Assembly (NCBI GenBank): GCA_020891255.1
Contig: BQFW01000001.1
Span: 1 to 64,000 of the forward strand
DNA from: Entomortierella parvispora E1425
Lineage: Eukaryota; Fungi; Mortierellomycota
DNA length: 64,000 nt
Reading direction: 5' to 3'
The translations under genes were made by a program, and so were the position numbers. This document shows positions 1 through 64,000 of this stretch, in pieces. The notes under the pieces were generated by a model. It made no database searches. It saw nothing but the letters and a program-made list of their open reading frames with translations, and was not told the origin of the DNA. The number at the start of each line of letters is the position of its first letter. Positions within the stretch are counted from its first letter, which is position 1.

Positions 1-813
1 CACCTGAACAAATTCGCTTGTGGGCGCGCTGTTCGGAATGCAACAACATTTTTCATCAAACCCATGTTGTCGATTGCGGCTGGCAAGAAAAGCTCCTTGA
101 TCGTGCCCCTCCGAAAGTTGTTGCCACCTTCTTGGCTCTGCCCCCGCTTGCAAACAAGTGTCGTCCCAACTTCGTCGACTTCCTCCTCAAGGAGAGCACC
201 TTGCCTCCTTGGCCGAGGCATTTGGCTGGTTGGAATTCTGGATGCGTCCTCGGGAAAACTACGATGTATAGTCTTGGATGTTGTCTGTCAGTCAGTCAGT
301 CTTTTTTTTTTTTTGTTCGTGCTCCTCGCGCCAGAAAAAAAATAAAATAAAAATTGACTAATTGCTGCCACCCTGCTCAGATCGTTGCTGCCCCATGTCT
401 TCTCCTAGTAAGTGTTGATCATTACGAAAGAAGATATCTCATTCTAACGACCTCCATGGTCTTTATTGTCCATATTGTCCAGCAATTAGTCCATCCAGTT
501 GATGACATCTGCTCCTTTTGCCCGTGTCCTCACACTTCTCGTATTCGCTCCTTGGTAAGCATCTGCTCTTCACGCCTACAATACCCCTTTCAATGGAAGA
601 GATAGAAAGAAAGAGCAATCGTTCTAACCATTTCAACTGCTTTGTCCATAGAGTTAAGAATGTCAATGGTATATATCTCCTCGGTCCTTTGAATCCTTGC
701 TGTCAATTCAAGCGGCTGTCTCCTTTTCGCCTACTCTGCTCCCTGCTTCCGTGGCGGCGCCTTGCGGCCTTGACATGATCTGAACTGACAGGGGTTCTGG
801 GGTCGAGACTGGG

Positions 814-844
<31 letters not shown>

Positions 845-3800
845 GCTCCCAAAAAAAACATTCAGCTCTCAAGCTGCAGATGGCGGCTGTTCCTGCCCGG
901 TTGTTATATCTGCTCTAGTTTCAGTAAGTGCAGCCTACAATTCATACATTCGATGTTCCCTACTGAGGAAGATAAACGGAGAAAGTATTTCAACTGACGG
1001 CTTTAGTTGATTTTATATCCTACGTAGTCTGACCCAGCGTCTGGTCTTCGGTCCTCCATTCAGGTGAGATGTTTCCATTCTTCCGCCTCTTCCTTGCAGA
1101 CCGTTGCCACATTGTCATTGTGATTGCTCCTACCATGTCAAAGGCGCCCTTTTCTGGTCTTCTCTCCGGACTTCCATCCTGGCCAATTGGTCTTTTTCAG
1201 CCCACTCATACCTGCTTACTCCTCTTGTAGCGGCAACTTGCGGTCTTGACTCAACTTTACGGTTTCCTGGGAGTAGACGTCGTAATTTCATCATGGCATG
1301 GACCACAGGAGCTTTGTTACATGGTTTGGACACATCCTTTCTGTCTTGCTTCCATGTCTATTCCCTGCGGTGAGTGAAGTTGGCTTGTATGGAAGAGAGA
1401 TAAAGAAAACTTATTCTAACGCCCCCTCTTGTTTCATCGTCCATGTAGTCGGGCATGTTGACAGCGTCTGCTCGCCTCGGCTCTAGCCAGTTCCATGTTC
1501 CTTGCGATCATTGCCCTAAGTTTTTGACTGACCGGAACTCTGGATCGGGCGCTGGTTCTTTGATGGCGAGGTCCGTCTCCGCTCAAAAAAGAAAGGAGGG
1601 GCAGCCGTCACAGTTCTGTTGTCCCATGTCTGGTCCGGTCCATGTCTTCCGCTGAATCGTTGAATACCAACTTTATGCTGGCCAGAAATCCCTCCTGCCC
1701 CTGTCGGGTCGGGGCACCAAGGGGATAGAAACCACATTCACGATTCGCATGCGTGAGTCCTGGATCTGGGTTAAGGTCTGCCCTCGTTGTCGTCTATGGC
1801 TGCTTCCTGGAGTCCTTCAGTCGAAATGCCTATCGTTGCCTGTCGACTCCATGCTGGCTCTTTCAATCAAGCTGTTGCATGTGATAAATTACATGTCATC
1901 TCCAAGCCGCTCTTTCGATGAGGTTGATCTGCCCACCTTTGAAGAACCTCTCCTACTACCTCCGAGGACTGGGTGTTCAAAGGCTGAACCCAAAGCCCGC
2001 CCATATGGGTCTTGAGTTTTTGGCATGAAAGACTGGCATTGTTCCTGCTGCTCCGCGGTCTCGACTCAAGTTTCTGGTTTTCTGAAGCGCTGGGAGCTAC
2101 ATCTTGGGTCTGTTTCGTGAACCATATTCGCAAAAAGAAACAAACTGGCTGTATCCTGCCGTTCCTACCGTTCCTGCAGTCCTGGAAGTTGCATCCGTTC
2201 GTATGGTAAGTTTTTTGGGGCGTGTCGTTGAAAAGAGACAAAGACGGATGGGCAGCTCCAACGAGGACGAGAATCGAGTACGAGATGGTTGACGCACGTG
2301 ATGTGCCTTTTTTTCGTTTTTTTTTTTTTTTTTTTTTGTCCGCAGCCAAGCATGTTCAGGAAGACAGGGTATCCTCAGCCTCAGACCTCACAGCACTGGT
2401 CTAGTCGACAGGAGTTCGGAGGAGGGGTCCTTGATTGTGTGGTTCGTTGCCCGCTTAGAAAAAAAGAGTTCCTGGCCTGCTTTGTTGCAAATCCCACTTG
2501 TTCAATCCGCTTCTATGGTAAGTGTTGTTCCTCACGCGTTTGAAAGCCTCTCGTGCAAAAGACAAATGGAGGGACAATCGTTCTAACCCTTCCCATGTTG
2601 TCGATATAATCAGGCAGGCTACTTATCTTTGTTCACACCGCCGTTTTATTCGCTCCTTTGGTAAGTGTCTGCCACGCCTGTGATACTGTGATATCCCTTT
2701 CGAGGGATAGAAAAAAAAAAAGCAATCGTTCTAACGACTTTAGCTGATTTTATTGTCGATATAGTCAAGAGCGTCAACGGTATCCATTCTCCTCGATCCT
2801 TGAGCTCCTTGCCGTCAATCCAAGTGGGCTGATTCTTTTTCGCCTACTACGATTCCTGCTTTAGAGACGGCGCCTAGTGGCTTTTGCATGAGTCCTAGAC
2901 AAACTCGCACACTTGACTAGGTGTGGTCTGATTCCACGCAAAATAGCAAGAGGAGAGGGCCGTTGCTGGGTCGTCGTCGATAAGTTCGTTCCAGTATTCC
3001 TTGGGGTCGAGCCGTTGAATATTGCCTCCGTGATGATTTCTCAGTCAAGTTTATCACCCTCATCGATACCAAGGCGATGAAGGGTGAATCCATCACCAAT
3101 CGGTACTCAAGAATCCTGGATCTCCGTTGAGAATTGCTACCGTTGTCGCCTGTGGCCGCTTCCTGGAGTCTTTCGGTCGAACTGATGCCTGTCGTTACCT
3201 GTCAACCACATGTTGGCCCACTCAGTCACATTGTTGCCTGTCGCTGCCTGTCAACTCCATGCTGGTCTGCTTAGTCAAGTTGTTGCCAGGCGTTGCTTGT
3301 CGACTCCTGCCTGGTCTATTCAGTCAAGTTGCTGCATGTGACATACATGTCATCATCATGCTGTCCATCCAGCCAAGCTGGATTGCCCTCCTTTGACCCT
3401 CCGCTCCTGCTCCTTCCGAGGACCGGATGTCAGAAGGATGAGCCCATAACCTGCACCTGTGGGTCTTGAGGTTTTGCATGAAAACCTGCGTTGTCCTGCT
3501 TCTGCACGGTCTCGATTCAAGTTTCTGGTTTTCTAAAACGCCGGAGCCATGCCTCGAGTCTAGTACTTTTTGTTGCATGGGTCCACATTCGCACAGAAGA
3601 CATAGACTGGTTGCACCCTGCTGTCCTTGCTGTCCTGGATGTTGCATCCGTTCGTACGGTAAGTTTGAGAAGAGTATCTTTTGAAGAACGGGGAAAGAGT
3701 GATTTCTCAGAGCCGCAAAGGCAAAATGAAAGAAAAATTGCGACAAGCCACGGACAGCGGAAAGGGAAAAAAAAGAAATGCATTCTAACGTGGTCTCTTC

Positions 3801-4060
3801 TTGCTGTTGCCAACCTAGCCAAGCATGTTCAGGCCAGCATGTCTCTTTTGGCTTGCGGACAAGGGTTTCCGTTTCCTTCTCCAGTGACCTTGACCTAGGT
3901 TCTGACTCGACTGAAGTTTCGAATCAGGTCGAGGTCGGGGGGTTTTTTCTGGTTGTGTGGTCCGTCTGACGCTTTGCAAAATGAAACGACTTTCTGCACT
4001 GCCCGCTCCTCTGGTAAGCAAGGCGACTCTTCACGCGTCTGAAATCCCTCCCAAGGAAAG

Positions 4061-4093
<33 letters not shown>

Positions 4094-4112
4094 GAGAGAG
4101 AGAGAGAGAGAG
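4061..4112 (+). repeat. (GA)n microsatellite
   Basis: Direct inspection of the sequence. Confidence 0.9.
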
Positions 4113-4189
4113 GAGGAAGAGAAAAAAGAAACGCTCATTCTGACGTTCTCTTCGTTTTATTGTCTACGCAGTTAGGAAGTCAACAGCGT

Positions 4190-4385
4190 CCTCTTCCTGG
4201 TCCTGGTCCTCTTCCTGGTCCTGGCCCTCTTCCTGGTCCTGGTCCTCTTCCTGTCCTCTTCCTGGTCCTGGCCTCTTCCTGGTCCTGGCCTCTTCCTGGT
4301 CCTGGCCTCTTCCTGGTCCTGGCCTCTTCCTGGTCCTGGCCTCTTCCTGGTCCTGGCCCTCTTCCTGGTCCTGGTCCTCCTCTTG
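4190..4385 (+). repeat. 18-bp minisatellite (cctggtcctggccctctt-like), ~10 copies
   Basis: Direct tandem repeat with single-base variants. Confidence 0.95.
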
Positions 4386-5002
4386 GCTCATTATTCTGGC
4401 CAAACCCTCTATGGCCGGATCTAGCAATCGAAGGACTTTTCTGTCCGCTTCTGCCATGCCGTTCTGTCAGGCTGTGTCTGCCTCCGACCTGCTGCGGCCC
4501 TGATTTTTTTTTTTGGTTGCGGAGCCAAAAAAAAAAAAAGCTTCACCCCAGGCGTGTCGTTCTGTCCGCTCCTGCAGTAGGTGTTGCTCCTCAAGCGCTT
4601 GATGTTCCTTCTTGGAAAAAGAATCCATGCTGATGTCCTCTTGGTTTTTGTCCATATAGACCTAGCGCCTGCCCGCGCTTGCTTCAGTGGTATTTTGGTT
4701 GGGCCCCTTGCTTCCTTTGGTCCTTCAGTCGAGCAGATCTCCTCTGGTGGGTCTCCCCAGATTGTCCATTGTGGGCCTTGGGTCTTTGGGTCTGTCTGGT
4801 CCAGTTGTCGCTAGGGGCGCTCTCTGTGCTCCATCATTCAAGCCCATCGCCTGTCACCAATCTCCTTAGCCAGAGGGCACTTGCCCATCTCCCCACATGT
4901 GGGGGATGGAGGCTGAGACTATGTGAGCTGGGACTAGGGCACCAGGACCGACTCTGTTGGCTTTTGCCCTGTGGCTACTTCCTGGAGTCTTTCGGTCGAA
5001 CC

Positions 5003-5290
5003 GTTGCCTGTCTTGCCTGTCGACTCCATGCCTGGCCCATTCAGTCAAGTTGCTGCCTGTCGACTCCATGCCTGGCCCATTCAGTCAAGTTGCTGCCTGT
5101 CGTTGCCTGTCGACTCCATGCCTGGCCAATTCAGTCAAGTTGCTGCCTGTCGTTGCCTGTCAACTCCATGCTTGGCCCACTCAGTCAAGTTGCTGCCTGT
5201 CGTTGCCTGTCAACTCCATGCTTGGCCCACTCAGTCAAGTTGCTGCCTGTCGTTGCCTGTCGTTGCCTGCCGACTCAATGCCTGTTGCAT
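5003..5290 (+). repeat. 40/50-bp minisatellite (gttgcctgtc-[ga]actccatgc[ct]tggccca[ct]tcagtcaagttgctgcctgtc), 5-6 copies
   Basis: Head-to-tail units with no unique spacers. Degenerate relatives lie at ~1820-1880 and ~3190-3330. Confidence 0.95.
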
Positions 5291-5687
5291 GTGACATTAC
5301 ATGCCATCATGAAGTTTCTGATTTCTGAAACGCCGGAGCCATACACCTCGAGTCTAGTACTTTTTGTTGCATGGGTCCACATTCGCACAGAAGACATAGA
5401 CTGGTTGCACCCTGCTGTCCTTGCTGTCCTGGATGTTGCATCCGTTCGTACGGTAAGTTTGAGAAGAGTATCTTTTGAAGAACGGGGAAAGAGTGATTTC
5501 TCAGAGCCGCAAAGGCAAAAAGAAAAGAAAAAGTGCTGCGAAAAGTCACGGACAGCGGAAAGGGAAAAAAAAACGAAATGCATTCTAACGTGGTCTCTTC
5601 TTGCTGTTGCCAACCTAGCCAGTGACCTTGACCTTGGTTCTGAGTCGACTGAAGTTTCGGATCAGGTCGAGGTCGGGGGTTTTCTTC

Positions 5688-6030
5688 TTGGTCCTGGCCC
5701 TCTTCCTGGTCCTGGCCCTCTTCCTGGTCCTGGCCCTCTTCCTGGTCCTGGCCCTCTTCCTGGTCCTGGCCCTCTTCCTGGTCCTGGCCCTCTTCCTGGT
5801 CCTGGCCCTCTTCCTGGTCCTGGCCCTCTTCCTAGTCCTGGCCCTCTTCCTGGTCCTGGCCCTCTTCCTAGTCCTGGCCCTCTTCTTGGTCCTGGCCCTC
5901 TTCCTGGTCCTGGCCCTCTTCCTGGTCCTGGCCCTCTTCCTGGTCCTGGCCCTCTTCTTGGTCCTGGCCCTCTTCCTAGTCCTGGCCCTCTTCTTGGTCC
6001 TGGCTCTTCCTAGCCCTGGTCCTCCTCTTG
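5688..6030 (+). repeat. 18-bp minisatellite (cctggtcctggccctctt), ~18 copies
   Basis: Direct tandem repeat with the same unit as 4190-4385. Confidence 0.97.
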
Positions 6031-6439
6031 GCTCATTATTCTTGGCCAAACCCTCCTGACTGGATCTGACAATGGACGGACTTTTCGCTTCCCTGCATAG
6101 TTGCTATTCACTTCTGTCCTGCGGGCTTGATCTTTTTTTTTTTTTTTGGCGGAAACAAAAAAAAAGCTTCACTCCAGCGTGTTGTTCTGTCCACTTCTGC
6201 AGTAGGTGTTGCTTCTCAAGCGCTTGGTGTTGCTCTCTTCTTGGAAAAAGAATCCATGCTGATGTCCTTTTTGTTTTCTTGTTCACATAGACCACAGCCA
6301 GCCGGGCTTCTCGCTTCAGTGGTCTTTTGGTTGGGCCTTCTCTCCCTTTGGAGACTGAGCTAGGAGGTCGATCTTGGTCTTTGCCTCTATTTGCTCTAGT
6401 TGTCACTGGTTGGCGCTCCATTCAATTATGACCATCATG

Positions 6440-7300
6440 TCACTGCATGTCGATTCCCTGTGGCCAAGTTGTTGATCTCGGCGCGGATCTTCCCCCCTGG
6501 CCGGCCCCCACCCACTCCCCCCGAGGGACTGGGGGCCAGGGGGGTTTCTCCCACTTGCCCATCCCTTTTGTGTGAGGGATGGGAGTTGGGATTGGGGGCT
6601 GATTCTGCAGCAGCAGCATCTATTGCTATTGCCCCAGATGTCACCGATGGACGCTTCCTGCGCGCCATCCACTCAAGCCCGTCGCATGTCGCTGCATGCT
6701 GATTCCCTTCAGCCAAGTTGTTGATCTCGGCGCGGATCCTCCCCCTCTGGCCGGCTCCTGCCCACTCCCCCCCGAGGGACTGGGGGCCAGGGGGTTTTCT
6801 CCCCACTTGCCCATCCCTTTTGTGTGAGGGATGGGAGTTGGGACTGGGAGCTGATTCTGCTGCAGCAGCCTCTATTGCTGTTGCCCCAGATATCACCGAT
6901 GGACGCTTCCTGCGCGCCATCCACTCAAGCCCGTCGCATGTCGCTGCATGCTGATTCCCTTCGGTCAAGTTGTTGATCTCGACGTGGATCTTCCCCCCTG
7001 GCCGGACTCGCCACCCCACTCCCTTCTGAGGGAATGGAGTCCAGGAGGGGGGTTCTCTTCTCTTCTCTCCCCACTTGCTCATCTTCCTCACCTGTGAGAA
7101 GATTTGGGGCTGACTCTGCTGCTGCTGCCCTCTGCCGCGGCTGCCCCAGATGCCACCGATGGACGCTCCCTGCGGTCCATCCTTCAAGCCCATTGCAGAC
7201 TGACTGCTCCAAGTTGGTCTGTTTTGCCCCCCCCTCTGGCCGGCTTCCTCCCACTTCCCCCGGGGACTGGGGGCCAGAGGAGGTTTTAGCAGCCCTATCC
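6440..7300. repeat. GC-rich ~250-bp tandem repeat, ~3.5 copies
   Basis: The unit anchor 'g(c/t)caagttgttgatctcg' is at 6463, 6712 and 6964, with a diverged fourth anchor at ~7208. Periods are 249, 252 and ~244 bp. Confidence 0.92.
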
Positions 7301-7995
7301 ATAGCCCACTCGTGAGCCGTGGCAATGGGGCTCGGGAGGCCACTCGCCATCAGCTATCCCATTAGCTTGCACTTGCAGCTTCTTCTTGCGCCTTTCTGCT
7401 CACCGTTGCCGTTCAAGACTCTGCCAGCTTGCGCATCCCAGCTCGCCCATGCGAGCGCGCAAGCAAGGACTCCCCATTCCCCGCTCACCCCTACTTGGGG
7501 TGACATGGGCGGGGGCTTTCCTCCCATGCAGGCAGACAAGACAAGACAAGGACACCCTACTTTCCCCACCTTGCACCCTAACTTGGGTGCCCTGGGCATG
7601 GCTCACCCCAATCTGGGGTGTCCCCAGCGTAGGGTCTCCCCATTGCAGGGTTTCCCCATTGTAGGGTTTCTTCACCCTAAAGTCCGTCCACCCAGTCTCC
7701 CCCCAGAGACCCCAACTTTCCCCTGACCCCCACTCAGGGGGTCATTTGGGTGTGACCAAGAGACCAAGAGTTGGAGAAATGCCCTCATGCATCTTGTCAG
7801 GGTCGTGGATGCATGCGATTGGTCCGATCGGGTTCCATCGATCACGCCATCGTCAGGGTGGATTGAGATGGAGTAAGATGGAGCAAGATGGAAAAGATGA
7901 AAGAGATGCCCAACCCAATTTGGACCTCTTTCTCTTCTCTCCATTCTCTCCATTCCTCCATTCCACCCCCCCCCACCAACAACAGCACTCCCACC

Positions 7996-8832
7996 ATGAA
8001 CCGCCACGCTGCCCCCCAGCACTCCCCAGTGAGCTTCAAGACAGTTGTCCAAACCCCCAAGAAGGTCACCATCGACGACTTTGTTGGCGAGAATGGCCTG
8101 GTTCCCTTAACACAGGCCCACAGCCACCTTAAGGGCTCCATGATGAGTCCTAGACCCATGAACCTCCGCCCCCGCCAGAGGCGGGCCTCCCCCACCCACA
8201 CCGTCTTCGGCGGGTCCGATGACGAGGGGCAGGGGAGCGAGGACTCAAGGAGGACAACCACCAAGATGACGACGCCGAGATAACGGACCCTCCCTCGGGA
8301 CAGGGAGGACGAGACGGGGCAAGGCCATCACGTTGCTGACACCACGTACGTGGCTGATGCGGACGATGAGGCTACCCAACCATTGCCGGCGCTCGAGCAA
8401 GAACAAGACCTGTTGGAGATGGTGCCACAGAGCCCGCTGGAGACAATGGGGGGTGGACTCCCCCCCCTGTCACAGGCAGCGACTGGCACTGTCGACCAGG
8501 CGCCCGTGGTTGACGTTCACCAACCACAAGACGCCCCAACCCCTATGCATCCGAGGCAATATACCCAGGCCCTGGAGACCTTCGTTCAGACTCTCCAAAG
8601 GCGCTTCGAGTATGTCGAAGCGCGCCTCAGGATACACGAGCAAGCCCAAGTAGGCGAACATTCGGCGATGCAAGGCTTGGATGACCTGGAGGACCAGTTC
8701 ATGGATTTGAGTGATCAGATCTCTCATCACCTCTTCCGCCTCAGGCCACAGGCCCATCCCAAGCCCAAGCGTGCCCACTCCCGCCCCAAACCATACCACT
8801 CCCGCCCCGCCTCCAGGCGTGGCCCCAGATAG
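7996..8832 (+). pseudogene. Disrupted intronless ORF of unknown function (acidic/low-complexity, C-terminal coiled-coil-like and basic tail)
   Basis: ATG at 7996 (ccaccATG) after a CT-rich leader. The frame is interrupted only by TAA at 8281-8283, and ORF 8350..8832 is the same frame. An ATTAAA follows at ~8874. Confidence 0.45.
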
Positions 8833-8885
8833 CCCCGTAAACCATCAAGCATTGAGCCGACTGGCATACCCCATTAAAGAATTAA

Positions 8886-8940
8886 AACCTAAAAAACCCT
8901 AAACCCAAACCTTAATTTTTAGGGTTTATTCGCCCTAAAC
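8886..8940. repeat. Interstitial telomere-like (aaaccct/tttaggg) cluster forming a 10-bp hairpin
   Basis: aaaccctaaa (8894-8903) and tttagggttt (8918-8927) are exact reverse complements. Further acct/ccctaaa variants lie nearby. Confidence 0.6.
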
Positions 8941-9057
8941 TCGCGTATTTGTACAGTTTAACGACATCCTGGAGCGTCTGTGCATCGTTTGCGCCATTTG
9001 GATCGACCGTAAGATACGTTTTTTGTTATTTCCTAAAAAGGAAATGTGTAGATGTTT

Positions 9058-9141
9058 GGTGGCTTAGACTTCCTGGACTATTAGGTGTTCCTTTTGTTTA
9101 CTTTTGCTCCCGGGTTCGAATCCGGCTTTGGCCTTGCTTTT
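9058..9141 (+). other. tRNA-derived relic or Pol III type-2 promoter (A box + B box)
   Basis: TGGCTTAG (9060-9067, A-box-like) and GGTTCGAATCC (9113-9123, consensus B box), then TTTT at ~9138. No acceptor stem or cloverleaf can be formed. Confidence 0.4.
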
Positions 9142-10229
9142 CTGAAGATATAAAAACAAGGTGTTTTTTTTCCTTCGTAGAGACATAAGATATGGTGTAT
9201 TAGATAGCTCCCCTCATAAGTATTCTACCCGGCCAAAAACATCGTCAATCCATAAGGTGGATCTTGAGCAATTGCATTTTTTAATCTCGTTTTTTTTGAA
9301 ATTCGAAAGCTCATTTCTCGATATCTACGTTGATGACCAAGGTGATTTTTATATGGGGAGGTGCCTATTCATCAGAGGTCAATATTCATGAAGAAAAACT
9401 GGCGAGTGACAAGGAGGTTGATGTGTAATTGCTGTTCTTAGAGTTCGTTTTTTTTTGAAAAAAAAAATTCTCTCTTAAGATGGAGGAGTGAAGTGGTGAC
9501 AGGAGCCGAGAGCTAGCCACTTACGACACTTCGTAGCTGCATTTCACAAAGAAACGCGACATGAGAACGGAAAAGAGCAAAGTCTGCAGTTTGGGGTGAG
9601 AGAACGACTGTTAGGCGCTTAAAAGGACAATCCACTAGCAACAGGAGACCGAGTGTGAACCGTACACATGCTTTCTCTCTGTAGACTTCAGCGATGACCT
9701 TGTAGCTCTCTCAAACAGTTTTGACTCTCCTCATTGTGCATGTAGACAAGAACATCAGCTCGTGCAGTTGTCAGGTAGTTTTTTTTATAAAAGTTGTACA
9801 CGCTAGACAAAAGTAGGAACAAGATGGCAGAGACGAGGGCGCAAAACACATGAGACTGCGGTGACTTTGCCCTGGAACCGTCTCGTTCTTCGCTACTGCA
9901 TGCTCTGCCTGAGGGCCAGAGAAATCTAGCAGTTGAGGGTAGAGATGACTTACGTGAAAAGTGCGCGCCCTTGAATTAAGGACTTCATGTTTCCTGCATG
10001 CCTCCCGTTTGTCGCATGTCCACTCTGGTTCATGCCTAGAATGAATGAGCTTTCTCCGTATGATTAGATGTAAAAGAAGTTGTGGTTGACGACAAAGGGA
10101 AGGAGTAGCGAGCAACGCGTGAGAAAGGAAGGAGAAAGCGCGAGGAAACGCCCAAGCTTGCAACACGAAGAGAAGAAGAGAGCGAAATCAAAGACAGGGG
10201 CACAAAAGACCCGCTGTTGTTTGATGCAA

Positions 10230-11030
10230 GAGTCGAGTTGGATGCAATAGTCGAGTTGGATGCATTGGGTCAGTTGAGATGGCGGCTGCAAAAGGTGGAA
10301 GATGTGAGTTCGATTTATGAGAGGAGAAGGATGCACGAGATGAGATGCAACTGAGAAGAGAGATGCAACAGAGAAGAGAGATGCAACATGGAAGAGAGAG
10401 ATGCAACAGAGAAGAGAGATGCAACAGAGAAGAGAGATGCAAGAGAGGAGAAAGATCCAAAAAAGAAGACGGATGCAAGACACGGGAGGACAGGGTAAGG
10501 ATGCGAGAGTCGAGGAGAAAGGAAGGACGCAGGAATCGAGACGAGAGAGACGAGAGAGACGAGAGGAAAGGGATGCAAAAAACGAGACAAGAGAGAGAGG
10601 GATGCAGGAGACAAGAGAGAGGGATGCAAGAATTGTGGAATGCAGGAGACGAGAAGGTCGAAGGATGCAAGAGACAAGATGAATGCAAGAGACAAGATGA
10701 ATGCAAGAGACAAGATGAATGTAAGAGACGAGATGGATGCAAGAGGCCATGTGGATGCAAGAGGCCATGTGGATGCAAGAGGCCATGTGGATGCAAGAGG
10801 CCATGTGGATGCAAGAGGCCATGTGGATGCAAGGGACGAGATGGATGCAAGGGACGGGATGAATGCAAGGGACGAGATGAATGCAAGGGACGAGATGAAT
10901 GCAAGGGACGAGATGAATGCAAGAGACGGGATGAATGCAAGGGACGAGATGAATGCAAGAGACGAGATGAATGCAAGAGACGAGATGAATGCAAGAGACG
11001 AGATGGATGCAAGGAGGATGGGTTGAGAGA
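10230..11030. repeat. Composite minisatellite built on a 'gatgcaa(g/c)' core (18-19-bp units)
   Basis: Units include gagatgcaacagagaagag, gacaagatgaatgcaaga, ggccatgtggatgcaaga (x5) and gagatgaatgcaag(g/a)gac. A related short array is at ~22680-22760. Confidence 0.95.
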
Positions 11031-14000
11031 TGGCAAGAGAAGGGAGGGAGACAGACGGGAGAAAAGACAGAAGTTCACGGATGCTCCAACCAACAAACAA
11101 CAACCGCCCGTTTCTCCCCCCAGGCTGCACTCGCCCCATCCTAAAGAACAGTGGTCTTGGGACGGAAGAGAACAGGAGGAGGAGGGACAAGAGGAAAGAG
11201 AAGAAGAGGGACAAGTGGGAAGAGAAGAGGAGGGACAAGAGGAAAGAGAAGAGGAGGGACAAGTAGGAAGAGAAGAAGAGGGGCAAGAGGTAAACACAGG
11301 ACAAGAGCTCAGACAAGAGGAGCGAGGAGAAAGAAAGAAGAGACGGAAGGGGGACATGGACGGGCGTCCGTCCGTCTGGCGGCCCGCCCGCAGCGAGGAT
11401 CCAACAACAGCTGAGACAAAAAGGCAAAGTTCAGGAACGATCGATCCGTCTCGTCCATGCGGAGGATCCCTGATTTTTAGTTGGTTTTTTTTTGTTGGGC
11501 CAACAGCAGCGTCTTCATACCAAGACTTCATATCATTCATACTTTGAGTGGACAGGCGTCACCTGTGGGGATGCAGACAGGGTTGTCACAATCCCACAGA
11601 GGAAGAGCGAGAAGGGTATGAGGGGAGATATCAAGCAGACATGTGCAAGAGAGAAGGAAAAAAAAACAGGGAGGGAAGAAAAGAAACGATCAAGACTGAC
11701 AAACAAGAGGGAAGAGAAGAAAAAAGACGATCAAGAAGGAAGAGAAGAAAGGAAAGAAGGGAGAGAGAAGAAGATAGGGACAGTTGAACGCAACAGACGA
11801 AAAAGCAATGCAAGAGAGGAAGACCAGACAAGTTCTAGTGTAAAGGAGAAGACATCAGCGAAGGAAAACAAGAGAAAGACTGACGAACAAGGAGGAAGAA
11901 AACAGAGGAGCAAGAAAGAAGAGAAGAGAGGGAAGAGAGGATAGGAACAAGAAGGAAGGGAAGGGAAGAGAAGAGAGGGCAAGAGAAGAGAGGGCAAGAG
12001 AAGAGAGGGCAAGAGAAGAGAGGGCAAGAGAGAGAGAAGAGGAGAGAGGGAGGAGAAGAGGGGGAAAAACCGACAACAGCTGTGTTCTGCAGGAACGATG
12101 ATCCGTCCATGCGGGACAAGACAAACATAAAAAGCTTTTTTTTTTTTTTGCGCCAGCAGCCAAGTGCTCCTCCTCCTCCTTCTCCTCCTCCTCCTCCTCC
12201 TCCTCCCTGTTGGGTGGGCAAGTGTGCCGCACTGTGGGAATGCAGAAAGGGTTGTCTCAAGCAGTCGAGATCATGAGCAGAGTATTTGTCAACGCGACAG
12301 TTTTTTGCCCCGAATGCATCAAAGGGAGGGATGGAGGTACGTTTGGGTCTTCGGTAGCAGCGATTCAGTAGAGGGAACCTGCTGAAGGTGGATGAGTGCT
12401 GGGGCCATGTCTGCCTTGCCACCTTGCCCTTTCGCGGCCAGAAGACTGTTCCACCAAATGTGCCACCAAGGTGCCTTGTGGACTTGAGTTGAGCTTTTGA
12501 CTGCCAGGATCCTTTTTGGTGTGATCCGTCTTCACTCCAAAAAAAATCTGTCAATCCGAGCCGCTGCATGTCGTTGCATGTTGTTGCATCTCGACTTCAT
12601 CCCAGTCCCTCCATTAAAGCTGATTTTCTTTGGTCGGCCCCCTCTCGCTCGCTCAGCCTAAAACCCACTTGTGGATCGTGGTCCTTAGGCGTGGGGTGGA
12701 CTTTGTTACCGCTGTTCCAGTCGTCTCCCATGGTTGCTGGCTGTATCCCATCCAGGAAGCCACTGCATGCCGTAGCACTTCAATTCCATTCTGGAACCCT
12801 GCATCAAGTTGAACTGCTCGATCCTCCAATTCGTTCCGGGACTGAGGGGAAGAAGTTTCTCTTGCAACTCGCCCTCCTGTGGGTCTTGAGTCCAGGAGGC
12901 GAGTGGTGGCCCTGTTGCTACCTACGTCCTATTTTGCATGTCGCTTCCTGTCAACCTCCTGTTCCTGGGGCTGGCCCACTGTTAATTGGGCCTATTGCAG
13001 GCGTGTGATGTATCCGAAGATGAACACAATGTTGAATCGGATAGAAGTCGAATGGAATAAAAGTCGATGCCAGTCGACATATTATTATTGAATGCGAGGC
13101 CGATTCTGGATGCCCCAATTCTGGATCGAATCTCAAATCTCGAATATTTGATGTGGACTCAGACATATTTTTTAAATGCGCTAGAACCAATCTGTAGAAA
13201 AGACCGCTGCTGGAGACCCTGGATGCACGGCGTGAAAGCAAAAAATTTACATGCGTTAGAACCAAATCTCCGGGTTCCTGATGGCATCATCAGATAGCTG
13301 CAACTGAGGACTATTATGAGCCAAGGTACCAGGGTCTCATGACCTGACCTTGCCACCGAAAAAGTGCATTAAATGACCCTAAAACATCAAGTTGACCCCA
13401 CGCCACCACCCTTGCAGGGGTTTAGCACAGGGGGCCCCCTTTGATGTCATGACCGGATTCCGACGAGGAGGAGGCTGGACAGGACCAGGGTCTTGGGTTC
13501 CGCTCAGTGTGGAGCAGGAGCAAGTGCCCAACATGGGCTATATTTATCTGGGCTATATTTTGCCATGGGTGTAGCTGGCACAGGAAAGTCGGAGTGTTGA
13601 AGGAGCTGTGTCGTCAATCCTCGGGCACGGGCAACAGGAACAACAGACAAGGGACAAGCAACAGAGGCAGAGATCGACAACAGCGGCGACAAACGAGCCC
13701 GATCGGTCCAAGCGGACAACAAAAAAAAAACGATGACAGCTCCTTTTTTTTTGGCGGTAGCCGCTGCAAAGTGCGCATCCCAAGATCAGATCACCCTCCT
13801 CTAGGAAGTGGACATGCACAACCTGAGGTGAAGCAAGCAGGGCTGCCACGAAGGGAGGAGAGGAAGAGAGAGGGAAGAGGATTCAGGGGCAATCTGCAGC
13901 GGGAGGGAAAAAAACAAGGACAGAGACATGGGCAAGGCCTGTCCATTGTTCATTTTTCTCCTTCCTCGACCGTTCCATCTCATCTCCTACCTCGCTCTTC

Positions 14001-14816
14001 CATCTTGCAACCTGCATCCATGCCATGCGCTTGCCTTTCATTGCTCTTGCGCCGTCCATCTTGTCGTCTCCATCTTTCTCAACTCTTACATCCTCTCGTC
14101 CTTTGTGCCAATCTCCTCTCTTTCATCGTCCATGTCCATGTTGCTCTTCTCTCCTACTGCATCCTTCGTCCGCATCATTTCTTTAAAAGGCCGATGTGAG
14201 GAAGACAATTGAGAGTGGACCGAGGCAATAATGAACGGAGTCAGCTTGGCTTGTTTGGTTTGGAGAGGCAAGATGTGCAGCACTCAAACAACAACCAAGG
14301 TTGGCCTTACCCCTCCCATGCTCGTGAGGGAGAGTGACCACTGTCCGTTTGATTAGGATTCCTTGCTATTTTTATTTCTCTTTGGTGGGTGACAGCTCGA
14401 TGAGACTGGTTCAATCCTTTTCCCCAGAGCTGGGTTGGATGAGCACCATCGACGAGAATGCGTGGGACAGTAAAACTCAGATCTTTCTGTGTAAATTGGA
14501 AGCCCCTTATGTTACTGTGCTAGACCCATGTAAAATAAGCTATTTTTTTTATCTTCGGTGGATCATAGCTCAACGAGTAATGGTGCAGTCTCCTTCCCAT
14601 TAGCTCCATTGGAGGGGCACTATCGAGGACGGTGTATGGTACTGGTTGTAGAACTGTGGGTTCTGCATAGCAAGAGCAATGGTGATGCATGTGTTTTTGC
14701 TTGCCCCTGATGGACAGATGCATACATACGCTGATGGGTGCAAAGTACAGAAAGTTTATGATTTTCCTGAGACTACTACGAATCTGTCGGCAGTCATCCA
14801 TTCGTCCTCGTACCTC

Positions 14817-17800
14817 TTATCCAGTGTGGGGCTTTTGCTCTGCTCTATCAGACAAGTCAGACTGGTCGCTGACTCGCTTAGTTCCCTTGACACTGTCGAG
14901 CAGATCAACCACTCCCCTTGGCACAAAGTTTCCCATATTACTCCCATCAATGATCATAAGAAGCTGCTTCAATGGTTCATCAACTTCCGCAAATCCATGA
15001 CGGTCATTAGCTCCAGTCACAGGCTCCGAATCCCAAATGCTGTCGCCATCCCACCCCATTCGAGGTGTCTTTTTGATTGTGGGGTGGACGTAGAGCAAGC
15101 TGAGATACTTTCCACCAGGGCAGTACGCGGCCAGGTTCGGTAGATGGTCTTTGATCCTACTCTCATGCACATTCAGCCGCGCATCCTCCACATCTCCTGG
15201 ATAGATGCCCTTGAGGAGCTTCGTTTGGACAAATACGGGGTAAAGCTCCTTATTGATTCGCAGAACAAAGACGATGTCAGGTCCAGATGGAGACAGTCCT
15301 GGGTAGTAAAATGGTGGTACCTCGTAATCACCCTTTCTCGAGCCATTTCTGTAGTGCGCCTCCATAAAATCGTACATGGTTAGCGTGTTATTGTGCCGAG
15401 CTCTCCACTCATAACCTTCCCATCCGATGATCGTTGCTCGGTGCGTAAACAGATGCTTAGGGAATGTGACAGGCTCAAAAGTTGGGATAGGGACCTTGGG
15501 CGGCTTGAGGTGCACAGCAGGCTTAGGGATCGAGAATAGTTCATGTTTGAGTCGTTTGTTATGGAAGGCGTAGATCAGGTCCAAGGGTGTATGTCGCTCA
15601 AAGATTTTCCCTTCTGGAGAAGGATCCTGCAAGTCTCGGTACTGTTCTCTGAAGAAATGGTAAAACCCTTCGTCTTCTCTTTGGATAAAGTTGTAGGCAG
15701 CCCTGAACACGAATGGCTCGTCAATAACTGTGTCGACTCTCCTCCCCATAGCAGCTCGGTCAGCAGTAACGCGAAGACGGGCAAAGGCGCTTTCGACCAT
15801 AATAGGCTCCTCTCCTTGCAAGCTCCAAGGCAACCCTAGAGACGCTCGAAAAACGACAGTCTGTCTGAGAACATGCATGATATCAACAGCATCTTTGAAT
15901 TTGGCCGGATCCTTGGAGACCTTATCGAGCATCCTCTTGATATCAGAACAAAGGTTCCCGCGCACTGGGAAATGTTCAGGGTAACTTGTCATTGACTGCA
16001 CTCTTCGTTCGATAGCCTCTCTCCAGTATGATATGGATCCGTTGGCGATAATTTCCTCGATTGTGGAGATGATTGGACGGAACCTGCCCCGAAGCCTGAA
16101 AAACAATTCTTGAACGGCTTTTTCGGGTATCAGCTCGTAAAGCACTGCTTTGTCATCCTCACTCATTGTATCCCCGAGATTATTGATGTACGTTGCCACT
16201 TGCTCCACAGTTTCCCAGCCTGGGAAGTCAACAATCCGACGATTAACCTGTTCCCAGCTGCTTCCAATGCCTCCAGAGCTCAGCAGAACTTCGAGTTCGT
16301 CTGGGCCAATGCCCGTGCCACAGGTCACCACGCAGTAGTCTTGCTCGCTTGCAGAAATACTCCTAAGCCCACGTATGATAGGAGAGAGGACCGATCTAGG
16401 ATCCCCGGAGTCTGCACGCGACACGAAATAACCCCTCCCATGATCGCTCAAGGTCTGCGCTTCATCGAGGACGACGAGAAGCTTATTCGGCAAAGAATCG
16501 GAAGAGAACGAAGAGATATGGTCTTGAGCCTGACGAAATCGATCTTGCAAAAGGATCTTCAAGATCGAAAGAGACGGTGTCCGATCGTGATAGGCGCGTA
16601 GTATAGCCCTGAAAACCATGTCAAAGACATCCGGTACAGCGGTGTCAAAGGCTCCCGGGCATACTTGGAATAACATCCAACGGTCACAGGCAAATATGTC
16701 ATGGTGGCCGAGACTTAGACAGTGTTGCAGGACCATGAGACGCGAAATAAGAAGACAGCAGGTCATCGCCTGAATATTGAGACCATTCCGCACCTTATCG
16801 GACGACAGATACCGCTCCGGCATTTCCAGTGCTGACTCAAACATAGTGGTAATATCCTTGGAACCTCGATCCGCCTGACTGCCGTTCATGTAGAACCCCC
16901 ATGTCTGTGCAAGCATTTCGACGACAGCCCGGGTTTTTCCGCAGCCACTCACACCAAAGAATGTCATCATATCGTTGTTTTGAAACTTTTTGATACTGTC
17001 GAGCGCTGTCACAGAAGGGGGCGTTGTTGAATCCGTCGTTTGGTGTGGTCGCGTTGGATGCAGGAGGTATAAGGCTGGCCGAGACGACTGATGGGAAAAG
17101 GAACTCGATCGCAGCCATGCCTTTGGTAAGCCCTTAACACAGCAATCAGCCTCAGGAAGAGAGAGCTCGCCTTGCACAAACGAGCGAGTAAAGTTTGATA
17201 CTGCAGTTCCTGGCTGAAAGAATTCATCCTTGATCCTCTCTAATTGTGTATTAACTAAAGCATTATTGATAATAAGTATATTAGTGGCCAACCCAACGCC
17301 GAGCGGACACAGGACTTGACTAATCATGCGCTTATCTTACAAGCTTCTATCCCTTGTTCAAGCGACGGAGGTGACGGTGTTCGAGCTGGGACAGGAGCTT
17401 GAACTTTGTCGGAGTGAGTAAACGTGGAAACAAAGTTAGAGTCAATTGGCCACAGTCGTTCTTGTAGACTGCGATGAGAAACAAGGCTGCATTACCTGGC
17501 CGCTGGACAATGATGCTGATTGTTTTCTTGGGTGGTTGCGCCTTAAATTCATCGGAGATGTCGTCGGCCGGGTCGAGTTCTGTCGCAGAGCCCCATTCAT
17601 TTAGGACGATTGGCTTGCGCTCTTTCAGTGGGGCCAAGGGGATCGAGACAGACCAAAGGGTGAGCATGTTTGCATCGACACCGGCCAAAGCGATGGATTT
17701 CGCCTTCTTGATCTCATTCTTGAGTATGCCTATGGACGCGCTGGAATTAATCTCGACAGGAAACGGGGTCGATTCGGTTTCGACAACGCAGAGCAGAGTA

Positions 17801-17817
17801 AGGAGTTTGTTGGTCAT
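14817..17817 (-). CDS. Crinkler (CRN)-family protein: N-terminal ubiquitin-like CR-NTD + P-loop NTPase + restriction-endonuclease-like C-terminus (~940 aa)
   Basis: Exons 17817-17496, 17403-17341 and 17254-14817, with GT-AG introns in consistent phase (total 2823 nt). The N-terminus MTNKLLTLLCVVETESTPFPVEI..LKNEIK..LTLWSVSIP..KKTISIIVQRP is typical of CRN N-terminal domains. Walker A GVSGCGKT, Walker B VVLDEAQ, and GPDIVF..VFVQTK as a PD-(D/E)xK-like motif. Confidence 0.88.
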
Positions 17818-20200
17818 GGTGCTGCGAAGCATAGGGTGAGGTGGTGATGTTTGGAGAAGAAGGTGAGAGTTGAAGGAAGGAAAAGGTGGACGAGGAAAGA
17901 AAGATGATGATGCCAAGGAAGGGCATAAAAGGAGAGGCGATGAAGGGCATGGGAGTGGTGGCAAAGAGAGCCAAATGGAAGTGGCACAATTGAATCCATT
18001 TCCTTCCGTCACCGATGCTGGAGGACACCCCCCCCCCCTCGGAAACTGTGGTCGTTTAACCGTTCTCGGGGAAGAGCTCTTGACGTAGAACGAAGGGCTC
18101 CTGGAATTGGTTGCGGCTACATGTGATCTGATTCGAGGATACATGGACTCAGGCTACCTATGTAGTAAGTGATCTATGGTTTGGGTGGTCATGTTCATGT
18201 TCATGGAAGCAGACGCTTTTTTTTTTTTTTTGGAGAACGGATCCTGAATACTTTCGGCTCGTACCAGCGTCGCACACAGACAACATGTTTCCAGGAGAGT
18301 GCTCGTAGGTGGAGCAAACTTGAAAGGGATACTCCATTACCAGGCCATCCTTCAACGGCGCGATACACCTACAAGAGATGTCCCTCGCAAATCAGATATC
18401 GTTGGATTTGGAAGCACGATACGGACTTGCAGACTCGAAGTCATGAGCATGGGACTGATTATGGATGTTCATTTCTCTCCTGATTTTGGGAACGACGGAG
18501 CTATTGTGCCTTCGTCCTTTCCTAAGGTTGGCGAGTCTCGCTCCAATCTTACTTTTATTTTATTGCGCACAGATCAAGGAACTGGTGCACCAGACCTCAT
18601 GTTTGCATTGTTCAGCCAGGCTTTGAAGCAAACTGTATGCACTAATTCAAGGAAGGCATGCTAAAGAGTAAGCGACAAATTAAACGGCCATAGACCTCGA
18701 CATGCATGAGGCTGAAAATCACGGTGTCAGCTGCATTGTGTCGCACTCAGATGATAGAAGAGCTAGACTGCGCTCAACGTTCCTAGGACCTAACTAATTC
18801 AGCGTCACTTGAGTTTTCTCGACGTAATAATAAACGCTGCACCTTGCCATTGGACTGTAAACCAACACCAAGTTTTCAAGCCTAGTGACCGAGAAGGCAG
18901 AAGAACGAATCGCCAGTTGGGACATATTTTGGGGATAGGGGAAAGGAGGGAGAAGTTCCATCCAAGCACAAACAACAAAAGGGGGCTGCACTCACCCCAC
19001 CAAAAGAACAATGGTCTTGACAGGTGGAAAGACAAGAGGAGGGACACGAGGAGGGACACGAGGAAGGACAAGAAGCAAGCGAAGAAGGGGACAAGACGCA
19101 AAAGAAGAGGGACATGAAGGAAGAGAAGAGACGAGACGACAAAGGGAAGAGGAAGATGAATGGTTCAATAAGAGGGACATGGGAGCATTCCCTTCCGGCT
19201 GGCGACAGCGGCGGATCCGACAACAATCAGGACAAGCGACAGGAACGATCAGCAGTCCATACAGGGAGGGACTCCTCGTCCACGAGGGTTCAAAAAAAAC
19301 CAAAAACGGGGGGGTTTTTTTTTGTGCCAGCAGCCACAAAGCGCTCATCCCAAGAGTTCAGCATCAAGGACTTCAGATCGTTTCCCCTTGGGTAGTCATG
19401 CACAACCTGTGGGGATGCAAACAGGCTTGCCATAGAGGAAGAGCGAGAAGGACAAGAGGGAAGAGATCAAACAGACATGTGCAAGAGAGAAGACAAGAGC
19501 AACAACGCACGTTTCCCCCCCTCGACAATGGTCTTCGGATGATTGTCGAGAGGGAAGATAGGGACGAGAGGGAGAAAAGAAAGGGGCCAGAGGGAAGAGA
19601 AGGAAAGAGCGGATCAAGAAGGAAGATACGAGAAGGACAAGAAGGAAAGAAGAAATAGTCATGAGGGAAAAGAAAAGAGGGTCATGAGGGAAGGGAAAGA
19701 GGGACAAGAGTGGGGAGATCAAAGAGACAAGTTCAAAAGAGAAAACAAGAGGCAAGGAGGAGAAGAAACGATTAAAACTACGAGCAAGAAGGACGAGAAA
19801 TGAAAAGAGGGTCAAGAGGGAAGGGAATAGAGCAGAGAGGGAAGGATGCGAAAGAGAGTTTAGTCCCTGCAGGGGGGATTTTTTTTTGGTGCCAGCTGCA
19901 GGAAAGTGCGCCTCCATGTCTACTTCCTTGGATGGACATGTGCAGCCTGATGTAAACACGCTAGCGTTGCCACACCAGGTGGAGTACCGTAACCTCATTC
20001 TCCCAAGTCCCTTCGTTTTGTTACGCTTTGGCAGAGAGGACTGGACTCAAGCTCCAGCGCGTCAAAAGCGCGATTTATTTTTTCTTCTTGGAGGTTTCTG
20101 CGCGAGTTTCTTCAACTGCCAGCAGAATTTGTTTCCAGCAGGTCATCAACAACCAAGGTCGGAGAGAAGCAAGCAGGGAAACATGATCCAACTATCCACA

Positions 20201-22294
20201 CTACGCAGTTCGTGAGAATTTGAATCTTCTCAGCACAGTGTCGTCAACGCCACGGAGTCTCTGGGTTGCGTCCTCATAGCTGTCAAACCTCCTCTTGGTT
20301 CTTTCGTTGATGATCAAATCAGCCTTCGTTTCATCAATGCCACGTATTCGCTTGAGGTCTTTGCGTTGTGCTCGATTAATATCGAGGGCGCCAGTTGTAG
20401 CGAAAACGAACGCTCTGCCGGCAAATGGTCCAAAGTAGAGTGCCCAATTTGATCCGTCTACAATTCCCGAAAGTGGTGGAAGATCAACTTCAAGCTGATC
20501 TTTGGAGGTGAACATTATGAAGAAATCCCTGTCGGATGCAGCTTTTTTCCTTTCCGCTTGGTAATCGATCCCGCCGCCGTCGGCGATCAGCTTGCATTGG
20601 TGGACTTCCATGCGGAATCCTGTGTGGAATCCCTGTGTATCCAGTCCAGTGAAACTATCGCCGTAGGGTGCTGACGGTGCATTGATAATACAGTGTTCAA
20701 ACCGACGGATACTCAGCGTCTGGTGTTCACAGTGAATGGTCAAAGTCATTCGTTCATAGATCGTGGACTTGGTATCGACCTGTTTAGACGAGACGGCTAC
20801 CTTTAGGTGATGATTTTTAAAATGGATGTCACCACGCAAACGTGCTCCTGTGTGGATTGCCGAGATCGTTGTGGGCTCGCCATCCCCCAGCACCTGTGAC
20901 TTGAGGCAGCGGAAGGTTGCAAGGAAATGCTCAAAGTGCTGCCAAAATTGAGCTCCTGGTGGCGATCCTGGATCCGTCTTTGACTTGAGATCTGAGTAGT
21001 CGCAGAAACGCCAGTTGATAAGGGGAGGAACCACGTCTTCTGTTGGCTGGTATGAAAAGAGCCACACCCAGATGTAAGGCGCGGTAAGATATCCTCCTGA
21101 ACCGAGACCATGTGGCTGCTCATACCGGATTAATCCCGGAGTGGCAAGCTCGCCAGGCAATTTGCCACTTCCTAAAAGCGGTTGGTCGGGGTCCAAGTAA
21201 GCTCGCGTAAGTATCGCTCGTGCCATGGCTTGAACTGTCGAAGGCGGAATTGAAAGTGCCTCCGAGTAAAGATCTTTAAGCTTGTGGTATAGACTGTTCA
21301 TCAACGAATCGACATTAAAATCCCTGCCTGCTGCCTCAATGACCTGCTGCAAAGCCTCGAGGGCTCTTCCATGGCCTCCACAGTCGGTCACAAGCACCTT
21401 GGTAATATGATCATCTTCATCAAAGACCGGTGTAGCTGAACCATTTTGATAGATAAACGGAGGTTTCAATGAGGCGACAGGCAAGACGACACGGTTCCAA
21501 TGAGTGAATCCCGAAGCTTTATCGACCAGAGTGGTAATAGTGCCGGTGCAGCATGCCATCAGAAACACGTCCTCAAACGAAAGAGCGACGATGTTTGTCA
21601 AAGCTCGATAGAAGGCTGAGTCTTTGCTGTGGCCATCCTTGGGGTGTGTCATGAAGGATTGCAATCCATCCACCACTAGAATGACAGTAGCTGATCTTAA
21701 ATCTCGACCAGTCCCCCTGGCGACAAGATCCAGGACGTCCATCGGGTGCACCTCCTTGTAGTCCTGCATGACGTCACGGACTCTCTTGTCAGGTAGAAGT
21801 TGCAAGAGCATCCGGGTACCTATGGCTTCGATTGGATAGACCTCCTTCTCCAAAGGACTGGCGCGATTTTCAAGGCTGACATGGAACACCCAGGCGTGCT
21901 CGATCTTGCTTCTCAGCTCCTGATCTTCTTCTTCGGTGAGGCATAATGTAGCAGATTGGTGAAACTCCTGCGCGTTGCGAGACTTTCCTGTTCCTGCTCC
22001 GCAAAGGAATAGGTATAACGGGATCGTCGATTTATCGCGCAGTCCTTTAAAAAAGTCACTGTAATGATCCTTGATCGATCTTCGCAATGTGCCATACAGC
22101 TTCGGATCAGGCTGGTAAGTCCAGCTCATGCCTGTCGTTCTGAGTAGAGGCGGTGGATTTCGGTAGGGCAATCCTAATAGCAAATATACAAATAGATATA
22201 TTTAAATAAAAGATAGGAACTAAACTTCTTCCTGCAGACACGAACGTATTGGATACGTACCTCTGGGGAAAGCTTGAGATATAGCCTGTTTCAT
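20201..22294 (-). CDS. CRN-like protein lacking the CR-NTD: P-loop NTPase + REase-like + C-terminal helix-hairpin-helix (~668 aa)
   Basis: Exons 22294-22261 (MKQAISQAFPR) and 22173-20201 join in phase. Walker A LCGAGTGKS, Walker B ILVVDG, a PYGD..EVHQCK nuclease-like motif, and a ComEA-type HhH tail LDINRAQRKDLKRIRGIDETKADLII. May be a pseudogene if the internal ATG is not used. Confidence 0.75.
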
Positions 22295-22453
22295 GATGGA
22301 TGCCACAACTAAACGATGATTAAGGTTAACTAATGAGCATGGTTCGCGAGCAAGAGCGGGGTCAGGAACTGTGTCGAAGAACGACGTGAAAAGAGACAAG
22401 ATTGGAACAATGGACAGTCTCACAAGGATACATAATGATAAGCAAGGCTTTAC

Positions 22454-22630
22454 CTGGTTGCTAAACAATGATGCCGATGGTCTTTTTGTTGAGGGTTGAA
22501 GGAAGGAAGGGAAATGTTGGACGAAGAAAGAAAGGATGAAGCGGCCACAGCAGGGGTCTAAAAGCAGAAGGCGATGGAGGACGTGGGAGCGGTGGCAAAA
22601 AAAAGGGGGTGGTGGCAAAATGGATTCAAG
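22454..22630 (-). pseudogene. Relic first exon of the second CRN gene (leader + last codons of the deleted CR-NTD)
   Basis: 22491-22630 aligns by eye with the CRN1 leader 17866-17999, then reads LNKKTIGIIV*QP|gtaaag versus CRN1 PPKKTISIIVQRP|gtaatg. TAG is at 22463-22461. Confidence 0.8.
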
Positions 22631-25600
22631 GAACGAGATGAATTCAAGAGACGAGACTGAGACGAGAGAGAGATGGAGGTGACTGGATGGATGCAAGAGA
22701 CGAAAGGGATGCAAGAGACGAGAGGAATGCAAGAGAAGAGAGGGATGCAAGAGACGAGATGAGTTGGAATGAGTTGAAAGATGGAGGGAGACAGACTGGC
22801 AACGCGCGTTTTTCCCCCTGGACTCTTTTTTTTTTTTTTTTTTTTTAGCCAAAACGAGGCTGTACTCGCCTCATCCAAAAGAACAGTGGTCTCGGGATGG
22901 AAGAGAGGGACGAGCAAGAGACAAGAGGGAAGGGAAGAGACGCACGAAAGGGATCAATATGGGAGTCTGGGCCTTTCCGTCAGGAGACAGCGGATCCGAC
23001 AACAGAGACAAACAAGAAGACAGGCGATCAGGAACTTTCATCCCAAGATTTCATATCATACGCCCCCCTGTGGGGTTAAGAGAAAAGAAGACATCAGCGA
23101 AGGAAAAGAAGAGAAGAAATGAACAAGGAAGAAAACAGAAGAGCAAGAAAGAACAAAAGAGAGGGAAGAGTGGGAAGAGAGGGAAGAGAGGAGCTGAACA
23201 AGACAGAAGAATAGACCAACAAGAGAGAAGGGAGGAAGTTTCGAGAAGAGAGACAACCAAGAAAAGAGACGAACAAGAGGAAAAAGAAGGGACGATCATC
23301 AAGAGGTAAGAAAGGAGAAAGACCGATCAGTCCAGGCGAAAAACAGGGAGCAGGGTCCTTGTTTTTTTTTTTTTTTTTTTTTTGCAAGCAGCTGTAAACT
23401 GCCAAGAATGACTCCTCCTGATGGACATGTCCACCCTGATGCGGAGAGAGTTGCCACAGTCGGAAACGCAGCATCTTCCAGGTCTCTTCGTTTGTTGCGC
23501 CGCAGGGAAAAGGCTGGATCAACGCGTCAGAACATGAGGATAGGGGTCGACGTGATTTTTTTTTTGGAAGTCTCCTCTGCTGCAAGAGCTCAAGGGCATT
23601 TGTTTCCAGCAAGTCAAGGTAGAGTTAGCACCCGTCAGTCCGGCCCCGAGCGAATGTTGTAAACGGAAGAGAAAGGAGGGATGGAAGAGACAAGAGATAT
23701 GGAGCAGACGAGATGACAAGCCCAAGGCGGCTGGAAACAAAGAGAGATGGAGGGAAGTGGAGGGAAGTGGAGAGAAAAGAGACTAGCTCCATCCCAACCG
23801 CAACAAACAACAACGCACGTTTCTCTCCCTCGACAATGGTCTTTGTATGGCAGTCGAGAGGCGAAGGGAATAGAAGACAGGGACAAGAGGGAGAGAAGAT
23901 AGGGACAAGAGGGAAGAGAAGAAAAGAGAGGCATACGAGGGAAAAGAAGAGACGAAGAAAAGAGAAGAGAAGAGACGATCTAGAGAGAAAGGAAGAGAAA
24001 AGAGGGGCAAGAGGGGGGAGAGGAGCATGAGGGAAGGACGTGAAAGAGAATGCCAAAAAACACGGCTGCAGGGTGCCTTTTTTTAGTTTTTTTTTTTTTT
24101 TGGTGCCAGCAGCAAAGTGTGCCTCCACTCGCCCCATCCAAAAGAACAAGAGTCTTGGGAGGAAAGAGAAGGAATAGCGAGAAGGAGTGCAAGAAAGAAG
24201 AGCGAGGAGAAAAAGAGGAGACAACAAGAGGGAAGAGAGAAATGGAAGAGGACAGGAGGAAAGAGAAGAGACGGTCAAGAGGGCGGAGAAGAGGAGGGAC
24301 AAGAGGCAAGGGACAAGAGGGAGGAAAAGAGAGGGACGATCAAGAGAGAAGAGACGACCAAGAGGGAAGAGACGGACAAGAGAGAAGACAAGAGGGAGAA
24401 AAGAAGAAAGAAGGGTCGAAGGCCTGGTCGTCCAGAGCCAACAGCGGATTCGAGGAACGATCGATCACTGCGTGCAGGGACTCCTCGCCCATGCGGGGTA
24501 AATAAAACACGATTTTTTTTTGCCCCAATGGCCACAACGCACTCATCCCAAGATTTCAGCAGCAAGGACTTCAGATCTTTCCTCCCTTGGTGGTCATGCA
24601 CAACCTATGGGTGATGCAGACAGGGTTGTCATAGAGAAGGGTGAGAAGGACAAAAGGGGAGAGATCAAACAGACAAGTGCAAGAGAGAAGACAACAGAGA
24701 AGGAAGAAAAGAAACGATCAAGACTGACGGTCAAGAGGAAAGAGAAGAAAGGAAAGAGGGGAGGGAAATGAAGAGAGGAACAGTTGAATAGACCACAACA
24801 GGGGGAGACCAGACAAGTTCAAGAGAAAAGAAAACATCAGCGAGGGAAAAAAAGAGAAAGACTAATGAGCAAGAAAGAAGAGAAGAGAGGGAGAGAAAAA
24901 AGGAAGAGAGAAAAAAGGAGACGAGCAAGAGGGAAGAGAGGGAGTTCGGAAAGAGAAAAAACCTAGAGAGAAAAGAGGAGATCACAAAGAGGAAAGAGAA
25001 GAAAAGAGGCGATCATCAGGAGGAAGAGAAGAGAGAGAAAGAACGATCAGTCCATGCTACAACAAAAAACAGGGGTAGGGTCCTTTCTTTTTCGCCTGCA
25101 GCTGTAAAGTGTTCCTCCACTCTGATACGGAGAGAGTTGCCACAGTCGGCAGCGCAACATCTTCCAGTTCTCCTCGTGTTGCGCCGCAGGGAGTGACTGG
25201 ATCAACGTCGCTTGCGGTGTCTCTTCATCTCACGACACGCCCAACTAGTTGCTTGGTTTGAACCCTTGGGCATGTCGTTCGGGACCTCGTCTTTCCAAGC
25301 GCGAGGCATCCCTTCGGAAATAAACTGCCTCACCGTGCGACTCTACACGTCATTGGCAGGATGCTTTGTCAGTGAATCCAAGCGGGCAGCTCTTGCAAAA
25401 ACAAGTCGTCTAGCTGGAGGAAACAAGTTTTTCATTTGACTGTCCAGTAAGTCCGACAAGCTAGGTTCAGGTCCGTGTGAGTCCATTTGACCCAAAAGTG
25501 CTCCAACAGATCCTCGGCTCCAATTGATCTCAAAATTCTTCTGTTTTCTGCTCCCCTGTGAACCTTGGATCCATCTGTCTGTGATCCAATAAAAGGGCAT

Positions 25601-25662
25601 GAAAATACATCTTTTCTTCTCTTTTTTTTCCCAACTTCAATCCAACACTCCCTCTGAACATA

Positions 25663-26783
25663 ATGCCTCCTAACGACAATCTCCCACGCGTTGTCCTCGG
25701 CACCATGACGTTTGGTGCTGAGGTCAAGCACGATCTCTCTGTCACCCGCGTCGGTGGCGCCGAGAATGTCGAACCTTTCCTTCAGCTCTTTCACTCCCAC
25801 GGCCACGTAGAGATCGATACAGCTCGTGTCTACGGTAGTGGCTCGACTGAAAAGGTCCTCGGTGAACTACCCACAGCTCACCTTAAGATCTCGACAAAGG
25901 CATGGCCATTCGAAGGCGGCTCCTTCAACAAGGAGAACTTGGCTGCACAGCTTCGTCAGTCGCTCAAGACTCTGAACGCCACCAAAGTTGACATCTTTTA
26001 CCTCCATGCACCTGAGTCTTCAACCCCTCTGGATGTCACAGCCAAGGCGATTAATGATTTGTACAAGGAGGGACTGTTTGAACGCTTTGGGTTGTCCAAC
26101 TTCTTTTCTTGGCAAGTTGCTTCTATGTACGAGATTTGCAAACAGAACGACTATGTGCTCCCTACGGTCTGTCAAGCCATGTACAACCCCGTCTCCCGAT
26201 CCGTTGTGACAGAGCTGTTGCCGTGCTTGAAGCAGTTCAACATTTCGTTCTACGCCTACCACCCCGTTGCTGGTGGCCTTTTGACGGGCAAGTACAAGTT
26301 TGACAAGGGGGTCACCGAAGAAGGCCAACGTTTTGATCCCAAGGTAAAAAAAAAAAAAAAAAAAAAATCTACTGCTGCCCTTGCAAGCGACTAACTTTTC
26401 TATTCTTTCGGTCATTGCTGGTGTAGACCGGATCAGGAAAGCACTTCAGGGATCGTTTCTGGAATCAATTGACCTTCGACGGTCTCGATATCTTGGAGAA
26501 GGCAGCTGCCAAGAAGCAAATTACGTTGCTTGAGGCGACTCTGCGATGGATGAGACATCATGGAGGACTGGATGCCAAGGATGGCATCATTATCGGGGCT
26601 TCCTCGTTGAAAAATCTTGAGGAAAACCTGAACGATTTGGACAAGGGGCCATTGGATCAGTCTATGGTGGAGGCGTTTGATGAAGCGTGGGAGAAGATCA
26701 AGCCAGTTAGCCAGTACTATGCAAAGCACCAGACTCTGAAGTTTCCCCCCCATGTGGTCAAGTTGTTCATGGGGCAGATGTAG
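25663..26783 (+). CDS. Aldo-keto reductase, AKR7/aflatoxin B1 aldehyde reductase-like
   Basis: Exons 25663-26343 and 26427-26783. Motifs LGTMTFG, EIDTARVYG, KISTKAWP, VDIFYLHAP, FGLSNF, CQAMYN, YHPVAGGLLTGKY and IIIGASS. Confidence 0.92.
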
Positions 26784-26934
26784 AGCGTTTAAAATAACCA
26801 AAGAGAGTATAGAGTCCACATATATTGTTGCCTTCTCAGTGTTGCCTTCTCAGGCTCGTTGTTCCATTGCAACTTCCCCAAGGTCCGAGGTGGGGAGGTG
26901 TATGTAGGGGCGAGCGTATACCCTTAAGATATCC

Positions 26935-26955
26935 GTCACATGAGTGGCACGTGAC
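26935..26955. promoter_or_regulatory. Paired RTCACRTG (bHLH/CDEI-type) sites upstream of SLU7
   Basis: gtcacatg (26935-26942) and cacgtgac (26948-26955, reverse complement gtcacgtg), ~100 bp upstream of the ATG. Confidence 0.35.
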
Positions 26956-27049
26956 TCAAAATAAAAGAAGACAAAAATGCAAAAATGTGCATGTCCATCT
27001 CTGCATCGCATCGCCCCCCAACTTAACAACCAAAACCTCTCAACCAACC

Positions 27050-28676
27050 ATGAGTATGTAGGATGTCGACGCTTGAGCGCAACAAAATATTGGACCATTT
27101 TCTCACCATTATAATCTGTTGCAATAGGTACCAAACTCAGTCGAGAAGAGTATAGAAAGCAGAAGGATCTTGAGGCTGCACGAAAGGCTGGAACAGCTCC
27201 TGCTGCCCGAGACGAGGAAGGACGAGAGATCAACCCACATATTCCACAGTATATCTCAGAGGCGCCATGTATGTTCCAATGCCGTTGTCATTGTTCATTT
27301 CTCACTGCTTGATACGAGGCGAAAACATTTACTGACATCGATCTGTTGTAGGGTACATCAACGACGGACATGCGTCCTTGAAACATCAGAGAGCGCCTGA
27401 TCTGGATCGCTTCACGGACGACTGGTATCAAAGAGGTCAGAGGGCTGTAAGTTACTTGTAATATCCAAGATCCATCTTTTTTTCACAATGATTTTGTTGC
27501 TCATCGTATTGTTTCTCAATAATCTATATAGGGTCCAGCAGCAACTAAATATAGGAAAGGTGCCTGTGAAAATTGTGGAGCCATGACACACAAGACCAAG
27601 GACTGCGTTGAGAGACCCCGGAAAAAGGGTGCAAAGTGGACAGGAAAAAATATCAAAGAGGATGAAGTGATCCAAAAGGTTGCCATGAGCTTTGACGCCA
27701 AGAGAGATCGCTGGAATGGTTATGACACTGCCGAGCACGCCAAGATTTACGAGGAATATGAACTTATTGAAGACGCAAGGAGGAAACTCAAGGAGAGTGA
27801 ACTGGATAAACAGGACGACCAAGCATCAGCCATGGCCACCAAGATTGAAAACAATGCCAACGAGTTCGGGGACAGCGATGATGATGACGATGATGAAGAG
27901 AAATATGCCGACAAGTTTGACATGCCAGGACAGAAGGTCAATGCCAAGACGAGAACGACAATTCGAAATCTGAGGTATGACTCTATACTTGCTAGACTAT
28001 GAAGACAGAGATCATGTATTAACGTCACTCTTTTTTTTTTTATCTTGGGTTTAGAATTCGTGAGGACCGTGCCAAATATCTGTACAACTTGGACCCCAAC
28101 TCTGCCCATTACGATCCCAAGACTCGTTCGATGCGTGAGAACCCTCTCAAGGACCAGGATCCTCACAGTCTCACCTATGCTGGCGACAACTTTCAGCGGT
28201 ATTCCGAAAGTACGACAGATATGGCAAACGTACAATTATTTGCATGGCAGGCGGCTGAAAAGGGTTCAGATGTCCACCTTCAAGCCAACCCGACACAGGC
28301 TGAGATGCTGCACAAGAAGTTCAAGGAGAAGAAGGCTGAACAACAGGATACAAACAAGGAAAGCATTCTGGCGAAATATGGAGGAGAAGAGCATCTGGAT
28401 GCTCCAGCACGCGAGTTGCTTCTTGCCCAAACTGAGAATTATGTTGAGTATACGCGATCTGGAAAGGTTTTGAAGGGTCAGGAACCAGCCAAAGCAAAAT
28501 CAAAATATCAAGAAGACGTCTTCATCAACAACCATACCAGCGTCTGGGGCTCATTCTGGTCAGATGGCCAGTGGGGATTCAAGTGCTGCCGATCATTCCT
28601 CAAAGGATCATACTGTACAGGTGCAGCAGGCATTGCTGCTCAAGAAGCCAGCGCCAGCCTTCTCTCCAAAGATTGA
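27050..28676 (+). CDS. SLU7: Pre-mRNA splicing factor Slu7
   Basis: Micro first exon ATG A|gtatgt (27050-27053). The spliced product reads [42 protein letters not shown], with zinc knuckle [53 protein letters not shown] and [16 protein letters not shown]. Confidence 0.97.
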
Positions 28677-28966
28677 ACTTCAAAATAAAACACACTGCCT
28701 CCATCACCAAACAAAATCGATTTGACATGCAGATTTATGAATTGGAAGCTCGGAGCACGAAAACTACGGATGCGCTATGCCAGGCCTGCGTTTGATGATT
28801 CACTGGATTGTACAAAGTTGCACGAGGTATGAGGATCAAGCAAACAAACCAGAAGGGCCCGGCGAAGGGACAGGCAAAAATGTAGTGTTGACTGTGGCCA
28901 TGAGGAATTCGACTGTAAAGTTGGTTACGCCAGTTTGTCTTGACACTCTTGAGGACCGTACCGCAA

Positions 28967-29635
28967 TTACTCGTCATCCTCTTCTTCACCACCAGCGTCC
29001 TTGGAGGCAGCAGCGGCAGCACGCTTTCTCTTCACACGGCCGGCGCGTCCACCACCATAGGGGGAGGTAAGAGAGAAATCAATATGCTTCTGGGAATCGA
29101 GACGAACAACGAAAGAAGGAATGTCAACAACCTGCTTGCCGACGCGGATGTGGCGCTGACGGATCAAGACACGGGCGTGGTGGATTGATTTGGCAAGACC
29201 GAGCTTGAAGACCTGAGTCTGAAGACGACGCTCCAAGAAATCCTCGATCTTCAAAGCCAAAACGTAATCCAACTTCATCTTGTCCTCGTCCAAGACACCA
29301 ATGCGGACCAAGCGACGGATCAAGGCGTTACCCTCGAAGAGACGACGGGGATCCTTGTCTTCCAAAGTCAAAAGTTCACGAGCAGCACGACGAATGTTGG
29401 AGAGGGTGAAGCCAATGCGCCAGATCTCACGCTTGTTACGAAGACCATATTCGCCAATGAGCTTTAATTCTTGATCGAGACGGGCAGCCTCAAAGGGGCG
29501 ACGGGGGACCTTGTAAGTCTTTGAGCAGTTCTTGGGAGCTCCTGATGGCACTATTGAAGAAGAATCAGAAACAATTATCAGTACAGGTACCACTCAAGGC
29601 AACATTTGAAAGATATAAGGAAAGATGGACTTACT
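28967..29635 (-). CDS. RPS9: 40S ribosomal protein S9 (uS4)
   Basis: [65 protein letters not shown]. Exon 1 contributes only the A of ATG (29635); intron 29634-29551; exon 2 29550-28967 (194 aa). Confidence 0.98.
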
Positions 29636-29756
29636 TGTGGGTGTAGACGGTGTTGGTGAGTGGAGAAAGAAGATAGTGAAGGCACCAAAGGACGCTTTTA
29701 TTCGATGGCCGCGGTTGTTGATTCTTCTTTGGTCAATTTCCAAATAAAGCAATCAA

Positions 29757-29840
29757 CCCCGGTCATTGACCGGGGGTCACAGAAACAATGAAGTGGCGCA
29801 GTCACGACTCGATACGTACACGCCTGCGGCTGTACGTATC
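29757..29840. promoter_or_regulatory. Bidirectional RP promoter core: Homol D-like CAGTCACG flanked by two perfect inverted repeats
   Basis: ccccggtca-t-tgaccgggg (29757-29775), CAGTCACG (29799-29806) and gatacgtaca-N10-tgtacgtatc (29811-29840), lying between the divergent RPS9 and RPL21 genes. Confidence 0.55.
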
Positions 29841-30237
29841 CTGGATGGATGGATGGATTCAGCACGGATCTGGATTTGCGCCAATCTGGCCCATAAGAAA
29901 GGTGCGGGCGGCCGTCTGTTTTGTTCCTCCTCTCTTTCGTTCTTGACCTCCTTGGGGTAATTGAATCGACTCGGGATCAGACAACATTACGATCATGCAC
30001 GGCGGCGCACAGGATGCTTTGCCTCAGGAGAACCGCCATTCAGGATCCAGGATCAAACGATCATGCCCATCTCTCTTCATTCATCATCCCAGCATCCCAG
30101 CATGAAATTATCATTTCAATTCGCCCATGGGGAGACCATCATCAAATGATTCTGGACCAGAAAAGAAGGCCCAGCGAACTCATGCCCTTTTTTTTCTCTC
30201 TTCTGTTTTCATCGGACTCGTACAGAATTGATTCAAC

Positions 30238-31219
30238 ATGCCTCACTCCTATGGTATCCGCGCTCGCACCCGCCACATGTTCGCCCGTAACTTCAGGGAG
30301 CATGGTATGCCCATCAAGCTTACCACCTACCTGAAGACCTACAAGGTCGGTGACATCGTTGACATCAAGGCCAACGGTGCTATCCACAAGGGTATGCCCC
30401 ACAAGTTCTACCACGGGTACGTCAAACCTTGCTGTTTTTACTATTGCTATATATTTTCTTCGTATGGGACTTTGTCAACCAAAAGCGAGGAGCCTTGTCA
30501 GGAAGCAGGTTCACGGAACGTTCAAGTGTATAAGCCTCTGGGCGACTCAATGGACGGCTTAATGGACATCAGAATTTGATATCGCGTGCATACACTCGAT
30601 GGGAATTGGGATGTGCAACTACGCGCATTCTCCTGGATTATGACAAGGCAGGAGAGGTTCTCGGAGCACTCCCTCGAGCAGGATCTGAATTGCCCGTTAC
30701 TTCAAGAAACGAACTCTGGAATCCAACCATGAACAATACTCACTGTCAGACTATCAGATACAACAGTTTATCGGAATCATGTGGACTCATATATTTGGAT
30801 ATTTTCTCAATGATACAGACGCACCGGTATCATCTACAACGTTACCAAGTCCGCTGTTGGTATCATCATCAACAAGAAGGTCGGCAACCGTTTCCTCGAG
30901 AAGCGCGTCAACATCCGCATTGAGCACATCAAGCACTCCAAGTGCCGTGATGACTTCTTGCGTCGCGTCAAGGAGAACGCTGCCGCCAAGATCCAGGCCA
31001 AGAAGGATGGCGTCAAGCTCAACTTGAAGAGACAGCCTGCTCAGCCCCGTGAGGCTCGCTTCGTCTCCATCAAGCACAACATCCCCACCACTCTCAACCC
31101 CATCCCTTACGACAGTAAGCCTGATTGATATGCTTGTCCTTCATGCAAGACTTTTCCTGTATTTTGAAGAGGCAGGATCACTAACCATTCTTTTTTTTTC
31201 ACTTCTAGCCCTCGTTTAA
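30238..31219 (+). CDS. RPL21: 60S ribosomal protein L21 (eL21)
   Basis: Exons 30238-30416, 30819-31114 and 31209-31219. [86 protein letters not shown]. Confidence 0.98.
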
Positions 31220-31624
31220 AGCGTTTGGTGGATTTATTGAGTGCGGAATCGATGCAAATAAACGAGCAGAAATGTTTCCACAGAAATTGTCATCATTTAT
31301 CATTAGCTGGACTTCAGGACAGTTGAAGGTGGAGACCTTGAGGATATAAAAGTCACTGTCAGGTTTACAATATGTGCTGGTTCTAGAAAATATTTTATCC
31401 TGCTTCCATTCCCAGCTGGCAAGTGAAAAAAGGGGTGTCTGTGAGTTCGCGCTTGCGCATGGACCAAATTGCAGAGAAATCACACCCCTTGAAATTATCT
31501 ACACCTTGACATTCTCGGGGGATGTTGAGTCTTCGTTTCTTTCCTCTTCCCTACACTCTTCCCACCTCCATCTTGTTGAGTTCAACGGGACACGTTTTTC
31601 TACAGTCACTAAGGATTTCACAAC

Positions 31625-34600
31625 ATGAGCACCAAGAGCCATGGATCATCTTCCTCCAAGAAGAGCAAGCAAAAGTCCCGTCAGACTGTGAGTGTAACCC
31701 ACAACAGCACCAGCAGCGTTTTCACTAGTCAAGACCAGGAATCCGGTAGCACCAGTTTTCAAAGCTCCACCTCTTCTTCGAGTCTTCAGCGTCGAAATGG
31801 CAACGCTTCGTCGCCGGGTGCTTTGATTCAAGATGCTCCAGGAAGACTACCAGGGCTAGATGACCTTGATTTTGATGAGGTTGGCCTTCCCAAACCCAAG
31901 CAGCAGGGCAGCACACTGCGACAGTCATCAGAGCAGAACAAACATAAGCAGGTAGATGTGGCCACATCCAGCCTTTGGTCCTGGATCACATCTAGCCGTA
32001 TGGACCCTGAGCAAAACCAGGGATCAATTGGATCTCACAGGTACAAGCATCTGAAGAAGGAAGACGCAACTGTGGCCGAGAAGAAGCTGGCGCACCATTT
32101 CTGGGAAATGGCAAGGTCCTCGAGAATTCCCATCTTGACTCGTCGAGATTGGATAGCACTTTCGACTATCACAGTGTCAGCCATTGCCGTTCGCTTCTGG
32201 AGAATATCGTGGCCCGATGAAGTGGTGTAAGTCTCCTGCACCAGATATCACACCAGCATTGTTGCTTTTTTTTTTTTTCTGTTGCTCAAATTCTGTCTCT
32301 GATCTAGCCTGGACGAGGCACAGGTGGGCAAGACGGTGAACGCTTACTTGAAGGACGAGTTCATGTTCGATGTCCATCCTCCTCTCGGAAAGTTGATCCT
32401 CGCAGGAGTTGCCTCTCTTTCCAACTACAATGGATCCTTTGCCTTTGACGAGATTGGCGAGTAAGTTTCTAGTTTCTTCCCTTGCCCACTTTCTCTCTAT
32501 CCATTGGACCAGTTCAACTCAAACATGGTCTTATTGCTTCCTCTAGTCCGTATGATTCAGGGGTGCCCTTCGTATCAATGAGGATGACAATGGCTCTGAT
32601 GGGAGCTCTATGTGCACCAATGGCTTATATAACGCTCAAGGTGGCGGATCAAGGTGCATCTGCTGCTCTCCTTGCAGCGACTATGGTTGCCTTCGGTAAT
32701 GAAGCCGACGATTGCCTTGAGTTGTCTTTGGTTTCAATTCTTGGTTGACGATCCCTGACACGAGTCACCTTGCATTTTATGACCTCACAGACACCGCCTT
32801 GACTGCCAACAACCGTTTGATTCTCTTGGATGCCCCTCTCATGTTCTTCACAGCTGCCACAGCGCTCTCGTGGAACATGTTCTCGAAGCAATCCTACAGG
32901 TAACGTGTTCTGATTACCAGTCATGTATGATTCGTTGTAAAGAATTGTTGTTGACTTGACGGCACGATTATTCTGCCCAGACCATTCACGGCGACATGGT
33001 GGACTTGGTTGCTGGCAACCGGCGTTGCCATGTCTGCAGCCATGTCAGTCAAGTTGGTGGGAGTTCTCAGTCTTTTCGCAGTTGGTCTCTTTGTCTTGTT
33101 TGATCTACTTACTCTTGCCAGAGATGACTCGGTGAAGGCGGTAAGATTGCAGAGTGGAATATTACTGCCTAGATGCGCTCAAATGACACCTCGATACTTA
33201 CCCTACTGGATTCTACCCCTGTGCCATCCGTTAGAGGCTCTGGGGAAAACATCTCGCTGCACGAATTGGCGCCTTGGTTGTTCTCCCCGCTGTCATATAT
33301 ATGGCAATCTTCCAGGCTCACTTTACTTATCAGACCCAAGAACCTGATTATCGTAACTCTGTTCAAGCGGAGCTCGACCTTGCCTTGTTGACTCCTGACA
33401 TGCGATACGCCCTCAAGGCCAAGTACCTAGAAGACCGCGAAGAGATCTGGCGGGATGTTGTTTATGGATCTGTAGTTCAACTCCAGAGTAGTCAACAGCC
33501 TGAGGTTTACTTGCACTCGTTCTTTCAGATCAAACCGGAGGGAGTACCTCAGCAACAGGTAGCGGGCTACGCCTACCCTGACTTGAACACTCACTGGATT
33601 GTCATCCGTGCAGATTTGGACGAATATGACCCTCAAGAGATCCCGTCTAGGATCCAATACTTGAAAAACGGGGACTACCTCCGGCTCCGCCACGTTCCTA
33701 CACGTCGCTGTCTGCATTCGCACGATTTTAGAGCTTTGACGGATCCCAACAACAAGCAAATGCACGAAGTCACTGCGTATGGTGACCACACATTTGATGG
33801 GGACGTAAACGACTGGTGGATGGTGGAGATTATCGATCCGTCGACAAGGAAGACCATTGAATCTGTGGATGGACAGAATCGACTATCAGTCCGTGCACTC
33901 GAAACTTCGTTCAGGCTGAGGCATATTGAGCTAGGCTGTTATCTGACGGCCAGTGATTCTGTCCTTCCGGAGACATGGGGACAGGGCCGCAATGAGATTA
34001 TTTGTCGATCCGAGGCCAGCATTACCCCGAAGTCTATCTGGCGTATTACAATGAACGACCACGATTATTGTAAGATCTGCAACGCACTGGGGAGAATGCC
34101 TCGATACAACGAGTCGACAGCTGCTGACTTTGCATTCACCACTGTCATTTGAATAGTACCCATGGACACCCCCTTGGCCTCCTTCCCAAAGCCACGATTT
34201 CTGAAGAAATTTTTCGAGGCCCACCAATTGATGTGGTCCCACTCTGGCCTGATCGAAAGAACCTATCAACCCTCGGCCTCCAAGCCCTTGCTGTGGCCAC
34301 TTGCCCAGTCTTTCATTCCAGCCTGGGTTGGGTACCACCGCCAGCTCACCATTGTGCCCAATCCAGTGATTTGGTGGACAAGTCTCTTGGGGCTCATGGC
34401 TTTTATCGGAGCACAGGTCTGGTTCAAGTTGAGAGAGAAGCGTAGCTTTGTTGAAACAGGGCTTGTCCAAGGTACTTTTTGAACAGATGGGCGGGCAAAG
34501 CGAGCGAGATCGGCCAATTGCTAACAGCCCTTTTATGTCCCATCTACTTTATAGATTTCAAGGTCTTCCATGTCGGTCCAGCCGGCGTCTACTTTACCTC

Positions 34601-36674
34601 GTGGGCTATTCACTATGTCCCTTTCTTTTTTGTTCCCCGCACCCTCTTTATTCACCACTATTTCCCAGCTTTGTACTTTTCTATTCTTCTGGCCAGCTCT
34701 GTCATTACGGGTCTCCTTGGATTCACGCCAAGAAAGGCTCGTTTTGGATTCCTGATTGGATTCACAGCAGTTTCTTTGGTGACATTCTTGCAGATCAATC
34801 CTTTGAGCTATGGATCGGCCCTTACACAGGAGCACTGTGATTCTCTAAACGGATGGACCCGTGGCGGCCTGGACAAGCATCTGTTCAAGAGCAGGATTCA
34901 GCTTGATTGCTCTTCTTCCCTGAGGGTCGATATTGATGAGCCTCCGCTGTGGGAATTGAAAAATCAAGCTAGGATGGAAAGAGCGACAAAAATTGCCCAA
35001 GCGCGCGCTGCCGAAACCGCGGCTGCAGCATTGGCTCGAGAAAAGATTGCCGCTGCCGCTGCTGCTGCCGCCGATGGTGGGCAGCTAGAGCCTCCGACCC
35101 ATTCCACCAGTGTGGGTGCCACTGAGGAAGCGACTCCATTGCCTCGTGATTTCTTGACTGCGACTGCAGCCGGGCCTGGCGTTCATAAACTCGATATTGA
35201 CCAAGAGATCCCAAAGTCTGCCAGTTTGTCAGGAGGACCCAAGGTCCCAAGGGCAGAGCCAAAGATCAAGTTGCCGATCTTGCCCATGCATTTCCCGCTA
35301 GCGTCCCAGGCACTGCCCATGCAGAACATCTTCTTGACCCCATATCAGACACCGCCCCAGCTGTGGGATCTTGATCAGCAAGTGCAAGCGCTGGAAGGCG
35401 GTCAGCCCAACCCTTATCAGCGGCAACAACTCCAACGCTTGATTCAGCAGCGACTTCAGCAGAAGCAGCAGAGGGAGCAGCAAGAACGGCAAGTACAGGA
35501 GCAATTGCAACAGCTACAACAATTGCAGCAACAGCAACAGCAGCAGTCAGAGCAACCTCAAGAACAACCTCAAGAACAACCTCAACAACAGCAACAGCAG
35601 CAACAAGAACAACAGTCGCAACAACAACAAGACCAGTTGTCAGATGATGTCGATGAAGAGCTTGTGTTCAGCAGAGAGGACAGCGAACAAGAGTTGGAGA
35701 AACTTTTAGATCAGTACCATGCCCGAGCTGCGAAAGAACAGGCGAAATCGGCGAAGATTGCTCGAGAACAGAAGCGAGGGAAGAACCAGGAGGCCCGTCG
35801 TGAATCTGCTCCTTCTGAAGGCGAAAACGTCAACACCCAAGGACTGATTCATCCCAAGAATTACGAAGAAACTCCTTTTACAGAGAAACTACCCAAGATG
35901 ATGGAGGCTGCGGCAAAATTAGCTGACTCTGACCTTGCCCAGAAGCGAGAAAGCCCTCCTAAGGATGAATTAGAAGAGCTCTACCAAGAAAGATTGAAAG
36001 AGCTAGAACTTGACGCCGAACGGGCTTCTGCTTCTTACCTGCAAAAGGTCCGGTCCTTCAGGGACGGCAAGAAATCCATGGGCGTAGATGAGAAGCTATG
36101 GTTGGAGGAGGAGGAAAGGAAGTGGCTCGAAGAGTCCAACGTACGAGCTCAAAAGCTTTTTGATGCTAGATATGAGCCTCTTGATAGGACGGAGCAGCGA
36201 AAGAAGGAGGACAGAGAGGGGTACGAAAAACTACAAGAGATAGACCGAATGGTCGAGAGCCCAATGTCAAAGTTCATGGATAGTCTTGGTCCACAATCCG
36301 ATTCTCCTCTAGCTCCTCCCCCTCCAACGCCCGACGAAGCTCAACAGGAACCAATCCCCATGGACCCAAAATCAACTATCGCGGACGATGAGGAGCGAGC
36401 TGCCTATCATGACGGCGAGCCTGTGGGAGAGTACGTTGATGGCAACAATAGCGAGTATGAAGAAGGGGAGCATGATGACGACGACGACGACGACGACGAC
36501 GATGATGATGATGGTGATGGTGATCGACCACCCCCTATTTCCGTCAAGAACGCAGAGGAGCTCGCGTCTGTCCTTGACAAACTGGCAGCGGAAGGCGTGC
36601 GCGCTGAGGTGGTGCGAGGCACGGCTACGCGCTATGTCGAACCGCCCGAGGCGACTCCAGAGCTAGAGGAGTAG
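31625..36674 (+). CDS. Dolichyl-phosphate-mannose protein O-mannosyltransferase (PMT family) with long C-terminal extension
   Basis: Multi-exon gene. Spliced PDEVVLDEAQ..FMFDVHPPLGKLI, NNRLILLDAPLMFF and SVKLVG. Three MIR repeats (YGSVVQL..YLHS; NGDYLRLRHVPTRRCLHSHD; TSFRLRHIELGCYL). SKPLLWPL, PNPVIWW and HYVPFF..LFIHHYFPALYF. The last exon is 34555-36674. Confidence 0.9.
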
Positions 36675-36762
36675 GAGCATGTAAAACAGCATGGTCATTG
36701 TTGGTTGGGGTTGATCTACAAATAAAACATATCCCTACTTCCCACTTTATTTCCTGTCGTCT

Positions 36763-39413
36763 TTAAACATGGCCCATCACGATACTGAACTTGAGTGCCG
36801 GTGGCAAACTCGCATGATGGTGGTGCTGCTGACCAAGCTCAATCTCAAACCCAGCCTCGCAGCTGCATCCCTGACAGTCATTATAGAATCCTGTCTTTGC
36901 CTCCGCCGCCTGTCCCTCTCCGAGATCCGACAATCGCTTCTTGATGGCGGCCCAAGGGCCTGTTCGTAAGCCCACTCCCGAGAATGGGCGATGGAAAAAT
37001 GATCGACTGTCCATGTCCTGTGGGGCGACCATGCCCTTTCCCGCGATCTGTTTTCCTTTTCTTGAACAAGAGTCTGGAGGGCTTGCTTGGGCTAATCCTG
37101 TGCACATGGTTTGAATCCTCTCTTCGTGGACACTCGCGGGCGCCTTTGGACCTCGTAACAGCATACTCTGGTAGAGGCTCGCGGAGCGCCATCCCTTTGA
37201 TGGTTGAAAAAAAAAAATTGAGCAGGGACAAAAAAAAAAAAAAAAAAAAAAGAAAAAAAATTGCAAGCGATGGATGTGCAACATACCCAACTTTGAAGCA
37301 CCGAGAATTCACCAGGGCTGCTTTGGAATTGCCTGATGAGGTGATCGGGTTCTCCGGGCGTGGCAAAGATCTTGAACCAGGTGCTGGTCTTTTCTCGCTT
37401 GTCCACATAGTTACTAAAGGACTGCTCCAGGGTGGTTGGCATCGACAGGATCCCATCAAGACTTGGCAAATCCTCGCTCTCAGGGCTGCGGTTCCCATCG
37501 TAATCGGGTTGAACCGATGTTGGAAAAATGGCTGTCATGCGAGTCTTTGGACTGGGGATGGATGACTTGGAATGGCGGTGGAGATGCACGCCCAGTTGAG
37601 GACCGCTCTGGCCATTGTCGATCTTTTGGATGTACACATTCCAGAGAGAGCTATCACGAAAGTGAACCAAAAATAAGTTGTGAGATTTGGTCGTGTGCCA
37701 AGCGCCATCAAAACCAATTGCACGTTCTTACCCTGCATAGAAGAATTCTCTGGAGGAGATCCGTACATTCGCCTCCAACAGTCTGATGTCGTGAAACGAA
37801 ACGCTGAATCGAAATGGTGCGAACCTGGAACGAGGCTGAGCCGACAAAGGGGTCTCGGCATCGGTACGCATGGAGTTTTCTGCAGACGACGTTGGTTGCT
37901 GGACCTCCCGTTCTGTAGACGGGCTCTCATAAGGCTCGGTCGATCGTGGGTCCCCCGGAGCTAGAAGCTGGTCGCCATCATAAGTCCCATCTTGAACTGG
38001 AATGGGGTCGTACCTCCTTTGTCTTGAATCGGGTATTTGCGGCCAGTTAGAAACAATGTTGCTCAAGAGAGAGTCGGTGGTTCCAGAGGTCTCGATCAAG
38101 GTCCTGAGCTCTGTTTGTTGCCACAATGCCTCGTGAATGATTTCAGATGGAGTGAACGGGTGCCCGGTCAACGGATCGCTATCTTTCATGATCGCTTGAA
38201 GTTGTTCGAAGCTCATATGGACATAGACAATGCACCTAGAGAAGAGTCTACGATAAACAGTTTCGGAAGGAGCGTATTCCTTTGACGCATTGATGTCCCA
38301 GGAGAAACTAGATCTGGGACTGACTCCGATGTTGCGTCCATCTTCTTGGTCGAATGTAGGCGTGGACGAGAATGGTGGCAATGAATCGGCAACCTCGCTC
38401 GTGCCGTCCTGGTGCTGTTTTTGTTCCTGAAGCTGCAGGCGCCAGATCCTTCTGCGCCTGTGCACCACCCCTCGACAAAATGTGTAACGGTCCCATTCAC
38501 TTGGGACCCAGAACGCATCGGAACCAACGACCCTGGTCAGCCATTCCTCCGGCAATCGCTCAAAGACTTGCAGACACTTCATTTTCGGGTCCTCAAAGCC
38601 ATTTCGACACAGAAAAGAATGGCACGCGTCTGCAATCCGAGTTGACCAAGGGTTATAGCAGTTCATGTCACCGAACTGCACGTATTCTATAATACGATCA
38701 GTGGACAGGGTTCGGATGGCAAACTTTGAGCATTGGTCGCAAAGGGCCTCTATTCCCAAGTACGCTGCCGCTGCCAGCACTGCAAGAACGTTTTTTTTCG
38801 TGAGACGGGCTGATTTGATGTTTTGAGGACCAAGAGAGAGCTGAAAGTTCATACTGTTGTCATCCTTAAGATGACGAACTGGATGATTCAGGTAAGGTCC
38901 CTCATCTTCGACTGTCCAAATTCCGTATAGTCGTCCAACGGCCACCTCAAACCCTTCTTGTGTGATGTGGTCGTCATCAAACTGCATCAGGACAGCAGAG
39001 GTGCGTTGTTCTTGCCAGGGCCCTTGCATCAAATACTCAAAGAACTTTGCCTGCATCAAGATCAGTCTGTGCAATCGATATTCTCTATTAAAGGCGCGGA
39101 CTGTGATGTCAGACCCTACACCATGAAAAAGCCCCTGGATGGCAATATGGGCGGAGAGACTCGCAAGATGGCCAAGGATGGGGACCGGGATTGCGAGTAT
39201 GCCTTCTGTAGAGTCGGTGCCTGCTTTATCCGGTCGAGTGTGAAGCGAAGCCCAGTCCGTGCTGTTCAGTCGATCATCACCGCCAGCATTTCCACAATTC
39301 AACAAGGACGACATTGGCAACAGTGGCAGATGAGAAAGTTGATGGAACAAAAGAGATCCTGGTAGAGACGACGGGGCGGGGGTCGTGGGAGATGGAGATG
39401 GCTGATTGTCCAT
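36763..39413 (-). CDS. BTB/POZ-domain protein (germ-cell-less-like fungal family)
   Basis: Exon 1 has SDITVRAFNREYRLHRLILMQAKFFEYLMQGPW and VLAVLAAAAYLG..LC (BTB). It splices at ~37732 into SLWNVYIQK..YVDKREKTSTWFKIF, and at ~37285 into WGWRSASLY..LKFSIVMGHV*. Confidence 0.85.
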
Positions 39414-42234
39414 TACTCAGGGACAGGGGGGTGATTGATGAAGAGGATAAGAGAAAAAAAAAAGAGGAAGAGATTGTTCTCCCTGGCATTAATTAGAGGG
39501 AAAAGGGGGGCCGAGGCGACTCTTGAGTGGAGAAGAGGACGCACGGTTGCACAACAAGTCAGCATTGACCAGCGGCCTCGTGGAGGTGGACCTCATTGCC
39601 CAGTCCAGTCCTGCCAGGAACAGGGCAGGATAAAAAAAGAATAATGGGTGACTTCAAACAAGTGACCCCCCCCTAGGTCTGGACGTTGAAGAGACGATGT
39701 CAACGGCGAGCGGCGTTTTTTTATTTTCAAGTCAAACGGAAGCCGTGCGAGCATGTCAACAAATGTGGGAGAGTTGAGATGATTTGAGTTGAGTTGGTAG
39801 GAGCTCTTCAACCTCGTTCTGTGTTGCCGATCGACGAGTACATGTAGGAGCAGTGTTGAAGTTGAGCCAAGGGTTGTAGGATCAGCCGTTGACCCATGCC
39901 TAAAGTGAGCCACGGCAGTCTAGTCCCGCCGTGCATTCTTACATTGCGCCCACCGACACGCCTCTCCCCTCCCTGCACCAGCAGCAAAGAGAGAGAAGAA
40001 AGAGGATTGAGACTCCAACAAATTTTGCGTTTACCCCACAACTTGTCAGAACTCTGTTTTTGTTCTAATTTGTTTGTCCATCATCTCATCTCGTCTAGTC
40101 TCCTCTCGCCAAAAGTGCTCTGCCAGCTCGCTCTTCTGCTGATCTAGAAAACAATGGTGCGTTGCTTCCCCTGCGCCCTCTTTGCAGATTCCCCAGGGAT
40201 AGAGACCCTTGGGCATTCGCTATAGATCAAACACATGTACACTTGGACACAATTCTCCACATGGGTGATCATGAAAAAGCGTCCGTGGGTGAGAGCTCAA
40301 CAGAAGACGGGCGGTTGGTCGAGGCAAGGTTCACTGTGATTGGGCGCCACCCACAAAGAAAGGGCACGCTCGCTGCCCTGAAGGCGGAAAGGCGGATAGT
40401 CTGTTAAAAAGCACTTCTGTTGAGTCGAAGCTGCCACCCAACGGAAATTATTATTATTGATTTGTATACAAGAAGAGCAAAGAGCTAGCTGGTCCGTGGC
40501 GGTACAGGTCATGGAGGAAAACAAGATGAAAGGACTCCTTCGCTCCCTTTCTCTCGCTCTCTCTCTCTTTGAGCCAGTTTGACAAACATCAAGGTGACCA
40601 GATGGGCTCAGCAGGGAACCCAATTGTTTTTTCTCTGTTGTTTGTGTTGGTTTTCTTTTTCATTTGTGTTGCGACAGCGCAACCTTGTGTGTGTCGTGTT
40701 TCGTTTGTCCTTTACTTTGATTTATGGGGGTGGAGAGGAATAGGAACAGGGCCGCAGACCAACAAACACAAAAAAAAAAAAAAAAAAAGAGTTCAGGCCT
40801 CCTTGGGTTGGGTCCCTTTGTCTCTTTGTACTAGGGTTGAGTTCGTTTTGTCCTCGACTACAATAGCGCCAAGTCGATCGTCGCGATGTCATGGCCATGT
40901 CATCGAGGGTTGGTTAGGGTAGTGCAAAATAGATGTGCAAGATGGCACGACTGTTGTGCTCGAGTGCCACCCGGATGGATGCCTTGCACAGTCAAGACTG
41001 TCAAGACTGTCAAAACTGACAGAAAGCCAGACAGCCGTGACAAGCAGGCAAGCAGGGGGACAAAAAAGACGGAACAGGACGACAAACAAACAGACGAGAC
41101 AACAAGACAGGACAAACAGCAGACGCAGACAATAGTCATCATCATCGTAATAATATTTTCCGGGGGAGCGTCCAAAAGGCCGGGAACTCATTGGATCGGT
41201 GCAAAAAGAGCAAACAAGAACGGGCTGTCCTTTTTTGGCGGACAAACAAGGGCCAGAATCAAAGGCGAGACGAGGCGTGAATGGACCGGCCAACGGCCAG
41301 CCAGTCAAGTCAAGGCAAGGCAAGGCAATCAAGGCAAGAGAGAAGGAAAAAAAGGACCAAAAACTCCGCTTGGTCAATCGTCGGTCAGCGCGGGTCACCC
41401 ACTCAGATCGACTCACGCATCCGAGTCAAGTCGGCGCTGTGTCAACCAGGCGTGGAGAAGAAGGACGAGAACGAAATGAACTCACTCGAGACAGCAAGAC
41501 AGCAAGACCGCGCAGGAGAAGGCGAGGAAGGGTGGTGTTGGACAGCGGGGTGGGCGCCCTGGCGGCTGATTGGGCTGGATCCAAGGTACCCCCACCCCAA
41601 AGAGCAAAGAGGGTCTGCGTCCGTGGACAGGGTTGCGTTGGCACAGTATTCTCTAATATGAAGAGGATCCAGGGCCAGCGCAAGGTTGCTTGTCGTGAGG
41701 GAGGGAAGATCGCCATTGTCTCTTTGTTCAGGATTGTCTGCACCCGTATGTATGCGTGGATGGATGGAAGATGGGTGTGTCGTGGAGAGAGAGAGAAAAG
41801 GAGAGAGAGGAGAAAGGGCAGACTGAAGAACGACCCAAAGAACACACCATAGAGACAGGGGACACAACACGGCATTGCGTTGCGTTGCCCATGAGGCATG
41901 TCGATTCATCCATCGGATCTTGTTCTTTCCTTCTTTCCTTCTTTCTTTCTTTTGTTCCTCTTCCTCTTTCCTTCTTCTCTCTCTCTTTCTCTTTCACTCT
42001 TGCTCCTTGTCCCCTTTACATTCATTCTTCTTTTGTTCCTTGTCCCTTCTTCTCCTTCCCTTCTCCGCTCGATCGCATTTCTCCTTCCCCACCTTCATTC
42101 TTGGACCCCATTCGCCGCTCTCAATCCCATTCGTATTCTCTCTCCTCTCTCTCTCCCCTCCCTCATTCGCTCCCTGCTCCCTGCTCTCATTCTCTCTTAC
42201 AACGTCCTGCTAGGTAACGGCTTTTCTTCTCTTC

Positions 42235-42284
42235 TCCACCTCCACCTCCACCTCCACCTCCACCTCCACCTCCACCTCCACCTC
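42235..42284 (+). repeat. (CACCTC)n microsatellite, ~8 copies
   Basis: Direct inspection of the sequence. Confidence 0.9.
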
Positions 42285-44762
42285 CCCGGCTTCTCTCGTC
42301 TCTCCTCCTACTTTGCACCCGTCTTTGGGTCCCTCACTCTCAAACAGTGCAAGCCATGCTATCAGCACCGCTGGCCCAGCATGTCTTCAAGCGCACTCGA
42401 CCGGCGCTTGTCGATCTTTTCGTCCGCAAAGTCCTTCTCGTCACCTCGCGACCCACCTTCACGTTGGGCAAGGCCTAGGTCGATCCCCTCTTGATCAATC
42501 AGACGAGCCTCTGCCCTTTTTCTACTGCTTTTTCTCCTGCCCTCCTTCCTCCTGCTTTTCTTTTACTCTTTCCCCCCTCTCTTCCTTTCTCCACGCGGCG
42601 ATCAGCTTGACTCTTGACTCTGTGAGCCAAAATGGCGACCCGAGAGAAACCCTTCCGTCTTCCCAAAGCTCGATCGCCCGGGCCTCTGGGTCGGGATATG
42701 GCCGATCCAACTACCTACGTTCGTATATCCAAACGCTGACCCTTTTCTGCCTTGTCTGCTTTTAGTCCCGTCTCCCGTTGACAATATCCTCTTTCCTCTG
42801 TCCTCCTGTAAATACTTGGTAAGACCCTTTCATTCTGTGTGCAACACCTCACCACAGGTTGTCCACCCGCAGTCTGTGTGGTTTGTCTTTCCTCCCCTCC
42901 CCTGGTCTCCCGTGTCAACCGCCAGTGGGGATATGTTCCCTCCGGGACTGAAATAGGATGCTCGGTGATACGTCCCCTCTTCTTCCCATGTCTTCACGAC
43001 CCCCTCCCCTTGGCAATTGAAGATCGAGGAGACTGGCAGGGCCAGAATGGCCTTCGGCAGACCCTATTGTATAACCCCCTTATTATTGTGCTCCTTTATT
43101 TTTACCCTTTTTTACCCTCTTTTTCCTACCGTGTTGGCAGCCACTTGGTTTTCTTTGCAATTGAGGCGCCTCCGTGTTTTCTTGCTCGGGAAGAGTGTTG
43201 TTTATTGTTCAAGGTCCTCGAGAGTTCATTGAAAAGAGGATGAGAATGTGAGGCTCTTTCTTTACCAAGAGCCAGCGTGAGGGTGTGCGTGCACTGTTTG
43301 CTATTTCTTTGAGCTGTTGGGGTAGACCACTTGCTCCCTTGCCCTTGTACATTTCATTGTTGTTTTTTTTTGCTCTGTTGAATGAAGAGTGAACACAGAG
43401 TGGGGGCAAAGAGAACAAACCAAAGCAGGCAAGGTGTCAGCCATCTATTCAATAGGGATGGGTCCCTTCTTACGCCTAAGCAAAACAAGTACAAGGCTTC
43501 GTACTTTCTTCGCGACCAAGTCGACCCACCTTTGTCCAGTCAGCCTACTGGCTGCGAGGTTTTGTGTCTTCATTGTGGAGGGTCGCACAGCATCAATCCA
43601 AAAAAATGAACAAAAGTCAGGGTGTGAGCTCAATCCTTTTCGACCACTGAAGGCCAGGGGTGATATCTGGGACCTCGTGTGTGCTGGCAGTACGCGTGGC
43701 GCCTCTCCTGGATTGCAAGGGTCGCGCCACGGCCTCGCATCTCTACTCCCTGGTCAATTGCTCCTTTCGATGGGATGTGTAGAGAAAAGAAGAAAGAGAA
43801 TGGTGCATGTTTATGTACGTGTTTGCTTGTCTGCATGTGCATCCACAGAGAGCCAAGGGTGGACGGAGGCTCGATGGGTGTGCACTGCGTGCATGGGCGT
43901 TGTTTTTTGTTTGCTGTTTGTTGTCGCACATCGACTCGGAAACCTCCTTTTTTTCCCTTCTTCTTTTCTATCATCATCCCATCTTATCCCCATCCGCACA
44001 TACGCTCGTGCACGCACATCCCAAGGGCACAAAAAACAACGCAGACAGCCATCGACATTTTGGTCGAGACAAGGACGCCAAAAAGGGTCCGTCCGCCGTT
44101 TCTCTTTTCCTTCCTGCTTGCTCCAATTCACCCGTTCTCTTTTTTTCCTCTCTGCCCCTCCTTCAATCTCTCCTTCCCTCTTTTTCTTTTCTTTTTCTTT
44201 TGTTTTCGCCAATCCTTCGTCAAGCCCCTCCTCTTGTTTTCTTCTTCCTCCTCCTCCTCCTCTTCCTTTGCTGCTTCTCTTGCAAGGCTCACCGCTCAAT
44301 TGCCCTGGAACAATCGTACCGTATCTCTGTTCCGCTGTCGTTCGTCTCTCTCCTGATCGTCATCGTCCAAATCATCATCATCACCTCGCTTTGTCCTGTG
44401 TGTGCGCTCCATTTTCTTTTTCAGTTCGTTGTTCTTTGGGCACGTTGTTGACCCTCTACACTCCTTTTCCTTCACCTCCTTCACCGCTGTCAGCTCACGC
44501 GTTTTGTGAGCTTGCGGCCGTTTTGTCGCTTTTCACCTCGCGCTGGTCCTAAACACAAGACATTTGTTACGCCAGCATCTAACCCATGCTACCCTTCGTC
44601 TCTACCTCTATTTATCTGATCCTCGCGAACCCCTTAGCTTTTTCCTCACAGCGCAAAAGCGTCCGTCTGTGACCTTCTGTCGAGCGAACTGCCTCGTTGA
44701 CTTTTTTTGGCCTCGTTCCTCTCACAACACCCGTTCGACATTCGAGGACGTTCACTTAACCC

Positions 44763-47700
44763 ATGGCCGATATTCATGCACGACCACTGACGCTGGAGCA
44801 ACAGATGCTTCCTTCCCACCCACCGGCTCAGATGCATCATCCACACGCCCTGAACCAACTCCAACGACCCGCGTCGACTGCGACAGAGCAGGACGGGTTA
44901 TTTGCTGGCTCGATGGATACTGGCGCGGGGCTGTCTCAAGATTGGACCCAGCCTTCGGCTGACTACAACGGACTGACATCCCTTGGCTTTGATGGAATGT
45001 TCCAGTTCAGTGGCCAGAATGACTCCTTTCAAATCGACCATACCGAGTTTGCCTCCACCGACTTTGGATTCCCTCCCGGTATGTCCGCACCCATGTCCTC
45101 CATCTTTGATGTGGCCTCTGGCGGCTCTATGGGCGTCGCCAATGGACTAGACAACACCGGAGGAAGTGCTGGGCTGATGGAGGGCAATGGATTTCATGGA
45201 AACAGTAGCAACGGGGGCAGTAGCAGTGCCCAGAGCCTCACCCTCGATCAAATTGAAGGCACCAGCAGCCAGTTAAGTCAGACCTTTGGCACACAGAGCC
45301 TTGGCAGCAGCAACGGCCATGGTAATGGCCACTCTTCTGGAGCTAGCACCGACAGTAACAATGATTCGACCATGGCCGTATCCACGCCTGAGCCCAGCGA
45401 TGTGAACCTTTCCATGGCTATGAAGCCGCAGTTTTTGAACAATCACCTCAAGAGCTCGGCTCCAGCCTTGACCCCCGGCTCATTGCAGCAACACCAGATC
45501 CAAGGCTTGCCTCAACAGAACTTCCAGCAATCGCAGCAATCATTCAATCAGACCTCAATGGACATGCAAGCCGAGGTTGGGACGTTCACAACATCTGCAT
45601 CCCAGCAAGAGCGTGGACCCTCCATGATGTTTCGGCCCCAGCAGGATGAGCACTCGTTTCCGCAACATCAACAGCAACAGCAACAACAGCAGCAGCACCA
45701 TCAGCACCAGGGTCAGCAGCAACAACAGACTTCTTTTCCATTTCAATCCAACGACAGTGCATCACACTTTCACAATGCGTTCTCGAAGGTCCAGTCAGGA
45801 CAGCATCAAGCAGTAGTGGTCCCTCTGGAAGCTGAAGACAACATTGGTCACCAATCTCATGCCTTTGGTCATACTCGCCCGTTGTCCATGAATGGAGCCC
45901 AGACTCAACAACAATTTGAAGAAATGATCTTTCAACAGCAGCATCAGCAACAACATCAGCAACAGCATCTGTCCTCTGATATGAAAGGCCACTTTAGACA
46001 TGCTTCTTCGCCAAACTTGACTGAAATCGTCAAGCAGGAGAATGCTTTGCAGCTTCGTAACCGAGGACATAAGCAGCAGATGCAACAGCAGAACCAGCAA
46101 GAGTCATTGCAGCAGCTCAAGCAACAGCCCCCGCTCCAAAGACAGCCACTGTCCAAGCAACAACTGCCTTCCCACCATTCCGGCATTCATCCGTTCTCAG
46201 CGGCTCCCAGCGCAAGCGGTAAACCTTCACTGGCACCCACCCCAAGAACCATTACCAAGCGCCCCAGTGATCTCCATGTTGATATCTCTGGCCGAACAAG
46301 CGGCTTCCGTCTTAGTGGTGATGTCCGCACAGGAGACTTCCGATTTGGAAATGACGGTCGCGACGCCATGGAAGGCACCTCTGCGCCTCTGTCACCTAGC
46401 TCTAGCGCCATGACGGCTCCTCTCACCCCTGCGTTCTTCTCGCCCGCCTTTGGAGATGCCCTTGGAAGTCCAGGCTCTGTGTTATACCAGAACAGCCCGT
46501 TTATTCTCAACAGCCATGATCGTAATCGGGCCTCGATGCAGACAGACTCGTCTATTGGATCATATATGGATATTCACACCTCTAGCGCCTCATCGCCCTC
46601 CTCACTTGGCTCTCTCAATGAGGTTGGCCAACGGATGTTTGGAGTCTCATCCGACCCAATGCAGACTCCAGTGGATACTGTCACACCCATGGATATCAAC
46701 TTCAACGATATCGCCACGGACCTTGGATACCTGGACACATCCGACGCTCTGCCAACATCGGCTGGTCTCTCGTCTTCTCGCGACTCCTTCTGCCACTCAC
46801 CTGATCACGTCGACCCTCATAATGTAGAGGTGAACCCAAGCTACTTTTCTACTTCATACGAGGACGATCAACAAGTCAAAATGGAGGTCATGTCAGGTCC
46901 TGGCATTGACCTTGATCTGGTCTTGGAAGCCACTCAGAACACATATTTGTCCGAGTCGCTCCCAGATGGGCAACAAACACCGTCCGAGAGCGTCACAGGC
47001 AGTACACCTCCCCGAGCCAAGGCAACGAGGAAGCGGCGGTCTAATGGCGGTCCCTCTGGATCACCCTCTGCCTCGTCCACGTCCAGCGGCAGCAGCCCAC
47101 CTCGTCAGGTCCGTAGCCGTACCATCTCGACTACGTCGTCGCTCGTGGACGAAAAGGATGAATATCTTGACTCTCCGAGAGCGAATGGATTTGGTGCAAC
47201 GATGAGACCCATCATGCTGACACAAGATGCGATGCCCCCATCGGCTAAGGCTATGAGGTACGCTGAATTTGGTTGCCTTCAACTATGCTTTGTATAACCT
47301 TCAACTTTTGCTAACATTGCAACCTTGGAACTATTAACCCACATCTTCCTAGAACCAACATCAAACGCTTTTTGACTGCCAAGACACCCACCATGGGAGG
47401 AGAGAAATCCGTCCTGATTCTCACCTCCAAAGTCGCACAGAAATCATATGGAACGGAGAAGCGATTTCTGTGCCCACCACCGACAACAATGCTTCTTGGT
47501 AGTAACTGGTGGTCTTCACCTGGACCTGGAACCCCCTCAGAAGAAGATGAAGGCGGTGTTGCCTCTCCCACGCCTCCAAAAATGGTCATTTCCATTTGCG
47601 GCGAGGCTGGCAGTCAGCAGGGTGTCCTTGACTGGACCACGACCAAAGATGACTCTGTGGCGCTCCCTATTATTACAGGGAAGTGCGTTTCCAAGCAGTT

Positions 47701-49945
47701 GTACATTAACGATGCGGACGAAAAGCGAAAGAAGGTTGAGGTGCTTGTGAAGTTCATGATGGCAGGAGACCTGGAGCTTGGTACGTTTGCAAGCAAGCCT
47801 ATCAAGGTCATCAGCAAGCCCAGCAAAAAAAGGCAAAGTATCAAGAATATGGAGTGTAAGTCCGTGACAATGCTTTCCCTGCAAGGTTTGAATGTTTAGG
47901 TCATAAAGCCCTCGTATTGACGCCATTTATGTGTCTTTTCCGACCATGATTTAGTATGTATTCATCATGGCACCACCATTTCCCTCTTCAACCGTATTCG
48001 ATCGCAGACTGTCTCGACAAAGTACCTTGGAGTGTCGACCACCACTCAACCATCCGCCCATGCCCCTTGGAACTACGGAAATAACAACTTGCGTGACTGG
48101 CCAAATCTGGAGCCATCTCCTGAATCGGCTGCCAACCCTGTTAACACGGATGGAGGCACCTGCTTTGTAGCTAGAACCGGCAGCTGGGATCCCTTTGTTG
48201 TTTGGATTGTCAGTCCAGGACAGACTCGAACCGAGACCTTGGAAGAGCACTCCCAGCGTCATCCAGGATTCCCCCCACCCCCAGCAATCGCCATCAATTC
48301 TCCAGCAGAGAATGTGCCTCAGACCCCAATCCATTACAATCAGCCAATTGTCCTGCAGTGTCTCTCCACTGGCCTTGTGAGCCCTGTCATGGTGATCCGA
48401 AAGGTCGACAAAGGAAGCATGGTTCTTGGCGGAGGATCCGCGGGGCACGCCTCTGCTGAGTATGACCAGGAACCAGTCGGTGACCCAGTCTCCCAGCTGC
48501 ACAAGGTGGCCTTCCAAATTACTGGCCAGGCAACACCTGCAGCCTCGATGACCCATCCCAAGCTTCAGCAAGGAACCTACCTGGCATGCTTGGGCGATGT
48601 CGTCGGAATGCAGCGCGCGAATGAAGGCAAGAAGTATCTTCCTGATCAGAATTCAAAGGCTGCCACTCAGACGTCTTCTGCTCCATCTGCCACTGAAAAC
48701 GATGCACAGTCAGGCGGCAACAGCCACTTCTCAATGGATGTTGTCCCAGAGATGCCTGAGGGAGGCAATCTTTCAGAGGCAATGGCAAGCTGGGGTAATG
48801 GAACCTTCCAGGCTGGTGGAATGGTCATGGCGAACCCTGACGACCAACACTCGCACGGACCTCCAGAACGAAAGCGACGCATGTCATCTTCTGTCGTGAT
48901 CAAGACCAAAGCACCTGCCAAGGGTAGAAGACGAGTCAACAGCTTGAGTGTCACCCAGGCAGAGTCACACCGAATCCGTGCCAACGCTCAGCAGCATCAC
49001 CAGCAGCAGCTCGCATCTGCGAACTTTGGCCATGGAGGATCTGCAGGATCGAATGACGCCTCCTCAGAGACCAAGGAAAAGTCAATCAAGGATCTTGCAA
49101 AGGGATTGACCCATCAACAGACACAGCGCCGCAACTCTTCTGTCTGGACAGAGGACGTAACCGATGCTGCCGTCTGGACGATTGTCGGCACTGGTATGAT
49201 CTGGCGATTTCTACTTACGAGGCCGCTCCATCTCTTTGTCTACAGCGTACTAACCGTTCTAATACTTTTTGTTTGATCTATAGACTGCGCGCAATACAAC
49301 TTTTGCACTCCTGGAGACTGTGAAAACTTGTCATTGCCTCGCTCGCCCGTCACGCCTTCACCAAAGGTGATGGAAGTTTGCCTGAATGGAGAATCCGTTG
49401 GAACTCGTCTTGGATACGGTCCGATTTCCGTCAAGTCGAACCACTCCAACCAAACAGAGTCCAAAGGACAGGATTATCAGCATCATCGCAATGGATCGTA
49501 CAACAACCACGGCGGCTCAACTCGCACCTTGACCCTCAGAGGCCATGGCTTTGACCGACAGCTGTCGGTTTGGTTTGGTACGATCCAAGCCCCGTTGACT
49601 GAGATGGAGTCTCCGGAGGTACTAGTTGCCTGCGTGCCGGAGGAGGTATCGCTTGGATCCTCGTTTTACTTCACAAAGGATGACGACGAGGAAGTTGAAA
49701 CGGCAGAGGAGGAGGAGGAACAAGAGGACGGTCACAAGGAGGGTGACCACCACCGAAACAGCAACGGCCAGAACAACTCTCACCATCATCAACATCAAAG
49801 AAAGAATAGCAGCAGCAAGAGTCATCCCGACCGATTCAAACGGAAGCGCGTCAAAGGAGTCTTTGCATCGGATTGTGTTCCGATCTTGCTGGTCCGCAAA
49901 GACGGCGTGATCTTCCGATCAGGCCATAGTATCACTCTTGGGTGA
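44763..49945 (+). CDS. CSL (CBF1/Su(H)/LAG-1) family transcription factor, fungal type with long low-complexity N-terminus
   Basis: Four exons (~44763-47258, 47352-47855, 47957-49194, 49285-49945). LAG1 DNA-binding motif LTSKVAQKSYGTEKRFLCPPP and CVSKQLYINDADEKRK..FASKPIKVISKPSKKRQ. Beta-trefoil motifs GTTISLFNRIRSQTVSTKYL and PIHYNQPIVLQCLSTGLVSPVMVIRKVD..DPVSQLHKVAF. IPT domain LTLRGHGF..VWFG..PILLVRKDGVIF. Confidence 0.95.
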
Positions 49946-51028
49946 ACAGCGAGGAACAAGACTCGGGGATTGCAGAGGACAAGAATGCTCAAAGAGATTG
50001 GCGGACGGGCAGACCATTGTTGGTTGTTCTTTTGTTCGCTGCCAGTTTCTCGTACTCTGAACAAACTTCACTCTTACTCCCCGCCTGTCTCTTTTTCTCT
50101 TTCCTTTTCTTTTTCTCTTTTTTTTTTCTTCAATTGTGCTTTCCATTGTATTTTGTTTCTCTTTCTGTGTTTGTTTTTTTTTATCATTTGCAAGTCCCTC
50201 CATGTACTTTTTTACTTTTTTTTATTTTATCATCATTCTGTATTTGCCGACCCATCATCCCTGTCGAGCACCCACAAAATACCCTATACCCTTCAGCACG
50301 AGGCACTCTTTTCTTTCATGCCGATCAGTGGGCAGGAGAAGCAGTGACCAAGAGACATTCTCCCTACGTTCGTCTTTGTGTTTGAACCAAAAAAAAAAAA
50401 TTGTCAATTATTATTTCTCTTCTCTCCCTCTTTTTTTTTTTTTTTTTTTTTTACTGTTGCTACAACTTTTTTTAGCATGCACTGCTTACTCCAAAGAGGA
50501 TATCACCCTCAAATACGACGATCGAACGAGCGAACGGATGCGAAGGACAGAAGTGAAAGGAGACCATGTCATTTGTACATACAACAGGCGGAAAGAGGCA
50601 TTTGCGAACGTGAAAAAATCAAAACAATAAACGCTTCACTCAAAAAAACTGCTTCCCTTTCGACCAGCAGGCCCACATGCAGCCGGTCCACTTGATGCAC
50701 TTGATGCACTTCCTCTCTTGTCTCCTAACGTTCCTCCTTTCACGACCTTGGATGCGCTAAATTTAGCACGAGATATGAAAAGAGAACGATCCCTGGGCAG
50801 CGGTTCAAAAAGGGGCTCAGTCTTGCTTGCTGTTGGTTCGGGCGGATAGGGGGAGGTGATGCACATCACGCTGCAGCTCCTTTCAAAAAGCCCTGACATA
50901 CATCACCTTGGCGTAGCGAGGTTCGATCTGCCCTCTTATAAACCACTTCTCTTCCGTCCCCTCTTGCCCACAATCTTTACGTCCTCCACATCAGTAACCA
51001 CTTTTTTTTTCCTTCGAGTGAACAACCA

Positions 51029-53653
51029 ATGCTAAAAAAACTAGGTCTGGTGTCCAAGGACCAGGACTCGGCCTCGTCATCACCACCACCCAATTCTTCT
51101 CTAGCAGACAAGGACAAATTCAAGGCTCGCCACAACAAAAAAGTTTTAAAGTCAACCACATCTGTCGACTCTGCGGACTCACCCTCAATAGCACCTCGAC
51201 CCCATCTGCCCAGCAGCGTTTACAACCCAAACCCTTTCCCACTAGACCCGACTCTACCGGAGGGTCTTAGTCGCTTCCATGGCTTTGTCGCCAAACAAGA
51301 GTCTTCTACCCGTGAAGACGACAGTGTGGAGATTGAAGTAGAGGAGCGAAGGGGCTTCGTCTCTGGAAAGAGTCGCCAGAGTATGGATCAGGTCCACCGC
51401 GAGAGGCATGTGCAGGAGACAAGGACCTTCGAAGTCGAGGATGTCGAATACGAGCTGGCAAAGACTACATCCAATCCTATCCAACGATTGAACGCTGGCT
51501 TCAAAGGCGCTCTCGCAAAGTCTGGACTGGGCAAATCCAAGGACAGACCACAAGACCCTATAGAGCCAGACCAAGAAGTCGACGCCGTACTGCAGCACCA
51601 TCAGCGACTACAAGAACAACAGCTACAACAGCAGCAATGGGCTTCATCACAGCACTCGGATAGCTCATCGCGACCCTCACGGGGTCGAGAGCGTGAAAGG
51701 AGAGGGCGTCAGAGGACCAACAGCGGGCCTGTTCATCCAAGCAGAGTCAACAAATCAGCCTACATAGACGACAGAGCCCTATCGCCCGAACGACGAGATC
51801 GCCCTTCACGTCTGCAATCGCTTTCACCCCCAAGAGGACAAGAGGGAGGCGTGCGCTCCGGTTCATATTGGCCCACATCTACAGATCTCGAGGATGAACA
51901 AAAGAGTCCCTTCCTGGGGTACCAATTGCCACCCCACGCCGCCTCACGTCGGCCCCTCAGTCAAACTAGCAACGACTCTGACGGCGACTTTTCGCGTCTA
52001 GGACGGGATGGGCGAAGGGAGGGCGGTCCAAATGCCCGATACCATTCTCGGGAACGTCAAGGATCGGACAGAATGCGGCGGGAGGTCCTGGCTGGCGGTG
52101 GTCAACGCCGCCAATCAGGACTAAACAACGTAATCAGCACAGCCACAGCCGTAGGCAGGACCTCGTCCGAACTAGGAACGGATGACGAGCTGTCAGCTCA
52201 AGGAGGAGGCAGAGGTGCAGACCCTCCAGTTCAAACATCGTCAGCTCAACTGCCCGATCGATTGAGCCGCGCCAAAGAATGGGTGGCGACTCATAGTCAA
52301 AGGAATAGCATCGTAGCCATGCCAGAGCCAGCAGCGGCGGATCTCTCTAGGCCAGTGGTAATGGCGCAACGACCACTCTCGGCGCCAACGCGGGCAGAGT
52401 ACAACCGACATCGTTTATCGCTGGATGCTGAAGAGTACGGAATGGTGGCAGGTCCTTATCGTGCAGGCGGCTATGTGAGCAATCCTGGCAGTCGGTTTGA
52501 AGCACGCGAGAGAATGGCGATGATGACCCACATGCAGATGCAAGGGTCCTCCAATCCCTATAGAGACAGCCTTGGCGACAATGACCGCTACTGGAGTCAT
52601 CAACTGGAAGGATACGAGCAAGACCGCTATCGGTATGGGTCTGGAGGTGAAATGCTGACCAAGGAAGGGATGTATGGCGCAGATCGACCCGGCATGTACG
52701 GTCGGTATTATGGATATGGCCCTGGAGGGCTCGATGATGCAGACGACGAAGATGAATCCACACTGGCCCCCGGATCAACTGCAGGAGGCATGACTCGGCC
52801 TAAGAAGATTGTGGACACGTTACCAGGAGATGCAAGTCAGCTCACAACAATGCAACTTCCCGGAGATGGAGAGAACCAGCTGGCGTCCGACAACAAGGTT
52901 CCCAACAAGCGGCGGTTGGTCCTGAGGATCATCAGTCTTGCCTCTAGTTTCTTTGTCCTTGTTCTGCTCATTGCCGCGTCTCCAGTAAGTTTTTTTTTTT
53001 TTTTTTTTTTTTTCCAATTGGCATGGTTTCTTTCGTATTTGCTGACCACACACCTCCTTCTCTTCTTCTAGGTGTCCCATTCTTCGTCTCCTTTCTCAAC
53101 CCCTGCTGGTCTAGTCTTTCACTATGTGGTCGCGATCCTTTCGACAGTGACCAGCTTCGCCTTTGTCTTCAACTACTTCAACCGCCGGTTAAGGCATCGA
53201 GAAAAGATGAAGCGCTACATCCTCTTTGGCCTCGACATTGTCATGACACTGGCTTGGATGATTGACATCTTTGTCTGCATCGAAAAGTTTCCCTGCGCAG
53301 TGGGAGGACAGCATGGATGGTGTGACATGTACAACACGAGTGTCTTTCTAGGCATCATAGCTCTTCTCAGCTTCCTTGCGGCCTTTATCTGGGATATTTG
53401 GGGCTCCTTTGATCATTCAAAGTTGATAGGGGATCGTCCCTTGATTAGAAAGGCACCTCCAGGGTGGGATAAGAAGTCGCTGGCGAACCAAGGTGCTGGA
53501 CCAGGGTATGGTGGTGCCCGCTATCCAGGAATGGCGCCTGGATCTGCACCTGGAGCGATGCCTGGGGCTTTCCCGGGAGCAGCGCCAGGGCAAAGAGGAG
53601 CTGGTGCGGGCGCGGCAGCGCCTCCTGCCAAGAAAAGTAAAGCCCTGTGGTGA
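51029..53653 (+). CDS. Four-TM (MARVEL-like) membrane protein with long disordered N-terminus
   Basis: Exons 51029-52984 and 53072-53653. Four hydrophobic segments near the C-terminus (LVLRIISLASSFFVLVLLIAA; GLVFHYVVAILSTVTSFAFVF; YILFGLDIVMTLAWMIDIFVC; VFLGIIALLSFLAAFIW). Confidence 0.75.
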
Positions 53654-54967
53654 TCTATATAGTGCAAAAACCATTTACATGTAATAAAAAGTCTTTGACC
53701 CTCGGCTGTGTAGAACAGTAATGCTTCTCAATTGCAAATGGCAAGCGCGTAACTTTGACCAGATCTTGTCAAAAGATATATTTTTTATTTTGGGACGCTG
53801 TCTTCTTTGGTCTAGTCACCGTTGCCCAAGAGCTCTTGGGGTGAAACCGTTCAAATACGGCAGTTGCTGGCGGCAAAGAGGATGGCATGGCCGCGACGAC
53901 AGTCAGGGTGATCCAGCTGAAAGGTTGCATGTAGAGATGGATGCAGTCGATGTTTGTGTGTTGAAGTGTTTGAATGAATGAATGAAGTGAATGCATGTTC
54001 CCATCGCAATCAGTTTCGTTCTTCTTCTTTCAAAAGAAAGGGGCATGACACAAAGAAAGTCCCTTCAGTCCTGGCGGGCGTCCCTTGGGATACCTTCAAG
54101 AACAATTGCTGAGTCAACCATGGTGCTCATGGCACTATTAGAACTGACGCAACAGAGATCAATGGGAACAAAGGGGAGCGGGTCTGTTGTTCGAGATCAA
54201 CTGTCGACTTTTAACCAGCAACCACGCTGCAGCGACTTGGGTTGTGCACATGTGTTGTGGCGGTGGCTGTGACAAGACGCTCTTTTGGACTGGCGAGTGT
54301 AAACTTTGAAGGGCAAGTGCCACATGCATGCCGATGGACACCTTGCCCCTGCCCCTGCAGCAGCAACCAGATAAAGAGACAGGACGTGCAAGTCGAATCG
54401 AGCCATGCCAAGCCAAGGAATACCACAAGTCAGTAACAAAATCGAGCCAAGCCAAGGCAGCCCTTGAGGCTGCGATGCTGTGGGGGAGCTGACTTAGTCT
54501 CGTCCGTCTCCACGTCAGTTTGTTCACTTTATTTTCTTTGGGTCTCATTTTCAAACGGCGACGCGACCCACCAGAAGCCAGAAATGGGCACATGAGTGAC
54601 CCCAAGGAACCAGCTGTCTGGGCCAGCACAGCAGCGTACAGGAGGAAAGGAGGGAAACTGACAGCGGCCACTGAATGCGTCTGGGAGGAGAGCACAAGCA
54701 CGCAAGCACTTATTTCCACTCGCCTGTGCTCTCAGCAGGAACGCAATCATCAGGGGACGGATCTTCTGTTTGTTCGCACGAGGTGACTTTTGGGACGGAA
54801 AAGTGTTCGGTTTATAGAGACATGGCTGGAGGATAAAAAGAGCAGATCGATCCCTCTGGACCCCTGCTCTTTCTTTTCTCTCTTCACCTTCCCTCAACCG
54901 TCACCTCGTTCTCGCCATCGAACAACCCAACAACTCACTCTCTTCTCTCGCTCATACCATCCCCACA

Positions 54968-56543
54968 ATGTCTCTCACAGGAAAGTCCTCCGACGGCACC
55001 GGTCATGTCGGCACTCTCACCGCTAAGCAATCCGCCACCCTCAAGAACCTCTGGTCGGCACTCTACGAAATCCAGGAAAAGGGAACAGTCACCATCATTC
55101 CTGAGCCTGCTCCCGTTCCAGAGACCCCTGCTCCTGCCCCAGCTGCATCAGGCTGGGGCGGCGGATGGTTCGGTTCCTCGACTCCCGCTACACCTGTCGA
55201 GCCCGTCGTCGAGCCTCCATTGACAATCACGTTGGAGGAAATCGGATTGACCCCTGAGCAGTTGAGGACAGCTCTTTGGAACAATGTGCTTGGCGATAAC
55301 CCAGACTCTTTGGTCTTGCGTTTCTTGCGCGCTCGCAAGTGGCACGTTGGCAACGGACTCTCGATGCTGTTGAAGGCCTTCAAGTGGCGTCAGGATGAGA
55401 ACGTTGAGGATGTCAAGATCATGGGCGATGACGAGCTCAACGAGAAGTACCCCAAGTTCAAGGACCAGCTTGAGATGGGCAAGTTTTACGTCCATGGAAC
55501 AGACAAGGCTGGTCAGCCCGTCGTGTAAGTGATTCTTACTCATCATTATCCCTTGTTGTTGCTTTTCTTTTTGTGGGTGCAATTGGGCCAAGGGAAAAAA
55601 AACAATCTAAGGCAGGAGGTGGAGGACAGGAATCGATGAACACAACAAAAAGCTATCTGTCTCAGGAACTCTGTCAACAAAATGAGAGCAAATGGGCGTG
55701 CTTGTGTGGGTGAAGGCAGCAGAGAAACGCAAACGTCAATCTTGTCTGAGTGCAAAATGAAGGTCGTGCCCCTTGAAAAACTTGGGTGTTGCAGAAACTG
55801 ATCCACATGCTCTCCTTATCTATTTGGATCGGAATAGTTACTTGAACGTCCACCTTCACAGACCTGGCGATCAGGACTACAAAACTCTGGAGCGTCTGAC
55901 AATCTACTTGATGGAGACGGGTCGCTTGTTGATTCAGCCCCCAGTGGAGACGGTTGCCCTTGTGTTTGATCTCTCTAATTTCGGACTCGGCAACATGGAC
56001 TACAACCTTGTCAAGTTCCTCGTTCAATGCTTTGAGGCCTACTACCCCGAATCGCTCGGAGCCATCGTAGTGCACAAGTCGCCTCTGGTATTCTGGGGAG
56101 TCTGGAAGATCATTGAGCCCTGGCTGGACCCTGTCGTTGCCTCCAAGATTCGTTTCACCTCGACCGACCAAGAGTTGCTCGAGTTCATCCCCGCACAGCA
56201 CCTTCCCACCTCATTCCAGGGCGTTGGATTGGATCAATACAAGTACCAGTACTTGGCACCGGTCGCGGGCGAGAACGACAAGATGCAGGACAAGGCTACA
56301 CGGGACGTCCTTCTCAAGGAGTGGGACTCGGTGACGGTACAGTTTGACGTTCAAACCAAGGCATGGATTGCTGGAGATGAGATTGAGAGCTCAAAGAGAA
56401 GCGAATTGGCCAAGGAGCTGCATCTTCAGTACTACAAGTTGCAGCCATACATCCGTGCACGGAATCAGTTCCAGCGCAAGGATGCCACTGGACACTCTGT
56501 GCTCCAGGAGGATGGCACGGTCGAGTGGGTCTACAAGAACTAA
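54968..56543 (+). CDS. CRAL-TRIO/Sec14-family lipid transfer protein (Csr1/Sfh2-like)
   Basis: Exons 54968-55524 and 55838-56543. NPDSLVLRFLRARKWHV, GTDKAGQPVVY, VFDLSNFGLGNMDY, FEAYYPESLG and VFWGVWKIIEPWLDPVVASKIRF. Confidence 0.93.
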
Positions 56544-56997
56544 AAAGGCAGCGTATCCATGTAGATCTGACACTCCATCCTACAATAATCATATCCGTGT
56601 CCGTTGATACCCTCCCAAATACATACAAGCCCCCTTTTTTTATTAATCCAATGGCTTTATTGACGTCCATGGCCTCATGAGATGAAAAACAGAGAAGTCT
56701 TGGCAACTTTGCGATCGAAAACTGGTGGATTGTCAAAAAATGAAGTTTTGGTGGCAAAGTCATAGTGGTCAATTATAAATAATGGTCAATTAGGGAGGGT
56801 CGAGCCAGAGACGGCCACGAGTGTTGCATGAGTGCTCCAGGAGGGCATGGGCGCATGCACTTTTCTCCTCAGACGTCTCATTAGAACAGGAATCAGCACC
56901 CAGCGGAACATCAACTGCAAGTCAACCCCATCTTTACAGAAAAGTACAAGAATCGCCCTTATTCATCCGACATTTTCATTCGGGCACTCGCGGCAGG

Positions 56998-58441
56998 ATG
57001 CTTGGTTTTGTATTTCTCCTTCTCAGCTGCGTCATCGCAGTACAGACAAAACCAAAGGAAGATACCTTTGTACCGTTCTTGACCACACAGCGAAAGCTAA
57101 GAGCAGGATCATCATCTTCACCTACTGTGGGAGCAGCAGGCGCCTCTTCCCCTCCCACCGGTGCAGGGGTATCACGTTGGTTTACGAGAAATATTCTCGA
57201 GCCCCTGACTGGCCCTCGAGTGCCAGAACATACAATCAAGGACTATTACTTTTTCCACATTGCAACTCTGACCGATGGATCGGGACAGTACCTCGGCATG
57301 TTCCAGCAGTGGTGGGCCATCTCAGAACTACAAGAGATCACTTCGCAAGCCGGAGGAGGCAGTGGTACAGGAGCTCAAGCTGGGCATGGGAATGGATATG
57401 AGGGACAAGCAGAGTCAAAGAAACAGGAGGCTGTGAATGCCAAGGTCAAGAAAGATTGTACGTATCGTTTAGGATTATAGGAGTTGTCTACGAATTCATG
57501 AGCTTTCAGTTTACTTACTCTTTTCTTTGCAACTGAACAGATGCCACGGCAGCAAAGGCATATGTTGATGCCGCAAAGTTGTACGAAAAGGGCGGCTCGC
57601 AGTTCAATATGATGGAAGCCGCAGGCGCGTACGAGGATGCTTTCAAAGCATACAACATGACACCGCAATCAGGTAAGAGTCAGGATACATCATAGCAACG
57701 TTGACGAGAGCTTTGAAGTTGACCTGTGGTATGAACCAATTGTGTCTATAGGGTCCGGCATTCAATGCTTGGAGAACGCTGCCCGACTCTTTAAATCGAA
57801 TGATCGTGGAGGGTCGCGCGCCGCCAAGATATACAGTCAGCTCGGAGATTTGTTGAAGGCACAAGACCCAAAACGAGCTATGACCATGCACCGTGAAGCC
57901 GCTGAACTCTACAAGAGCGATGGTGATGGGTGAGTGATGTGAATGAGCATCCGTTGGAAAGAACTTGATGCTTGGCAGAGAGCGACCCTCGCTGACCTTT
58001 ATTCTTGATCATAGGCGGGCACTCTATGCGACTATTAAGCAGACAGAGCTCCTTTGTATGCTTGGCGAGTATGCTCAGGCCTTCCGACTTTATGACCAAA
58101 CCATCATCCCAGAGACGCAAAACCAGGATATTTTGCGATATACCACACGCGATCATATACTGAATGCCATGTTGGCTCATTTGGGCGAGACTGGAGGGGA
58201 CTGGATCGTGTTTGAGAAGGATCTGGAGCGGTACGAGGATATCTGCTCGGATTTCCGCTCGGGAGCGCGCGGCCATGATCTGCTGCGAGCGTTGGCCAAG
58301 GCGGAGCGAGATCACGATGCAAGCGCGTTCCAAGGAGCGTGCCAAGAGTTTGACAGGCTGCAGACAGGCGGCATGCCCGACTGGCAGGTGGGCCTGCTGT
58401 TGAAAGAAAAGAAGAAGCTGGAGGATGGCGACCTGCTCTAG
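56998..58441 (+). CDS. SNAP (alpha/gamma-SNAP, Sec17-like TPR) protein with extra N-terminal module; start codon uncertain
   Basis: Exons 56998-57457, 57541-57672, 57752-57929 and 58015-58441 join in phase (398 aa). The SNAP-like region reads YATAAKAYVDAAKLYEK, CLENAARLF, LRYTTRDHILNAMLAHL, YEDICSDFRSG and FQGACQEFD..PDWQVGLLLKEK. An alternative ATG is at 57298. Confidence 0.75.
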
Positions 58442-58707
58442 TTGCCGTTTTCCGCCACCAAAATAAACCAAAGGCGCGCGCTGATTGTTTGTTTATTTGT
58501 TGTGTTTATTTGTCGCGTCTCCAGTGCTTTTTCTCTCCTCTGCCCCTCTTCCCTCTTCCCTCTTCTCTGCCCCTGTTTTCCTCTTCCCTCCTCCCCTTTT
58601 CCTCTTCCCTCCTCCCGTTTTCCTCTTCCTCTTCTTCGACAACACTCTCCACCTCTGTCCATTGACTATAACTTTTCATCCTCGATTGCCGCCATTGATC
58701 TCCCATC

Positions 58708-60438
58708 ATGATCGTTCAACGGTTCCCTGATAATCTCACAGCAGAGATTCTCGCTCTCATTGCAGATCTTCTCACGCCAAAGAATCTCGCTGTCTGTTTG
58801 CGGGTCTGCAAACATTGGTCCAAGGTCTTCCATCCTCTTTTCTGGCGCAACATGTCAATCACCAGCCCAACCACCAACCGCTGGTTCTCCAACGCGCCTG
58901 ATAACAAGCTTATCCAAACCAACGCGCCTCTGGTCCGCTCGCTCCGGTGTCATTTCTTCACTTCATTGACTCCCTTCTTCCAAGCCAAAAAGATGACCAA
59001 CTTAAGCCGTCTCGATCTCTGGGGGTTGGTGCTACCAAACGACAACAAGGCCATTCTCTGGGTACCCCTGCTCAACCTCATTGCTCGGAACCCAGGACTC
59101 CGATTTCTGGCCATTTACAACTTGTTGGGGACAGCCGATAACCTGGCCGCCAAAATCTTCCCTAGCTTGCCCAACTTGCAGGTGATGAAGCTCCATGCTG
59201 GTCGACCTGTCTCCGCCAAATCACTGGACGCGTTCTTGATGATGTTGCCTCCAAGCGTCCTTTACCTCAAGGTGGATGCCTCGATTTCTGGAGGAGAAAA
59301 ATATGTTCCAGCTCCATCGTCGCACGGTCCCAGGATGAAGTTGAGGCGTCTAGCTTGCAGCGGCTTCATGTTTCACACAGAGGCTGTCCTGAACAGCTTC
59401 TTGAAGCGCTGTCCTGATCTCGAGACTATGATCTGTGAAGGAACCCTGTCAAAGTTGAAGATGAATGAGCCTCGCCCTCGCCTTCAAAACTTTGTGATGA
59501 AAGACTCGTTTGGCTGGGGCACGGACGGGATCGCGCTTGACAATTGGATCGGACCCATGGGATTGCGTTCCCTCATCTTGGATGACAAGTGCACTTTTGG
59601 GGTCAAGACCGTGGAAACGATCCTGAAACATCGCTCGACTCTGGAGGAATTGAGGGTAACTCAGGTGCAAGGAACCCATATCGTCAGTCTCTTGAAGTCT
59701 TGCCCTCGGCTCAGCATCCTTTCTACTGGATCCAAAACAGCTGGAGAGCCAACAGCTGGAGGAAGAGATAGTCTTGCGAGTATTATCCGCGATGTGCTGT
59801 TGAAAGAAGGAATGGCAGAACCTCCCGCAAAGATGGACTACACGGTGAATGCCGCTAGTCTGATTGGAGCCACGCCCGTTGTTTGGCCTTGCGCTGGAAC
59901 TCTGAGGACACTAGAGATGATCCTCGCCAATATCCCTCGACCTGACTTGCAGGGGGTGATGATCCATGGCAAGATGCTGGGACCTTATCCAGATTCTCTC
60001 TGGATCGAGAGTCGAGACATGCAGCGACAGATCTATGAGCGCCTGGGTCACTGCACAAAGTTGCGCAAGTTGATCCTTGGCGTGTCTCTGCTTCGGTCCT
60101 TGGATGTGCGAGAGGCAAACAGCTGTATTTATGAAGGACTCGAGTTTTCTCTGGATAGTGGTTTAGGCCTGCTGTCAGGACTGACTGATCTCCGAGTATT
60201 GGATGTGCAGATGCTGGAGCACAAGATTGGAATCCCAGAGCTAGAGTGGATGAAGACCCATTGGAAGAAGCTCGAACGTATCGTGGGATTGGAGCCAGAT
60301 GAGACTAGTCTGAAGTGGATCAAGAAGCACAAGCCTGCATGGATCCGGCCAGAGGCCAAGAAGCCAGAAGACGAGGACTATGTTCCACCTCAGAAGACTG
60401 GACCGTTCAAGACGTGGACTCTTGGTCCCGCCAGGTGA
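58708..60438 (+). CDS. F-box/LRR-like protein (intronless, 576 aa)
   Basis: N-terminal F-box LTAEILALIADLLTPKNLAVCLRVCKHWSKVFHPLFWR. Degenerate LRRs and a C-terminal LEFSLDSGLGLLSGLTDLRVLDV..IGIPELEWMKTHWKKLERI segment. Confidence 0.88.
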   Translation: MIVQRFPDNLTAEILALIADLLTPKNLAVCLRVCKHWSKVFHPLFWRNMSITSPTTNRWFSNAPDNKLIQTNAPLVRSLRCHFFTSLTPFFQAKKMTNLSRLDLWGLVLPNDNKAILWVPLLNLIARNPGLRFLAIYNLLGTADNLAAKIFPSLPNLQVMKLHAGRPVSAKSLDAFLMMLPPSVLYLKVDASISGGEKYVPAPSSHGPRMKLRRLACSGFMFHTEAVLNSFLKRCPDLETMICEGTLSKLKMNEPRPRLQNFVMKDSFGWGTDGIALDNWIGPMGLRSLILDDKCTFGVKTVETILKHRSTLEELRVTQVQGTHIVSLLKSCPRLSILSTGSKTAGEPTAGGRDSLASIIRDVLLKEGMAEPPAKMDYTVNAASLIGATPVVWPCAGTLRTLEMILANIPRPDLQGVMIHGKMLGPYPDSLWIESRDMQRQIYERLGHCTKLRKLILGVSLLRSLDVREANSCIYEGLEFSLDSGLGLLSGLTDLRVLDVQMLEHKIGIPELEWMKTHWKKLERIVGLEPDETSLKWIKKHKPAWIRPEAKKPEDEDYVPPQKTGPFKTWTLGPAR

Positions 60439-60670
60439 TTCTGATCGCAACACAATAAACGTTGGTGGCGTGTGTGACTGTGCTATTCACTTCCTTTATG
60501 TTTTTGGGCCATGATTTTTGTCTTGGGCGGTTTCACTCTTGAGGGCATTTGCGCGTCGTTCTCCTTTGTCCGTTCTCTCTTTTACCTTCATCCTCCCTCA
60601 CCACCCTCGCTTGCTTTTGTTTGCCATCTCAACGTACCCATCTCATACCGCTCCACCCCACCCAACCGAA

Positions 60671-62470
60671 ATGGCGACTCCTCCTGCCTCGCACGATGCA
60701 TCCGCGGGATCCGCTGACCCTGACCAGACGGCAACCTTGATCCAGATCGTACTCGCAATCCCCAACGCCACCATCCATCAGTGCCCCAGCTCCACCGCTG
60801 AAAAGAAAAAGATTGGAACTGGAGAGCTCCGTGTCTACTCCACTGCTCTCCCGGGTACATTACTCTCGGCTGAACGCACCCAGGCTGTCACCTTTATGAC
60901 TTTGGAAACCAATGATACACCCACAAAGTCTTTCAAGAGTTTGATCACCCATCCTCTGATGCCGCGATCAACAGCTCAAAAGACTGGCGATCGCACTTGG
61001 CAGTTCTCTGTTGCCGGAAACGGATTCTTGGAGCTCGCCTTACCCGAGTAAGTGTCAATAACTTGGACTCTTTCTTTTTTTTTCTCTTGTGGCGTTTTGG
61101 AGACAGATCTCTGGCGTCGTCATCTCGTCATCCTTCGATTTTTTGATTTTTTTATGCCCGTTCGCTAAAAAGATCGTCTCGTCGTGTCATTTTTCATTTT
61201 AATAGTGCATCAGACTCTGACATCGCCGCACTAGAGAACTTGCTGACGGACCGGATCGTTTACACCAACCAATACCAACTTCGAAATCAACTTGCTCTTG
61301 TGGACGATGTCGGTCAGGTCGTTGGTGTGTTGGACAAGGACGAGGTTGATGTAGAGGACGATGATACCGTCTCCCTTCACGAAAACCAAAAGTCCCCAGT
61401 AGTAGTCGAAGCCATTGAACCCAAGGATGATAAGGTAAGATGCCATGGTGCACGCCGTGCTAAAGAAGAACCACCAACAGATGTCTACAGGCTCTGACAC
61501 CCCCCCCCCATTTTATTGATCACACCCACAACTTTAGGAAGGTGAGAAGTTGAAGCTCAAGATCTCGGTACCTACTGCGGACGACATGGCAGATTACCTC
61601 ACTAGTGCGTCCCAATACTTTGGAGAGAGTTTGGTCAAGGGCGCCACTGTGGTCGCTGGTGGCATTCAATCGTATGTTATTTCATTGTACTATGCTCAAG
61701 TCACGCAAACAACCTAGGATCTGACCCTGTTACTATGCCTCTTTAGTTCCAGCGCGTACTTGAACACAAAGATCCCAGAGACTCAAAAGCCGCTGAAGAT
61801 CTCGCCTTTTATCAAGAATCGTGTCCGTAACTTGACCCAGGTCAGTCGTGCCACCTTTTCGGTCACGAATCGTCTCAAATCAGCGATCGTCACCAAGGCC
61901 ATGAACTCGGGATACAGAGCTCTCAAGTACTGGACCGCCAAGGATGACCCTGAATCGTACTCGACTCTGCAAAACATTGCCTATTCGATTTTGAACTCTG
62001 CTGGCGTGTTGATCCAAGCGGCAGAGGAGTCGATCGGAATTGTTTCTGCACCCGCCATTGCCGCCACTCAGGAATTGACTGGCCGAGCCCTTGGTCCCGA
62101 CGCGAAAGAGCTGATCACAAATGCGTTGGAGGGATTGAAAAACTTTACACTCGTCTACTTTGATAGCACAGGTGTTTCACGCAGGGCTTTCTTGCAGACG
62201 TCCAGAGTCGCGGCTCTTCAGACGGCTCAAGAGGTCAGGGATGGAAAGATCAAGATGAAGCAGCGCTCAAAGAACCCCTCTGACCATATCCAGGGCATTT
62301 CTCTCCCCTCTGTTCCTTTGGCAGCAACCGCTAGCGCAAAGGCGAGCCAAGTGAAAGAGCTGATTTTCAGCTACTTTGTCAAGGATGATGGCCAAGATGG
62401 TGCTGCTGCCGTTGCTGCAGGTTCCTCTTTTTCGGAGGGCTCGCCTGCAAAGAAGAAGAAGACTGAGTGA
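60671..62470 (+). CDS. Senescence/spartin-associated domain protein
   Basis: Four exons (~60671-61048, 61206-61434, 61538-61671, 61747-62470) with canonical in-phase splice sites. The C-terminal helical region LVKGATVVAGGIQS..AEESIGIVSAPAIAATQELTGRALGPDAK resembles the senescence domain. Confidence 0.65.
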
Positions 62471-63387
62471 CAATGTGGAGAGAGAGAGAGAGAGAGAGAG
62501 GATGTTACTTTGGAGTAAAGAAAAAAAATGTTCGTAAACAGTTGTTTTGCTCCCTCTTCTGGAGGATTGAAGGTCAATTTGAAGACGTCCACTCTTGCAG
62601 CTGTGTTCCCCGTGACCACCCGATGTTGTGCCCACTCCTGACCGCTTTGTTGTTATTGCTTCCGTCCCTTGGGCGAAGCACTTGCAACGGTGTGAAGAGC
62701 CCTGCTCGGCTGGCAACCTTCTTTGTTGACCTTGCAGTTAGACAAGCCGAATGCCCCATTATTGTAAACGCCAAGTTTTTCGCTCCATCCCCCCCAAAAC
62801 AAAATAATAAAGGCCCATCGCTCCACTCCACAACAGGGTTGTGGAGGGAGGATTTGACCCCAGGCAAGCATGTGCACAGGAGAGGGGGAAAGACAAGTGC
62901 TCATTTATTTCTCCAACCCAACTTTGTTCGACTCCATCTTCCTGCCATTGAGTTTGGATTGCACGAGCACACTGGCCAGACGAGATGAGCAACCGCAAGC
63001 CGAGAGGTCCCACCGCAATTGGTGTTGCCAGCAATTGCACGAGATTTATTGTTGCCCTTCTTCATTACGTTTGGGAAGCTAGTTGTCTCCTAGCCCATGG
63101 ACCATGCGTGATCACTTCCGAGGGCTATATTACCCAACACCGCAACTGGCTTTAGATGGTACTGTACAGCCTTGCATTGACACGCAATGAACTGTCTCAA
63201 AAGGGTCGGCTCTCTTTTTCTTTAAAAGAGATTGACCTCTCGGCTACCTCTTTACTTTTTTTTTTCTTCCTCTTGTCCTCTGATCCCAACCCAATTTCTC
63301 TTTTGCTCTCAACCTCCACCTTTTCCCCTCTTTACTCCCTCCTCCTCCCACCAGCTACTTCACTCACACACTCCCCCCACATTCACA

Positions 63388-64000
63388 ATGGCAAAAGGCG
63401 ATATTCTTACTCCTCCCGGCACCGGGTACATTGACTGCCTGACCCCTGATCAAAAGAAATCGCTCAAGGAGGTCTGGTCCATTGTCTTCTCGATTGCCGA
63501 TTCCGGTGAAGCCGTCGTTCCAAAGGACATGATGCTTGAGGTCGAAAAGGAGGCCAAGAGTTCGGGCGCTCAATCGGCCACGGTCGCTGCCGCCGCCAAG
63601 GCCGGCTGGTTTTCTGGTAACAAGTCCGCGAAGGCTGAGGAGGAGGCCAAAGCTGCCGGCTATGGTGCCGGCATGGCCAAGATCTCGCTTGCAGACTTGG
63701 GCTTGAGTGTCGAGAAGTTGCGACCCATCCTTTGGGACAACGCTATGGGTGATCATCCAGGTACTGAATGACATGTGCTGGTGCCGGACGTTTTCAAGAT
63801 TTTTTTTTTTTAGCGGGAGAAAAGTGACTAACTTGAGTTTGGATTTTTCTTTTTTCTTTTGGCTGTGGGTGCACTACATAGATTCTCTGCTCTTGCGCTT
63901 CATTCGAGCTCGCAAGTGGAACACCATCAATGCTTTGAACATGATGTTCAAGGCCTTCAAGTGGCGTCTGGACGAGGATATCCCCGCCGTCAAGTACTCG
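63388..64000 (+). CDS. Second CRAL-TRIO/Sec14-family protein (5' part, runs off the window)
   Basis: Exons 63388-63760 and 63882->64000. LTPDQKKSLKEVWS..LWDNAMGDHPDSLLLRFIRARKWN..MMFKAFKWRLDED is collinear with the 54968 gene. Confidence 0.9.

Follow-up and report, generated by a model that had tools for sequence, protein, structure and literature searches.

Contig 1 of Entomortierella parvispora, a saprotrophic soil fungus that harbours an endobacterium, begins with a stretch of DNA in which two neighbouring minus-strand genes pose a question about the Crinkler (CRN) family. The first, CRN1, has a Crinkler header. The protein encoded by the second, CRN2, does not, although the DNA upstream of it resembles the 5' part of CRN1. 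How did CRN2 come by this arrangement, and is what remains of it still a working gene? The window is the stretch of DNA that was analysed, the first 64,000 nucleotides of the contig, and the features described below, given by their positions in it, lie on the minus strand. An earlier note on this DNA drew attention to the pair, and what it observed is confirmed. The explanation that probably serves best as a whole is that CRN2 was built on a CRN1-like plan with another payload, lost its header by a 334-nt deletion and is drifting as a pseudogene, in a family whose modules recombine throughout.

The CRN1 gene

CRN1 reads as a complete Crinkler gene, with a leader, three exons and two phase-1 introns. 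The leader (17864-17996) is a conserved non-coding block, the putative promoter/5'UTR (cassette family A), that aligns with the CRN2 leader and, at 72-82% identity, with the leaders of at least nine other loci. Exon 1 (17496-17832), with candidate ATGs at 17832 and 17817, encodes the header (Pfam Crinkler, PF20147; E 1.7e-21, 77.4 bits against a cut-off of 24.6, profile positions 1-106). Crinkler headers are ubiquitin-like (Ubl-like) domains that are thought to mediate delivery. The exon closes with ...IIVQRP and one further base, that is, in phase 1; this header end, ISIIVQRP, is a hydrophobic-V-x-x-P junction motif with the variable payload behind it.

Intron 1 (17404-17495, phase 1, donor GT at 17495-17494) has a conserved start, GTAATGCAGCC, and a conserved end, CGACAAAG. 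Exon 2 (17341-17403) is read from the sequence as a symmetric phase 1-1 linker of 63 nt, the first 14 of which are still common to a related gene on C13. Intron 2 (17255-17340), also phase 1, joins the frame to an 836-aa ORF, the payload exon 3 (14817-17254), for which paralogues were found. This payload has a Walker-A P-loop, together with a weak Pfam AAA_22 match (E 0.0012) that lies under the curated cut-off, and a C-terminal, nuclease-like PD...QxK motif that is a reading by eye only.

CRN2 and the loss of its header

CRN2 corresponds to the annotated E. parvispora gene EMPS_00006 (100% match). On the minus strand, the leaders of the two genes align from 17996 to 17864 in CRN1 and from 22627 to 22490 in CRN2. 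The local score is 57, against 13.8 ± 2.4 (maximum 24) for 500 dinucleotide-preserving shuffles, which bears out the common 5' cassette that the earlier note had proposed. A second block of alignment runs from the header tail into intron 1 (17530-17474 with 22488-22435; score 32, shuffles 9.5 ± 1.5, maximum 16), and beyond it weaker similarity runs to 17382 and 22347. Between the blocks, sequence is missing from CRN2: 333 nt when CRN1 is the reference, 327 nt when it is the C13 paralogue and 334 nt when it is L023, a cassette copy at C14:2215262. (Other L-numbers denote Crinkler loci of the E. parvispora genome.)

Although the earlier note set CRN2 against CRN1, its closest cassette relative is L023: the CRN2 leader (22489-22672, truncated at its 3' end) is 92-95% identical to the L023 leader and about 78% identical to that of CRN1. 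By comparison with L023, the loss comprises the ATG, 96 of the 108 header codons and, ahead of them, the leader's final 47 nt, and it agrees with the internal deletion of about 340 nt that had been postulated. The junction (22487-22489, or 22488 ± 1) has only 1 nt common to both sides in this nearest comparison, so that the 'caac' microhomology suggested for it is unsupported.

Below the junction lies the header remnant (22454-22487), its last 12 codons with one codon fewer than in L023. It reads N-K-K-T-I-G-I-I-V-stop-Q-P, the stop being an in-frame TAG at 22463-22461, and then G|GT. The donor GT (22453-22452) makes exactly the phase-1 junction of CRN1, as had been claimed. What is left of intron 1 (22369-22453) ends at 22369 with the family-conserved acceptor CGACACAG, as aligned with L004, L012, L013 and L023. 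It is this AG (22370-22369), not the acceptor at 22309 chosen earlier, that is homologous across the family, and the ancestral exon 2 is therefore 108 nt long (22261-22368, phase 1-1) and includes the annotated start ATG at 22294-22292. Intron 2 (22174-22260, phase 1) is borne out by the public protein, in which the junction is ...AFPRG|LPY (it begins MKQAISQAFPRG|LPY), and a short phase-1 exon with a second intron behind it had indeed been predicted. Exon 3 (20201-22173) is an intact ORF, 656 codons without interruption. A payload-only copy on C14 is homologous to CRN2 from about 22346 onward.

The order of leader, header tail, donor, intron 1 and acceptor in CRN2 is collinear with that of five intact genes. 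The encoded protein has no Crinkler header: of its codons 12 are left, with a TAG inside and no start codon. CRN2 is a member of the Crinkler/CR family by descent, not by architecture. Within the window, the header of CRN1 is the sole Crinkler hit (along the contig, another follows only at 213 kb), and a tblastn search with 29 header peptides gave a best E of 0.07 elsewhere in the window.

A deletion is the right reading of the missing header because the same payload sits behind an intact one elsewhere: in the C13 paralogue, EMPS_09927, it follows an intact cassette with a Pfam Crinkler domain (63% amino acid identity), and the closest orthologues of CRN2 in other genera (Podila, Mortierella, Lunasporangiospora and Linnemannia) have PF20147. 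CRN2 was thus built on the CRN1 plan, with a cassette from that family placed in front of another payload. A single 334-nt deletion, which may have come before or after the two were joined, took away the leader's 3' end and, of the header, the start codon and 96 of its 108 codons. The rest of the leader, the 12-codon stub that now has a stop, the donor and acceptor of intron 1 and the complete payload were left.

The CRN2 payload

The exon-3 proteins of CRN1 and CRN2 have no significant similarity (BLASTP E 0.45), and the two genes do carry different payloads, as first described. That of CRN2 comprises an AAA+/STAND-like NTPase, a beta-rich domain, probably of the REase fold, and, at the C-terminus, an (HhH)2 domain. 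None of the Walker A, Walker B and D...E..Q.K motifs is missing. In the AF2 model (pLDDT 83.5), the P-loop NTPase part resembles ORC/Cdc6, CED-4, TnsC and the NB domain of NLRs (Foldseek E 1.6e-6 and weaker, probability 1.0) and has a conserved Walker A, GAGTGKS. For the beta-rich domain, PD-(D/E)xK nucleases (Mus81, XPF, Card1, MspJI, Can2 and AF1548) make up all of the best structural matches, yet these are weak (Foldseek E 0.026 or weaker, Z 4.1 or less). Across the aligned family the D, E, Q and K are conserved, and the domain is a candidate REase-fold nuclease. The HhH region matches Pfam HHH_3, HHH_6 and DUF655, all under their cut-offs. Its profile finds an (HhH)2 region (E 2.7e-6) and ComEA (5e-5) in the PDB, and its structure superimposes on ComEA with a Z of 9.4 and an rmsd of 1.4 Å over 59 residues.

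The fate of CRN2

We infer that protein could be made from CRN2 only by starting at ATG 22294, within the former linker exon. The product would not have the header and, with it, the presumed means of delivery. The restart at this ATG, already proposed in the earlier note, is exactly where the public annotation of EMPS_00006 begins, and to that extent the proposal holds; that a functional protein results is doubtful, since the coding sequence appears to evolve almost neutrally. CRN2 was compared with the frameshifted C14 copy over the 558 codons ahead of that frameshift. With a dS of 0.079 and a dN of 0.061, omega is 0.77, which is not distinguishable from 1 and stands well above the 0.13-0.37 of intact family pairs. 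The 75 non-synonymous and 29 synonymous changes, set against an omega of 0.37, give a chi-square of about 12 (our arithmetic). Young duplicates in this family tend to have a raised omega anyway, however: the header pair L028/L030, also at a dS of 0.079, has an omega of 0.68. When amino acid changes are polarised with eight orthologues, 20 are derived in CRN2 and 14 in the broken C14 copy, and those at outgroup-invariant sites number eight and three, respectively.

The alternative, which we consider rather unlikely, is that CRN2 is a functional header-less derivative: a leader-driven transcript, translated from ATG 22294, would yield an NTPase-nuclease-HhH protein that stays inside the cell, undelivered to others, and that might, for instance, take part in self-defence or be a regulator or an antidote of its headed paralogues. 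The payload retains its ORF and catalytic motifs intact, with no disabling lesion in the 656 codons of exon 3. The ATG is preceded by an A at -3 and has been conserved in the C14 copy, the only nearby indel being a multiple of three, and it is precisely this protein that the public annotation models. Moreover, in simulations with about 61 neutral substitutions the CRN2 ORF stays free of stops in only 9% of cases (a probability of about 0.09), so that some constraint, or a very recent loss of function, is conceivable. Against this must be set the near-neutral omega and the fact that CRN2 has accumulated more derived changes than its frameshifted sister, eight of them at sites where the orthologues do not vary. 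Use of the family acceptor would also place a short upstream ORF (ATG at about 22340) in the 5'UTR. Header-less relatives are annotated in Linnemannia gamsii and Benniella, but these may be gene-model errors; Benniella P0006 still opens with the header-tail motif. The pseudogene features of CRN2 are the deletion of the ancestral ATG and 96 codons and the stop in the stub. Given how nearly neutrally the payload evolves, CRN2 seems to be on its way to a pseudogene rather than becoming a new header-less enzyme.

Alternatives to a deletion

Could the gap of 334 nt be an error of assembly or polishing, or a somatic or strain-specific variant of a gene that truly has a full header? The assembly was made from Nanopore reads, and the many similar copies of the family could mislead assembly. 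It was polished with Illumina reads at high coverage, however, and a clean loss of 334 nt with unique flanks is atypical of collapse errors. The stub also has an in-frame stop and one codon missing, which is independent damage and fits an old lesion. We think this reading very improbable. Still less credible is that the upstream regions have nothing in common but low-complexity, CT-rich sequence, or a dispersed repeat that has no connection with the genes, and that CRN2 never had a header: both genes do lie in purine/pyrimidine-skewed repeat scaffolds with rearranged modules in common, and the leader is pyrimidine-rich, but the alignment score lies 18 standard deviations over the dinucleotide shuffles, the cassette order is that of the five intact genes, the stub still reads the header end motif in the right phase and intact headers precede the same payload in paralogue and orthologues, and this origin was rejected on the shuffle scores, the L023 comparison and the collinear family alignment.

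Modularity of the Crinkler family

The deletion in CRN2 can be seen against a survey of 30 Crinkler loci in the E. parvispora genome. A phase-1 GT donor lies 7-22 nt past the end of the Pfam domain in 28 of the 30 headers, and 28 of the 30 copies have the hydrophobic-V-x-x-P motif at the header end. The clusterings of leader, header, intron and payload disagree. L017 and L018, for example, are 96% identical as far as position +63 of intron 1 and unrelated beyond it; in L007/L008, L024/L028, L024/L030 and L027/L007 homology also breaks within the intron, the breaks in all five near-identical cassette pairs falling at +53 to +85. L007 and L024 have the leader and everything from -26 onward in common (86% identity), while their header cores are unrelated (dS 1.46 for the header, 0.18 for the payload); the opposite discordance is found as well (header dS 0.014, payload 1.5). 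Judged from these comparisons, leader, header core and payload are re-assorted at phase-1 introns across the family, in keeping with the reusable cassette and swappable payload exons that the first reading of the pair had envisaged.

The plan itself extends to other genera. The symmetric phase 1-1 exon 2, 63 nt in CRN1 and 108 nt in ancestral CRN2, measures 45 and 51 nt in orthologues. Three exons with two phase-1 junctions are annotated in orthologues from Benniella and Calcarisporiella, and the same two junctions can be read directly in the DNA of Diversispora epigaea; in the models from Linnemannia and Podila, just one phase-1 intron separates header and payload.

Classical exon shuffling of phase 1-1 modules (Patthy's rule) has mostly been described for extracellular proteins of metazoa, and fungi are, to our knowledge, not usually cited as rich in it. 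As in that process, the introns on either side of an E. parvispora module agree in phase (1-1), the linker exon is symmetric, and the same module turns up in different gene contexts with breakpoints in the intron. Unlike it, a single fungal gene family is involved, with homologous exchange between paralogues and no spread of domains among unrelated genes.

The oomycete CRN effectors are described as having a modular N-terminus and a variable C-terminus, with HVLVxxP as a proposed recombination hot spot (Haas et al. 2009, Shen et al. 2013; PMC5289972). Common to both are a conserved header ending in hydrophobic-V-x-x-P (here IIVQRP), many unrelated C-terminal payloads behind it, and duplication and fragment recombination with many damaged copies. 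The oomycete genes are mostly intron-less (0-1 introns; PMC11064341), whereas in E. parvispora the junction is a phase-1 intron and the mapped breakpoints lie inside it. The conserved non-coding leader is a third module, and the organism is a saprotrophic fungus of the Mortierellaceae, not a pathogen. CR (Crinkler-RHS-type) proteins, in the redefinition of Zhang et al. (2016), combine a Ubl header with enzymatic toxin domains such as NTPase, REase and HhH (PMC5289972, PMC6131194). CRN1 is like them in its Pfam Crinkler header, and the CRN2 payload in its AAA+/STAND-like P-loop NTPase fold and (HhH)2. The domain between these two has weak structural matches, all of them to PD-(D/E)xK nucleases. 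CRN2 itself is, unlike CR proteins, now header-less. Numerous orthologues of the CRN2 payload are found in Glomeromycotina. The CRN-like proteins of Rhizophagus irregularis, which we place in the same phylum as E. parvispora, resemble the present pair in header motifs (LFLAK-like and HVLVxxP-like) and in payload types (annotated as REase, NTPase4 or HhH), and most are without a signal peptide (PMC6131194). RiCRN1 is expressed in symbiosis and has been functionally tested; that account of the CRN-like genes reports no intron or phase analysis (PMC6131194).

For exchange between members of the family, shared homology would be offered by three segments: the leader, which is conserved, the tail of the header and roughly the first 50-60 nt of intron 1. 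The CRN2 deletion may then be one outcome of a family-wide recombination of separate modules.

The shared cassette

E. parvispora is a soil saprotroph and endobacterium host, and is not known to be pathogenic. The genome assembly of strain E1425 rests on Nanopore reads, with Illumina reads for polishing, and its annotation comes from AUGUSTUS with transcript hints (PMC8759367). Its 38.9 Mb lie in 20 contigs, of which the window is contig 1, bases 1-64000; a telomere repeat was looked for at the window start and none was found. The two Crinkler-family genes considered here are both on the minus strand: CRN1, a complete three-exon gene, and its header-deleted neighbour CRN2, whose payload is 100% identical to EMPS_00006, a 'hypothetical protein' [Entomortierella parvispora]. 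"Payload" refers to the exon-3 protein and "cassette" to what precedes it: a non-coding leader, the header exon (Pfam Crinkler, PF20147) and intron 1.

The CRN1 leader (17996-17864) is followed by the header exon, from 17832 (or 17817) to 17496 (PF20147, E 1.7e-21), intron 1 (17495-17404), a 63-nt exon 2 (17403-17341, phase 1-1), intron 2 (17340-17255) and exon 3 (17254-14817). The CRN2 leader (22672-22489) runs into a header stub (22487-22454) reading NKKTIGIIV-stop-QP, with its TAG at 22463-22461, and then into G and the GT of the intron-1 donor at 22453, a phase-1 junction identical to that of CRN1. The candidate acceptor, CGACACAG, ends at 22369, is conserved in the family and is homologous to the acceptors of four other Crinkler loci (L004, L012, L013 and L023); the earlier note placed the acceptor at 22309, and both candidates preserve phase 1. 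Exon 2 (22368-22261; 108 nt, phase 1-1) contains ATG 22294, and intron 2 (22260-22174) leads to exon 3 (22173-20201). Exons were searched singly, as separate sequences, with the public EMPS_00006 protein as a check on the gene model: its N-terminus, MKQAISQAFPRG joined across the junction to LPY, confirms the second intron.

Alignment of the leaders (17996-17864 with 22627-22490, minus strand) gives a local score of 57, compared with 13.8 ± 2.4 for 500 dinucleotide-preserving shuffles. Directly after this block, the stretch from the end of CRN1 exon 1 into its intron (17530-17474) aligns with 22488-22435 (score 32; shuffles, 9.5 ± 1.5), and fainter similarity extends up to the intron-1 acceptor. 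At the level of sequence comparison, the match between the two cassettes is real and far beyond chance. A low-complexity origin of the leader match was considered and rejected on the shuffle scores, the identity of the CRN2 leader to that of L023 and the intron-1 acceptor shared by the family. The earlier note had proposed a CRN2 upstream region homologous to the CRN1 leader, the last header codons and a phase-1 intron retained at the same position, different payloads behind the shared cassette, and a restart of translation at ATG 22294. The alignments and the stub bear out the first two; the exon-3 proteins are indeed unrelated in sequence and belong to separate paralogue sets; and the annotators' protein begins at that ATG.

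Repeats also occupy the surroundings of these genes. AG-rich modules, rearranged and 70-84% identical, are common to the upstream regions of both CRN genes (18970-19800 and 22850-24890), and an 18-nt tandem repeat found at 10.3-11.1 kb (10320-11070) recurs directly upstream of the CRN2 leader (22630-22810).

Loss of the CRN2 header

Three comparisons bear on the missing header. A paralogue on contig C13, EMPS_09927 (769 aa), has the same payload type (63% amino acid identity to CRN2) and an intact cassette: leader, Crinkler header, phase-1 intron, exon 2 (VQAPIAFQKQTVFQAFPD) and a second phase-1 intron. Relative to it, 327 nt are missing in CRN2. PF20147 is present in the nearest orthologues, those of Podila horticola (78% identity), Mortierella claussenii, Mortierella sp. 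AM989, Lunasporangiospora and Linnemannia zychae. It is L023 (C14:2215262), rather than CRN1 or the C13 gene, whose cassette is closest to that of CRN2: the leaders are 92-95% identical over ~170 nt, and stub plus intron start 80-89%. Judged from these relatives, the CRN2 header has really been lost by deletion.

The interval missing relative to L023, -372 to -39 (positions are counted in nt from the intron-1 donor), comprises 334 nt, close to the ~340 nt of the internal deletion originally proposed; 47 nt of it belong to the leader, and the remainder takes in the ATG and 96 of the 108 header codons. The junction lies at 22488±1. A 'caac' microhomology had been inferred there from CRN1, but the comparison with the closer relative L023 leaves only one base common to both sides. 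The remaining stub is one codon shorter, and its in-frame stop occupies a sense-codon position of intact copies.

An alternative upstream header exon for CRN2 was sought and rejected: a six-frame Pfam search of the window yields the CRN1 header only (along the contig, another appears only at 213 kb), and tblastn with 29 header peptides gives no match elsewhere in the window below E 0.07. The best stray match, 28694-28873 (minus strand), 6 kb upstream of CRN2, covers residues 1-61 of the header type of L024, L028 and L029; at 27% identity and E ~1 it is not significant and is at most a possible decayed header.

Exchange of modules in the family

The genome contains at least 70 Crinkler headers above the Pfam cut-off. 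The best 30 of these loci were surveyed with 1.5-kb flanks, payload types being assigned from the first 1.1-1.4 kb only. A phase-1 GT donor lies 7-22 nt beyond the end of the Pfam domain in 28 of the 30; the other two headers are one with a phase-0 donor and one that is truncated. Clustering the leader, the header exon, the first 350 nt of the intron and the payload separately produces different partitions. Three payload types occur with leader family A (CRN1, CRN2, L004, L012, L016 and L023); with leader family B (L007-9, L024 and L027-30) there are two types of header and five of payload, that of CRN2 included. A reusable cassette with swappable C-terminal exons, as first suggested from CRN1 and CRN2, thus recurs among the best 30 loci as re-assorted leaders, headers and payloads.

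Several of the boundaries fall within intron 1. From -1821 to +63, L017 matches L018 at 96% identity, and beyond that the two are unrelated; homology ends between +53 and +85 in the pairs L007/L008, L024/L028, L024/L030 and L027/L007. L007 (C1:270697) and L024 (C9:58008) agree at 86% identity in the leader and again in the whole of the sequence from -26 on, but enclose unrelated header cores; the header core is thus a module that can itself be replaced. Synonymous divergence is discordant in the same pairs: dS is 0.014 for the header and 1.5 for the payload in L017/L018, and 1.46 for the header and 0.18 for the payload in L007/L024.

The deletion in CRN2 (-372 to -39) nearly coincides with the segment replaced between L007 and L024 (-340 to -26). 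The overlap suggests that recombination may use the conserved leader and the tail of the header as arms, and that an exchange between the two, failed or unequal, would account for the deletion in CRN2. Taken together, these observations allow a joint reading to which we would give an even chance: the header/payload junction of Mucoromycota Crinklers would be an ancient phase-1 intron, across which leader, header core and payload undergo true exon shuffling, with homology arms formed by the conserved leader, the tail of the header and some 50-60 nt at the start of intron 1; CRN2 would be a by-product, its header core lost between arms.

Other features of these loci deserve mention. About half of the copies begin intron 1 with GTAATGCA(G/A)C, which exceeds the usual 5' splice consensus; in the first 11 nt it is found in L007, L008, L009, L024, L027, L030, L001, L004, L011-L013, L017 and L018, and also at L071:1341 and L072:1317. 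Intron 1 of the family B cassette is patchwork-like, a ~52-nt segment preceding an intron start like that of L017. A CRE/bZIP-like motif (TGACGTCA/TGACGTAA) lies ~220 nt upstream of the header ATG in the family A leaders of L012, L004 and L016; it is missing from CRN1 and replaced by CT-rich repeats in CRN2 and L023.

Conservation of the junction and its counterpart in oomycetes

Annotated orthologues from other genera were mapped on to their own DNA. In Benniella the header is joined through a phase-1 intron to a 45-nt exon and through a second to the payload; Calcarisporiella thermophila has the same plan, with an exon 2 of 51 nt. Two phase-1 junctions can be read in the DNA of Diversispora epigaea at the tblastn ends, and the Linnemannia zychae and Podila horticola models have one phase-1 intron separating header from payload. 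The GTAATGCA intron start is also present in the Benniella and Linnemannia orthologues. Since the gene models come from other groups, these structures are support rather than proof; they suggest an exon plan common to Mortierellomycotina, Glomeromycotina and Calcarisporiella, and hence old.

That CRN proteins are modular and recombine where the header ends has been recognised since the Phytophthora genomes, with the HVLVxxP motif as the recombination hot spot in oomycetes and Helitrons or motif-directed recombination as proposed mechanisms (PMC5289972). Crinklers have been redefined as Ubl headers with enzymatic payloads (PMC5289972; PMC6131194). In oomycete CRNs the header/payload junction is the HVLVxxP hot spot; in E. 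parvispora, in contrast, it is an intron. The word intron is absent from the review PMC5289972, and the literature searched, a limited collection, yielded no paper on an intron at the Crinkler junction or on a link between the junction and intron phase.

The payload proteins

An AlphaFold model of the CRN2 payload, built with 39 homologues, has a pLDDT of 83.5. Its residues ~1-400 match the nucleotide-binding domains of ORC/Cdc6, CED-4/Apaf-1, TnsC and NLR proteins in Foldseek (E ~1e-6). The last ~60 residues are an (HhH)2 domain (ComEA, Z 9.4, rmsd 1.4 Å), with a profile-versus-PDB match and weak Pfam matches. Between them lies a beta-rich domain with conserved D, E, Q and K residues, whose matches are weak but consistently to PD-(D/E)xK nucleases (Mus81, XPF, Card1, MspJI, Can2 and AF1548); on the model, this domain is probably a nuclease. 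The CRN1 payload has a Walker A motif, a weak AAA_22 match and, by eye, a PD...QxK-like motif. Sequence searches of the PDB with both payloads gave nothing useful beyond the CRN2 HhH match. A language-model search with the CRN1 payload (14817-17252, minus strand) finds its nearest look-alikes in large header-less clusters of Basidiomycota hypothetical proteins (score 0.99) and in a Mucoromycota Crinkler cluster; payloads of this type may be circulating in other fungi with no Crinkler header attached.

Decay or function of CRN2

The nearest copy of the CRN2 payload, EMPS_10577 (C14:1906660-1908781; L065:3161-5282), shares 92.6% of nucleotides and 87% of amino acids with it. It is a payload only, with neither leader nor header upstream, its homology to CRN2 beginning at ~22346 of the window, inside the ancestral exon 2. 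It carries a frameshift close to codon 560, and its annotated 590-aa protein has an aberrant C-terminus. Over the 558 codons ahead of the frameshift, dS is 0.079, dN 0.061 and omega 0.77. The 75 non-synonymous and 29 synonymous changes are not distinguishable from omega 1 (chi-square ~1.4); against omega 0.37 the same counts give a chi-square of ~12. Polarised with eight orthologues, CRN2 has 20 derived amino acid changes and EMPS_10577 has 14; counting only sites that do not vary among the outgroups, the numbers are 8 and 3. In intact family pairs, payload omega is 0.13-0.37, including 0.37 at dS 0.18 and 0.25 at dS 0.22. The CRN2 payload is, on these substitution counts, most likely under relaxed constraint and in early decay.

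That CRN2 is instead a functional header-less protein seems unlikely, if far from fanciful. Its ORF of 656 codons is uninterrupted and retains all the predicted catalytic motifs, an ORF without a stop survives in only 9% of simulations of ~61 neutral substitutions, and very young family pairs also have raised omega. Against this stand the omega of 0.77, compared with 0.13-0.37 in intact pairs, and derived changes that outnumber those of the frameshifted copy. Relaxed constraint is accordingly the reading that we retain.

Elsewhere in the genome, in-frame stops interrupt the Crinkler headers at C12:1501714 (C12:1501714-1502016), C13:2409683, C1:1534819 and C9:1361337, and others are truncated; damaged copies are thus common.

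Implications

The intron junction, its phase-1 borders and the placing of exchanges within a few tens of bases in intron 1 make CRN modularity testable at the level of sequence. CRN2 is a natural experiment on what becomes of a payload after loss of its presumed delivery domain, and the outcome appears to be relaxed constraint. If the joint reading is true, Crinklers would be among the clearest fungal examples of ongoing exon shuffling.
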